Positions 1-64,000 of a DNA stretch of 64,000 nucleotides are shown piece by piece. Position 1 is the stretch's first letter. Each line of letters begins with the position of its first letter. The stretch lies in the NCBI GenBank assembly GCA_050011565.1, contig JBEKIW010000005.1, positions 32,001-96,000 on the forward strand. The letters run 5' to 3'. The position numbers were made by a program, and so were the translations under genes. The notes beneath the pieces are model-generated. The model was not told the origin of the DNA, searched no databases, and saw only the letters and a program-made list of their open reading frames with translations. The DNA is from Dehalococcoidia bacterium (GTDB taxonomy: Bacteria; Chloroflexota; Dehalococcoidia; GIF9; UBA5629).

Positions 1-135
1 TATTATCTGTGGCACATCAGGATTATTCCGCGGCTCACAGAGGTAGCTGGATTTGAGATTGGGACCGGCATCTATATAAACACCGCATTAACCGAGGAAA
101 CGGCTCAGTTCATGCGAGAATTCAAAGCTGAATAG
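1..135 (+). CDS. galT: Galactose-1-phosphate uridylyltransferase, C-terminal end (partial)
   Basis: Manual translation of frame 1: YYLWHIRIIPRLTEVAGFEIGTGIYINTALTEETAQFMREFKAE*, matching the WH..I.PRL...AGFE.GTG..IN C-terminal GalT motif. Confidence 0.8.
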   Translation, partial: YYLWHIRIIPRLTEVAGFEIGTGIYINTALTEETAQFMREFKAE

Positions 136-171
136 TGTAGACTCTTATCAGCACTTTACAGCCAGGTAAAG

Positions 172-1581
172 TCAGCTAAGGTAGTCGACGAACTGGCGAC
201 TGAGCTTCGGATGGCGCAGTTTGGCCAGTGCTTCTTTCTCTAGTTGTCGTATCCGCTCCCTGGTAAGACCCAATTCGACGCCGACCTCCTCCAGAGTCCG
301 GCAATACCCATTGTCCAGACCAAATCTCATCTCAATGATGCGACGTTCACGTGCTGGCAGCGACTCAAGGGTTTTGCCTAGCTGGTCTCGCAGTAAGCCA
401 GTGGTAGCTTCTTCAGCAGGTTTAGGTACAACGTGGTCTTCGACGAAATCGCTAAGCTGCCCGCCTTCGTCACCTATCGGTGTTTCAAGAGAAATGGGTT
501 TACTGGCATTCACCTTCTGCAGCCATTCCAACTTTTCAGGTGAAATATGCATTTCAGCGGCCAATTCCTTGGTTGTCGGCTGGCGCCCGAATCTTTGATA
601 TAACCTCTGGCGTGACTGTACCAGTCTTGTCATATTATCCGCCATATGTATTGGCAGCCGTACGGTGCGTACCTGGTCAGAAATAGCCCGCCCGACCGCC
701 TGTCGAATCCACCAATGCGCATAAGTACTGAACTTGCAACCTCTTCGATGGTCGAACTTCTCCACAGCCCTCATTAGCCCGATATTGCCCTCTTGGACCA
801 GGTCGCCTAGAGGCATACCATAACCCTTATATTTTTTGGCTACGCTAACCACCAGGCGCAGATTGGATTGAGTCAGCTGTCGTGTAGCCTCTTGCGACTT
901 TTGCCTTATTTGTTCAAAATGAAGGGCAATCTTCGGACGAAGCTTGCCCAGTTTGTTCTGGAATTTGGTAGAATTCACCACCCGTCCCAGCTCAGTAATT
1001 GAGCTGCACGTAGCCCAACCGCGTACTATATTCCAAGGTATTAGACGAGTAACAACTGACAATTCAGTCAAGTCATGTAAGGCCTTAACCTCATTGCTGC
1101 CCGTGGCACGCGATATCGCGTCCAACAAGTGCTCATCTATTTTGCCGTCGATAGCACCGCGCAGTTTAGAGTTCAATGCTGTTTTTTGTATTCCCTCATT
1201 TAGCCGAAGCTTAAGATACCCGGATACCTTCCTTAAAAGCGAGCCTGTTCGGCACAAGCGCCTCATCAGTTCAAGCAAAAGGTCAGTTTCTGATGGTGGG
1301 TAACCGTTTTTGGCCTCCAATTCCTGGTCAATCTCAGATAGATATCTGCCGTCTTCTATTGAACTGCCAAGCGTCTTTTCCTCATTCGCGGTCAGAAGTC
1401 GCGTCCTACGACATTCCAGTAAATATAAGTCCATGGAATCCCCGATGGGTTCAACATCCCCACCGGTTGGGACGCTCTTGCCCCCGGGGAATTCGCCTTC
1501 TTCACCAATTCCCTCGTCAAGTATATATAACTCCTCGCCAGCGAGGAGTTGCTCTATATTATCTGCACTTTTTAAAACCAT
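172..1581 (-). CDS. RpoD/SigA-like sigma-70 factor
   Basis: Region 2 NLRLVVSVAKKY...DLVQEGNIGLMRAVEKFD...KFSTYAHWWIRQ; region 4 TLEEVG...TRERIRQLE; long insert after region 1.2. Confidence 0.93.
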   Translation of the reverse strand: MVLKSADNIEQLLAGEELYILDEGIGEEGEFPGGKSVPTGGDVEPIGDSMDLYLLECRRTRLLTANEEKTLGSSIEDGRYLSEIDQELEAKNGYPPSETDLLLELMRRLCRTGSLLRKVSGYLKLRLNEGIQKTALNSKLRGAIDGKIDEHLLDAISRATGSNEVKALHDLTELSVVTRLIPWNIVRGWATCSSITELGRVVNSTKFQNKLGKLRPKIALHFEQIRQKSQEATRQLTQSNLRLVVSVAKKYKGYGMPLGDLVQEGNIGLMRAVEKFDHRRGCKFSTYAHWWIRQAVGRAISDQVRTVRLPIHMADNMTRLVQSRQRLYQRFGRQPTTKELAAEMHISPEKLEWLQKVNASKPISLETPIGDEGGQLSDFVEDHVVPKPAEEATTGLLRDQLGKTLESLPARERRIIEMRFGLDNGYCRTLEEVGVELGLTRERIRQLEKEALAKLRHPKLSRQFVDYLS

Positions 1582-1612
1582 TCTTCACTTCCTAACGTTG
1601 TACAAAATACAC

Positions 1613-1653
1613 CTTACTGGTATCCAGATTAAGCTCTCCGGATACCCAGCAAG
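1613..1653 (-). promoter_or_regulatory. Hairpin in the nifU-sigma intergenic region (5' leader or terminator)
   Basis: Minus strand CTTGCTGGGTATCCGGA-gagcttaa-TCTGGATACCAGTAAG; both mismatches are G-U pairs only on the minus strand. Confidence 0.5.
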
Positions 1654-1691
1654 ACGTAAAAATCAAGGCAACCCGATTATCCGAGGGCCGT

Positions 1692-1910
1692 TTAAACAGC
1701 GACTACCTCTTTAACCTCGGGTACCCTCTCCTTAAGCACTCGTTCCACCCCATGCTTAAGCGTCATGGCGGCCATCGGACAACCGCCGCAGGCACCGGTC
1801 AATCTCACTTTGACTATGCCATCGGTGGCATCCACAAGCTCCACGTCACCGCCGTCTCTTACCAGATTCGGCCTTATTTGATTCAAAACTTCTTCTATTT
1901 TCTCTCGCAT
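1692..1910 (-). CDS. NifU/Nfu-family Fe-S carrier protein
   Basis: [12 protein letters not shown]...[11 protein letters not shown] motif. Confidence 0.93.
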
Positions 1911-1958
1911 TATATATCTCCTTTATTAATTTTTGATTAACTCTTTTTGAGCAAATGA

Positions 1959-2001
1959 ATTCTAATTTATGAAATAAAAATTGTATGCGACTTTTATCGC
2001 A
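1959..2001 (-). promoter_or_regulatory. Crp/Fnr-type box with -10 element (nifU promoter)
   Basis: TGCGA-CTTTTA-TCGCA at 1986-2001; minus-strand TAGAAT at 1959-1964, 21 bp away. Confidence 0.75.
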
Positions 2002-2069
2002 TCGGACAACAAGTAATGACAATTCGCGGGAACATTTATGATGTGTTTCGGCGGATAAATGAAGACGAA

Positions 2070-2879
2070 TCAGGCTACCGGTTGGGCGATAATATTATTT
2101 CTGGCCCTTCTCCATAAGTAGAAAAACAATGCTAACGATGCAATTAAAGCGACTATCGCCAGCAGCTGCGCCTGCTGTAGTCCCCAAAACAGGACCTTTT
2201 CCTGGCGCACAAAAGTAAGTGCAAATCGTCCTACGGAATACAAAGAAAGGTAAGACAAAAATACCAGGCCGTCTGTCTTGAAATAGCGCTCAAGCCGCAA
2301 AATCACCGCCAGCGAAATTGCGTTCCACACTATCTCATATACCGGATAGGGATGTGTAGGCACGCCTAAGAGATTGGCCGGAATAAGAGCATTAGGATTT
2401 GTGTAAATGAATGCCCACGGCAGATTCGTAACCCCTCCGTAAGCATCCCCATTTATAATGCAGCCAAACCTGCCTATGATTTGGGCTACCAGCAGCGCCG
2501 GTACCAACGTGTCAACCAGCCGGCCCAACGGAATATGTCTTACCCTGGCAAAGACAACACCGGCTATGCCGCCACCGGCTAAGCCACCCCAGATAGCCAG
2601 ACCACCCTGTTGAAACGCTATTATCTGAAGCGGATTAGCCATGTAGTATCCAAAATTGTCTACTACATGGAACAGTCTGGCGCCCACCAGTCCGCCGATG
2701 AGCACCCAGGGAGCCAGAAAATATATTTCATCGGCGGGAATGCCTTTTTTCTCGCCCCGGCGAGCTCCGATTATCACTGCGGCAACCACCGCCAGTGCTA
2801 TCGCAACGCCATACCACCTGAGCTCAAAACCGCCGATGTGTAGGATTATCGGGTTTATGTTGATGACAATGCCATTCAT
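2070..2879 (-). CDS. lgt: Prolipoprotein diacylglyceryl transferase
   Basis: LRWYG, GARLFHV, GGLAIWGG, GRFGCIINGDAYG and HPYPVYE motifs; multi-TM. Confidence 0.92.
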   Translation of the reverse strand: MNGIVININPIILHIGGFELRWYGVAIALAVVAAVIIGARRGEKKGIPADEIYFLAPWVLIGGLVGARLFHVVDNFGYYMANPLQIIAFQQGGLAIWGGLAGGGIAGVVFARVRHIPLGRLVDTLVPALLVAQIIGRFGCIINGDAYGGVTNLPWAFIYTNPNALIPANLLGVPTHPYPVYEIVWNAISLAVILRLERYFKTDGLVFLSYLSLYSVGRFALTFVRQEKVLFWGLQQAQLLAIVALIASLALFFYLWRRARNNIIAQPVA

Positions 2880-2896
2880 TCTCAGTCATCCTACGC

Positions 2897-3241
2897 TCAT
2901 AATAGATCTCGCTTCTTCTCTTCGTACTCCTTCTTCTTTATCTCACCCTGAGCGTATCGTCGCTTGAGCACTTCCAGGTCTGATTCTGTTGTTGACGTGT
3001 CACAACGCCCGCGACCACTCGCGCTTCGGACCGTAGCCACGATTCCCCAGATAACGAGCCCCCAGAAAACGATCACCAATAAAGGCAACCATCCCCAGCC
3101 GAATCCACCCATCATACCCGGTCCCATCATACCCCAACCGCCTCTCCACCCTGAAAACCCTCCCCAAACCAGGGGAAGAATTATCAGAATTGCCAGGACA
3201 ACGCCGCCAACAATAAGAGCTATTCTCAGACCTCTACTCAT
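2897..3241 (-). CDS. SHOCT-domain membrane protein
   Basis: Gly/Met-rich TM region followed by LEVLKRRYAQGEIKKKEYEEKKRDL. Confidence 0.85.
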   Translation of the reverse strand: MSRGLRIALIVGGVVLAILIILPLVWGGFSGWRGGWGMMGPGMMGGFGWGWLPLLVIVFWGLVIWGIVATVRSASGRGRCDTSTTESDLEVLKRRYAQGEIKKKEYEEKKRDLL

Positions 3242-3272
3242 TAATTAACCTCCAAGTGTTTTTTATAGTAAA

Positions 3273-3315
3273 ATTTTAGCTAAAAATGAAATAGTTTTAT
3301 GCGACTTTTATCTCA
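3273..3315 (-). promoter_or_regulatory. Crp/Fnr-type box with -10 element (SHOCT-lgt promoter)
   Basis: TGCGA-CTTTTA-TCTCA at 3300-3315; minus-strand TAAAAT at 3273-3278, 21 bp away. Confidence 0.75.
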
Positions 3316-3374
3316 TTGTGGGCAAAATCGAGGAAAAAGCGGTGGGATATTTATGAACAGCGCCTTGCCGGTTC

Positions 3375-3581
3375 TTAGGCTAAGTCAATAATTATTTCGA
3401 AGGGGCAGCTTAAAGCTCCTGTGATGCAAACGATTTCGCACTCGGTACACCAATCGCATTCTTCTGTGGGATTGACAGTTACGATATCGCCCACCAGTAC
3501 CAGGGCGTCATAGTGGCATACGTCAACGCACAACCCGCACCCGTTGCACTTCTCGGGGTCTATTACCGGCATTTCAATCAT
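3375..3581 (-). CDS. 2x[4Fe-4S] ferredoxin
   Basis: CNGCGLCVDVC and CDWCTECEIVC motifs. Confidence 0.92.
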   Translation of the reverse strand: MIEMPVIDPEKCNGCGLCVDVCHYDALVLVGDIVTVNPTEECDWCTECEIVCITGALSCPFEIIIDLA

Positions 3582-3593
3582 TTGCTAACATCC

Positions 3594-3637
3594 ATCTTAC
3601 GACACATCTCTATCATCTGTATGTGACCTTTATCTCA
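3594..3637 (-). promoter_or_regulatory. Crp/Fnr-type box with -10 element (ferredoxin promoter)
   Basis: TGTGA-CCTTTA-TCTCA at 3622-3637, overlapping the crp stop codon; minus-strand TAAGAT at 3594-3599. Confidence 0.7.
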
Positions 3638-4306
3638 CGAAGGCGTTTCTATTATCTTTTTCAAGGCTTCTCTATCGGCAATTATAATGCGATGGTGGTC
3701 CAGCTTGATGGCTCCTTCCTGCTCAAGGACTTTAAGCGACCTGCCGACTACCTCCCGGACAGTCCCTGCCATAGCCGCCATTTCCTGCTGTGTCAGCCGC
3801 TGCCCCGTTTCAGTTCCGGCACCGGCATACTGAAGAAGTATCTTGGCAATCCTGCCGATAACATGTTTGAAAGATAAGTCCTCTACCAATGATACAAGGT
3901 AACGCACTCTATTTGCCAGCACTCTGGTTACGTTGGTAGCCACCTGTGGATAGTCCCGAATAATAGCCTCCAGGTTGGTCTTTCTTACGCCGTAAACGAC
4001 AACGGGCCCCATGGCTTGAGCTGCAGCCAGACTAGGGCCGCCGTCAAAAACCGCGACGTCATTAATAGAGTCGCCGGGGCGTGCAATCCCTAGAATCTGC
4101 TCTTTTCCCTCGGCGGATGTCTTAAATATCTTCACCGCACCCGAGGCGACAAAATATAGCACTTCATCCGATTCTCCCTCAAGCAGGAATATCTCTCCTC
4201 TGTCAACCTTTTTTTCAAAGGTGAGTTTCGCTATTGAATCGATAGCAGCAGAACTGAGACCGGAAAAGTACGGACTGCTCTTTAGAAAATCTACCTGAAT
4301 TGCCAT
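3635..4306 (-). CDS. Crp/Fnr-family transcriptional regulator
   Basis: cNMP-binding fold (LYFVASGAVKIFK...GKEQIL) and HTH LTQQEMAAMAGTVREVVGRSL. Confidence 0.95.
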   Translation of the reverse strand: MAIQVDFLKSSPYFSGLSSAAIDSIAKLTFEKKVDRGEIFLLEGESDEVLYFVASGAVKIFKTSAEGKEQILGIARPGDSINDVAVFDGGPSLAAAQAMGPVVVYGVRKTNLEAIIRDYPQVATNVTRVLANRVRYLVSLVEDLSFKHVIGRIAKILLQYAGAGTETGQRLTQQEMAAMAGTVREVVGRSLKVLEQEGAIKLDHHRIIIADREALKKIIETPS

Positions 4307-4402
4307 AGAAGCTTACTTTCTATTTTGATACATATGTATCCCAAGCATTACCTACCACATTTTGAAACAGGCTCCTCGGAAGATAACCAGTATAGCTAGA
4401 AC

Positions 4403-4876
4403 TCAGAGTTGCTTCAAGAAGCTGATGATTTCCTGAATATCCGGAAGCTGGCTTATTTCATATACCTTGAAGAATACAACCTTGCCTGCCTCATCCACGA
4501 TGATGTTCGCCCTTTCCGATATGCCTTCTTTCTCCCTGAATATACCGTAGAGCTTGGCAACGGCTCCGTGGGGCCAGAAATCAGCTAACAGCCGCGTGCT
4601 CGTAATTCCCAGCTCTTTAGCCCAGGCTTTTTTTGATGGTACCGTGTCAACGCTTACGCCCACGGCAAGCGTGTTCAATGATTCGAAGACATCTTTATTC
4701 TCTTCTAAAGATTGCATTTGCTGGGCACAGACTCGCGTCCAGGCCAACGGATGAAAAGAAAGCAGTATCCTTTTACCTCTGAAATCTGATAGCTTGAACT
4801 CTTTGCCGCTCTGGTCTCTTAAGACAAAGTCAGGTGCCACATCTCCCTTTTTTAGCTGGTTCTTATTTTCTGCCAT
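4403..4876 (-). CDS. Peroxiredoxin (AhpC/TSA family)
   Basis: GDVAPDF.L.DQ, HPLAWTRVC peroxidatic motif, DFWPHG, ERA. Confidence 0.9.
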   Translation of the reverse strand: MAENKNQLKKGDVAPDFVLRDQSGKEFKLSDFRGKRILLSFHPLAWTRVCAQQMQSLEENKDVFESLNTLAVGVSVDTVPSKKAWAKELGITSTRLLADFWPHGAVAKLYGIFREKEGISERANIIVDEAGKVVFFKVYEISQLPDIQEIISFLKQL

Positions 4877-4911
4877 ATACTGCCTCCGAAAGATATTTAT
4901 TTTTGGTATAT

Positions 4912-5970
4912 CTAGACTGTCTGCCCCGGAACTTCTACAGGCGTTACCGATTTCTCAAGCCTGGTCGTCCATCCCCTCAATAAAACAATGTTCACGCTTT
5001 TCCCGATAACATCCCTGGTGAGGATTCGATGAATATCATCAACGCCAGATACCGCATCCTGACCCAGCGATATGATTATGTCACCTTCCTTTAAACCTGC
5101 CATATCGGCAGGGCTGCCTGGAGCTACACCCATCACGTAGGCTCCGGTATTATGCTCTAGGCTGAAATACCTCACCACCTGGACAGGCAGCGGCACTGTC
5201 TGCCCCGAAATGCCGAGATAGCCTCTGGTCACTTTCCCTTCTCTGATAAGCAAACTGACCACCCAACGCACAGTGTTTACAGGGATAGCGAAGCAGATGC
5301 CCTGCGCAAATTGGATAATGGCAGTGTTTATACCCACTACTGCCCCACGAGAGTCCACCAGAGGTCCGCCGCTGTTGCCGGGATTTAAGGCGGCGTCAGT
5401 TTGTATGATGTTCTCGATGAGCCTGCCGCTCTGGCTGCGTAACGAACGTCCCAGAGCGCTAATCACACCGGTAGTAACGGTGCTCTGAAAACCCAGCGGG
5501 TTGCCGATGGCGATAACAAGCTGACCCACACGCAGCTTATCTGAATCGCCCAGACGAGCTATGGGCAACCCGGAAGCCGGTACTACCAGCGTGGCCAGGT
5601 CCGTCGCCGAGTCCTGGCCGACGAGTTTGGCAGTGTAGCTGGTGCCATCGGCCAGCCCAACTTCTATAGTTCTGGCCCCTTCAACGACATGGCTGTTGGT
5701 AATAATATAACCATCAGGGGTTATTATCACACCCGAGGCGCTTCCTTCCATCTCCTGGGGCGCTGCTCGATGGCGCGCTGGAACTTTCCTTTTGACACGA
5801 ATATTGACCACAGCCGGACCCACCGCACTGACTACGTTAGTTACAGCCTGTGAATAGGCATCCAGCAGGTCGGCTCCCGCCTCAACCTCCGGTAGCTGTT
5901 TCGCCTCTGCTTCAGCAGACGTTGCCGAATCTAAAAATTTGAGAAAGAAATCCGATGAATCTCGGGGCAT
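4912..5970 (-). CDS. HtrA/DegP-like serine protease with PDZ domain
   Basis: TNSHVV, TDLA and IQTDAALNPGNSGGPL catalytic motifs; C-terminal PDZ; start set at ATG 5970 after GGAGG. Confidence 0.93.
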   Translation of the reverse strand: MPRDSSDFFLKFLDSATSAEAEAKQLPEVEAGADLLDAYSQAVTNVVSAVGPAVVNIRVKRKVPARHRAAPQEMEGSASGVIITPDGYIITNSHVVEGARTIEVGLADGTSYTAKLVGQDSATDLATLVVPASGLPIARLGDSDKLRVGQLVIAIGNPLGFQSTVTTGVISALGRSLRSQSGRLIENIIQTDAALNPGNSGGPLVDSRGAVVGINTAIIQFAQGICFAIPVNTVRWVVSLLIREGKVTRGYLGISGQTVPLPVQVVRYFSLEHNTGAYVMGVAPGSPADMAGLKEGDIIISLGQDAVSGVDDIHRILTRDVIGKSVNIVLLRGWTTRLEKSVTPVEVPGQTV

Positions 5971-6120
5971 AGTTTGCAAAACCTCCAAATATAATCTTAA
6001 TCCGAAAAGGTTCAACGCGCAACAGTGCAGTTATTGAATTAGACGTACCCTGCCAAAGTAGCAAACTCAGACAGGCCTTGCTAAAATAAAATAAATACTA
6101 ATTATAGGAGGTATAAGACA

Positions 6121-6357
6121 ATGATGGGGTGGCCCTGGTATGATTTAGGCTGGTGGGGTATGGGTCTGGGCATGCTGATTATGATTATTTTCTGGGCCGG
6201 GCTGATTGCCCTGATAGTCTGGATTATAGTCAAAGTAGTGCGTTCCGGGCAGAAGCCGTCGTCAGGAACAGCGCTGGAAATAGCCAAGACTCGCTACGCC
6301 AAGGGTGAAATTACCAAGAAGGAGTTCGAGCAGCTCAAGAAAGACCTAGGCGAGTAG
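6121..6357 (+). CDS. SHOCT-domain membrane protein
   Basis: AGGAGG RBS; TM helix then [26 protein letters not shown]. Confidence 0.85.
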
Positions 6358-6465
6358 TAACGGGACAACAGGCATCCGGCGTTTCATTTAATCCACTCAA
6401 TATGGGTATTAGCTGCATCGTTCCTTCTTTTGCGGCCTTTTTTTAGCCAGAGAAAGGAGGAGAAA

Positions 6466-7053
6466 ATGGTCAAGTTCAATGGAGTGAATCATCTAGCGAT
6501 GGCTACAGGTGATATGGACACCACCATCCGTTTCTGGCGAGACTTGCTCGGCATGAGGCTGGTCGCCGGACTGGGCGCACCCGGATACAGACATTATTTC
6601 TTCCAAATCTCGCCCTACGACCTCATTGCCTTCTTTGAATGGCCCGGAGTGATACCCGTGGCGCCGAAAGAGCACGGCCGACCGGTTAAGGGGCCATATA
6701 TTTTCGACCACGTTTCTTTTGGCGTGGAGACCGAGGACGACCTCTGGGAACTAAAGGACAAACTGGAAGCGGCCGGCTTTGACGTATCAGACGTAATCAA
6801 TCACGGCTTCATTCATTCTATCTATGCTTATGACCCGAACGGTATTCCCATCGAGTTCTCCCACAACGTGCCGGGAGTCGATATCCGGAAAGAGCCTCAA
6901 ATGAGAGACCGGGTACCGTCCAAAGTAACTTTGGAGGGAGCAGAACCCAGAACCGAACAATGGCCGAAGGTTAAAAAACTAACTCCAGCGTCGAAGCGAA
7001 TCGTATATCCGGGCGCCGGCAGTGAACTGTTTCACGGCAAGAAACAGTCGTAG
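6466..7053 (+). CDS. VOC/glyoxalase family protein
   Basis: GVNHLAM...FWRDLLGM, DHVSFGV, SIYAYDPNGIPIEF; AAGGAGG RBS before ATG 6466. Confidence 0.9.
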   Translation: MVKFNGVNHLAMATGDMDTTIRFWRDLLGMRLVAGLGAPGYRHYFFQISPYDLIAFFEWPGVIPVAPKEHGRPVKGPYIFDHVSFGVETEDDLWELKDKLEAAGFDVSDVINHGFIHSIYAYDPNGIPIEFSHNVPGVDIRKEPQMRDRVPSKVTLEGAEPRTEQWPKVKKLTPASKRIVYPGAGSELFHGKKQS

Positions 7054-7062
7054 ACAAGGGGA

Positions 7063-7091
7063 TTGACGCCAAACGGGGCGGATGCTATGCT
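7063..7091 (+). promoter_or_regulatory. Sigma-70 promoter of the tRNA cluster
   Basis: TTGACG-17 bp-TATGCT with extended TG. Confidence 0.6.
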
Positions 7092-7114
7092 ATTCGCTGG
7101 TTTTATTACCGAAT

Positions 7115-7202
7115 GCCGAGGTGGTGGAACCTGGTAGACACGCCATCTTGAGGGGGTGGTGGGCGCAAGCCCGTAGGAGTTCAAATCTCCTCCTCGGCAC
7201 CA
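7115..7202 (+). tRNA. tRNA-Leu(GAG)
   Basis: Cloverleaf GCCGAGG...CCTCGGC-ACCA, anticodon loop TTGAGGG, long variable arm, GTTCAAATC T-loop. Confidence 0.95.
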
Positions 7203-7226
7203 TTTTTGATATAATGGAGCATCGTC

Positions 7227-7282
7227 ATGTAGCGGCGAGGCTTTAGCCTCGCCGATGCGACCTTAAAAGGTCGCAACTACAT
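7227..7282. repeat. GTAG-type REP-like double-hairpin element
   Basis: ATGTAG-CGGCGAGGC-TTTA-GCCTCGCCG-AT-GCGACCTT-AA-AAGGTCGC-AA-CTACAT. Confidence 0.7.
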
Positions 7283-7326
7283 TAAAAAATAAATTATTGA
7301 CACAGCCTTTAATATAGTAAAAACGT

Positions 7327-7401
7327 GCGGAAGTAGTTCAGCGGTAGAACGCCTCCTTGCCAAGGAGGAAGTCGCGAGTTCGAATCTCGTCTTCCGCTCC
7401 A
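7327..7401 (+). tRNA. tRNA-Gly(GCC)
   Basis: GCGGAAG...CTTCCGC-TCCA; anticodon loop TTGCCAA. Confidence 0.96.
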
Positions 7402-7412
7402 TATAATTTTAG

Positions 7413-7488
7413 GGCGGCGTAGCCAAGTGGTTAAGGCGGGGGTCTGCAAAACCCCTATTCAGCGGTTCAACTCCGCTCGCCGCCTCCA
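7413..7488 (+). tRNA. tRNA-Cys(GCA)
   Basis: GGCGGCG...CGCCGCC-TCCA; anticodon loop CTGCAAA. Confidence 0.95.
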
Positions 7489-7494
7489 CTTCTT

Positions 7495-7577
7495 GCCGAG
7501 GTGGCGGAATGGCAGACGCGGCGGACTTAAAATCCGCTCTCCGCAAGGAGGTGTGGGTTCGAGTCCCTCCCTCGGCA
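7495..7577 (+). tRNA. tRNA-Leu(TAA), CCA not encoded
   Basis: GCCGAGG...CCTCGGC-A; anticodon loop CTTAAAA; long variable arm. Confidence 0.95.
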
Positions 7578-7634
7578 CTTTTACCATACTGGACACCGTG
7601 CATCTCTTCATACTAAGAAGGCACGCAGAAGGGT

Positions 7635-7862
7635 ATGATGAAAAAATGGAGTCTCACCCTAAAGGTCTTCGTAATAGTAGCTGCAACTTGCCTTTTGTAT
7701 GTTCTTATAGCCAGCATTGTAAGGGTCTCCATCGGGCAAATTTCCATCCTGAGGGCTGTCATACGTCTCATCATTTTCGGACTAATCGGTGGCTCCATAG
7801 TAGGAGGCATCGCCGCCGGCATCACGGCACTTATAATAGCTATCAAGAAGCTGGGCGAATGA
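7635..7862 (+). CDS. Small hypothetical two-TM membrane protein
   Basis: 75-aa ORF with two hydrophobic segments, inside the islet. Confidence 0.6.
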   Translation: MMKKWSLTLKVFVIVAATCLLYVLIASIVRVSIGQISILRAVIRLIIFGLIGGSIVGGIAAGITALIIAIKKLGE

Positions 7863-7901
7863 AATTTACATCAATCAAAATTCGAGTAGGAGGAGGTTAT
7901 T

Positions 7902-8957
7902 ATGCGGCAATGGAAATTATACCTAATTATAGTCCCGTCCTTAGTCTTTCTATTGTTTGCCACGATGGCAGCATGCTCTCAACCACCGGCAACTATTGAA
8001 AATCAGCCTGTCAGCCAGAAGCCTGCAGAATTCGAAGTAGGCCCCATTACTTTTGAGCCGGCCACGGTCATGGTCGGTGGTTTATTTGCTGCCACTGCAA
8101 CAGTCAAGAATACTGGAGATATTGCCGGCACTTACACAGCAACGCTATCTGTCAATGGGCAACAGGTTGACAGTAAAGTCATTCCGGTTGACCCGGGAGG
8201 TAGCCAACAGACCAGCTTTCAGCTTTCAAAGTCAACCGCCGGCAGCTATAAGCTAGCAATAGGCGATTCCAGCATTATACTGACCGTCTATAACTGGAGC
8301 CCGTATAAAATCCAGTACGATGGGTCGGAAGGGGCGCTAACAGGTATCTATGTAAGCGGAGACAACGGACATATAGTTCGCTTCACTCCTCCTAACAATA
8401 CCTTCAGAATTCAAAAAATCAAAATTTTTGGGTTTGCTAAAGTAAGAGACACCTATGAATTCGACAAAAACCATGTCACGATAAGAATTTGGGATAGGGA
8501 AGGAAACAACCAGCTATGGTCTCAAGATTTCCCCTGGCGTTTGTTCCTGGGCGGTAGCTGGCAAGATATAAAAGTGCCTGACATACGTGTGAACGATGAT
8601 TTCGAAGTGGAAATAGTCACACACAGCGATCCTGCCGGGGGAGATTCCATTGGCTTTGTCTCTTTCGGTGAGGTCCCTCCCGAAACAATTGGTAGTGCTG
8701 GGGGAGTTTTCGTCTTCCAGCCAGCTGGAGAGAAGATTCCAAGCGTTATCTGTATTGGTTTCGATTATCCTCAATCTTACACGTCATCACCTTCGAACCG
8801 CCCAGAAACGCGTTCCGGCTACTCCTATATGGGTAAACTAATTGACCCGGGCCAAGGCAGATTGAAAGGCATCAATTGGCTAATCCAGGTTGAAGGCGAA
8901 GGTGAGGGGGTAACTAAAGCTGTGGGTTCGAATCCTTCCCACGGCACTGTTATCTAA
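7902..8957 (+). CDS. Putative lipoprotein with CARDB/Ig-like domain
   Basis: AGGAGG RBS, signal peptide with MAAC lipobox, VKNTGDIAGTYTATLSVNG CARDB-like motif. Confidence 0.75.
   Translation: MRQWKLYLIIVPSLVFLLFATMAACSQPPATIENQPVSQKPAEFEVGPITFEPATVMVGGLFAATATVKNTGDIAGTYTATLSVNGQQVDSKVIPVDPGGSQQTSFQLSKSTAGSYKLAIGDSSIILTVYNWSPYKIQYDGSEGALTGIYVSGDNGHIVRFTPPNNTFRIQKIKIFGFAKVRDTYEFDKNHVTIRIWDREGNNQLWSQDFPWRLFLGGSWQDIKVPDIRVNDDFEVEIVTHSDPAGGDSIGFVSFGEVPPETIGSAGGVFVFQPAGEKIPSVICIGFDYPQSYTSSPSNRPETRSGYSYMGKLIDPGQGRLKGINWLIQVEGEGEGVTKAVGSNPSHGTVI
8921..8948 (+). repeat. att-like copy of the tRNA-Leu(TAA) 3' end
   Basis: TGTGGGTTCGAATCCTTCCCACGGCACT versus tRNA TGTGGGTTCGAGTCCCTCCCTCGGCACT. Confidence 0.8.
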
Positions 8958-9900
8958 GCTTCTTGCCGATAATCGCCTTTACCGCCTGCTCAATGGCTTC
9001 GGCGGTCAGGCCATACCTCTGGAGGAGCTCGTCGGGCTTGCCGGATTTGGCGTAGATATCTTTGATGCCGATGAAAGCCATGGGCACCGGCTTTTCCCTG
9101 ACTACCACCTGGGCCACCCGGCTGCCCAGGCCGCCGTGAAGCAGATGCTCCTCAGCAACCACGATGGCACCCGTCTGCGTCGCTGCTAAGACAATAGCTG
9201 GCTCATCCAGCGGCTTCAAGGTGGCCATGTTTAGTACCCGACAGTCGACACCTTGAGATGCCAGACTTTTGGCGGCTTCCAGCGCTTTGGAAACCATTAT
9301 GCCGCAGGCAATAACGGTTACGTCCTTACCGTCCCTTAACGTTACCGCTTTGCCCAGATTGAAGCGATAACCTTCAGCATTAACTGCCGGAAACTTGGGA
9401 CGGCCCAGCCTGACATAGAACGGGCCGTTTGTAGCGGCGGCAGCCCTTATCGCCTCAGCCGTCTCTATGCCATCCGCCGGCACGACGACATTAAAACCGG
9501 GCAGCGAGCAATAAAGCGCCAGGTCTTCTATGGCGTGATGTGAAGCGCCGTCTTCACCTACAGTAATGCCACCATGTGTAGCTACAATCTTCACATTAAG
9601 CTTCGGCTGGGCAATGCATATCCTGACCTGGTCAAAACAGCGGCAGGCAGCGAAAACAGCGAAGGTGCTGACAAATGGCATTTTCCCCGAGGCGGCAAAC
9701 CCGCCGGCAATGCTCATCATGTTCTGCTCTTCTAAACCACACTGGAAGAACCGCTCAGGGTATTGCTCGGCGAAGTATTTGGTCATCGTCGAGGGGGACA
9801 GGTCAGCATCAAGGACAACTATATCTTTATATTCCTGGCCCAGTTCCACCAGGACTCTGCCGTAAGCTTCCCTGGTGGATAACTCCGCGTAGGCCGTCAT
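8950..9900 (-). CDS. Transketolase, C-terminal subunit
   Basis: DADLSPST, EQNMMSIAGG, GEDGASHHAIED, EEHLLHGGLG. Confidence 0.93.
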   Translation of the reverse strand: MTAYAELSTREAYGRVLVELGQEYKDIVVLDADLSPSTMTKYFAEQYPERFFQCGLEEQNMMSIAGGFAASGKMPFVSTFAVFAACRCFDQVRICIAQPKLNVKIVATHGGITVGEDGASHHAIEDLALYCSLPGFNVVVPADGIETAEAIRAAAATNGPFYVRLGRPKFPAVNAEGYRFNLGKAVTLRDGKDVTVIACGIMVSKALEAAKSLASQGVDCRVLNMATLKPLDEPAIVLAATQTGAIVVAEEHLLHGGLGSRVAQVVVREKPVPMAFIGIKDIYAKSGKPDELLQRYGLTAEAIEQAVKAIIGKKLR

Positions 9901-10739
9901 GCCAGCTCCTTTAAGGCTATCTCAGCTTCCTGTGGGGTAGGCGCCTTGCCATGAAAATCTACATTCCCCTCCATAAAGCTCACGCCCTTGCCCTTAATCG
10001 TGTGGGCGATGATTACTGTCGGCTTTCCTTTCACTTCCCCGGCTTTTTTTAAGGCCTGCAGAATCTCCTTTATGTCATGCCCGTTTATTTCAAGTACATG
10101 CCAGTTAAAGGCACGCCATTTATCTGGCAGCGGTTCAAGGCCCATAATGTCGCAGACACGGCCGCTAAGCTGCAGGTCATTGTGGTCAACTATAGCCGTC
10201 AGATTATCCACTTTATGATGTGGGGCAAACATAGCCGCCTCCCAGACCTGTCCTTCATCGCATTCTCCGTCACCGAGAAGTACGTATACTCGATAGTCCC
10301 GCTTGTCCAGTCTGCCGGCCAGAGAAATGCCGATACCGTAGGACAACCCCTGCCCCAGAGAGCCAGCCGACATCTCCACTCCAGGGGTCAGCGTTCTATC
10401 GGTGTGCCCCTGTAGGCGACTGTCAAGTTTTCTCAGCGTGGAGAGTTCTTCTACAGGAAAGTAGCCGCATTCCGCCAGGGCGGCATAAAGTATTGGGGCG
10501 GCATGCCCTTTGCTTAGTACAAACCGGTCGCGGTCAGGCCACTGTGGGTTTTTGGGGTCGTGGCGCATCACTTTGAAATAAAGTGCAGTGACGATATCAG
10601 CGGCAGAAAGAGAGCCGCCGGGATGGCCGCTGCCCGCCGTGGCTATCATGGTGATGACGTCACGACGCAGCTGTTTGGCCATCTTCTCCAGCTCGGGGAT
10701 CGATAAATCTAATTTGACTCCGGTGCGTGGCTCTGTCAT
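9897..10739 (-). CDS. Transketolase, N-terminal subunit
   Basis: GSGHPGGSLS, DRDRFVLSKGH, GSLGQG, GDGECDEGQVWEA TPP-binding motif. Confidence 0.95.
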   Translation of the reverse strand: MTEPRTGVKLDLSIPELEKMAKQLRRDVITMIATAGSGHPGGSLSAADIVTALYFKVMRHDPKNPQWPDRDRFVLSKGHAAPILYAALAECGYFPVEELSTLRKLDSRLQGHTDRTLTPGVEMSAGSLGQGLSYGIGISLAGRLDKRDYRVYVLLGDGECDEGQVWEAAMFAPHHKVDNLTAIVDHNDLQLSGRVCDIMGLEPLPDKWRAFNWHVLEINGHDIKEILQALKKAGEVKGKPTVIIAHTIKGKGVSFMEGNVDFHGKAPTPQEAEIALKELA

Positions 10740-10792
10740 AGGGTTGATAAATTATAGGCTAGTTAGATAGGAATTGTCTATTTATTTATTAA

Positions 10793-10866
10793 CCTCACCC
10801 CCTACCCCCTCTCCTTGGAAAGGAGAGGGGGAGAAGAAGTCTTACGAAGGGGCTTCGCCCCTTCGT
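10793..10866. repeat. Palindromic double-hairpin repeat (CCCTCTCC...GGAGAGGG type)
   Basis: Perfect 12-bp stem 10805-10816/10820-10831 and 10-bp stem 10844-10853/10857-10866. Confidence 0.7.
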
Positions 10867-10902
10867 GCCTCCCCATTGAGAATATCGGGTTCCTCAATTA
10901 TA

Positions 10903-11751
10903 ATGCTTGAGGTGATTATAGACTTCCATACCCATGTGGTACCGCCGGGAATAAAAGAAAGGCGCGATAAATACCTGGGCCGTGATGCCTGCTTTTCCTC
11001 GCTCTATGCCGAACCCAAAGCTAAGCTGATTACGGCTGAAGAGCTCGTCACGGCCATGGACGAATATGGAATCGACAAGTCGGTGGTACTGAACCTGGGC
11101 TGGACGAGCCACGAGCTCTGTGTTGAGACCAACGATTACATACTGGAGTCCATAGACCGTTTCCCAAAGCGGCTCATCGGCTTCTGCGCTATACAGCCCT
11201 TAGCCGGCGATGAGGCTATCAAAGAACTGGAGCGATGCGCCCGGAATGGTGCCAAAGGCGTCGGTGAAATGAGGCCAGATGTTCAGGGATTTGACTTCAA
11301 GGACAGCTCAGTAATGAAACCCATCATAGAAGCGGTCATGAAACATGGCTTGATTTTCCTGACCCATGCCTCCGAGCCAGTGGGGCATCAGTACTTCGGC
11401 AAGGGCAGGATTACGCCTGAAGTCATTTATCCACTCATTGTAAATTTCCCCGATTTGAAACTGGTATGCGCTCATTGGGGCGGTGGCTTACCCTTCTACT
11501 CCTTGATGCCCGAAATAGGCGAGGCCTTGAACAATGTTTATTTCGATACTGCCGCCACTCCATTCCTGTATAAACCTCAGATTTTCAAGTATGTAACCGA
11601 TATTGTGGGCTCCGACAAAATCCTTTTCGGCAGTGATTACCCCCTCCTGTCGCCGAAACGGATAATAGACCAGCTCGAGTCAATTGAGCTTAGCCCGGGA
11701 GACAGGGCTAAGATTCTCGGAGGCAATGCACGAAGACTGTTGTCCATATAA
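10903..11751 (+). CDS. Amidohydrolase family protein
   Basis: IIDFHTH, GVGEMRP, AHWGGG, YFDTA, ILFGSDYP; the upstream ORF extension only reads through the palindrome. Confidence 0.9.
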   Translation: MLEVIIDFHTHVVPPGIKERRDKYLGRDACFSSLYAEPKAKLITAEELVTAMDEYGIDKSVVLNLGWTSHELCVETNDYILESIDRFPKRLIGFCAIQPLAGDEAIKELERCARNGAKGVGEMRPDVQGFDFKDSSVMKPIIEAVMKHGLIFLTHASEPVGHQYFGKGRITPEVIYPLIVNFPDLKLVCAHWGGGLPFYSLMPEIGEALNNVYFDTAATPFLYKPQIFKYVTDIVGSDKILFGSDYPLLSPKRIIDQLESIELSPGDRAKILGGNARRLLSI

Positions 11752-11784
11752 TTCGGGGCACACTTCTGCGAGGGGTAAAGAGAT

Positions 11785-12372
11785 TTGAGTGAACAGACAG
11801 TCCGGTCTTTTATTGCCATTGAATTGCCGGAAGCGGTTAAAACAGGACTACAGCAGCTTCAAGCCCAGTTGACATTACCCCAGTACAGCTTTGTAAAATG
11901 TGTGGCACCCGAAGGTATGCATCTTACTCTAAAATTCCTGGGCAATATATCGGCTAATAAAGTAACCGATATAACCGGGGCTATGGAACAGGCTAGTCAG
12001 GGAGTTAGCCCCTTTCAGCTACAAATTACTGAGGTGGGTGCCTTTCCTAATTTGAAACGCCCGCGCGTCCTGTGGGTAGGTATAAAGGGCGAGGTGGATA
12101 AACTCGTAAGCTGGCAGCAGCGATTAGACAACGGACTGGTCCCGCTGGGCTTCGCCAAAGAAGCACGACCGTTTACGCCGCACTTGACCTTAGCCCGTCT
12201 GCGAGATAATTGTTCGCCCGTGGACAGCTTGCATCTCGGCGAAACAGTCGCCAATGCACAGGTTAAGGTAAATTATAAATTTACGGTAACTAGCCTGAAT
12301 CTGATGAGAAGCCAGCTTTTGCCAACAGGAGCCGTCTACAGCCGTCTGGCCGAAGTAAAATTAAAAAGCTAG
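11785..12372 (+). CDS. thpR: RNA 2',3'-cyclic phosphodiesterase (2H family)
   Basis: RSFIAI and two HxT motifs, HLTLKFLG and PHLTLAR. Confidence 0.93.
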   Translation: MSEQTVRSFIAIELPEAVKTGLQQLQAQLTLPQYSFVKCVAPEGMHLTLKFLGNISANKVTDITGAMEQASQGVSPFQLQITEVGAFPNLKRPRVLWVGIKGEVDKLVSWQQRLDNGLVPLGFAKEARPFTPHLTLARLRDNCSPVDSLHLGETVANAQVKVNYKFTVTSLNLMRSQLLPTGAVYSRLAEVKLKS

Positions 12373-12467
12373 AGTTGTTGTCGCACCCAGGGCACGATGT
12401 TATAATATCTAGTCTGTCCACGACTGAGACCTGCCAGACCTGAACTGAGCACAGACTGGCAATAGAT

Positions 12468-12542
12468 TCCCGAGTAGCTCAGCGGTAGAGCGGGCGGCTG
12501 TTAACCGCTTGGTCGTAGGTTCGAGTCCTACCTCGGGAGCCA
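12468..12542 (+). tRNA. tRNA-Asn(GTT)
   Basis: TCCCGAG...CTCGGGA-GCCA; anticodon loop CTGTTAA. Confidence 0.96.
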
Positions 12543-12672
12543 ACCCCCACTAAAAAAGAGCCTATGTTCTCCTGGCACAAAGCAGTAACACTATTACTCT
12601 CCTGCCAGTGATATAATAGATATTGAGGCGCTATGCTCCCATTTTCTCTTAGGAACGTCAGTGAGGTTAGTT

Positions 12673-13275
12673 ATGGCTTTACAGGATGAACTAAGGGCAT
12701 TGTTAGACAACAGCATAGAGGAACCACCACTCCAAGTTTTCCTTCAGCAGCACCCTGAGATTTTGATGCGTACGTTTGGCCAGGGAGCGCAGTACTCAGT
12801 AGTGCTCCCTAAATTCCGTCTGGCCGAAGATTTCATTCCAGATTTCGTCATGATTGGACGCCGGTCAGGATCAGCAGGGACATCGTGGGACGTGGACCTA
12901 ATAGAAATCGAGCCTTCCGCCGTAAGGGGGTTATTATTCACTAAGAAGTATCTAGCTCGGGGGCATCTTAGGGTGGCCATGTCACAGGTTGATGACTGGA
13001 AGATATGGATGGAGAAGTACGAGCAGACTATCTTCGTGCCCAAAGCATTTGAGCAGCTCAAGGCAATAGGAGCGTGGGACGACCACCCGGAGTTCTATAC
13101 TCCAACAATTGGCACTCATCAGCATATGATAGTTTGGTATCGCATTATCATTGGACGAAGAAATGATTTCGATGATCGAGGAAATGAATACCGAAATCTT
13201 ATCTTGAAAGAATCTCGCAATAGAGTCGAGATTGTTACATGGGATCGTCTGCTGGACAAAACAAGGCTAATTTAA
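12673..13275 (+). CDS. Shedu (SduA)/DUF4263-like PD-(D/E)xK nuclease
   Basis: E..LQ.FL..HP, IPDF, LIEIE, LFTK, A.SQV.DW, IIIGRR and IVTWDRLL, the motif order of DUF4263. Confidence 0.8.
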   Translation: MALQDELRALLDNSIEEPPLQVFLQQHPEILMRTFGQGAQYSVVLPKFRLAEDFIPDFVMIGRRSGSAGTSWDVDLIEIEPSAVRGLLFTKKYLARGHLRVAMSQVDDWKIWMEKYEQTIFVPKAFEQLKAIGAWDDHPEFYTPTIGTHQHMIVWYRIIIGRRNDFDDRGNEYRNLILKESRNRVEIVTWDRLLDKTRLI

Positions 13276-13311
13276 TCTTGTGGTGCAACCAAATCACAAA
13301 TGGAATAATAT

Positions 13312-13346
13312 CTTGGCCGTAGGTCTGAATCCTACCTCGGGAGCTA
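13312..13346 (+). repeat. att-like copy 1 of the tRNA-Asn 3' end
   Basis: CTTGGCCGTAGGTCTGAATCCTACCTCGGGAGCTA, 30/35 identical to 12508-12542. Confidence 0.88.
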
Positions 13347-13409
13347 CATCACCTTCTCCCAAAGCATATGCTAGGGGAAAAATCACACCGCATTAAGTGA
13401 GGCATAGAA

Positions 13410-14591
13410 ATGGAAAGTTCTGCGCTTACTCCGGAGAAACAATTTCTGAAATATCATGATAGGCTGAGAGAGGAACTCAACTGGGCACATACACATCATG
13501 AAATTTGCAAAACATTAAGAAAGCATAAGTCCGATTACCTGAATGAAATGAATGCAGCCCCTTCATTTTTTGGTTTGACAATCGATGCCCATCTTTTTGC
13601 CACCATAATGAGCATCAATAAATTAATTGATGAGCACTCCAGCAGCTCTCTCAAAATGACGAGGTTTTTTGAATTTATTGAGGGAAACTTCAGTATTTTC
13701 TCAGACGAGTCATACATAAAGCATCTTCGTGTTAAAGGCTACGACGATGAAGATTGTGGGCATTGGCTAAAGAAAAGAACTAAAATTACGCGTGACACTA
13801 TAAAAGAAGATAGGCAGGTCATTAAAAATATACCTATTGAGAATCTGAAGGATTGGAGGGACAAGAAACTTGCACACATAGATGAAAAGTACGTCCTGAC
13901 AGATACCAAAGTATCTCAAAAAAGCCCTATTACAAGCGCTGATATAGATAAAATAATCAATAAATTACACGGGATATTAAATCGTTATTTATTGGCATAT
14001 GACGGTTCGGGATGGGAGATCGGTTTACCCGCTGGAGTATCTGATCAGATAGTGTATGTATTAGACTCAATTAGGTTACACCGACACCAGCATGCAAAGA
14101 AAAGCCTGCCGAAGAGCGCCAAGAAGCCCAATCAAAAGAGGCATTTTATACTTATTCTATATGAACAATTTAAGGAGCTATCAGAGTCCACCGGAATTAT
14201 TTTTTTAATATTCGGAGTTATCTTTTTAGTTCTTGCTGTAGTTTTACTTCAGGTAAATAGCGTTCAAGAAGTTGCATCTAGACTGGTGTTCCCTACGGCA
14301 TTAGCAACGATATCATTAGGAATAGGGTTTATAGCAGTTGGCGTGACAGTCAAGTCTGATAAAAGATATTCTGAGTTATTAGGAAGAATACTTCATCAGG
14401 TAGAAGATTTGCCGTATAAATTAGGTGACAAAGTTAGGCTACCAAGTGTACTTGGTGACTATAGTAAAGAGGCTGCTCAAAAGAGGTTGGATGAAGATAC
14501 AAAAAATAATAGGGGTCAGCCACGTGGTGAATTATTTGAAGTAGAGAAAGGAAAATGGGCAATTTATTGGGGTGGAAAATATCCACTGTAA
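13410..14591 (+). CDS. AbiU2-like HEPN protein fused to a two-TM membrane module
   Basis: AAPSFFGL...IMSINKLID and HEPN Rx4-6H motif WRDKKLAHID; two hydrophobic helices later; visibly AT-rich. Confidence 0.7.
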   Translation: MESSALTPEKQFLKYHDRLREELNWAHTHHEICKTLRKHKSDYLNEMNAAPSFFGLTIDAHLFATIMSINKLIDEHSSSSLKMTRFFEFIEGNFSIFSDESYIKHLRVKGYDDEDCGHWLKKRTKITRDTIKEDRQVIKNIPIENLKDWRDKKLAHIDEKYVLTDTKVSQKSPITSADIDKIINKLHGILNRYLLAYDGSGWEIGLPAGVSDQIVYVLDSIRLHRHQHAKKSLPKSAKKPNQKRHFILILYEQFKELSESTGIIFLIFGVIFLVLAVVLLQVNSVQEVASRLVFPTALATISLGIGFIAVGVTVKSDKRYSELLGRILHQVEDLPYKLGDKVRLPSVLGDYSKEAAQKRLDEDTKNNRGQPRGELFEVEKGKWAIYWGGKYPL

Positions 14592-14706
14592 AGCATGATT
14601 TGGCTAACTATTTTCCTTAGGTCCTACTCATAGGTAGCTTGATTGAGCAGCCACCCGAAAGTGGATGATATGCAGAAGAAGATTCAAAACTATTTTTGTC
14701 CCCAAC

Positions 14707-14925
14707 TTACTTTGTAACAGTCCGCCCATGCTCCTCCAGCCACTTTATAACCTCATTCCAGGACTTGGCCTTTGCTTTTTGGGGAGCTTTCGACTTACGC
14801 CACCTTATTCCACCTTTGCCTACAAGGAACGTTCCAATATTCTTGTCACTACCATCATTGACCTCGAATCTAACCATCTTAGTCCCCTGTAGTTCCTGGT
14901 TTTCCATGCAGATTTTTACTCTCAC
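14707..14925 (-). CDS. Small hypothetical protein (72 aa)
   Basis: AGGAGG RBS 6 nt before GTG; protein-like composition. Confidence 0.65.
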   Translation of the reverse strand: MRVKICMENQELQGTKMVRFEVNDGSDKNIGTFLVGKGGIRWRKSKAPQKAKAKSWNEVIKWLEEHGRTVTK

Positions 14926-15076
14926 AGTTTGCCTCCTATTATATACTCTTGCGAATACGAACTGTAACTACGATTATACACTCGCTCAACACAAAATAGA
15001 AGACCTTATACCGAGTTCTGTCAAGCCGCCCCCGCCGCAGTATCTTGTAGATGGCCTGCCGGCCGAGCCTGTAATA

Positions 15077-15111
15077 CCTGGCCGTAGGTTCGAGTCCTAC
15101 CTCGGGAGCCA
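15077..15111 (+). repeat. att-like copy 2 of the tRNA-Asn 3' end
   Basis: CCTGGCCGTAGGTTCGAGTCCTACCTCGGGAGCCA, 33/35 identical to 12508-12542. Confidence 0.92.
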
Positions 15112-15460
15112 GCTGATTCCACCAGGAGGAAAGGAATGAGATAGGGGGCAATTGTAACCTCCGACCCCAGTGATGTGAAAATGGCGCTATCCCAATTTAG
15201 CTACAGTCATCACATTATTGATATTCCTACTCAATGTGTTAAAATGACGAACGGCTTCGCTGCCTTCAGATAGGCTGTTACTGAAAATTCAGTTTAGCAC
15301 ACAATAAATTAACATTAATTCAAACCCGCTAGAAAACAATTAGAAGGAGGGTAAAACCGTGGCTACGAGCGGACCTATAGCAAAGCGCCATATCAGTAAG
15401 GTTACAAAAATTCAATCTTTCATTAAGCATAGAATTCATGGGGTAAAGGAGTTGTGTTGT

Positions 15461-16897
15461 ATGAAAAACGTAATTCTGCACAAGTTTCTAACTCCCATGG
15501 TATTACTTATCATAGTGAGCACCGTGGCTGCCGGATGTGCTACCCAGGAGGGCACGGTCCAACAAACCATCGACCCGCAGGAGGCCCAGCAGGTCGCCTA
15601 CGATGCCACTGTCTACGGCTTCCCGCTGGTTATCATGGATCTGACCCGGCAGGTCCTCACAGCAGTCCCCGCACCCAACGCGAACGGGGCACCGGTCAAC
15701 CAGTTCGGCAATAAGAAGACATTTCCTGATGCGACTTTTACTAATGTAGTAAACCCTAATGCCGACACGCTTTATTCATCAGCCTGGGTTGATACCGCTA
15801 AAGAGCCGATTATCCTTTCGGTTCCGGATACTCAAGGTCGCTACTACCTGATGCCCATGCTTAATCTCTGGACGGATGTTTTTGGCTCGCCCGGCTCACG
15901 GACTACCGGCACCGGGGCCGGCAATTTTGCCATCACCGGCCCGGATTGGAGCGGTAATTTGCCTGACGGCATCACAGAAATGAAGTCTTCGACCAGGTGG
16001 GTGTGGATAGTCGGGCGCATCGCCTGTACCGGCCCTTCGGACTACGAGGCCGTGTGGAAACTTCAGGACCAGCTGAAGCTGACACCGCTCTCCGCCTGGG
16101 GCACCAATTATGTGCCGCCGACTAATGTCCCTGTCGACCAAGGTGTCAATATCAAAGTGTCTCCTCTCAACCAGTTGCTGACTCTAGATGCGGCCAACTA
16201 TTTCAACTATATCTGCCAGTTGATGGTTGACAACCTTCCCTACGAAGCGGATGCGCCATTACTGGCCAACCTGGCAAATATAGGCATCAAGACTGGAGCT
16301 GACTATAAATCGTATTTTGCCGGGCTGGATGACGGTGTTAAGTCAGCAATTCAAACAGGCTATCAGTCCGCTCTGGCCAAAATTCCTACAGCAAACATGG
16401 GAAACTCAAAAAATGGGTGGCAAATGGTGTACGATACGGGTGATTATGGGACTAACTATATGTTTAGGGCAGCTATAGCTTATCGGGGGCTGGGCGCTAA
16501 TTTAATTGATGATGCTTTCTATGCCTCAGCATCAGCCGGCAGCGATGGAGCTAAATTTTCCAGCGATGATAAATATGTAATTCATTTCAATAAGGATGAG
16601 ATACCACCGGTAAACGGCTTCTGGTCGATTACCATGTACAACGATAAAATTCTATTCGCAGCCAACCCGATCAATAGATACTGTCTGGGCTCTTTAAGTG
16701 ATCCACCTCTTATAAAAAATCTCGATGGCTCGATTGATATTTATATACAGCGTGATTCGCCTGACTCTGCTAAGATGCCAAATTGGCTGCCGACACCGGC
16801 CAGCGGCGATTTTTCATTGACGATTCGCCTGTACTGGCCGCAGGAGGCGGTGCTGGACAAGACCTGGGTACCTCCGGCAGTGCAATTGGTTGAATAG
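15461..16897 (+). CDS. DUF1254/DUF1214 domain lipoprotein
   Basis: AAGC lipobox; YGFPLV, VVNPNADTLYS, GRYY..PMLN.WTD, GSRTTG, PPVNGFWSITMY, NWLP.P...F.L.IRLYWP; start could be GTG 15359. Confidence 0.88.
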   Translation: MKNVILHKFLTPMVLLIIVSTVAAGCATQEGTVQQTIDPQEAQQVAYDATVYGFPLVIMDLTRQVLTAVPAPNANGAPVNQFGNKKTFPDATFTNVVNPNADTLYSSAWVDTAKEPIILSVPDTQGRYYLMPMLNLWTDVFGSPGSRTTGTGAGNFAITGPDWSGNLPDGITEMKSSTRWVWIVGRIACTGPSDYEAVWKLQDQLKLTPLSAWGTNYVPPTNVPVDQGVNIKVSPLNQLLTLDAANYFNYICQLMVDNLPYEADAPLLANLANIGIKTGADYKSYFAGLDDGVKSAIQTGYQSALAKIPTANMGNSKNGWQMVYDTGDYGTNYMFRAAIAYRGLGANLIDDAFYASASAGSDGAKFSSDDKYVIHFNKDEIPPVNGFWSITMYNDKILFAANPINRYCLGSLSDPPLIKNLDGSIDIYIQRDSPDSAKMPNWLPTPASGDFSLTIRLYWPQEAVLDKTWVPPAVQLVE

Positions 16898-17081
16898 AGA
16901 ACTCTTAGCCCCAGCTCTTTGCAACCAACCCGATTGGGATTTTACTGTCTTCTTTATCATCTCAATCATTGTCTGTCCAATAGGTTTTCTAGTAGGGGCA
17001 ATCGGAAGCATAGTTCTCACCATCAAGAGGAATAGGCGGCTGGGTTCAGGCCAATCCAATGCCCAACGGGATACCCCATAG
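16890..17081 (+). pseudogene. Probable C-terminal remnant of a membrane protein
   Basis: Short ORF with FFIISIIVCPIGFLVGAIGSIVL, weak TTG start, ends immediately before the att copy. Confidence 0.4.
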
Positions 17082-17083
17082 CC

Positions 17084-17110
17084 GGTTCGAATCCTACCTC
17101 GGGAGCCAAC
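17084..17110 (+). repeat. att-like copy 3 of the tRNA-Asn 3' end
   Basis: GGTTCGAATCCTACCTCGGGAGCCAAC, 26/27 identical to 12518-12544. Confidence 0.9.
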
Positions 17111-17310
17111 TTCGCAAAATGCGCATCTTTGATACGGCACGGCATTTTCAGAATAACTGGCATTGCCTTACTAATGTACTGGACAGGTACCTTGACAGCT
17201 TAGCGTTCGTAGCCGTATGATATTGCACCGAGGCGAAAGGTTTGGGAAACAACTTATATAAAGTCGAACGCCAGGTATATTAAGAAGCCAAATCGGCAAA
17301 AGGAAATTGA

Positions 17311-19308
17311 ATGCGTAAAGTTAAAGCAACGGCGAAGAGAGACAGATTAATAATATTTATTGACTGGCTAGCGGCTCAACCTCTGTTGACTGAATTGACA
17401 TTGACAGCAATCACAGTCTTATTCGGCATGCAAGTTCTGAGAGCATTGATACCGGGCATTTACTGGATACTGGGCAGCAGAATGGGTTTGGGCTTAGTTC
17501 AGCTCGGGTTAGTCGGATTCGCCATCTTTCTCACTGGTTTTCTGTCCGGTCCGCTGAGCTGGCTTGTGGGCAATCGTCGTCTGATTATTATTAGCGTTGC
17601 CGGACTGGGTCTAGCGCGATTGTTCATGCAAGTCTCATGGGATGAGCCGCTTTTTAATTTGGGTTTAGCGATAATAGGAACAATTTTATTCGTTATCTTT
17701 CTGCCGACGTGCTTTGAAGACGCACGTCTTCGTGGTAGCGCCTCTGTCTCCCGCTATGCGCTGGGACTTCTAGGGGGCTTGGCACTGGATACGGCCATCA
17801 ATGGTGCTTTTGGTACATTTGACATCGTCTGGCAGGCCAAGCTATTACCTGTATTACTAACATTGCTAATATTCGTTATTCAACTTGTGCTCCTGATTGG
17901 CATTGCACCGGCAATCTACAGTGTGTCGACAAAATCATCGGCCACGGCGACCGGCCCAATTTCTCTGGCACGTTCATTTACCTGGCTGGCTATCGGACCT
18001 TTCCTGTTCCTGGAACTGGTAGTTTTCCAGAACATACCACGTGTGGCAACGCTAACCAATTGGCCGTTGCCAATGGCATTCGGACTAACGCTATTAGCCC
18101 AATTAGCGGGCATGGCCACCGCTATCCTGGTTATTACTAAAAACTGGCGAATGTTATGGCCCTGGGCGCTTGGCGCCGGTGTCATCCTAATAGCAACTCT
18201 GGTGTTTGCCTACCAGCAGCCTGCTACGCTGATAGCTATACTGTTTCTTATCGGGCAGGTGCTGGTATCGTCTATTATAACCATGGTTTTGGTAGGCATC
18301 GCTTCCAACACGGGCAAAACCAGGCAGTCCAGTCTATGGATTGCCAATGGCATCGGCATGATTCTGTTTGCTCTGCTCATAATTGCCTACTATGCTGTTT
18401 ACAGTGTGAAGCTTCCCTACCACAACCCCATTATTGAACTCATAGCTGGTGGTATCATCGCTGTCTGTGCTATAGGTGCCGTAATCTTCGGGCAACAAAA
18501 GATGAAGGTGGACACGAAGCTGTGGGCGATGTCGACATTTGCACTGATTCTTTTGGCGTTGCCCCTGGCTCAAATGGTCACCTGGCGTACACCCAGTGCA
18601 GCTACTGGCCAGGGATTGCCCGTAAGTGTGATGACCTATAACTTGAACAATGGCTTTAACCTCAAGGGTAAACTCGACATAGATGAAATCGCTAAAGTAA
18701 TTGAAAGTAACAGACCTGATATCGTCGCTCTGCAGGAAGTATCCAGAGGCTCCGTTGTAAATGGCCGATTGGATATGCTGGCATACTTATCTTACCGGTT
18801 GCATATGCCGTATATTTTTGGTCCGACAGCTGGCCATTTCTGGGGCAATGCCATACTGAGCCGTTACCCAATAGTGGCATATTCAACAGAAAACCTAACA
18901 TCCTCCGAGTCATTAATAGATGGCGGCTTTATCGTAGCACTGATAGACTTGGGAGCTAACCAACAAATCAAGGTTATCGCTACACAATTCGATAATGTGG
19001 AATTGAACACAGAAATTCACCAGCAACAGGCTCAGACGATCATCGATTTCTGGGGAGGACTTCTCGGTACAATACTTCTAGGCGACTTCAGCGCACAATC
19101 TACAAGCCAAGAATTACTTAAATTGCGCCAAGCTAATCTTAAAGACTCTACGATGGGATGGAATGCCGCAAATACTTATCCTTCAAACAATCCAAAGGAA
19201 AGGATAGATTACATCTTGACATCGGCCGACCTCACTGCGAGCGATGTCGGGGTGCTGTCAAGCACTGCCTCGGACCATCTACCTGTCGTCGCCGTGATAA
19301 AAAAGTGA
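17311..19308 (+). CDS. Polytopic membrane protein with C-terminal endonuclease/exonuclease/phosphatase domain (CWH43/PGAP2IP-like)
   Basis: Many TM helices, then VMTYNL, DIVALQEV, GNAILSRYPI, GDFS, RIDYI, SDHLPV; upstream TTGACA-18-TATGAT at 17192. Confidence 0.85.
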   Translation: MRKVKATAKRDRLIIFIDWLAAQPLLTELTLTAITVLFGMQVLRALIPGIYWILGSRMGLGLVQLGLVGFAIFLTGFLSGPLSWLVGNRRLIIISVAGLGLARLFMQVSWDEPLFNLGLAIIGTILFVIFLPTCFEDARLRGSASVSRYALGLLGGLALDTAINGAFGTFDIVWQAKLLPVLLTLLIFVIQLVLLIGIAPAIYSVSTKSSATATGPISLARSFTWLAIGPFLFLELVVFQNIPRVATLTNWPLPMAFGLTLLAQLAGMATAILVITKNWRMLWPWALGAGVILIATLVFAYQQPATLIAILFLIGQVLVSSIITMVLVGIASNTGKTRQSSLWIANGIGMILFALLIIAYYAVYSVKLPYHNPIIELIAGGIIAVCAIGAVIFGQQKMKVDTKLWAMSTFALILLALPLAQMVTWRTPSAATGQGLPVSVMTYNLNNGFNLKGKLDIDEIAKVIESNRPDIVALQEVSRGSVVNGRLDMLAYLSYRLHMPYIFGPTAGHFWGNAILSRYPIVAYSTENLTSSESLIDGGFIVALIDLGANQQIKVIATQFDNVELNTEIHQQQAQTIIDFWGGLLGTILLGDFSAQSTSQELLKLRQANLKDSTMGWNAANTYPSNNPKERIDYILTSADLTASDVGVLSSTASDHLPVVAVIKK

Positions 19309-19327
19309 ACGCCACGGAGGTTGGATT

Positions 19328-20416
19328 ATGGACATAATTGAACTCCTTAAGTTAATGGTAGAAAAAAGAGCCTCGGATCTGCATGTCAGGGTACCCAGCC
19401 CCCCGGTATTGCGAGTTGACGGTGAGCTTTTGCCGCTCAATAACTTGCCTCAGGCCACAATGGAAGATATTGAGACAGCCTTCGATTATATTACTACTCC
19501 CGAGCAGAGAAATCGCTTCCATCTGGAAAAGGAGCTTGACTTCGCCTACAGCGTCCCGGGATTGGCTCGATTCCGGGTGAGCGTAATGCGGCAAAGGGGA
19601 ACAATAAGCCTTGCCTTCCGCCTGGTACCATTTAAGGTCTTCACCATCGATGAACTGGCGCTGCCTGAAATTTGTAAGGAGCTTATTCTCAAGCCGAGAG
19701 GACTTATCCTGGTTACCGGCCCGACAGGTAGCGGAAAATCCACCACTATGGCTGCTATGCTTAATTTCCTCAATGAAAGTATGGCACGCAATGTAATCAC
19801 TATCGAGGATCCGATTGAATACCTGCACCCCAATATCAAATGCATAATAGCTCAGCGAGACCTTGGCGACGATACTAAGGGGTTTGATGTTGCCTTAGTC
19901 CATGCCCTGCGCCACGACCCTGATGTCATCGTAGTCGGTGAGCTTAGGGATCTGGAAACTGTACAGACGGCAATGAGGGCTGCTGAAACCGGTCACGTGG
20001 TGATGGGCACATTGCATACCACAGATGCTCCGCAGACCGTCGACCGTATAATCGATATATTCCCACCTAACCAGCAACCTCAAATCAGACTGCAATTCTC
20101 ACAGGTAATAGTCGCCGTATTATCTCAGACCCTGCTACCACGAGCTTCGGGCCGAGGCAGGATAGCGGCTTTTGAGATTATGACCGGCAATTCAGCAGTT
20201 AAAAACCTTGTTCGGGAAGGCAAAACCTACGAGCTGCATAGCGTGATGCAACTCAGTTCTGCAGAAAACATGCAAACTCTCGACCAGGCGCTGGCTGACC
20301 TGGTAAGAAAGAAAATAGTCACTTTGGAAGAAGCCAAGATGAAAAGCAGCCACCCGGACCGGCTCAAAAAACTGCTTGAATTTCAGCCGTATACTACTGC
20401 TTCGGCCAAGCGTTAA
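19328..20416 (+). CDS. pilT: Type IV pilus retraction ATPase PilT
   Basis: ASDLH, GPTGSGKSTT, TIEDPIE, LRHDPDVIVVGELRD, AAETGH, TLHT. Confidence 0.93.
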   Translation: MDIIELLKLMVEKRASDLHVRVPSPPVLRVDGELLPLNNLPQATMEDIETAFDYITTPEQRNRFHLEKELDFAYSVPGLARFRVSVMRQRGTISLAFRLVPFKVFTIDELALPEICKELILKPRGLILVTGPTGSGKSTTMAAMLNFLNESMARNVITIEDPIEYLHPNIKCIIAQRDLGDDTKGFDVALVHALRHDPDVIVVGELRDLETVQTAMRAAETGHVVMGTLHTTDAPQTVDRIIDIFPPNQQPQIRLQFSQVIVAVLSQTLLPRASGRGRIAAFEIMTGNSAVKNLVREGKTYELHSVMQLSSAENMQTLDQALADLVRKKIVTLEEAKMKSSHPDRLKKLLEFQPYTTASAKR

Positions 20417-20498
20417 CCAAAGTACCCCGCCAAACCAAAGTGCCTACTCGAACAGCATTTTGACAGCTTTCTTATATGCAGCCTTGCAATAGCTAAGC

Positions 20499-22553
20499 CT
20501 ACTTAACCAGTTGTGCTGCCACCAGCTCAGCGATATCTTGAGCCTTAAGCGATTCTTCTACACCTTTTGCCTTTATAGCATCTTCAAACATCTGCAGACA
20601 ATAAGGGCAAGCTGAAGCCACTATGTCAGCCCTGGTATTGATGACATCTTCAAGTCGCTCCTCGCTTATCCGCTTGCCAATACGCTCTTCCATCCAGTAG
20701 CGCCCACCTCCACCGCCACAGCAGAATCCGTTACGCCTGGCCCGCTTCATCTCCAGCAGTTTGGCGGGCGACATACCGGCCAATACTTGTCTCGGAGTCT
20801 CATAAATATCGTTGTGCCGGCCCAGGTAGCAAGAATCATGATATGTTAGTTTGCTATTGCTCATTGAAGCCGGTTTAATCTTACCCTGCTTCATTAAATC
20901 GGCAATAAACTGGGTATGATGGATGACCTCAAATTCGCCTCCAAACTGAGGGTATTCGTTCTTAACAGTATTAAAACAATGCGGGCAACTGGTGACTATC
21001 TTCTTTATATTGTACTTCTTAAATGTTTCGATGTTTTTGGCCGCCTGCATCTGGAAAAGGTATTCATTACCCAGCCTTCTCGCCGGCTCGCCGCAGCAAG
21101 TCTCTTCAGTGCCGAGGGTGGCAAACTTAACATCGGCAGCTTTCAATATCTTGCCCACGGCAATGGCTATCTTCATGCTTCTATCTTCCAAAGCCGAGGC
21201 GCAACCCACATAATAAATAAAGTCAACGTTGCTATCCTCAGACATAAGCTTTATATCCAGTCCGCTCGTCCAGTCTGTCCGGGTGAGCGTAGTTCCCCTA
21301 CAGCTGTGGCCTCTCGTCTCAATGCATCTCAATGCGGCTTCACCGGTCTCGGGTATTGTGGCTTTTTCTAAAACCAGGTTGCGGCGCATGTCAATCATCT
21401 TATCAATGTGTTCAATATAGACCGGGCATATTTCCTGGCAAGCACGGCAGGTAGTGCATGCCCAAAGCTCATCCTCCAATATCACCTCACCGGCTACGGC
21501 CTTGACTCCACCGCCGTCAGTAGGAGTTACTGTCTTGGGGGCCAATAAGGCGCTACGTCTCTCCAGCAAATGAGCTTTCAGGTCCTGTATCACCTTTCGC
21601 GGCGACAAAGGCTTACCTGTAAGGTAGGCCGGACATCTATCCTGACACCGGCCGCAGTTAGTACAGGCATCCAGATCAAGGAGCTGTTTCCAGGTAAAAT
21701 CCTGAATCTTAGCGGCGCCGAAGGTCTCAGCTTCTTCTATGTTAATCGGCGCCAATGCTCCTTTGGGCCGAGACGACTTAAAAAACACATTGATCGGCGA
21801 CACAATGATATGAGTCAGATTATCGAATGAAAAACATACGTAGAAAATGGCTCCCAGCGCCAGGGCAGCATGAAACCACCAGAGGCCGACATATGTAGAC
21901 AACCTGACAGCCTGAGGTAAGCCGGCGAAAAGACCGGCTACGAAATAGCCGCCGAATGACCATCTAGACCATTCCGGATGAATATAAAACTCAGGTTGTG
22001 TCAAACCGTCAGGGGTAGCCGTCAACATGCGGAAACCTTCAATAAAGTAACCAGTGATCACGACAACAAAAATCAGGGTCAGGACAACACTATTATCCAG
22101 CACCGTGTTTAGTCTTTCCGGCTTCTGGATATACCGGCGAACTAATGCCAAGATGCCGCCAACCAGCATAAATACCCCACCCACATCCATGGCAAAACCA
22201 AGGCCCAAATAGACATTCCCGCTTACAAAATGATATACATAGTGGTCTATAACATCCAGACCTGTACCGATCAGCAGAATACTGCCGCCGGCGAAGAGAA
22301 GAAAATGCATAATTCCGGGATACGCTTCACGGAAGAACCGCCTGTGGAAAAGACCGTCAATAAATCCGACAACTATGAAATTCCAAATTCTCTTGCCTAA
22401 ATTGTCCCATCGCTTGTCCGGCTTACCGACTCTCCATAAGCGCGTTCGGTTATATAGAGCATAAATAAAAATCCCCAGAGCCGCGGCACCCAGCGGATAC
22501 AAGACAAGAGGCCCAAAGGAGATGTTCCAGAAGATTTCACGAAATGCTTGCAT
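20499..22553 (-). CDS. Membrane Fe-S oxidoreductase (NarI-like TM, 4Fe-4S and CCG domains; HdrD/FadF-like)
   Basis: CTNCGRCQDRCP, CTTCRACQEICP, CCGEP, YHDSC, CCGGGGG. Confidence 0.9.
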   Translation of the reverse strand: MQAFREIFWNISFGPLVLYPLGAAALGIFIYALYNRTRLWRVGKPDKRWDNLGKRIWNFIVVGFIDGLFHRRFFREAYPGIMHFLLFAGGSILLIGTGLDVIDHYVYHFVSGNVYLGLGFAMDVGGVFMLVGGILALVRRYIQKPERLNTVLDNSVVLTLIFVVVITGYFIEGFRMLTATPDGLTQPEFYIHPEWSRWSFGGYFVAGLFAGLPQAVRLSTYVGLWWFHAALALGAIFYVCFSFDNLTHIIVSPINVFFKSSRPKGALAPINIEEAETFGAAKIQDFTWKQLLDLDACTNCGRCQDRCPAYLTGKPLSPRKVIQDLKAHLLERRSALLAPKTVTPTDGGGVKAVAGEVILEDELWACTTCRACQEICPVYIEHIDKMIDMRRNLVLEKATIPETGEAALRCIETRGHSCRGTTLTRTDWTSGLDIKLMSEDSNVDFIYYVGCASALEDRSMKIAIAVGKILKAADVKFATLGTEETCCGEPARRLGNEYLFQMQAAKNIETFKKYNIKKIVTSCPHCFNTVKNEYPQFGGEFEVIHHTQFIADLMKQGKIKPASMSNSKLTYHDSCYLGRHNDIYETPRQVLAGMSPAKLLEMKRARRNGFCCGGGGGRYWMEERIGKRISEERLEDVINTRADIVASACPYCLQMFEDAIKAKGVEESLKAQDIAELVAAQLVK

Positions 22554-22595
22554 GTTTACCAGTTCCTCCTTGTACGTAGTTTATCGGAATGTAAG

Positions 22596-23447
22596 TTAAT
22601 GTTGTTTCAGCAATTCAAGACTACGTTTGCTGGCCAGGGCAAACAACTGCTCGACGGAACTAGCCGGACTAATCGCCCTACCCATTTCAACTTCCAAACT
22701 ATCTCCAAAAGCATGATAATCGGTGCCGCCCGTGGTAATAAGGTCATATTGCTCGGCAATCCGAGCTAGCCTGGCAACAATCTCCGAGCCGTAATCACGA
22801 TAATAAACTTCCAGGCCTACCAAACCAACTGCCTTCAATTTCGGAACAAGCTCATCTAAGTCAGCTATATCTGCCGGGTGTGCCAGGACAGGCAAGCCTT
22901 GAGCGTCTAAAATCATCTTCACTACTTCAGCAGGGAGCAATTTGTATCTTTCCACATAAGCCGGACCGTTATGGCCGATGTATTTGTCAAAAGCTTCCTT
23001 CTCTGAGCGCACGTAGCCTTTCTCAAACAAAGCTTGAGAAATATGAGGCCGGCCAACTGTACCGCCCTGGGCTAACTCACTGACCCGTTGCCAATCAATC
23101 TTCATGCCCAGGTCACTTAGTTTAGCAACCATCTTTTGTGCTCTTTCACGTCGTGAATCGCGCAACTTTTGTAAAGTAGCAGCCAACTTCTTGTCGGTAT
23201 AATCAATGAAATAGCCTAAGATATGAACTTCACCCAGAGCCACATCTGTATTAATCTCGACACCTGGGATTACCCTTAATGAATGAGAGGCTGACGCCGC
23301 ATCCAGGGCCGGCACCACGCCGTCTATCGTATCGTGGTCGGTGACAGCGATAACATCAAGGCCAACTCTTATTGCCATAGCTACAATCTCTTTAGGCTCC
23401 AGGCGCCCGTCAGATGCAGTGGTATGTAGATGCAAGTCAGCTTTCAC
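22596..23447 (-). CDS. PHP-domain phosphoesterase
   Basis: DLHLHTTASDG, TDHD, GRPH, LAHP, GGTDYH. Confidence 0.92.
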   Translation of the reverse strand: MKADLHLHTTASDGRLEPKEIVAMAIRVGLDVIAVTDHDTIDGVVPALDAASASHSLRVIPGVEINTDVALGEVHILGYFIDYTDKKLAATLQKLRDSRRERAQKMVAKLSDLGMKIDWQRVSELAQGGTVGRPHISQALFEKGYVRSEKEAFDKYIGHNGPAYVERYKLLPAEVVKMILDAQGLPVLAHPADIADLDELVPKLKAVGLVGLEVYYRDYGSEIVARLARIAEQYDLITTGGTDYHAFGDSLEVEMGRAISPASSVEQLFALASKRSLELLKQH

Positions 23448-23449
23448 TA

Positions 23450-24214
23450 TTATTCTTTCAGGTGTATCCGTTTTATATTTAGAGCCCTTCCTGTAGCCTC
23501 GTCGACCTCGACTATTATAGCATCAAACGTCACAGCTCCCTCACTTACAAAGAACCTGTGAGGCATTCCAGTGAGAAAGCTCCTGATTGCTGATTGAGTA
23601 TCCACACCTATAACTGAATCAGCAGGTCCAACCATGCCTACGTCGGTAACGTAAGCTGTTCCCTTAGGCAGGATATAAGCATCAGCTGTAGCTACATGGG
23701 TATGCGTACCAAGCATGGCGCTTACTCTGCCATCCAGATACCTGCCCATAGCCACCTTCTCTGAGGTAGCCTCGGCATGAAAATCAACTATAATGACCTT
23801 AGATTCAGTCTGGCTTTCCGAAAGCAAGCAGTCTATAGTCCTGAAAGGGCAATCGTATTGTCCAATGAAAACACGACCTATGAGATTGATTATTAGAGCA
23901 CCCTTCATTTCCAGGAAACCTCGACCCGGCGCCGTCGGCGGGAAATTCAAAGGGCGAATAATCGGCAACTCACCATCCAGATGAGGAATAATCTCCTTCT
24001 TAGCCCATACGTGGTTACCGGTAGTTATCACGTCAACGCCGCAATCGCATAGCTCTTTGGTTGTATCCGGCGTAATGCCGATGCCACCAGCGGTATTTTC
24101 ACCATTTGCTATAACAAGGCCAAGCTCATAATCATGAATCAGGCCTGGCAAAAATCGCTGCACCGCCCTTCTGCCAGGCCTTCCGACTACATCGCCTATC
24201 ATCAATATACGCAA
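23450..24214 (-). CDS. ymdB: YmdB/TIGR00282 metallophosphoesterase
   Basis: GDVVG, NGEN, TGNH, DFHAEATSEK, GTHTH; adjacent to rny. Confidence 0.92.
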   Translation of the reverse strand: MRILMIGDVVGRPGRRAVQRFLPGLIHDYELGLVIANGENTAGGIGITPDTTKELCDCGVDVITTGNHVWAKKEIIPHLDGELPIIRPLNFPPTAPGRGFLEMKGALIINLIGRVFIGQYDCPFRTIDCLLSESQTESKVIIVDFHAEATSEKVAMGRYLDGRVSAMLGTHTHVATADAYILPKGTAYVTDVGMVGPADSVIGVDTQSAIRSFLTGMPHRFFVSEGAVTFDAIIVEVDEATGRALNIKRIHLKE

Positions 24215-24251
24215 TACGGTTCCTTGTGATGATATTGCTGTTGCTTACTTC

Positions 24252-25787
24252 TTACTTAGCATAGTCTACTGCCCGAGTCTCCCGCATCACAGTTACTTTA
24301 ATTTGCCCCGGATACGCCAGAGTATCCTCTATTTTCTTAACTATATCACGAGCCAATCTCATAGCTCCAAGGTCGTCCACCTGCTCCGGCTTGACCAAAA
24401 TACGCACTTCACGGCCGGCTTGAATGGCGAAGGCTTTTTCAACTCCAGGGAAACTATTAGCCACACTTTCAAGAGCCTCAATACGTTTTAAATACTGCTC
24501 CAGTGATTCACGTCGAGCTCCTAATCTTGACCCGCTTATGGCATCAGCGGTAGCAATTATAAAACCCAGCGCACTGGTAGTTGTAGCTTCGCCATGGTGT
24601 TCAGATACAGCTTGAGCCACTTCAGCCGATTTGTCCCACTGCTTGACCAGGTCGGCACCTATCGAAGCATGAGTCCCTTCTACCTGATGGTCCACAGCCT
24701 TACCAATATCATGAAGCAGGCCGGCTTTCTTAGCCACAGTTGCATCAGCACCGATCTCAGCTGCCAGCATTCCGGCAAAATAAGCAACCTCAAGGCTGTG
24801 AGTTAATACATTTTGCCCATAGCTGCTTCGAAACTTGAGTTTACCGATTAATCTTATAAGCTCCGGATGCAATCCCATTACGCCGACTTCACGTACCGCC
24901 CGCTCTCCCTCGTTGCGAATTGCAGCCTCAACCTCATTCTTTGCCTTCTCCACAACTTCCTCTATTCGGGCTGGATGAATTCGCCCATCCAGGATAAGGT
25001 TGTTTAAAGCCACTCTTGCCACCTCACGCCTGAGCGGGTCGAAGCTGGAGATTGTCACTGCTTCCGGCGTATCGTCGATGACCAGGTCCACGCCGGTGGC
25101 TTGCTCCAAAGCTCTGATATTGCGGCCCTCGCGGCCAATAAGCCGCCCTTTCATCTCATCACTCGGTAGAGAAACTACGGAAACAGTCGTCTCCGATACT
25201 ACATCGGTGGCACAACGTTGGATGGAGGTGGACAGGATCTCACGAGACTTCTCGTCAATTTCATCTTTTATCCGTGATTCCCAGTCCCGAACGCGTCGTG
25301 ATGCTTCGTCACGGATTTCTACCTCGATAGCTCGAAGCAATTCCTGTTTGGCTTCATCACTTGAAATGCCGGAGATTAGTTCTAGTCGTTGAAGCTGCTT
25401 AGCCTTTATTTCATCGAGTTGAAGCTTGACAGCCTCGATTTCCCTCTCTTGATTGGACAAACCGCGTTCGCGGCGATCCAAACCCTCCAGCTTGTGTTCT
25501 AGCTTCTCTTCCTTCTGAGTGAAACGTCTTTCAAGTCTCTGTAACTCAAAACGTCGCTCTCGACTATCGGCTTCGGCAGCAGCTCTAACTTTTATAGCCT
25601 CTTCTCTGGCTTTCTGGAGCATATCCGCATGTGCTGCTGATGCCTCTTCCAGTAATCGTTTAGCTTCATTTTGATTTCTGCGGAGCTGCTGATTGGCTAA
25701 TATCTGTCTCGCAAAATAGCCCGAAAGTAGACCCACAAGAAGAACAAGCCCAACTACAACAAAATACATCGTTGCAGAAACAACCAT
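24252..25787 (-). CDS. rny: Ribonuclease Y
   Basis: TM anchor, coiled coil, KH domain ([13 protein letters not shown]), HD domain (LLHDIGK). Confidence 0.97.
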
Positions 25788-25905
25788 TTAACTGCCTCAC
25801 TTTCCTAAAACACCACATAATCATGATGTAAAAATGTCCTAAATTATCCCCCTTATAGTAATCCTTCGCCAAGCTGGTGTCAAACAAATGTCCTATTCGA
25901 AATTA

Positions 25906-26538
25906 TTACCAAGAGCCGCTTTGTTTTTCCTGCCACAAACGCGTTACGGCACATTTAACAGTCTCATAGTTAAAACCGCGCCGCCGCAGATAATCATATA
26001 AGCGGCGGCGGAAATCATCATAATCGGAACCAGACAGCCGGCGTGCCTTCCTTAGCCCGGCCTCATAAACGTAATTTTCATCATCTAAATTCTTCACTGC
26101 CTCGTTAGCCGTCTCGGCAGTCACGCCCTTTTGTCTGAGCTCAAGCTTAATCAATCTTCCACTTCTAGGACTGAATGACAGGCGATTATTCCGCCAATAT
26201 TCGGAGAAGGCTACATCGTCAATAAGCCGACGCTCTTTTAACTTAAAAATGACCTCTTCGATGACCTTATTGTCGAAACTTCGACGTCGCAGCCGTTGTC
26301 TTACTTCATTTTCACTGCGAGGACGATAGCTGAGATAATGCAAAGCCGCGTCGAAACAACTCTTAAAAAGGTTCGCCTCTTTCAGCTCCTCAATCTGGTC
26401 TGCCGACAGGTGCCGGCCAACTTCGAGGCGGTTGGTTACTGCCAGTTCATCAGCTAGAGTAAAGGAAAATAAGCCGTCAACATAGATGTTTACTTGTTTT
26501 TTAGCATCATTTGACCGCAGAGCCGTAATAGTCCCCAC
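25906..26538 (-). CDS. recX: Regulatory protein RecX
   Basis: ALHYLSYRPRSENE, IDDVAF, LRQKGV, YLRRRGF; downstream of recA. Confidence 0.93.
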   Translation of the reverse strand: MGTITALRSNDAKKQVNIYVDGLFSFTLADELAVTNRLEVGRHLSADQIEELKEANLFKSCFDAALHYLSYRPRSENEVRQRLRRRSFDNKVIEEVIFKLKERRLIDDVAFSEYWRNNRLSFSPRSGRLIKLELRQKGVTAETANEAVKNLDDENYVYEAGLRKARRLSGSDYDDFRRRLYDYLRRRGFNYETVKCAVTRLWQEKQSGSW

Positions 26539-26587
26539 TTGAACTTCCTCTGCTCCGGGTAATAAGGATATAGAAGAGCCGGCGGTA

Positions 26588-27625
26588 TTATTCGGAGACT
26601 TCTTTTACTTCGGCGTTTGGACTTGGCACAGTGCTTGCCGCCGTTCTTATCTCTTGCTCAATTTTAGAAGCCAGGTCTTGATGTTGCATCAGGTAGTCTC
26701 TGGCATTTTCCCGTCCCTGGCCCAACTTCAGGTCGCCGTAAGTGAAAAAAGTACCCGCTTTTTTTACAACTCCCAGAGCCACTCCTAAATCGATAATGTC
26801 ACCTTCCTTGCTTATGCCATACTTACCCCGTTTAAACATTATGTCAAATTCAGCCGACCGGAAAGGAGGCGCTGTTTTATTCTTTACTATCCTGGCCCGG
26901 ACCCTGGTGCCTACTACGTCAGAACCCTGTTTGATAGAATCGATTCGTCTCAAATCAATTCTCACAGAGCTATAGAATTTTAACGCCCTTCCACCCGGAG
27001 TAACCTCCGGGCTACCAAAAATTATGCCCACCTTTTCCCGTAACTGGTTAATGAAGACCACGGCTGTGTGCGATTTGCTAATCGCCGCTACTAATTTCCT
27101 CAACGCCTGAGACATCAACCGCGCTTGCAAGCCCACATGTATATCACCCATATCTCCCTCTATCTCGGCACGAGGTACCAGCGCAGCTACACTGTCAATT
27201 ACTATCACGTCAACAGCCCCACTCCTCACCAGTTCTTCAGTGATACCCAAAGCTTCCTCTCCATCGTCAGGCTGTGATATGCGCAAATCATCGATGTTGA
27301 CCCCACAATTAGCCGCGTATGCCGTATCGAGAGCATGTTCCGCATCTACGTAAACGGCAATGCCTCCCAGTTTTTGAGCCTCAGCAATGATATGCTGGCC
27401 AAGAGTAGTCTTACCCGAAGCCTCAGCGCCGAAAATTTCAGTAACACGACCTCGAGGAATACCACCTATACCTAAAGCTAAATCCAAACCCAATGAGCCG
27501 GTGGGAATAGCTTCTGTCGTCATTCTCGCCGATATCTCACCCAACTTCATAATGGAACCTTGACCGAATTGTTTTTCAATACGACTTATGGCCAGTTCCA
27601 GTGCCTTTTCTTTCTCTGAAGCCAT
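26588..27625 (-). CDS. recA: Recombinase RecA
   Basis: [40 protein letters not shown]. Confidence 0.98.
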
Positions 27626-27701
27626 CTCTTTCCTCCTGTACAACCAAACGCATCATAGCATACGTATTATGCCAACACAACCTGCACCGAAACGGTTTTA
27701 T

Positions 27702-28436
27702 TTACAGCGGCGGAACAGGTGGCAGGCAGCGCTTATGCATGCTCCGGCTAATCTTAAAATCAATCTTTTCTTTAATTTTCGGCTTAGCTTTACCTGTGAT
27801 CAAGTAACGGTCCAGTTCATCATAGGTCAAGCCGAGCTCTGCTTCATCCGTCTGCCCATCCCACAAACCTGCCGAAGGCGGCTTGTCGATGATTTCTCTA
27901 GGTATATCTAAATACTCAGCCAGCTCTCGCACTTGCCTTTTTGCCAGGTTACCCAAAGGTATGAGGTCTGAGCCGCCGTCGCCATGCTTGGTAAAATAAC
28001 CAACCGATAACTCGCTTTTATTGCTGGAACCTACCACTAGATAATTTAGGCGGTTAGCCAAATAGTAAAGGGTGACCATCCGCAGCCTGGGTTTGATATT
28101 ATTTTCCGCTAGCTTCCTTGTGGTCGCATCATAACCTTCATCCGGCAAAGCATTAATCAAGGCATCGAATACTTCATTAAGAATAACGATTTTTACGGGT
28201 ATATTAAACTTATCAGCCACAAGCTCTGCATGCTCTCTATCGATGTCGCAACTGTGGCAGGGCATAATCACCCCCAAAGTTGCCTCAGGAAAAGCACGCT
28301 TACACATTACTGCGGCTACCGAAGAATCAATCCCACCGCTCATCCCCAGGACTACCCCTTTACCACCAGATGACGCGACCGTATTACCAATCCATGAAAT
28401 CAGCTTTTGCGCAAGTTCCTGAATTGAAGCCTGCAT
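27702..28436 (-). CDS. nadE: NH3-dependent NAD+ synthetase
   Basis: GMSGGIDS, NIKPRLRM, GYFTKHGDG, KPPSAGLW.GQTDE. Confidence 0.95.
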   Translation of the reverse strand: MQASIQELAQKLISWIGNTVASSGGKGVVLGMSGGIDSSVAAVMCKRAFPEATLGVIMPCHSCDIDREHAELVADKFNIPVKIVILNEVFDALINALPDEGYDATTRKLAENNIKPRLRMVTLYYLANRLNYLVVGSSNKSELSVGYFTKHGDGGSDLIPLGNLAKRQVRELAEYLDIPREIIDKPPSAGLWDGQTDEAELGLTYDELDRYLITGKAKPKIKEKIDFKISRSMHKRCLPPVPPL

Positions 28437-28437
28437 C

Positions 28438-28703
28438 CTAGCTGCCCCCACTCTTTTTTTCATCGGCTAGTGGAACGGCGAATTGCCTTAGCTTCGCCGC
28501 CATATCTTTCAACTTTTTATCAACTTTATAGTTGATGCTGCCCTCCGGATAGGTGCCATCTTCTTTTTCCTCACCTACGTCTATATCGGTAAGGACCTCT
28601 ATTCCTTCGTCAACACTGCTCGCGGCATATACATGAAGTTTCCCTTGCTTTACCGCATCAGTAACTTCTTCCCGTAACATAAGCGATCATGAACTCTGCT
28701 CAT
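28438..28703 (-). pseudogene. Remnant of a Lon-like (LonC-type) ATP-dependent protease gene
   Basis: Only the extreme C-terminus remains (MLREEV..AVK.GK.HVYA...VDEGIEVLT...DGTYPEGSIN..V); no AAA or catalytic region. Confidence 0.7.
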
Positions 28704-28844
28704 AGTGGAATAATCCTATTATACTACACCTTAGACGAAACTAGAGCACTTTATGTTAGATATTTTTAACGAAGGACTCTTACTAGGTGGGCGGTAGTTT
28801 GACGCAGCAATATTTCTTAGGTAAACTTCTAATCGGAGTGCAAT

Positions 28845-29081
28845 ATGCCCATTTATGAATATATATGTCCTGAATGTTCGTGCAAATTTGAATTGTTGCG
28901 CTCCTTAAACAAAGCCAACGAAGGTGCTTCCTGTCCTAAATGTCAGCACCACGCTAAACGGGTTTTTTCTCGCTTCGCTTCGTTTTCCAAGGGCGACAAT
29001 GGCGAATCCACACCGATAGCTGGCACCGGCGGCTCATGCTCCGGTTGCACCTCTTCCAGTTGCAGCAGCTGCAACGTATAG
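28845..29081 (+). CDS. FmdB-family zinc ribbon protein
   Basis: MPIYEYICPEC...FE...CPKC; Cys/Ser-rich tail. Confidence 0.9.
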   Translation: MPIYEYICPECSCKFELLRSLNKANEGASCPKCQHHAKRVFSRFASFSKGDNGESTPIAGTGGSCSGCTSSSCSSCNV

Positions 29082-29120
29082 ACTAGCCCTAACTTCCGAA
29101 TACCATCCGTTTGGTTAACT

Positions 29121-29807
29121 CTACGTCTTTCGGCCCGTTAACCTCAGGACACCCCAGGCGATACCGCCAATAAGCAAGGCTTCAAAGATAACAACGCCGT
29201 AGCCCAACAAGGCTGCATCGTAGAAAAATCCTTCGGGAAATAATCGAATCAGGTAGTCCCTGGCGGGGTCAAGCATCCAATATTGATTTGAAAAGCTTAC
29301 CAGGTGGAAAAGAATAAAAAATCGCTCGAAGCCAAAGAAGGCCCAAAGAGCCAGGATAATCATCAGTCCCACGGTGACTAAACTACCCCAAAATAAACCT
29401 CTAACCAGCATGCGCCATCCACTCTTGAAGCCAAAGAAGAGTGCCAGAGCGCAGACGGCCATTAATAGAAAAACCACCCTTTGCACCCAATAATCACGCT
29501 GGATTAAATTTTTCACATCCCCAAGATGAATTAGCTCCCGCTCATTAAACAGATTTAGCTTTTCACCACCCTTATCAACCGTAAGCTGCGCTGTATTCGT
29601 CCTCAAATCGAAGTAATCAATCAAATGTTGGGCTACCGTCCGTAATTGCTGGCTATCCAGACCGGTAGCCTGACTTATTTCATATTTATTGAAGCCATAT
29701 TCATAAAGCCTGAGTTCATTTACCTCCCAACAAATAGTGCCGGTGACGAGCAGCACCGGCAAGCAACAGGCAAATAACCAGTAGATTATTTTTTTTACGA
29801 CTTTCAC
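29121..29807 (-). CDS. TIGR01906/DUF1461 membrane protein (Lit-like)
   Basis: FNERELIHLGDVKNL and FILFHLVSFSN..W.LDP..D.LI.LFPEGFF motifs. Confidence 0.85.
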   Translation of the reverse strand: MKVVKKIIYWLFACCLPVLLVTGTICWEVNELRLYEYGFNKYEISQATGLDSQQLRTVAQHLIDYFDLRTNTAQLTVDKGGEKLNLFNERELIHLGDVKNLIQRDYWVQRVVFLLMAVCALALFFGFKSGWRMLVRGLFWGSLVTVGLMIILALWAFFGFERFFILFHLVSFSNQYWMLDPARDYLIRLFPEGFFYDAALLGYGVVIFEALLIGGIAWGVLRLTGRKT

Positions 29808-29956
29808 TTCACTCCCCAGAAATTAACATTGATAGTAGCCACTTCCACCATGCTGTGTCAACAAAAAAATTTTCGATTTTTTTCTTGACCTACTGAAGGC
29901 AGTACCCAAAACCCTGTGTTATAATTAGCAGCGAGTGTCTCAATAAAAAGAGCCCT

Positions 29957-32900
29957 ATGTTTACCCATCTTCACGTCCATACCGAGTACAGCTTACTTGA
30001 CGGTCTATGTCGCATTAACCAGGTCATTGCTAAAGCCAAAGAACTGGGCATGACCAGTCTAGCCATCACCGACCACGGGAGCATGCACGGTGTAATCGAA
30101 TTTTACCTGTCGGCTAAAGAAGCCGGAATAAAACCTATTATCGGTTGTGAAACTTATGTTGCTGAAACCAGCCGGCTAAATCGGAATGCCGGAGATAAAA
30201 CACCCAACCATCTGGTCTTGCTCGCCAAAAACCAGCAGGGTTACCATAATCTTATTCAACTGATTACCAAAGCCCATCTCGAAGGTTTCTATTACAAGCC
30301 GAGAGTGGACAAAGAGCTTTTGGCACAATATCATGAAGGACTTATTGCCTTGTCCGCCTGTGCTCACGGCGAGTTGCCTCGTCTTATTCTGGGAGGACAG
30401 CTCGAAGAGGCAGCCACACAAGCTTCATGGTTCAAAAAGACCTTCGACGATTATTATCTGGAAATCCAAAGACACCCCATTCCTGAGCTGGAACAAATCA
30501 ACAAAGGGCTACTTTCGCTGTCTTCGAAACTAGATATACCCATTGTGGCTACCAATGACGTACATTATGTCAATAAGGAAGACTCGTCTAGTCAAGAGTT
30601 ACTGCTCTGTATTCAAACAAATACCTCCATCTACGACGAAAAACGGCTCAAGATGGCGGGCGATTTCTTTTACCTTAAAAGCCAGGATGAAATGGTGGAG
30701 ATGTTTAGGGACCTACCCGAAGCCATACAAAATACGCAGAAAATAGCCGATATGTGCCAGTTAGAGATAGAGTTCGGGCGTCTTCATCTTCCTCAACTGG
30801 ATCTGCCAGGAGGCCAAACAGCGGACGATTACCTGGCTGAACTGTGCCGGCAAGGACTTAAACAACGTTTCCCTTCGGTAACACCAGAAATTCAACAAAG
30901 ACTAGCTTATGAATTAGAGGTCATTAAACAAACGCAGTTTGCCGACTATTTTCTTGTTGTCTGGGACCTCATCTCCTTCGCTAAAAAACAAAACATCCTG
31001 GTCGGTGTTCGAGGCAGCGCTGCAGCCAGTTTAGCTCTTTACTGTTTGGGTATAACTAACATTAATCCTTTAACTAACACGTTGGTATTTGAACGCTTCT
31101 TAAACATTGAGCGCCGCGAGCCGCCTGACATCGACTTAGATTTTCAAGACGACTGCCGGGATAAGATGATAAGCTATGTCACCCAAAAATACGGGCCTGA
31201 CCATGTAGCGCAAATTATCACGTTTGGTACTTTAGGTGCCAGAGCTGCGCTCAGGGATGTAGGCAGGGCTTTGGGTATGCCTTACAGCCAGGTTGACAGA
31301 GTAGCCAGGCTTGTAACCCCCAGACCGAATATAACTCTGGACCAGGCCATGGCTGAAAATAAGGAACTAGATGAAATTTACCACGAAGATAGTGCTATAC
31401 AAAACCTGGTTGATACGGCCAAGAAGTTAGAGGGAGTATCTCGTCATGCCAGTACCCATGCTGCCGGAGTAGTCATATCCAGAGAACCTTTGACGCAATA
31501 TGTGCCGTTACAAAGGGCTGCCAAAGACAACGACCAGGATATGACCATGACTCAGTTCTCTATGGAAAGTGTTGCCCGTCTTGGCCTGCTGAAACTTGAT
31601 TTTTTGGGACTGGCTAATCTTACCCTCTTAGCTAAAGCGCGAGAAATCATCGCCGAGAATCGCGGCATCACCATAGACCTGCAGCGTATACCGCTAGACG
31701 ATGTGGCGACCTTCCAATTGCTGACATCTGGAGAAACAGGCGGTATCTTCCAATTAGAAAGCGCTGGTATGCGTCGCTACATAAAGGAACTGAAGCCAAC
31801 CGCCTTCAATGACATCGCGGCTATGGTAGCTCTCTATCGGCCCGGACCGATGGAGCACATACCTACGTTTATTAAAGCAAAACATGGGATCGAATCAACT
31901 CGTTACCCTCATCCGGCCGTTAAGGAGATTCTAGAGGAAACTTACGGCGTCATCGTTTACCAGGACCAGGTACTTCATATAGTTCGAGCTTTAGCCGGCT
32001 ACAGTTTGGGGCAAGCCGATATTTTCCGGAAAGCCATGGGCAAGAAAATTCCCGAAGTGATGAAAAAGGAAAAACAAAATTTTATAAATGGAGCTAAGAA
32101 AAACGGCGTATCTGCTGAATTGGCCACTGAAATTTTCGCCTTGATTGAGCCTTTTGCCGGCTATGCTTTCAACAAGGCACACAGCGTGAGTTATGCCCTC
32201 ATTGCCTACCAGACAGCCTATCTTAAAGCCAACTACACGCTTGAATATATGGCTGCTTTCCTGAACACGTATGCCTTTCATTCAGATAGACTTCCTCCGG
32301 CCATTGCCGACTGCCGGCGACTGAATATTCCTGTTTTAGCCCCGGATATTAATAAAAGTCAAACTTCTTTCGCCATCGAAAAGGAGGACGGTAAAGCAGC
32401 TATCCGCTTCAGCCTGACTGCAATTAAAAATGTAGGCTACGCAGCCATCGAACCGATTATACTGGCTCGAAAAAAAGGCGGCGAGTTCAAATCCATAGAA
32501 GATTTTTGTCGCCGTGTTGACCTGCGTAACATAAATAAAAAGGTGATTGAGAGCTTAATCAAGGCCGGAGCCTTTGATAAACTTGCCTCGCGCGGAGCCC
32601 TCCTTCTGGCTATTGACCGAATCATATCTCTGGCACAATGGGAGCAACGGCTGAGGGAGTCTGGACAGACGAGTATGTTTGACCTGTGGGGTGATACGGT
32701 ACCAACGCCACTCCCCAACTTAAACCTGGACGACCTGGATACGCCCCTGAAAGATAAACTGGACTGGGAGAGAGAGCTGTTAGGCGTTTACGTCTCTGAA
32801 CACCCGCTATCCTCAATGGCCCCCGCACTGGCTAACGCTGCTACGGCGTTATGCGGCGGAATAGATGTCGAAATGGTGGGCGAGAAAGTGATTATCGCCG

Positions 32901-33418
32901 GCATGGTAACCTCTATCCGCCAACTCTATACCAGAGATAGGCGGCCTTTTGTCATAGCTACCCTCGAAGACCTCGACGGGAGCATCGAGGTTGCCGCCTG
33001 GTCCGAGGTCTACAGCCAGACAAAAGAGATGTGGCAAGAAGGTAAAATCCTGCTGGTTGAAGGAATGGTAAAATCCAGAGACGACCGCGCAACCATCAAT
33101 TGCTTTCGGGTGCGCCAATATCAGACCGATAGTGAAACGCTAAAGGAGACTGAGACTGCTGCCCCACCACCGGTGCCGCGTAAAATAGTAATCAATATTA
33201 CACAAGGCGAGAGAACAGAAGACGACGTAACACGCCTCAAAGAGGTCATGGATGCACTCGCCCGCTATCCCGGGCAGGATACCGTACTAATCAGCGTGGT
33301 CACCCCGGATGAATCGGTAAATATGAAAATGCCAAACACAATAAACTATTGCCCGGAATTAGCCAGGGAAATAGATGGCATACTGGGAGAGAACAGCTTG
33401 AAGTGGTATCTGAAATAA
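29957..33418 (+). CDS. dnaE: DNA polymerase III alpha subunit
   Basis: FTHLHVHTEYSLLDG PHP domain, PDIDLDF, GYAFNKAHS; no intein. Confidence 0.98.
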   Translation: MFTHLHVHTEYSLLDGLCRINQVIAKAKELGMTSLAITDHGSMHGVIEFYLSAKEAGIKPIIGCETYVAETSRLNRNAGDKTPNHLVLLAKNQQGYHNLIQLITKAHLEGFYYKPRVDKELLAQYHEGLIALSACAHGELPRLILGGQLEEAATQASWFKKTFDDYYLEIQRHPIPELEQINKGLLSLSSKLDIPIVATNDVHYVNKEDSSSQELLLCIQTNTSIYDEKRLKMAGDFFYLKSQDEMVEMFRDLPEAIQNTQKIADMCQLEIEFGRLHLPQLDLPGGQTADDYLAELCRQGLKQRFPSVTPEIQQRLAYELEVIKQTQFADYFLVVWDLISFAKKQNILVGVRGSAAASLALYCLGITNINPLTNTLVFERFLNIERREPPDIDLDFQDDCRDKMISYVTQKYGPDHVAQIITFGTLGARAALRDVGRALGMPYSQVDRVARLVTPRPNITLDQAMAENKELDEIYHEDSAIQNLVDTAKKLEGVSRHASTHAAGVVISREPLTQYVPLQRAAKDNDQDMTMTQFSMESVARLGLLKLDFLGLANLTLLAKAREIIAENRGITIDLQRIPLDDVATFQLLTSGETGGIFQLESAGMRRYIKELKPTAFNDIAAMVALYRPGPMEHIPTFIKAKHGIESTRYPHPAVKEILEETYGVIVYQDQVLHIVRALAGYSLGQADIFRKAMGKKIPEVMKKEKQNFINGAKKNGVSAELATEIFALIEPFAGYAFNKAHSVSYALIAYQTAYLKANYTLEYMAAFLNTYAFHSDRLPPAIADCRRLNIPVLAPDINKSQTSFAIEKEDGKAAIRFSLTAIKNVGYAAIEPIILARKKGGEFKSIEDFCRRVDLRNINKKVIESLIKAGAFDKLASRGALLLAIDRIISLAQWEQRLRESGQTSMFDLWGDTVPTPLPNLNLDDLDTPLKDKLDWERELLGVYVSEHPLSSMAPALANAATALCGGIDVEMVGEKVIIAGMVTSIRQLYTRDRRPFVIATLEDLDGSIEVAAWSEVYSQTKEMWQEGKILLVEGMVKSRDDRATINCFRVRQYQTDSETLKETETAAPPPVPRKIVINITQGERTEDDVTRLKEVMDALARYPGQDTVLISVVTPDESVNMKMPNTINYCPELAREIDGILGENSLKWYLK

Positions 33419-33425
33419 GCCGCTT

Positions 33426-33941
33426 TCAAACGGATTGCTCTAACTGAAGTAAGAACTTTTTTATTTCCACGCCGCCACCAAAACCACCCAGCCTTCCATC
33501 GCTGCCAATAACACGATGGCACGGGATTACAATCGGTACCGGGTTCCTCCCCAAAGCCTGTCCTACAGCTCTGGCTGCTTTGGGCAAACCTAGCTGTTTG
33601 GCTACCCATCCATAACTTCTCGTGTCACCACGAGGAATATTGCGAACTGTCAGCCACACGTTCTGTTGGAAGCGTGTCCTGCCGGATAAATCCAGCCTGT
33701 CAGCAAAGTCCACAGGCTCGCCACCAAAATAACGCTTTAGTCTATCGCACAGTTCATTAGAATAAGCCAGGTCTTGATTTTCAGCCTCGCAGCCGTAGGC
33801 TGTAATTTGGCCAAGCACCGCCTCTTTTGATTTAAGTGGTAAAATGACCTTTCTCAGTCCGTTAGGTGAGCCTACCACTCCTGTCCATCCCAAGCAGGTT
33901 TCACACACCGCAAAGGTTAATGTCTCAGCTTTCTTAGACAT
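33426..33941 (-). CDS. ogt: Methylated-DNA-protein-cysteine methyltransferase
   Basis: RAVGQALGRNPVPIVIPCHRV. Confidence 0.93.
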   Translation of the reverse strand: MSKKAETLTFAVCETCLGWTGVVGSPNGLRKVILPLKSKEAVLGQITAYGCEAENQDLAYSNELCDRLKRYFGGEPVDFADRLDLSGRTRFQQNVWLTVRNIPRGDTRSYGWVAKQLGLPKAARAVGQALGRNPVPIVIPCHRVIGSDGRLGGFGGGVEIKKFLLQLEQSV

Positions 33942-33964
33942 GTATACTACCTAAAATTTGCCGA

Positions 33965-34531
33965 TTAGCCGGCTAGTTCACTCAGTTGTGCAGCATAACT
34001 CTGATAGGTACTAGAATCATAAAGGACGAATAATACTTGCTGGAAGGACATCGATTCATCACGCAGAAAGGCAATCACCGTATCTAAAGCTACCTTGGCT
34101 GCCTCGGTTATCGGATAGCCATAAGCTCCAGTGCTGATGGATGGAAATGCCACGCTCTTAAGATTGCGTTCAGCAGCCAGCTTCAGACTCTCGCTATAGG
34201 CACTGGCCAGCAGTTCAGCTTCACCTTTGTTTCCGCCGTGCCAGACCGGGCCAACAGTATGTATAACATACCCGGCTTTAAGATTCCCGCCTGTGGTTAT
34301 CACTGCCTTGCCTGTGGGCAACCGCCCTATTCGGGCGATAATTTGACGGCACTCGTTCAAGATAGCCGGGCCACCAGCCCGGTGAATAGCACCATCCACA
34401 CCACCCCCACCCATCAGACCGGAATTGGCAGCATTAACGATAGCATCTGTTTCTTGCTTAGTAATATCTCCTTGCACCAGGCCAAGCCTTGCCTTGCCCA
34501 CAGTCATCTTATTGACTCCGCTCATAGCCAT
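33965..34531 (-). CDS. Macro-domain O-acetyl-ADP-ribose deacetylase
   Basis: GDIT, AIVNAAN, GGGVDGAIH, FPSISTGAYGYP. Confidence 0.93.
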   Translation of the reverse strand: MAMSGVNKMTVGKARLGLVQGDITKQETDAIVNAANSGLMGGGGVDGAIHRAGGPAILNECRQIIARIGRLPTGKAVITTGGNLKAGYVIHTVGPVWHGGNKGEAELLASAYSESLKLAAERNLKSVAFPSISTGAYGYPITEAAKVALDTVIAFLRDESMSFQQVLFVLYDSSTYQSYAAQLSELAG

Positions 34532-34544
34532 CTCACAGTGGATT

Positions 34545-35096
34545 TCAAGCCAACTCCGGCTCAATCAGCCCGTAATTACCATCGTTGCGGCGGTAGATCA
34601 AACAGAGTCTATCATTATCGGAGTTGACAAAGAGAAAGAACGAATGACCCAAAAGCTCCATTTGCTCCGATGCCTCCGTCACGGACATCGGCTTCACCGC
34701 GAATCGCTTTATTTTAACTACATTTGCCGAACCTCTATACTGCTTTTCTTCAATTGTGTCCTCTGAAGGTTGTCTCGCAAGAGAAAGGCCACGTTCTTTA
34801 TCATGCAGCTTACCCTTGTAGCGCTCGATCTGCCGCTCTAATACCTCAGCAACAGCGTCAACCGCTGCGCGTACCCCCTCTCCCCTCTCTTCCCCCCTCA
34901 ATATTACTCCTTTGCTGTTCAGAGTAACCTGTGCCGTATAGCGATGTTGAGGCGATTTAGTGTTCTGCTCATGTATTTCCACCTTAGCTTCAGTGATATT
35001 AGGCAAGTAGTGAGCCAATTTGCCAATTTTCTTCTGCGCATAGCTTCTAATATCCGGAGGGATTTCCATGTTCTTACTAAAAATTTGTAGTTCCAT
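34545..35096 (-). CDS. hpf: Ribosome hibernation promoting factor (long HPF/RaiA)
   Basis: N-terminal HPF domain plus C-terminal KPMSV.EA..QMELLGH.FF.F...Y.R.DGNYGLIE. Confidence 0.92.
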   Translation of the reverse strand: MELQIFSKNMEIPPDIRSYAQKKIGKLAHYLPNITEAKVEIHEQNTKSPQHRYTAQVTLNSKGVILRGEERGEGVRAAVDAVAEVLERQIERYKGKLHDKERGLSLARQPSEDTIEEKQYRGSANVVKIKRFAVKPMSVTEASEQMELLGHSFFLFVNSDNDRLCLIYRRNDGNYGLIEPELA

Positions 35097-35111
35097 GTTT
35101 TTATCTCCCTG

Positions 35112-35813
35112 TTAAATTTCCCTGGCCAAGCTCAAGCCCCATACCGAAACGGCTCCAGCAGCTTTAAGAGCCGCGGCACAGGACTCTAATGTGGCTCCCG
35201 AGGTGCAAACATCGTCAATTAAAATAAAAGTCTTTCCCTGCAGTCCGTCATGCTGACATCCGAAAGCTTTCTCAACATTCCTTCTACGCTCTTCAACAGT
35301 TGTCGTCCTGGCCTGAGGCAAGCTGTCCTTAAGCCGACATAAGTGACCTTCAATGACGGGCAGAGCCGTCAGTTTGCCCAGTTTCTCGGCCAAAAGACTC
35401 GATTGATTGTAGCCACGTTCCCTCAACCGTCGAGGATGAAGAGGCACAGGCACTAAGAGTTCGCCGTGCACCGGATTATCTCGCAGGTAATCAGCCATTA
35501 ATGAAGCTAAGCAAGCAGCTATTGACTTAAGATTACGATATTTCAAGTCATGTATGGCGCGGCGTACCGTTCCCTCGAAGCGAAAAACAGAACGAATGCC
35601 GTCGATATCAGTCTGTTGCCCCCAGCAAGCTGGACATAAAACGCCGCTTGACTCATGCTTACCGCACTTCTGGCAAAATGGCGGTAAAAGTCGTGGCAGT
35701 TTTTGACGGCAACCGGCACACAAGAGGTCGCCAATCTTTCCACAACCAACACAGCGTCGCGGAAAGAAAAAATCAACTATCTTCTCCTGGAGCTGCCCCG
35801 TCATTAAAGACAA
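35112..35813 (-). CDS. comF: ComF family protein
   Basis: Zinc-finger CxxC pairs, VPVPLH...RERGYNQS, LIDDVCTSGATL. Confidence 0.92.
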   Translation of the reverse strand: MSLMTGQLQEKIVDFFFPRRCVGCGKIGDLLCAGCRQKLPRLLPPFCQKCGKHESSGVLCPACWGQQTDIDGIRSVFRFEGTVRRAIHDLKYRNLKSIAACLASLMADYLRDNPVHGELLVPVPLHPRRLRERGYNQSSLLAEKLGKLTALPVIEGHLCRLKDSLPQARTTTVEERRRNVEKAFGCQHDGLQGKTFILIDDVCTSGATLESCAAALKAAGAVSVWGLSLAREI

Positions 35814-35861
35814 AGCGACTACACCAAAAGTACTGGAAAGCTACGTGACAACTTCGATGAG

Positions 35862-36077
35862 CTATAAGCGGGAGCGAGGATTAGGACCTGTCCCACTGAA
35901 AATGGGCTCATTCAGATATACGTCGCCATTCCTGATTTTAATGTTGTAACCACATTCAGGATTGGTACATACCCAGGCCTTGTAATGAATTGGCGCGCCC
36001 TGGCTACCAAAATCCGATAGCGGTACCAAATCACCGACCTTACATTTTAGACATTTTGGAAAGGAATTGTTTTCCAC
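35862..36077 (-). CDS. Small zinc-ribbon hypothetical protein
   Basis: AGGAGG RBS plus GTG; CLKC...CTNPEC. Confidence 0.7.
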   Translation of the reverse strand: MENNSFPKCLKCKVGDLVPLSDFGSQGAPIHYKAWVCTNPECGYNIKIRNGDVYLNEPIFSGTGPNPRSRL

Positions 36078-36208
36078 GATTCCACCTCCTCCAAGATTTG
36101 ATAGTATACACCAACCGCAGCCCCATGGCAAATTTTGATTAATCCTTTACAAGGTAACTGGCCTCTGCTAAACTTTTACTGTCAGTAAAACTGCTACGAG
36201 GAATTGAT

Positions 36209-36349
36209 ATGGGTAACAGAGATTTGAGATGGAGAGAGCGTAAAAAGGCTAAAAAGGGAGCCCGAAAGCCGACTACCACCATAATCACACCGCAAGTAGA
36301 AGTGGAAGTCATTAAGAAGGGTAAGAAGACACCTCCTCCGGAAGAATAA
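36209..36349 (+). CDS. Small basic hypothetical protein (46 aa, not in the ORF track)
   Basis: GAGG RBS; MGNRDLRWRERKKAKKGARKPTTTIITPQVEVEVIKKGKKTPPPEE*. Confidence 0.6.
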   Translation: MGNRDLRWRERKKAKKGARKPTTTIITPQVEVEVIKKGKKTPPPEE

Positions 36350-36352
36350 CTG

Positions 36353-36466
36353 ATGGCCGCTTATTTGGAGCTTTACCGTAGCGGTAAGCTTGCTGAGCGT
36401 GTAGAAGCAGCCAGAGCTAGGATGTCCGACTATTGTCAGAACGATTTAATCAGGGCAATAAAGTAG
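36353..36466 (+). pseudogene. N-terminal remnant of a PflX-like radical SAM gene
   Basis: MAAYLELYRSGKLAERVEAARA resembles the PflX-family N-terminus; stops after 37 aa, before any Cys motif. Confidence 0.55.
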
Positions 36467-36517
36467 AAACAACTGGCCCTTCCAACAAATCAGAGATGGA
36501 GGTTAAATAGAGATAAA

Positions 36518-36802
36518 ATGCCCGAATTAGCCTATCTAACAGCTACAGTTTACGGCCACGTTAAAGGCGTCTACTACAGGGCGTACACTTCGCAACTTGC
36601 CAAATCCCTTAGCTTGCGGGGCTACGTGCGCAACATGCCTGAATTGAACGCAGTTCAAATTCATGTCGAGGGGCCGAAAGAAAAACTGGAGGAGCTGTTA
36701 AGACACCTCGAGGTAGGGCCACCAGAGTCCGTAGTAGACCATATAGATGTAAATTGGTCTGCTTTCAGCGGGCAATTTTCCAACTTTGAAGTTAGATACT
36801 AA
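36518..36802 (+). CDS. acyP: Acylphosphatase
   Basis: VYGHVKGVYYR, GYVRN, GPP.S.V, F..FEVRY. Confidence 0.88.
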   Translation: MPELAYLTATVYGHVKGVYYRAYTSQLAKSLSLRGYVRNMPELNAVQIHVEGPKEKLEELLRHLEVGPPESVVDHIDVNWSAFSGQFSNFEVRY

Positions 36803-36855
36803 TCCAGGCGGTTTCGGGTAATAAGAGTAACAGGTTTAACTATCGTGCGGCTATT

Positions 36856-37587
36856 TCAGGCTTCAAGTTCAGACTTGCCGGCTTCAATCATGGCCAGATA
36901 GCTGGTTGAAAATCCACTCGCCTGCGCAGCTTCACGGTCGACCTCATACGGCTCCCCGGCAATTATTTTCCCGTATTCCTCCGTCTTACCTTGAGGCGAA
37001 TTGTCCGCGCCGATAAATATCTGGCGAGCATCAACAACGCCTAAATCAAACGGTAGGGTAAAATAGAGGTCGGCAATCACCTTGTCTATTCCCAATTCGT
37101 ATAGTGTGCCCCAGCCACTGGGAGCATCACCCCGATACTTACTTACCGGCAGCAAACTCAAAAGGTTGGGCACACTGAAGTGACCTCTTCCACCCATAAT
37201 TTTAAACGGGGCTACACTGATTAGATAGTCACTGGAAAGGACCACATTAGGGACCCAAAATGTGGGGACAACAAGAGGATGAGGCAGGGGATTTTCTACC
37301 TCTACCCAAATACAATCCCTGACATCCAACATCAGAACCCTCGGGAAATCGTAACCTAGAGCTTGATATATAGGATATATAGACTCTCCGTTGTGTGTTC
37401 CTTCAAGTATGATAATGTCGGCATCACTGACTTGCTTAATGCTTTCTATTATCATGTTCATAGTCTCTCGACTGGTGCTAATGGGGTAAGCCATGGGATG
37501 ACCGGCATTAGGCTTGATTAGCACGCGTCTGGCCCTTGCCACCAAAGGCGGCGGCTGAAAAACAAACTCGGATGCTTCGAAAATCAC
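36856..37587 (-). CDS. DUF362 domain protein
   Basis: RVLIKPN, IIILEG, SDYLISVAPFK pattern. Confidence 0.7.
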   Translation of the reverse strand: MIFEASEFVFQPPPLVARARRVLIKPNAGHPMAYPISTSRETMNMIIESIKQVSDADIIILEGTHNGESIYPIYQALGYDFPRVLMLDVRDCIWVEVENPLPHPLVVPTFWVPNVVLSSDYLISVAPFKIMGGRGHFSVPNLLSLLPVSKYRGDAPSGWGTLYELGIDKVIADLYFTLPFDLGVVDARQIFIGADNSPQGKTEEYGKIIAGEPYEVDREAAQASGFSTSYLAMIEAGKSELEA

Positions 37588-37714
37588 CTCTCAGTCCTCA
37601 CTTTTACATTTTGGTGCAAACCCGATTCTCCAAATTTTTATATACTTCCTAAACCTTAAGGTTTAAAACCGCGCCAATTCAACATTGCTACCTGACAAAA
37701 AAGTTCATTTCTAA

Positions 37715-50091: not shown

Positions 50092-51291
50092 GTGTCCAAA
50101 AACCAATCCAGCCATATTAAATTATCTCAAGGTCGCATATCCGAAAAGGTGAACGCACTGCCACCTTCGGGTATCAGGAAATTCTTTGACTTACTCTCCT
50201 CCATCGAGGGGGTAATTTCCCTGGGAGTCGGGGAGCCTGATTTTGTCACGCCCTGGTACATACGTGAAGCAGCCATATACTCGCTGGAAAAAGGCTACAC
50301 CATGTATACCTCCAATAAAGGCACGCCGGAATTAAGAGCCGAATTAGCCAAACACCTCGAAGCCCGCTACGGTTTGACCTATGACCCCGAGGACGAAATA
50401 CTGATTACTGTCGGCGTCAGCGAAGGCCTAGACCTGGCTGCCAGAGCTATCCTCAACCCCGGTGACGAAGTCATCATGCCTGACCCTTGCTACGTCGCTT
50501 ATCCCGCCGCCATCAGTTTGGCCGGCGGAATACCTGTCCAGGTGGCAACCACTGTAGAAAACGATTTCGAGATAACCGCCGAGGACATCGAGTCGCGTAT
50601 CACCCAGAGGACAAAAGCCATTTTAATCGGCTACCCCTGCAATCCCACAGGCGCGGTTCTACCCAAGGAAGAGCTTATAAAAATTGCTGAACTGGCTAAG
50701 CGATATAATCTTCTGGTGATTTCAGACGAAGTCTACTGCCGGCTCGTCTACGGTGTCGAGCATACCTGCCTGGCTACTTTACCGGGTATGAGAGAACGTA
50801 CCATTCTATTGAACGGATTTTCCAAAGCCTATGCTATGACGGGATGGAGAATCGGCTACGCTACATGCGACAGGGAAATTGTGGGAGCCATGACCAAAAT
50901 TCACCAGTACACGATACTGTGTGCTTCCATAATGGGACAGATGGCCGCTCTTGAAGCTCTGAAAGTCGATGACCGCGAAGTAGACGCCATGGTGAGAGAT
51001 TACGACCGACGGCGCCGGGTTATCGTCAAGGGATTCAGAGACATCGGCTTGTCCTGCTTCGAGCCGAAGGGCGCTTTTTATGCTTTCCCTTCTATAAAAG
51101 TCACCGGCATGACCTCGGAGGAATTTGCTGAAAAGCTGTTAATGGAAGAAAAAGTAGCAGTAGTACCCGGCTCCGCTTTCGGTCAGTGCGGTGAAGGCTA
51201 TATACGATGCTGCTATGCCACCTCCCTCCCCGATATTGAAGAAGCCCTCAAGAGAATGGGCAGATTCATAAATAGACATCGTAAAATATAA
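50092..51291 (+). CDS. Class I/II PLP-dependent aminotransferase
   Basis: ISLGVGEPDF, PCNPTG, SDEVY, GFSKAYAMTGWRIG. Confidence 0.95.
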   Translation: MSKNQSSHIKLSQGRISEKVNALPPSGIRKFFDLLSSIEGVISLGVGEPDFVTPWYIREAAIYSLEKGYTMYTSNKGTPELRAELAKHLEARYGLTYDPEDEILITVGVSEGLDLAARAILNPGDEVIMPDPCYVAYPAAISLAGGIPVQVATTVENDFEITAEDIESRITQRTKAILIGYPCNPTGAVLPKEELIKIAELAKRYNLLVISDEVYCRLVYGVEHTCLATLPGMRERTILLNGFSKAYAMTGWRIGYATCDREIVGAMTKIHQYTILCASIMGQMAALEALKVDDREVDAMVRDYDRRRRVIVKGFRDIGLSCFEPKGAFYAFPSIKVTGMTSEEFAEKLLMEEKVAVVPGSAFGQCGEGYIRCCYATSLPDIEEALKRMGRFINRHRKI

Positions 51292-51339
51292 TTATTGAAA
51301 GCCAGGCAAACTAAGAATACCCCTAGCAGGATTAAAGCC

Positions 51340-52503
51340 ATGGATTTTCAATTAACCGAGGAACAGAATTTAACGCGTCAGGCTGTTCGAGATTTTGCCG
51401 AAAAAGAAATAGCCCCCATCGCCAGAGAGCTGGATGAAAAAGAACACTTCTCCATTGAGCTGACGCAGAAAATGGCCGACCTGGGCCTGCTGGGTTGCTT
51501 TGTCCCCGAAAAATACGGCGGCTCGAACATGGGCTATATCTCATATATCATCGTGGTCGAGGAACTGGCCAGGGTGGATGGTTCACAGGCGGCTACCATC
51601 GCTGCCGGAAACTCCTTAGGCATCGGACCAATCTACTACTTCGGCAACGAAAAGCAGAAGCAGGAATGGCTGCCCAGGCTGTGTTCAGGAAAAAATCTGG
51701 CAGCTTTTGGTCTCACCGAGCCTGAGGCCGGCTCTGACGCCGGCAGCTCTCGGACTGCGGCCGTGTTTAAAGGAGACCATTGGGTTATCAATGGCAGGAA
51801 AATATTTATCACCAACGCAGCCTGCCCCTTGACCGGCGTCATCGTCGTCCAGGCCGTGACCGGCAAGCCAGAGGCTGGACATGCAGAGCTCAGCTGCTTC
51901 ATTGTCCCCAGAGATGCACCCGGCTTTACTGCCAAGGAAATGAAAGGCAAAATGATGTGGCGTTCGTCTAATACCGGAGAGCTTTTCTTTGACGACTGCA
52001 TTGTTCCCAAGGAAAATCTTCTGGGGAAGATAGGCGATGGTTTCCATCAGATGCTGGCTACTTTAGATGGTGGGCGCCTGAGCATCGCTGCCATGGGACT
52101 CGGTGGCTCTCAAGGAGCCTTCGAGATAGCTCTGGAGTATGCCAATTCGCGTATACAGTTCGGTAGACCTATCAGCTCATTCCAGGTCAACGCCTTTAAG
52201 CTAGCGGATATGGCACTCGAGCTCGAACTTGCCCGGAATTTTCTGTACAAGGTTTGCTGGATACGAGAAAACAATCTTCCCATCACCAAAGAGGCGGCAA
52301 TGGCCAAGCTCTATTGCTCAGAGGTTATGCATCGTTGCGTTCACCAGGGTTTGCAGTTGCACGGCGGCTACGGGCTGATGAAGGATTTCAGGATAGAAAG
52401 GTTTTATCGAGACCAGAGGCTTCTCGAAATCGGTGAGGGAACGTCGGAGATTCTACGAATTGTGATTGCTCGACATATCGGTGCGGCTGGGAGGGCAATC
52501 TAG
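51340..52503 (+). CDS. Acyl-CoA dehydrogenase
   Basis: FGLTEPEAGSDA, NGRKIFITN, R.QFG.PI..FQ, HGGYG, IGEGTSEI. Confidence 0.95.
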   Translation: MDFQLTEEQNLTRQAVRDFAEKEIAPIARELDEKEHFSIELTQKMADLGLLGCFVPEKYGGSNMGYISYIIVVEELARVDGSQAATIAAGNSLGIGPIYYFGNEKQKQEWLPRLCSGKNLAAFGLTEPEAGSDAGSSRTAAVFKGDHWVINGRKIFITNAACPLTGVIVVQAVTGKPEAGHAELSCFIVPRDAPGFTAKEMKGKMMWRSSNTGELFFDDCIVPKENLLGKIGDGFHQMLATLDGGRLSIAAMGLGGSQGAFEIALEYANSRIQFGRPISSFQVNAFKLADMALELELARNFLYKVCWIRENNLPITKEAAMAKLYCSEVMHRCVHQGLQLHGGYGLMKDFRIERFYRDQRLLEIGEGTSEILRIVIARHIGAAGRAI

Positions 52504-52512
52504 GAGGCACAT

Positions 52513-53199
52513 ATGACAACAAGTAAGGACTCTGGACCTGCCAACAAAATGAGCTCAGCCGGGAAGAAGCCTGCCAGACATGAAGATTTTATTACCGATG
52601 CTTCCCGTATAGCACCTGCTAAAGCATTAAAGAAAGAGAAAGAAGCTCTAGGCGAACGAATACGAACAGCCCGTGAGATGCGCGGCCTCAGCCTCGACGA
52701 TATCAGCAGCCGGACCGGCATCGATGCGGCTACACTGAATCGTATTGAGTCAAATGAAATATTACCTCCGCTGGGCCAATTGATCAGGCTGGGTAAAGCC
52801 CTGGATATGAAAATGGGCTATTTCATATCTCCCGGCGTAGACAAACCTGTGACTGTGGTACGTAAAGGTCAAGGCCAGGCTGTAGCCCGGTATGGAAAAA
52901 AGAAGAGCCAGCAATACGGATATATTTATGAATCTTTAGCCCCTGAAAAAGCTAACCGAATGATGGAGCCATTTATTGTGACTCTGCTGCCAACTGATGC
53001 GGAGGAGTTCTCCACCCACGACGGTCAGGAGTTTATCTATGTTCTGGAAGGTGAAATGAAAGTCCAGGTTGGAGACTGCACTGAGCTTCTGCATCCAGGA
53101 GACGCTGTCTATTACGATTCCACTCAACCTCATCTGGTCAAGTCCGCCACCAGGGCCAAGACCACGATACTCGCCGTCTTATACACTGGGACTAAATAG
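52513..53199 (+). CDS. XRE-family HTH regulator with cupin domain
   Basis: LGERIRTARE...LNRIE HTH; HDGQEFIYVLEG...GDAVYYDS..PH. Confidence 0.92.
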   Translation: MTTSKDSGPANKMSSAGKKPARHEDFITDASRIAPAKALKKEKEALGERIRTAREMRGLSLDDISSRTGIDAATLNRIESNEILPPLGQLIRLGKALDMKMGYFISPGVDKPVTVVRKGQGQAVARYGKKKSQQYGYIYESLAPEKANRMMEPFIVTLLPTDAEEFSTHDGQEFIYVLEGEMKVQVGDCTELLHPGDAVYYDSTQPHLVKSATRAKTTILAVLYTGTK

Positions 53200-53301
53200 C
53201 CAAGTCCAAAGGCACGATAGCGCTCGGGAAAAAATACAACTGGACAAAGGAAAACAAGATAAATTGGAGATTAGTAATGTCGGCAATGGCCAGTAAAGCA
53301 C

Positions 53302-54729
53302 CTACGAAGGAACTATCATACGTCTGTCTGCCTTATCGCCGTTTCTAATCTCGTCATCCTGATAGTATTTATATATACCCCGTCCCTGCTCCTTGGCCAA
53401 GTACATGGCGGAGTCAGCATTCTTCAATAGGTGTTCAATTTCTATGCCATCATCGGGATAAACAGCAATGCCGATGCTGGTTGTGACCTGCAGCCGATGG
53501 CGGCCGAAAACAAATGGCTCTTGAAAGGCATTTAAGATTCTCTGAGCGAACTTGGTAACGTCATCTATGCAGGAGATTTGAGGAAGTACCAGAACAAACT
53601 CGTCGCCACCTATACGGGAGATAGTATCGCTGTTACGTATGATACTTGATAACCGCTGCCCGACAGCTTTCAACAGCTCGTCGCCGACGCTGTGCCCCAT
53701 GGCGTCGTTAACCGCCTTAAATCTGTCCAGGTCAAGCATTAGAGCTGCCACCCGGTGACCGTTTCGCCGTGCCAGAGCCGTCCCTACCATAAGCCGGTCA
53801 CTTAACAATATCCTGTTAGGCAGGCCGGTAAGCGAGTCATGAGTTGCCATCTCAGCAAGCTTTTCCTCAAACTGCTTGCGTTCTGTAATATCACGGCTGA
53901 CTGACCGGAACCCGATAATCTTTCCTTCCTTATTTCGCAACGGAGAAATTGAGTTTTCTAAAAATATGTGCGCCCCGTCTTTTCTTATACTGGCAAAAAG
54001 AAACGACTTCAACGCCTCGCCTGTACGATAAACTTTATTCCAAGCCCTATAAACATTCTTAACATCTACTTTGGGCACATAGACCTTATAATTCAATCCC
54101 ATTAGCTCTTCCCTTGAGTATCCTAACTGGCGGCAAGCCGAATCATTCACGAAGGTGAAGTTGCCCGCAAGGTCTACTTCATAGTAGCCTTCTTCTATTT
54201 CCTCCAGTATGGCACGGTACCTCGCCTCCGACCTCCTTAAAGCTTCCTCCATATGCAAACGTTCGGTAACATCACGACCAATGCCGCGGAATCCAACAAC
54301 TTCTCCTTTTTCATTTCTCAAGGGAAAGACCGAGCTTTCGGTAAATATTCGTTTTCCATCCTTTCTAATTTGTTCCATGAGAAACAGTTCGTTAGGATTA
54401 CCTGTCTGATGTACTTGCTTGTTAAGCTCAGACTGCTTCTTAACGTGCTCGGGCGGAGTGTAAACTCGATAATTCATCCCCATGAGCTCTTCTCTGGAAT
54501 AACCCAGCTGGCGGCACAAAGCATCGTTGAAAAAGGTGAAGTTGCCGTCAAGGTCCGTTTCATAGTAGGACTCCTTCATGTCCTCCATTATGATCCGATA
54601 TTTATCTTCTAACGTCAAAACAGTCTCTTCCAATCTCACTTTTTCGGTAGCCCCCGTAAAGCTTCCCATATCGATTCCTTCTCCTCTGTGACCAGTTAGT
54701 GACCTTGGATAATGCTCGATCGTCTCCAA
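53302..54729 (-). CDS. PAS-PAS diguanylate cyclase
   Basis: Two PAS/PAC repeats; HDSLTGLPNR, DLDRFK.VND..GH..GD, RIGGDEF; start may be ATG 54669. Confidence 0.93.
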   Translation of the reverse strand: METIEHYPRSLTGHRGEGIDMGSFTGATEKVRLEETVLTLEDKYRIIMEDMKESYYETDLDGNFTFFNDALCRQLGYSREELMGMNYRVYTPPEHVKKQSELNKQVHQTGNPNELFLMEQIRKDGKRIFTESSVFPLRNEKGEVVGFRGIGRDVTERLHMEEALRRSEARYRAILEEIEEGYYEVDLAGNFTFVNDSACRQLGYSREELMGLNYKVYVPKVDVKNVYRAWNKVYRTGEALKSFLFASIRKDGAHIFLENSISPLRNKEGKIIGFRSVSRDITERKQFEEKLAEMATHDSLTGLPNRILLSDRLMVGTALARRNGHRVAALMLDLDRFKAVNDAMGHSVGDELLKAVGQRLSSIIRNSDTISRIGGDEFVLVLPQISCIDDVTKFAQRILNAFQEPFVFGRHRLQVTTSIGIAVYPDDGIEIEHLLKNADSAMYLAKEQGRGIYKYYQDDEIRNGDKADRRMIVPS

Positions 54730-54747
54730 TTTCCCTTCACTTTACAG

Positions 54748-54984
54748 TTATTCAGCTCCTGGAGGGTGCATTATGAAATTATGGTTTTCTATCCGGGCTA
54801 ATGTAAATATCTGTTCCGGTACAATGCACACGTAGTCCCCCGCTTCAGAGGACGGCAAGTTTACTTGCTGTAATCTTTCATTCTGTGCCAAGTAGACGTC
54901 CGGACTGGCGCAGCTTACCAGTGTTTGAGCCAACTGTGTTAACCGGTCTCTCCTGGATTTTTTACGTTCAACCATCTTTTGCAT
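54748..54984 (-). CDS. Hypothetical protein
   Basis: ORF upstream of and co-oriented with the cyclase, AAGGGGG RBS; no recognised motif. Confidence 0.4.
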   Translation of the reverse strand: MQKMVERKKSRRDRLTQLAQTLVSCASPDVYLAQNERLQQVNLPSSEAGDYVCIVPEQIFTLARIENHNFIMHPPGAE

Positions 54985-55147
54985 ATAATTTTTACCCCCT
55001 TTATCAATTAGTCCCATAGAGCTAATCTAAATATACTACCATCTGGCGCTGTAGTGAATAGCCCATAGGTAACTTTAGACATAGTGAAAAGGTACCCATA
55101 CTATTGGTTAAGCTTACGGGTTAAAAGGTAGGATATGTAGGCACTGG

Positions 55148-55942
55148 TTATTGCCCAAAATGCTGCAGAAATTCACGTTGAAGTCTGAGATTCGAAGCCA
55201 CAAGCTCCGCATCTTGAAAATTAGCCCGTCTGCCCTGCCAATCTACCACTTCGCCACCCGCCTCTCTAACTAGCAGCAGGCCACTGGCAATGTCCCAGGG
55301 AAAGAGATAACGGTGAAAGTAAAGGCTGACTCTGCCGCAGGCGACATAAGCTAAGCCGAGTGATGATGAACCCATTAGTCTGACACAATGCACCTGTCCC
55401 CAAATCCGGTTAACCGTATCGAGCATCTGCCTGCCCCGGTCATGGCTATAGCCAAGGTCGAGACCTACGAGGGACTCCTGGAGGGAACTTATTGTGGTTA
55501 CGCGAATCGGGGACTCATTAAGATAAGCCCCTTTTCCAGTCTCAACGTGAAAGAGCTCTACCCTCACCGGGTCATAGGTTACTCCCAACAGGATATCCTC
55601 ATCCCGAACCAGAGCGATGTTTACGCAGAAAAAGGGAATGCCGAAGGTATAATTGTTGGTGCCATCCAAAGGATCGACAACCCAGGTGTAATTGTCGATC
55701 GGGGTTGAGGAATGCGATTCTTCGGAGAGGATGCCGAAATCCGGATATTCCCTTTTTAAAAAATCTATTATGAACTTTTCAGACAGAATGTCAGCATCAG
55801 TAACGAGATTACCCTGGCTTTTACGTTTTACATGTTTTACAGAGCCGAAATGAGCCAGGAGAATTTCGCCAGCTTCTTTAGCCGCTGCGCTAGCTACTTC
55901 AAGGGCACTTTTGCCGCTCGTGGCAAGGGGCAAATTGGACAT
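55148..55942 (-). CDS. suhB: Inositol monophosphatase family protein
   Basis: LVTDAD, SEE, WVVDPLDGTNNY, WDIASG. Confidence 0.9.
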   Translation of the reverse strand: MSNLPLATSGKSALEVASAAAKEAGEILLAHFGSVKHVKRKSQGNLVTDADILSEKFIIDFLKREYPDFGILSEESHSSTPIDNYTWVVDPLDGTNNYTFGIPFFCVNIALVRDEDILLGVTYDPVRVELFHVETGKGAYLNESPIRVTTISSLQESLVGLDLGYSHDRGRQMLDTVNRIWGQVHCVRLMGSSSLGLAYVACGRVSLYFHRYLFPWDIASGLLLVREAGGEVVDWQGRRANFQDAELVASNLRLQREFLQHFGQ

Positions 55943-55951
55943 AGCGAAACT

Positions 55952-56938
55952 TCACACGTCCCGCGGAAGTAGCCCCATCTTTTCTTTTACTTCGGCTAAG
56001 GTCTTTTGGGCGATTACCTTGGCCCGCTTGGCTCCATCAGCCAGGACTTCGTTTACATATTCCGGCCTGGCAGCAAACGAGGCTCTTCTCTCTCTCAGAG
56101 GCGCCAGCGCTTTATTTATCCCCTCGGCAAGTAATCCCTTGCAGTCGACACAGCCTATGTCCGCCGAACGGCATCGACTGGTTATCTCGTCTACCTGTCC
56201 GGTATTAAAGAAGCGATGGAGACTGAATACGTTACACACCTCCGGATGGCCGACATCCGAACGATATTTTCGGGCAGGGTCGGTTACTGCCGTCATCACT
56301 AGCTTCTTTGTCTCCTCCGGAGTAGCCGCCAGCTCGATAACGTTATTGTAGCTCTTGCCCATCTTCTGAGCGCCGTTCAGCCCCAACACCATGGGAAAAG
56401 AGGTCAGCTTGGCCTGCGGTTCAGGAAAAGTATCCCCGAATAGAGAATTAAACCGCCGGGCTATTTCCCGCGCCAGCTCAAGATGCGGCAATTGGTCCTC
56501 CCCTACAGGAACCACTTCGGCCTTATATAGCACTATATCGGCAGTCATTAACACGGGGTAGCCCACAAGTCCGTAGTTGACATTTTGAGGCTGCATACGT
56601 GCCTTCTCTTTGAAAGTAGGTACACGCAATAACCAGCCTAACGGCGTAATCATGCCCAGTAGCGTATAAAGTTCCATCACCTCAGGAACGTGCGATTGAA
56701 CAAAGATAATGCTTTTCTTGGGGTCGAGACCGGCAGCCAGCCAGTCAAGCATCATCTCATGTATATCCTGCTGAAGTCTATTAGTGTTCTCTAAGGTCGT
56801 TAACGCATGGATATCAACTATGCAATAAATGCATTCATATTCATCTTGTAGAGCAACATAATTTTGAATGGCACCCAGATAATTGCCTATGTGCTGCCTG
56901 CCGGTGGGTCGGGCACCGGAAAAAACGCGCTTTTTCAT
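55952..56938 (-). CDS. trpS: Tryptophan--tRNA ligase
   Basis: RPTG..HIGN, YPVLMTADI, VPVGEDQ, KMGKS. Confidence 0.96.
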   Translation of the reverse strand: MKKRVFSGARPTGRQHIGNYLGAIQNYVALQDEYECIYCIVDIHALTTLENTNRLQQDIHEMMLDWLAAGLDPKKSIIFVQSHVPEVMELYTLLGMITPLGWLLRVPTFKEKARMQPQNVNYGLVGYPVLMTADIVLYKAEVVPVGEDQLPHLELAREIARRFNSLFGDTFPEPQAKLTSFPMVLGLNGAQKMGKSYNNVIELAATPEETKKLVMTAVTDPARKYRSDVGHPEVCNVFSLHRFFNTGQVDEITSRCRSADIGCVDCKGLLAEGINKALAPLRERRASFAARPEYVNEVLADGAKRAKVIAQKTLAEVKEKMGLLPRDV

Positions 56939-57001
56939 GATTCGTGCCAGTTTAGCATAAAGCGTATTCAGCTACAAACTGAGGTTTGAGGATGTTTAAC
57001 C

Positions 57002-57087
57002 GTCGTCGCGAGAAGCCCTTCCGCGGGAGGGCAACATGGCAATGCCAGTCAAATACCAAAGCGGATTTGCATTACACCAGAATGACA
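57002..57087. repeat. Degenerate GTCATTGCGAG...GCAAT...AATGAC-type palindromic repeat
   Basis: GTCGTCGCGAG-GCCCTTCCGCGGGAGGGC-GGCAATG ... CAGAATGACA; related half-copy at 58784-58811. Confidence 0.45.
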
Positions 57088-57098
57088 AACGGGGGTGG

Positions 57099-58760
57099 CT
57101 ACATGCTTTCAGGGGCTGTCATACCCATAAGATGAAGCGTTCTGGCCAGGACAATCTGCGCTGCCTTGACCAACTTAAGTCGAGCTTGGGTCAGCTCCTG
57201 GTTTTTTGAAACAACCCGACATTGTTTGTAAAAGCTGTGGAAAACGGTGGCTAAATCTTGAGCATAGTAAGGCAAATGATGCGGCTCCAGTGTATCGGAA
57301 ATTAGCTCTGCTATTTCCGGCAGCCTGGTCATTCGACGTATCAAAGTTAATTCCGGCTCGGTGGCAAGTAAGGAGACATCGCCTCGACTGTAATCGATTC
57401 CCCTTTCTTCAGCCAGACAAAGGATGCTGGAAATGCGAGCGTGAGCATATTGAACGTAATAAACCGGATTATCCGCCGATTGCTTCTTGGCTAGCTCCAA
57501 ATCAAAATCCATCTGGGCATCGGCGGAACGAGATAGGAAGACAAAGCGACAGGCATCAGGACCAACCTCGTCTATTACCTCCCGCAGGGTGATCATGTCA
57601 CCGCTGCGCTTTGAGACTCTGACTACCTGCTGCCCGCGGCGGAGTGTGACTAATTGACAGATTATGACCTTCAGCCGTTTGGGGTTTATTCCCAGAGCAT
57701 TGACCACAGCCATCATGCGGGAAACATGCCCCTGATGGTCCGCTCCCCAGATATCGATCACGCTTTCGAACTTTCGCTCCAGGAATTTATTGAAATGATA
57801 GGCGATATCTGAAGCGAAATATGTGGGAGAGCCATCACTGCGTATCAAGACATTATCTTTGTCTTCACCCAGTGCCGAAGATATAAACCAGGTGGCATTT
57901 TCCTTCTCCGCTACATAACCGCCTTTTGTCAACATCTTCATAACCTTTTCATATTGGCCATTTTTGTACAGGCTCTGTTCACTGAACCAGACATCAAACT
58001 CCACATCCAGCAATTCGAGGTCTTTTTTAATCATGTCCATTATCCTGGTAACCCCGAGCATTCCCAGTTCCCGAATAGCTGCGTCTGCAGGCATTGTCGA
58101 AAGGCGTTTGCCTTCCTTCTTTATTATCTCTTTGGCCAGGTCGACCATGTAGTTTCCCAGGTAGCCGTCGCTCGGCATGTCAACATCGATACCCAGACAT
58201 TGTTGGTATCGCGCGTAAAGAGACCGTTTAAAGGCATCTAACTGGCTGCCGGCATCATTGATATAGTATTCCTTCTCTACCGCGTACCCGGCGGCGCTGA
58301 GCACATTAGCCAGGGTACTTCCCAGAACAGCGCCGCGCCCGTGTCCGACATGTAGCGGCCCGGTGGGGTTTACACTTACAAACTCAATCTGAACTGGCTT
58401 TCCCGCACCCAGGTCTATATTTCCGTAAGAATCGCCGGCATCCAGAATAGCGGCTACCTGTTCCGTAAGCCAACCGGTACTGAGACTAAAATTGATAAAG
58501 CCCGGGGAAGCAACGACTATTTTGGAGACTTCAGGCAAAGGAGGCATAAATTCTATGATTTTCTCGGCGATTGCCGGAGGAGCTTTCTCCGTCGTTCTTG
58601 CCAGCTTGAGCGGCAGACTGGAAGCATAGTCGCCATGCTCAGGATTCTGCGGGCGTTCTACCACGATCTCAGGTAAAGCTGTGGCAGCCAGGACTCCTTC
58701 TTGTTGAGCCGCTCTTGCAGCCTGCTCCAGGACCTTAGCCAGTTTGTGTTTGATAAACAT
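57099..58760 (-). CDS. argS: Arginine--tRNA ligase
   Basis: [37 protein letters not shown]. Confidence 0.97.
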
Positions 58761-58866
58761 TAATCCTCTGAATAATAGACGCTGAGATTATTCGCCGTGC
58801 TCTGAGTGACAAAATGGGATTAGCGAATACCCCTATATAATAGAACTACTATACATAACTTGCAAA

Positions 58867-61338
58867 TCAGCTCAATTCACCGCCCGTTTGCCAAACTCTG
58901 GACAGCTCCTGAGCTAACAGTTTATGTTCCGGCATAGTGAGGCCCGAATCCTTCTGGAAAAGAGCGATGGCCTCATTTCGAGCTAATTCCAGAAGTGGCG
59001 TGTCAGATAGTCTGGCCATGCGGAGGTCAGGCAAACCGCTCTGTCGAGTGCCGAAGAATTCACCCGGCCCTCTTAGCTCTAAATCTTTCTCGGCTAAAAC
59101 AAAACCATCTTGAATTCCCTCTATAGCCTGTAATCTCTCGCTGCCCTCGGGCGACGGCTTCTCTGCCAGAAGCAAGCAGTAACTTTGCTTCTCACCCCGC
59201 CCTACTCGACCGCGAAATTGATGCAACTGCGATAGGCCAAAACGGTCGGCAGCCTCTATCAGCATAACACTAGCATTAGGAACATCGATGCCGACCTCTA
59301 CTACAGGCGTGGATACAAGAATATCGAGCTTTCCGTCCCTGAAGCTCTTCATCGCTTTATCCTTCTCAGCGATTGCCATCCGGCCGTGTAGTAAGCCGAG
59401 TTTCAAGTCAGGGAAAACTTCCTGCGACAACCGTTCATATTCGGCCACCGCCGCTTTAGCTTCGATGCTTTCTGATTCTTCGATTAAAGGACAGATTATG
59501 AATGCCTGCGCGCCGGCGGTAATTTCCCGGCGGAGAAAATCATAAGCTCTGGCTCTCTGCTCCGGTTTAAGCCATTTTGTTTTTATCTCTTTCCGACCAG
59601 GAGGTAATTCATCTATGACCGAAAGGTCTAAATCGCCGTAAAGCGTCAAGGCCAATGTCCGCGGAATAGGTGTAGCCGACATCACCAGTATGTGGGGATT
59701 AAATCCTTTCTGGCGTAAAGCTAAGCGCTGCAAAACACCAAAGCGATGCTGCTCATCTATCACTACCAGCCCCAGCCTGGAAAACTCCACGGCCCTTTGA
59801 ATTAGAGCGTGCGTGCCGATGACGATATCCACCTTGCCTGATTCAATTTCCTCATGTAAAGCTGATTTTTGCTTTTCGCTCAGACTTCCCGTTAATAGGG
59901 CAAAAGTGATTGGATGCAAAAAGAGTCCGTAGTAGCGACAAAGGTTATCTTGTTCTTCCTTCCGTTCGCTCACCTTGGATAGAAGTTGGCACATGCTGCG
60001 GAAGTGCTGCTCAGCTAGTATCTCGGTTGGCGCCATTAACGCTCCCTGGTAACCGTTATCGGCTGCCGCCAACAAAGCGGTTACAGCCACTACAGTTTTG
60101 CCGCTGCCCACTTCACCCTGGAGAAGACGTGACATAGGCCGCGTTTCTTGCAGGTCGCCGAGGATTTGTTGCAGCACCCGCTGCTGCGCACCGGTCAAAG
60201 TAAACGGCAGGGAACGCAGAAACTTGTCGATGTTCTCTCCGATTGCCTTAAAGGCGTTTCCGGGTTGACTTTCCTGCCAGTCCCGCTTCTTGCCGAGCAC
60301 ACCCAATTGAATAAGGAAAAGCTCATCGAAAGCCAGACGCCTCCTGGCTTCAGCCTTTAGCGAATAGCTATCCGGATAATGAGTCTGGATAATCGCTTCC
60401 GGCAAATCTATCAGTTTGAACCTGCTTTTCGTCTCCTGTGGCAGAAAATCTGTCATCTGACATACCCAATTATCGAGGGCTCTCTTCACCATATTTCTGA
60501 CCTGTCGGGGATACAGGCCCCGTGTTAAGGGGTAGACGGGAACCAAACGACCGGTATGAATTAGCTCCTTGTCCTCAACCAACTCCCATTCCGGCGATTC
60601 TAATACTTTATTTCCCTTGAATTCCGATACCCTGCCGCTGAGGACTACTTGAGCGTTGGTGCGAAAATTCTTAGCCAGGTACGGCTGATTAAACCAGACC
60701 GCCCTCATATTTCCGGTCTCATCGCCAACAATGACTTCAGTGCCCTGTTGAGGTCCCAGCCTGGCCATTCGAGCTTCCCATACCGTAGCCAAAATAGTTT
60801 GTTCCTCACCCACCACAAGCTCGGCAATGGTTTTCCTCTGACTGTAATCAAGATGGCGCCTGGGGAAAAAGTAAAGTAAGTCACGAATTGTCTGAACTCC
60901 AAGCTTGGCCAGCTTGCCGGCTGAACTGGCGGCAATGCCTTTCACAGTAGTTACCGGCGAGTCTAAAACTTTGTCTCCACGCGAGGAACAGACCGCAGAA
61001 CCGGTAGTTTTACGGTTGACCGCTGTGGCGCGAGCCCGACTCTTTTTCGCCGGCACCGTTTCGACCAATGTCTCCACTCGAGCCAGCCAATCTATAACAT
61101 CTTTGACCCACGCTTTACGCTTATCCAGGTCCCAACCGGCATAATCAGAATCAGCCAGGCAAAGTTCGGTGAAACGGGATAAAGGCTCAGGCGAGTTTAT
61201 CCTGTTTCTGGTTTCACTCGCCCATTTACGGAGATACTTGTCAAGTCCACCCAGCACCGTAGTGTTGGCATAATTTCTCTGGCCTTCCATCTGGAGAATG
61301 GTTCGAAGAGGCTCGACATTAATGAGGGGAATTGTCAC
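58867..61338 (-). CDS. recG: ATP-dependent DNA helicase RecG with N-terminal extension
   Basis: QGEVGSGKT, DEQHRFG, SATPIPRT, QLHQFRGRVGRG, DLELRGPG. Confidence 0.96.
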   Translation of the reverse strand: MTIPLINVEPLRTILQMEGQRNYANTTVLGGLDKYLRKWASETRNRINSPEPLSRFTELCLADSDYAGWDLDKRKAWVKDVIDWLARVETLVETVPAKKSRARATAVNRKTTGSAVCSSRGDKVLDSPVTTVKGIAASSAGKLAKLGVQTIRDLLYFFPRRHLDYSQRKTIAELVVGEEQTILATVWEARMARLGPQQGTEVIVGDETGNMRAVWFNQPYLAKNFRTNAQVVLSGRVSEFKGNKVLESPEWELVEDKELIHTGRLVPVYPLTRGLYPRQVRNMVKRALDNWVCQMTDFLPQETKSRFKLIDLPEAIIQTHYPDSYSLKAEARRRLAFDELFLIQLGVLGKKRDWQESQPGNAFKAIGENIDKFLRSLPFTLTGAQQRVLQQILGDLQETRPMSRLLQGEVGSGKTVVAVTALLAAADNGYQGALMAPTEILAEQHFRSMCQLLSKVSERKEEQDNLCRYYGLFLHPITFALLTGSLSEKQKSALHEEIESGKVDIVIGTHALIQRAVEFSRLGLVVIDEQHRFGVLQRLALRQKGFNPHILVMSATPIPRTLALTLYGDLDLSVIDELPPGRKEIKTKWLKPEQRARAYDFLRREITAGAQAFIICPLIEESESIEAKAAVAEYERLSQEVFPDLKLGLLHGRMAIAEKDKAMKSFRDGKLDILVSTPVVEVGIDVPNASVMLIEAADRFGLSQLHQFRGRVGRGEKQSYCLLLAEKPSPEGSERLQAIEGIQDGFVLAEKDLELRGPGEFFGTRQSGLPDLRMARLSDTPLLELARNEAIALFQKDSGLTMPEHKLLAQELSRVWQTGGELS

Positions 61339-61436
61339 TGACCTTAACCTTTTCTAATTGCCGGCAGAAAAAAGACTGGTACTGTTTTAATTCTCAATGC
61401 CGGTAAAAATTGCTCTGGAGAAAAACCTACAAAACA

Positions 61437-63074
61437 TCACTCCAGAGAAACTACATAGAGGTAATTTGGTTGTCCACCGGAAACCATTTCAACTTGCTTG
61501 TCACCATACTTATTGCGTATTTCGTTAACCACCCGCTCCGCCTGAGGTGCTTCGATATCCGCTCCATAGTACACAGTCACCACTTCTGCTGAACCAATGC
61601 CCGCTTTACCGAGGGCTTCGAAAAGAACCTCGTCCAGGTTATTATCGGCAGCTACCAAATTTTCGTCGTCAACGATAGCTATAATCTGTCCCTTCTTTAT
61701 CTTCAACCCATGTAATTGGGTGCTACGTGCTGCCTCGGTAATTTCCACAGTTTTTACCCCGCTGATAGCCTCATTCATGGCCTGAACGTTTTCTTCCATT
61801 CCGCCCTCATAATTAAAAGCTATTAGAGCAGCTATCCCTTGAGGCATAGTCTTCGTTGGTATTACCGCTACTTCTTTGTTTGTGAGCTCATGGACTTGGG
61901 ATGCAGCCAGAATGATATTCTTGTTATTAGGCAGAAGAATCACTTTCTGCGACGGCACCGATTCCACCGCCCGAAGTATCTCCTGAACACTCGGATTCAT
62001 TGTCTGTCCGCCTGAAACTATGACGGCGGCTCCTAAACTCCGGAACACCTCTTTCATACCGCTTCCCATGGCGACAGCTACCACGCCTATATCCAAACTC
62101 GGCAACCTGTCTTTCTGCATCTCGATAAAGCCAACATGCTGGTCATCCATATTCTGAACCTGTAACTGATGTAAAGTGCCTAAGGAAGTAGCAAACCTTA
62201 TAATACCCCCAGGGTCATAAGTATGGATATGAACCCTGATAGTAGCCTCATCACCAACGACGACAATAGATTGACCTTTGTTTTCCAGCTTCTTTCTTAT
62301 CTTGTCAGGGTCGAGTTTATTGCCCTGGAGCAAAAAGTTGGTGCAATATCCGTATGGTTCCTCTTTTTCAGTCGACAGCGGAGTCACCTTCGCACCGACA
62401 GGCATCTCGGCTGCAACCATTTGCGGTCGCCGGTATCTCATTTCCTCAGCGTTCCCTTCTAAGTAACGAAGCACACCCTCCAGCAACACATATATACCCT
62501 GCCCGCCGGCATCTACAACGCCAGCTTCACGCAACACATCCAGCAAAAGGGGGGTCCTGGCTACCGAATTCCTGGCTTCATTAACCGCAGCCTCCGCCAC
62601 TTTAGTTAAGTTATCCGGGTCGGTCCGTGCCGCTTCTTCAGCAGCTTTGGAGGCGTCCTTGACGACTGTCAACATAGTTCCTTCTACCGGCTGTGACAGC
62701 CCTTTATAAGCCGCGCGCGCAGCTTCCCCCAAGGCTATGGCTAAATCGCTTCCGGTAATCGACTCTTTCTCGTCAAGTCCCTTGGCCAGTCCACGAAAGA
62801 ACTGAGATAGAATCACGCCCGAATTTCCCCGGGCGCCCATCAGAGCACCTTGAGCCATTGCCTTGGCTACGGCCGAGACACTGTGGTCTAAGACTCTATC
62901 AGCTTCTTCCATGACCGACCGCATAGTTAGGAACATGTTAGTCCCGGTATCACCATCAGGCACGGGAAAAACGTTTATGGCATTAATATCCGGAACGGTT
63001 TTCTCCAACCAGCTGCTGCCGGCGGCAAACATATCTTTGAACTCTTGACCGCCACAGGAAAGAACTTGCTTCAT
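61437..63074 (-). CDS. DAK2-domain protein (FakA/YloV-like)
   Basis: INVFPVPDGDTGTNM, GARGNSG, VDAGG, GGQTMNPS, GGQP.Y; next to rpmB and recG. Confidence 0.92.
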   Translation of the reverse strand: MKQVLSCGGQEFKDMFAAGSSWLEKTVPDINAINVFPVPDGDTGTNMFLTMRSVMEEADRVLDHSVSAVAKAMAQGALMGARGNSGVILSQFFRGLAKGLDEKESITGSDLAIALGEAARAAYKGLSQPVEGTMLTVVKDASKAAEEAARTDPDNLTKVAEAAVNEARNSVARTPLLLDVLREAGVVDAGGQGIYVLLEGVLRYLEGNAEEMRYRRPQMVAAEMPVGAKVTPLSTEKEEPYGYCTNFLLQGNKLDPDKIRKKLENKGQSIVVVGDEATIRVHIHTYDPGGIIRFATSLGTLHQLQVQNMDDQHVGFIEMQKDRLPSLDIGVVAVAMGSGMKEVFRSLGAAVIVSGGQTMNPSVQEILRAVESVPSQKVILLPNNKNIILAASQVHELTNKEVAVIPTKTMPQGIAALIAFNYEGGMEENVQAMNEAISGVKTVEITEAARSTQLHGLKIKKGQIIAIVDDENLVAADNNLDEVLFEALGKAGIGSAEVVTVYYGADIEAPQAERVVNEIRNKYGDKQVEMVSGGQPNYLYVVSLE

Positions 63075-63157
63075 CCGTCTCCTTTTTACAATCCCGCAAT
63101 TGTGGTATAATTTTACTCCTGTTGTCAAGACCGACTTAGGGAAAAGGAGTTAGCGAT

Positions 63158-63346
63158 TTGGCTACAAAATGCGATATCTGTGGCAAAACGGCACACTTCG
63201 GCCATAGGGTAAGCCATTCGAAGCAGCATACCAGGCGGCGCTGGTTGCCTAATATCCAGCGGGCCACGATTCTTCTTGATGGGAAACCAAAACAACTTAA
63301 TTTGTGTACCCAATGCCTGCGCACTCAACATAAGTTAGCCCATTAG
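63158..63346 (+). CDS. rpmB: 50S ribosomal protein L28
   Basis: KCDICGK...GHRVSHS...TRRRWLPNIQ...CTQCLRT; AAGGAG RBS plus TTG. Confidence 0.95.
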   Translation: MATKCDICGKTAHFGHRVSHSKQHTRRRWLPNIQRATILLDGKPKQLNLCTQCLRTQHKLAH

Positions 63347-64000
63347 ACTAAGCGCTCTCCTCATCTCTTGCAGAGCCTTAGCAGCCCCTAGCTTAGAGCT
63401 AAAAATCGCGGCTCCGGCAACCAAAACCTCGGCTCCCGCTTTGGCTACTTCCGGTGCTAAAAGCGCCGTAATACCACCGTCCACTTCAAGCTCGGCATGC
63501 GCCTGCCTTTCATCTAATATCCGGCGTAACCGGACTATCTTGTCCTTCATACTATCTATAAAAGCCTGACCGCCGAAGCCAGGATTGACAGTCATAACCA
63601 GTACCAGGTCAAGCAGAGGCAATACTTCATCTAACGAACTTAGATGGGTCGCTGGATTAAGCGCCACTCCAGCTCTGACTCCTAAATCTTTTATTGACTC
63701 GACCAGGCGATGCAAATGTGTAGCAGCTTCAACATGTACGGTGATAATGCTGGCTCCGGCTTCAGCGAACTGACGGATATGAGCCTCAGGCTGCTCAATC
63801 ATCAAATGTACGTCCAGCGGCAAATTGGTCCGGGAACGAAGCGACGCTACCACGGGAGCACCGATTGTAATGTTGGGCACAAAATGCCCATCCATGACAT
63901 CAACGTGAATGTAGTCAGCTCCGGCTTTAGCTACTTCATTGACTTGTTCACCCAGACGGCTGAAATCAGCGGAAAGTATAGACGGCGCCAGCTTAATTCG
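63335..64000 (-). CDS. rpe: Ribulose-phosphate 3-epimerase (5' end beyond window)
   Basis: LAPSILSADF, HVDVMDGHFVPN, MTVNPGFGGQ, EVDGG. Confidence 0.96.
   Translation of the reverse strand, partial: RIKLAPSILSADFSRLGEQVNEVAKAGADYIHVDVMDGHFVPNITIGAPVVASLRSRTNLPLDVHLMIEQPEAHIRQFAEAGASIITVHVEAATHLHRLVESIKDLGVRAGVALNPATHLSSLDEVLPLLDLVLVMTVNPGFGGQAFIDSMKDKIVRLRRILDERQAHAELEVDGGITALLAPEVAKAGAEVLVAGAAIFSSKLGAAKALQEMRRALSLMG

Follow-up and report, generated by a model that had tools for sequence, protein, structure and literature searches.

A tandem stack of integrase-less, tRNA-bounded units, probably remnants of integrated elements, at a tRNA-Asn gene of a Dehalococcoidia bacterium

The tRNA-Asn locus and its three units

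We analysed 64,000 nt of DNA (the window, whose coordinates are used throughout) from Dehalococcoidia bacterium GCA_050011565.1, contig JBEKIW010000005.1 (C5), positions 32,001-96,000 of the forward strand. The host belongs to an uncultured peat lineage, and its genome, designated G000, is 99.2% complete. The locus comprises the following features.

11785..12372, + strand: thpR / LigT-like 2′-5′ RNA ligase family gene (Pfam LigT_PEase, 1e-28), the conserved left flank of the hotspot
12468..12542, + strand: tRNA-Asn(GTT), called by ARAGORN, acting as attB/attL
12543..13346, + strand: unit 1, 804 bp, ending in repeat 2
12661-13275, + strand: Shedu-like SduA_C nuclease, 204 aa, likely ATG at 12673, in unit 1
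13312-13346: repeat 2, 30/35 to the tRNA-Asn 3′ part, decayed
13347..15111, + strand: unit 2, 1765 bp, ending in repeat 3
13410-14591: HEPN_AbiU2 protein, 393 aa (Pfam PF18734, 7.2e-25, residues 10-202), in unit 2
14707-14925, - strand: orf72, no family match, in unit 2
14969..15076, + strand: att-adjacent arm (P-arm "module"), directly 5′ of repeat 3
15077-15111: repeat 3, 33/35 to the tRNA-Asn 3′ part
15112..17110, + strand: unit 3, 1997 bp, ending in repeat 4
15359-16897: DUF1254/DUF1214 protein (Pfam, 2.5e-48 and 1.4e-31), in unit 3
17084-17110: repeat 4, a 27-nt copy (26/27) that takes in 2 nt past CCA
17111..19308, + strand: downstream flank B′, conserved EEP upstream region and EEP gene (17311-19308; Pfam Exo_endo_phos, 1.1e-24)

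Direct reading of the sequence identified the 35-nt 3′ part of tRNA-Asn (12508-12542) as the source of the direct repeats and exactly reproduced the repeat positions and match counts of the preliminary description (30/35, 33/35 and 26/27). A repeat search placed the four tRNA-Asn 3′ copies in a single family (D1) with spacings of 804, 1765 and 1997, in agreement with the three units of about 0.8, 1.7 and 2.0 kb described earlier, and each unit contains one or two ORFs. When ≤3 mismatches were allowed, the 25-nt core was matched 3 times in the window compared to 0.00 expected (100 shuffles); repeat 2 has 4 mismatches in this core and hence falls outside the count. The full tRNA-Asn is present in a single copy in this genome (ARAGORN and genome-wide blast), and a fifth copy of 47 nt (46/47) lies on another contig (G000:C4:6039-6085).

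The nuclease of unit 1 matched Pfam SduA_C (PF14082, 9.5e-14) over profile positions 4-159 of 159 and the PADLOC SduA model (6.9e-20); it thus carries the SduA_C / DUF4263 domain of Shedu and has a predicted anti-phage role. The protein of unit 2 carries the HEPN_AbiU2 domain of AbiU2, from which a role in abortive infection is predicted, and matched no PADLOC model. Its relatives in the bacterial class are 233-255 aa long and cover only residues 4-235 of its 393 aa, and its C-terminus is a two-helix hydrophobic extension. The DUF1254/DUF1214 protein of unit 3 likely starts at ATG 15461, followed by what reads as a lipoprotein-like signal. The GC content of units 1 and 2 (0.459 and 0.405) is lower than that of the left flank (0.522) and of the flanks overall (0.48-0.52), which points to a foreign origin for these two units.

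Related loci and the search for a recombinase

When an integrase recombines DNA within the 3′ part of a tRNA gene, the tRNA is regenerated and a direct repeat ending at or near CCA is left behind. We compared the thpR-tRNA-Asn-EEP locus across relatives, counting nine related loci in which tRNA-Asn and EEP lie on one contig; thpR was found 5′ of tRNA-Asn in 11 loci of relatives (10 related genomes). Two of the nine loci are empty (G008 and G036), with 160 and 123 bp from tRNA to EEP, and the sequence directly 3′ of their tRNA-Asn aligns with the B′ flank of the window. The remaining 7/9 are filled with 0.7-7.6 kb of differing content, mostly defence genes, split by partial tRNA copies. In all arrays the unit boundaries are tRNA 3′ copies ending at CCA plus 0-5 nt. 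Shedu-like, AbiU2, HEC-04, PDC-S21 and TIR candidates were found across the loci of five species, and the arrays are mixed in gene orientation. These breakpoints bear out the proposal that the repeats are att-type junctions, and the variation in unit number, size and content is what the preliminary description had suggested looking for.

That description had reported no recombinase in the array or the window, and this holds: genome-wide searches returned 10 matches to PF00589 and 2 to PF00239, none of them on contig C5. When the window array was searched by tblastn with the 12 recombinases of its own genome, 2 fragments and 4 full-length relatives, nothing was found at E≤0.1 to 1. A full-length integrase is missing from all 10 arrays examined, and neither the window ORFs nor the 39 array ORFs from relatives matched a primase or helicase in Pfam. 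A Phage_integrase match was seen in 1/39 of these array ORFs, a truncated ORF of 178 aa in G001 (profile positions 79-166 of 172), and the G002 array holds pieces of the same integrase gene together with a truncated Mu-like gpT capsid gene. The preliminary description had named relatives with the same units as ends of large integrase-bearing islands as evidence of decay; the pseudogene pieces in G001 and G002 go part of the way towards this, but none were seen in the units of the window.

The closest full-length integrase is a 341-aa protein of G144 (64% over 109 aa), encoded 240 bp from a 38-nt tRNA-Asn fragment, with a DpnII-type restriction enzyme among the adjacent cargo. The G001 fragment is directed towards the att copy, and the G144 gene away from it. 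More distant integrases (43-47% identity) adjoin tRNA-Met, where 37-nt repeats bound islands of 8.3-8.8 kb. No integrase of the G001/G144 clade was found in the 99.2%-complete genome, the best matches reaching 37-44% over 60-80 aa. Elsewhere in that genome, partial tRNA copies lie at tRNA-Ala, Met, Val, two Pro and Glu; an integrase is adjacent at the Ala, Val and Glu sites, and the repeat-bounded stretches at the tRNA-Met and both tRNA-Pro sites contain no recombinase match.

Origin of the units

The combined evidence suggests that the locus is probably a tRNA-Asn hotspot at which remnants of integrated mobile elements, att-bounded and devoid of an integrase, are stacked in tandem, much like cis-mobilizable elements (CIMEs). 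A tyrosine integrase would have inserted elements whose attP mimics the last 25-47 nt of tRNA-Asn. At each insertion the incoming element's own 3′ end would have completed the tRNA anew, and the earlier 3′ end would have been displaced downstream, where it stays as a partial copy. Three such insertions would have been stacked, unit 3 being the oldest and units 1-2 the youngest. The integration modules would then have been lost and host-useful cargo retained, namely the Shedu-like nuclease, the AbiU2 HEPN protein and a secreted DUF1254/DUF1214 protein.

The integration and stacking steps are shown by the comparison between genomes. The tRNA-Asn 3′ end now in place is element-derived, and repeat 4 is the displaced ancestral 3′ end, because the T-loop of the window tRNA reads GAGTCC versus GAATCC in its distal copy. 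The tRNA-Asn of G012, G013 and G036 also has GAATCC, and in G001 a compensatory T-stem variant is common to the tRNA and the first repeat and absent from the distal copy. The proposed order of the units follows from the distal 165 nt of unit 3, which match the single unit of G012 at 97% identity, and from a 95-98% relative in run X5, whose contigs cover the flanks and unit 3 and leave 12602-14737 uncovered, although an uncovered stretch in such a comparison proves nothing. Decay of the arrays is indicated by tiny units of 364-550 bp (G004, G010 and G012) and by degenerate distal att copies (G006 and G010). The loss of integration modules is evident in relatives, and we infer it for the window. 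Against this reading, tblastn detected no trace of an integrase in the window's own array; moreover, a full-length integrase in 0/10 arrays implies either that loss is very frequent or that MAG assembly loses intact elements. The opposite directions of the G001 fragment and the G144 integrase with respect to att also speak against it. Repeats 3 and 4 might still be usable as joints for the loss of units, or for their co-mobilisation by the integrase of a newly arriving element, although present-day mobilisation is something we only infer.

The absence of full-length integrases would also fit an alternative that we consider unlikely, namely that the units never encoded one. They would constitute an integrase-less family made of an att core, a conserved arm of ~55-110 nt and one or two genes, mostly for defence, and a tRNA-Asn-specific tyrosine integrase of the G144 type, borne by a phage or island helper that is not resident in the genome, would insert, excise and exchange them in an integron-analogous manner between species of about 91% identity. 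The arm 5′ of repeat 3 argues for such trans capture. It matches G004 at 82% over 143 nt, G005 at 85% over 99 nt and G001 at 85% over 89 nt; G001 has a second copy, and a 95% copy over 55 nt lies at G000:C4:3198-3252. The cargo beside it differs in every case, so that the same 55-143-nt arm is found in five units (G000 unit 2, the G000 C4 copy, G004, G001 and G005) with five different cargoes and no integrase; a family of integrase-less units fits this pattern at least as well as five independent losses.

Contigs from other samples also favour trans capture. In run X4, units 1-2 are covered with 7 differences in about 2.5 kb, one contig spanning repeat 2, whereas the flanks and unit 3 are covered at only about 91-93%; the identity switches inside 15077-15207, and in X5 units 1-2 are left uncovered amid covered surroundings. 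These data hint, short of proof, that units 1-2 are still moving as a block at att boundaries. However, the X4 and X5 contigs break at the repeats, and physical linkage is therefore absent. The integrase and capsid pseudogene pieces inside the arrays of relatives, the lack of a conserved second arm (P′) among the 27 unit starts compared, the 4 lost positions in the core of repeat 2, the mixed gene orientation and the missing G001/G144-clade integrase all argue against units that were integrase-less from the outset.

A missing cognate integrase would be expected if the att copies were old, inert scars and content turned over by homologous recombination after DNA uptake, through the conserved tRNA, arm and EEP upstream region, as occurs at other defence-island hotspots. 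Conservation of the flanks within the genus is strong, and part of what lies between EEP and the last att copy lacks an att boundary (Zn-ribbon and HEAT genes common to G001 and G005 at 76-79% aa, and an ABC transporter in G005). We nevertheless regard this explanation as very improbable, since the X4 switch lies in a 130-nt interval containing the 35-nt repeat 3 and not in long flanks, the unit boundaries coincide with tRNA 3′ copies in all arrays, and replaced tRNA 3′ ends are a signature of site-specific rather than homologous exchange.

Finally, relics of tandem tRNA-Asn duplications or a MAG assembly artefact, which nothing favours except the repeats themselves, can be dismissed almost entirely: only 3′ parts recur, all ending at the CCA end and with foreign content between them, the units are covered at even depth (about 40-43) by contigs in run X1 and are covered in X3 too, a JGI contig of 146,715 bp has the same AbiU2 gene at 100% identity, and comparable arrays occur in 9 other genomes, each assembled independently.

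Known systems and significance

The preliminary description had proposed dedicated, integron-like cassettes. The units do resemble integrons and CALINs in being small, mostly single-gene and stacked at a single site, with none encoding a recombinase. In contrast to those systems, IntI, attI, Pc and attC are all missing, direct copies of the tRNA end form the joints, gene orientation is mixed, and integrase and capsid pseudogenes lie inside the arrays of relatives; among the 15 inverted-repeat pairs listed, none brackets the ends of the units. Because of the truncated integrase and capsid genes in relatives, the decayed att copies and the G144 integrase near a tRNA-Asn fragment, the integron-like reading is unsupported.

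Stacked remnants of integrated elements, our preferred reading, have closer counterparts. The CIME concept reportedly stems from ICESt1/ICESt3 of Streptococcus thermophilus. Like CIMEs, the window units are att-flanked, lack recombination and transfer genes and lie in tandem at one attachment site; they have the att sites of a related element, G144 representing the integrase-bearing element by a tRNA-Asn fragment. CIMEs are regarded as derivatives of self-sufficient elements, movable only with the aid of a helper integrase, and by analogy the same may apply to the window units. Genomic islands at tRNA genes are said to form tandem arrays in the work of Williams 2002 and of Islander/TIGER. The locus shares with such islands and with defence-island hotspots the direct repeats of the tRNA 3′ end, the regenerated, intact tRNA at one end, the empty site in relatives and the accumulation of defence genes, but the integrase gene that defines tRNA-gene islands is missing from every unit here.

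The Dehalococcoides ssrA islands come from the same bacterial class. The preliminary description had set the units apart from these islands, described there as much larger and as carrying their own integration module; this contrast was too strong, since PMC3146451 reports 15 ssrA islands without one, interpreted as cis-mobilizable elements. Those islands differ in using the serine recombinase DsiB and 20-nt ssrA repeats and in carrying rdhA operons, whereas the target here is the tRNA-Asn 3′ end rather than ssrA or fda, and a tyrosine integrase is indicated by the remnants. The tRNA-Asn units are also very small, ranging over the genus from 0.36 to 4 kb, and each has one or two genes, mostly for defence. 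The locus is not an ssrA island: its target is tRNA-Asn, and both PF00239 matches lie on other contigs. In Prochlorococcus tycheposon islands, according to 10.1101/2020.12.28.424599, successive tRNA-anchored integrations push older elements outwards, partial tRNA copies separate the elements, and fragmented integrases with extra partial tRNAs mark older events. The tRNA anchoring, the partial-tRNA joints and the defence genes among the cargo are shared, but the recombinase and primase/helicase module of tycheposons was seen in none of the 10 arrays, and the lineage and tRNA are different.

Integrase-less tRNA stacks of this kind are already known, and this locus is a clear example. It extends the picture of integrase-less islands from Dehalococcoides ssrA to tRNA genes and defence cargo, and shows a route by which one uncultured peat lineage of Dehalococcoidia with a small genome acquires and reshuffles predicted anti-phage genes, a single essential tRNA gene serving as the landing pad and content turning over at the species level. 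The thpR-tRNA-Asn-EEP locus also stands out as an inexpensive locus in which to look for new defence genes of the group. If the units were mobilised in trans, they would amount to a cassette system found in nature whose attachment site is defined, and other integrase-free tRNA arrays would then exemplify a single mode of gene capture that is widespread but under-described.

tRNA-Asn repeats and the genes between them

The tRNA-Asn(GTT) gene of the window and three partial copies of it form one repeat family, spaced 804, 1765 and 1997 nt apart. Three matches to a 25-nt core of this family, at no more than 3 mismatches, were counted in the sequence against 0.00 expected from 100 shuffles. The repeat coordinates, identities and unit sizes of the preliminary description were all reproduced by ARAGORN, the repeat search and direct reading, and the array is laid out as follows.

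Features of the tRNA-Asn array (window positions)
12468-12542: tRNA-Asn(GTT), ARAGORN
12543-13346: unit 1, 204-aa SduA_C protein (Pfam 9.5e-14; PADLOC SduA 6.9e-20)
13312-13346: repeat 2, copy of the last 35 nt of the tRNA (30/35, direct reading)
13347-15111: unit 2, 393-aa HEPN_AbiU2 protein (Pfam 7.2e-25), plus orf72 on the opposite strand
15077-15111: repeat 3, copy of the last 35 nt of the tRNA (33/35, direct reading)
15112-17108: unit 3, DUF1254/DUF1214 protein
17084-17110: repeat 4, 27-nt copy with two bases past CCA (26/27, direct reading)

On its left flank (GC 0.522) the array has a LigT/thpR gene; the right flank (GC 0.482) holds an Exo_endo_phos (EEP) gene, a T2SSE ATPase and a CCG/Fer4 protein. 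Units 1, 2 and 3 have GC contents of 0.459, 0.405 and 0.488, respectively. The stretch is present in peat, soil and sediment metagenome runs, and relatives of the EEP protein come from Dehalococcoidia or Dehalococcoidales MAGs. The unit 3 protein would carry a lipoprotein-like signal after the ATG at 15461. No family was found for orf72 in Pfam above cut-off, PADLOC or PHROGs. It was rejected both as an integrase N-terminus, the best E value against four full-length integrases being 0.96 with no PHROG or Pfam family, and as Mu Gam (E 0.0099, short of the cut-off).

The AbiU2 protein (13410-14591) has matches in 9 other genomes among 401 of the class. In 8 of these the homologues are 233-255 aa long and span only residues 4-235 at up to 46% identity, and the C-terminal part (252-393, two hydrophobic helices) has its counterpart in a stand-alone 168-aa ORF of genome G426 (41%), so that the 393-aa protein looks like a fused form. 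Against metagenomes it returned one locus, at 100% identity on a contig of 146,715 bp; this is probably the window's own contig and thus gives no new genomic context.

The assembly of the source genome (G000) comprises 8 contigs and is 99.2% complete. None of its 10 Phage_integrase and 2 Resolvase matches falls on contig C5, which holds the window at 32001-96000, so the absence of a recombinase from array and window, as originally described, stands. Four tRNA genes (Leu-GAG, Gly-GCC, Cys-GCA and Leu-TAA) lie at 7115-7578, 5 kb upstream of the hotspot; the cluster is syntenic in G005, G012 and G036, and the fetched stretch of G004 reaches only the nearest, Leu-TAA.

The hotspot in relatives and in population contigs

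The att core was found by pattern search in 19 of 61 genomes, among them 10 of 13 further genomes from the genus, and 8 of the 61 have at least two same-strand copies on one contig. We mapped tRNA copies and flank genes in the fetched loci, nine of which have tRNA-Asn and EEP on one contig.

Distance from tRNA-Asn to the EEP gene in nine genomes
G036: 123 bp, empty
G008: 160 bp, empty
G012: 710 bp
G004: 3643 bp
G006: 3886 bp
G010: 3943 bp
G002: 4636 bp
G000: 4768 bp
G005: 7590 bp

The comparison of the thpR-tRNA-Asn-EEP locus across genomes, which the preliminary description had proposed, revealed variable content, with two of nine sites empty and the filled loci split by partial tRNA copies of 15-42 nt. 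The flank past repeat 4 can be aligned to the DNA behind the tRNA of empty sites, and the alignment takes in a conserved stretch ahead of the EEP gene. Arrays are also present in G001, G013 and G022, the last belonging to another genus. Almost no cargo is common between species in an all-against-all blastp of array ORFs; of 10 proteins run through PADLOC, 5 gave a match. By Pfam and PADLOC the cargo includes HEC-04 (7.7e-220) in G001, a PDC-S21/DUF4917 protein and an Mrr_cat protein in G004, a 355-aa SduA protein and a TIR protein (PDC-S66/ThsB-like) in G005, and a GHKL-ATPase protein in G010. Searching genome contigs with the EEP protein returned four loci, two of them known already and one beginning inside EEP; a complete chromosome among the matches has EEP with no tRNA-Asn upstream, a synteny break.

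Zn-ribbon and HEAT-repeat genes (76% and 79% aa identity) are common to G001 and G005 (loci L019, 9514-11398, and L022, 12222-14069). In G001 their position is behind the last att copy and the original downstream (B') flank, in G005 past the last detectable att copy and ahead of EEP; part of the hotspot content thus has no att boundary. The first unit of G002 (locus L020, contig G002:C99) opens with a tRNA-Met-type 3'-end-like sequence right behind tRNA-Asn, suggesting that att fragments of different tRNAs may get mixed inside arrays.

We compared the window with contigs from five metagenome runs (X1-X5), placed at 90% identity or higher; these data are assembled contigs only, which break at repeats, and uncovered stretches in X3-X5 were not taken as absence, the gap in X5 serving as a hint only. 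X1, a possible source, and X3 contain the window sequence without differences, and X1 depth is even over the units (about 40-43). In X4, contigs over 12550-15077, one of which spans repeat 2, show 7 differences in about 2.5 kb; the counts are 48/519 in the left flank, 36/490 in unit 3 and 24/258 in EEP, and at the flank positions listed every contig placed there has the variant letter. The switch in identity falls between 15077 and 15207, a stretch containing repeat 3. X5 holds a relative with flanks and unit 3 about 94-99% identical, and 12602-14737, in units 1 and 2, lies under no contig. The X4 and X5 contigs fit a course of events in which units 1 and 2 would have been recently gained or transferred as one att-bounded block. 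The distal 165 nt of unit 3 are 97% identical to G012, which suggests that unit 3 is older and agrees with recent units 1 and 2.

Joints at 12544>15017, 12545>15021 and 12556>15087 were rejected as evidence of excision, having sides of only 29-40 nt, as were loose ends at 12542 and 15111, which tRNA-Asn genes of other organisms could yield. A second X1 contig (1169 nt, depth 48.6) matches 16945-17027 with 4 differences and then diverges; a related copy of the 83-nt 3' non-coding stretch of unit 3 therefore exists elsewhere in the sample or genome.

Integrase traces, decay and a conserved arm

The T-loop reads GAGTCC in the window's tRNA and repeat 3 and GAATCC in the distal copy and in the tRNAs of G012, G013 and G036, and in G001 a compensatory T-stem change is found in the tRNA and first repeat and is absent from the distal copy. 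These differences show that the 3' end of the tRNA was replaced. In the first unit of G001, a 178-aa ORF corresponds to positions 79-166 of the 172-position Phage_integrase profile; two fragments of this gene survive in G002 (84% over 67 aa; 89% over 18 aa), whose array also holds a truncated Mu-like gpT capsid ORF. Phage_integrase was matched by one of 39 array ORFs of relatives, a full-length integrase by none of 10 arrays, and sequence search found no integrase trace in the window array. Decay is visible in very short units of 364, 385 and 550 bp in G004, G010 and G012, and in degenerate att copies, distal in G006 and G010 and at repeat 2 of the window (4 changes in the 25-nt core).

The best full-length match to the G001 fragment across 202 genomes of the order is a 341-aa integrase of G144 (64% over 109 aa) with SAM-like and catalytic domains, 240 bp from a 38-nt tRNA-Asn 3' fragment; it is accompanied by small ORFs, a response regulator and a DpnII-type restriction enzyme on the integrase side and by DctP on the far side. 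Relatives at 43-47% identity adjoin tRNA-Met, where 37-nt repeats bound islands of 8.3 and 8.8 kb. Full-length relatives of the G001 integrase probably target tRNA 3' ends. G000 has no close homologue of the G001 or G144 integrase; its best matches (37-44% over 60-80 aa) are integrases adjoining tRNA-Glu and elsewhere. A large serine recombinase near a 26-nt tRNA-Asn-like fragment (G011:C90) was set aside, since a carboxyltransferase gene intervenes and no link was found. In viral contigs the att core detected no attP fragment: each of the 14 loci is a complete tRNA-Asn gene, in most cases with other tRNA genes alongside, and recombinase tblastn queries matched none of the 14.

Immediately 5' of repeat 3, at 14969-15076, lies an arm with counterparts 5' of att copies in G004 (82% over 143 nt), G005 (85% over 99 nt) and G001 (85% over 89 nt), with a second copy inside the first unit of G001. 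Its identity between G000 and G001 or G005 exceeds that of the thpR coding sequence (73-76%), and the cargo beside it differs in all five cases. The arm was found in this genus alone (4 of 14 genomes), one weak 38-nt match being the only other among 202 genomes of the order. At opposite unit ends no conserved second (P') arm was found, only B' flanks matching among 27 unit starts. A structured RNA was rejected (RNAalifold -6.1 kcal/mol; 1 covarying pair of 11), and a consensus scan listed no promoter site, so no promoter is claimed.

A further arm copy lies on contig C4 (3198-3252, 95% over 55 nt), 2.8 kb from a fifth, 47-nt tRNA-Asn copy (C4:6039-6085, 46/47). The interval C4:3198-6085 (locus L017) brackets an RNase_T-BRCT exonuclease (PHROG 'DNA polymerase exonuclease subunit', 6.1e-41) and two ORFs without known family, and resembles the array units; it sits apart from the tRNA-Asn locus and lacks a closing att copy. 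Pieces of the adjacent C4:6113-6720 recur at C1:741461-741854 (99%), at C1:8-134 and C5:8-127 (89%), and at C8:11600-11716 and C2:1-117 (85%); with copies at contig ends, this is a dispersed repeat where the assembly breaks.

The pattern repeats elsewhere in G000: partial tRNA 3' copies are found for Ala (2), Met (1), Pro on C1 (2), Pro on C2 (1) and Glu (1), on contigs C1, C2, C3 and C6, with an additional tRNA-Met copy at C5:107667-107709 and a tRNA-Lys copy on C6. Partial copying is likewise seen at tRNA-Val, which has a 39-kb island with two tRNA-Thr fragments inside, and tRNA-Ala, Val and Glu each have an integrase at a distance of 100 nt or less. The repeat-bounded stretches at tRNA-Met and both tRNA-Pro contain no recombinase match; their cargo includes ParA-like, MFS, HicB, histidine-kinase, GH3 and DUF1646 genes, and the distal tRNA-Ala unit has an AAA_16-like ATPase. 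Two tRNA-Pro blocks have a common att-adjacent stretch (88% over 78 nt), unrelated in sequence to the tRNA-Asn arm and so rejected as its relative. A large serine recombinase ORF (C1:535402-536991) overlaps tRNA-Ile.

Origin of the array and related systems

At the level of sequence comparison, these loci demonstrate an array built by serial site-specific integration at tRNA-Asn; its present units are islets that lack an integrase and are bounded by att copies. G001 and G002 display the loss of the integration module, and we infer it for the window. Repeats 3 and 4 could be used by a helper-supplied integrase, for accretion and cis-mobilisation, or else take part in att x att deletion. Reading the units as remnants or cis-mobilizable elements (CIMEs) is, as a whole, the probable explanation. 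The shared arm, together with the lack of a full-length integrase in 10 arrays and of a close homologue of the G001 or G144 integrase in G000, speaks against simple decay; a true family of cassettes moved in trans appears unlikely. The integron-like system of the preliminary description is not borne out; the comparison with integrons fails on every defining feature tested.

CIME experiments have reportedly been carried out in Streptococcus, and Williams is said to have worked on tRNA sublocation. In the tycheposon preprint (10.1101/2020.12.28.424599), elements are separated by partial tRNA copies, newer ones push older ones inwards, and fragmented integrases with extra partial tRNAs are relics. 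PMC3146451 describes tandem ssrA islands in Dehalococcoides, 15 of them without an integration module and read as cis-mobilizable elements moved by accretion, and PMC11389934 concerns 'hitcher' elements. A literature search that was not aimed at the question returned no tRNA-Asn arrays in Dehalococcoidia. The feature is real and cleanly delimited and makes biological sense: it is a defence-gene landing pad of integrase-less remnants at tRNA-Asn, of a kind already known.
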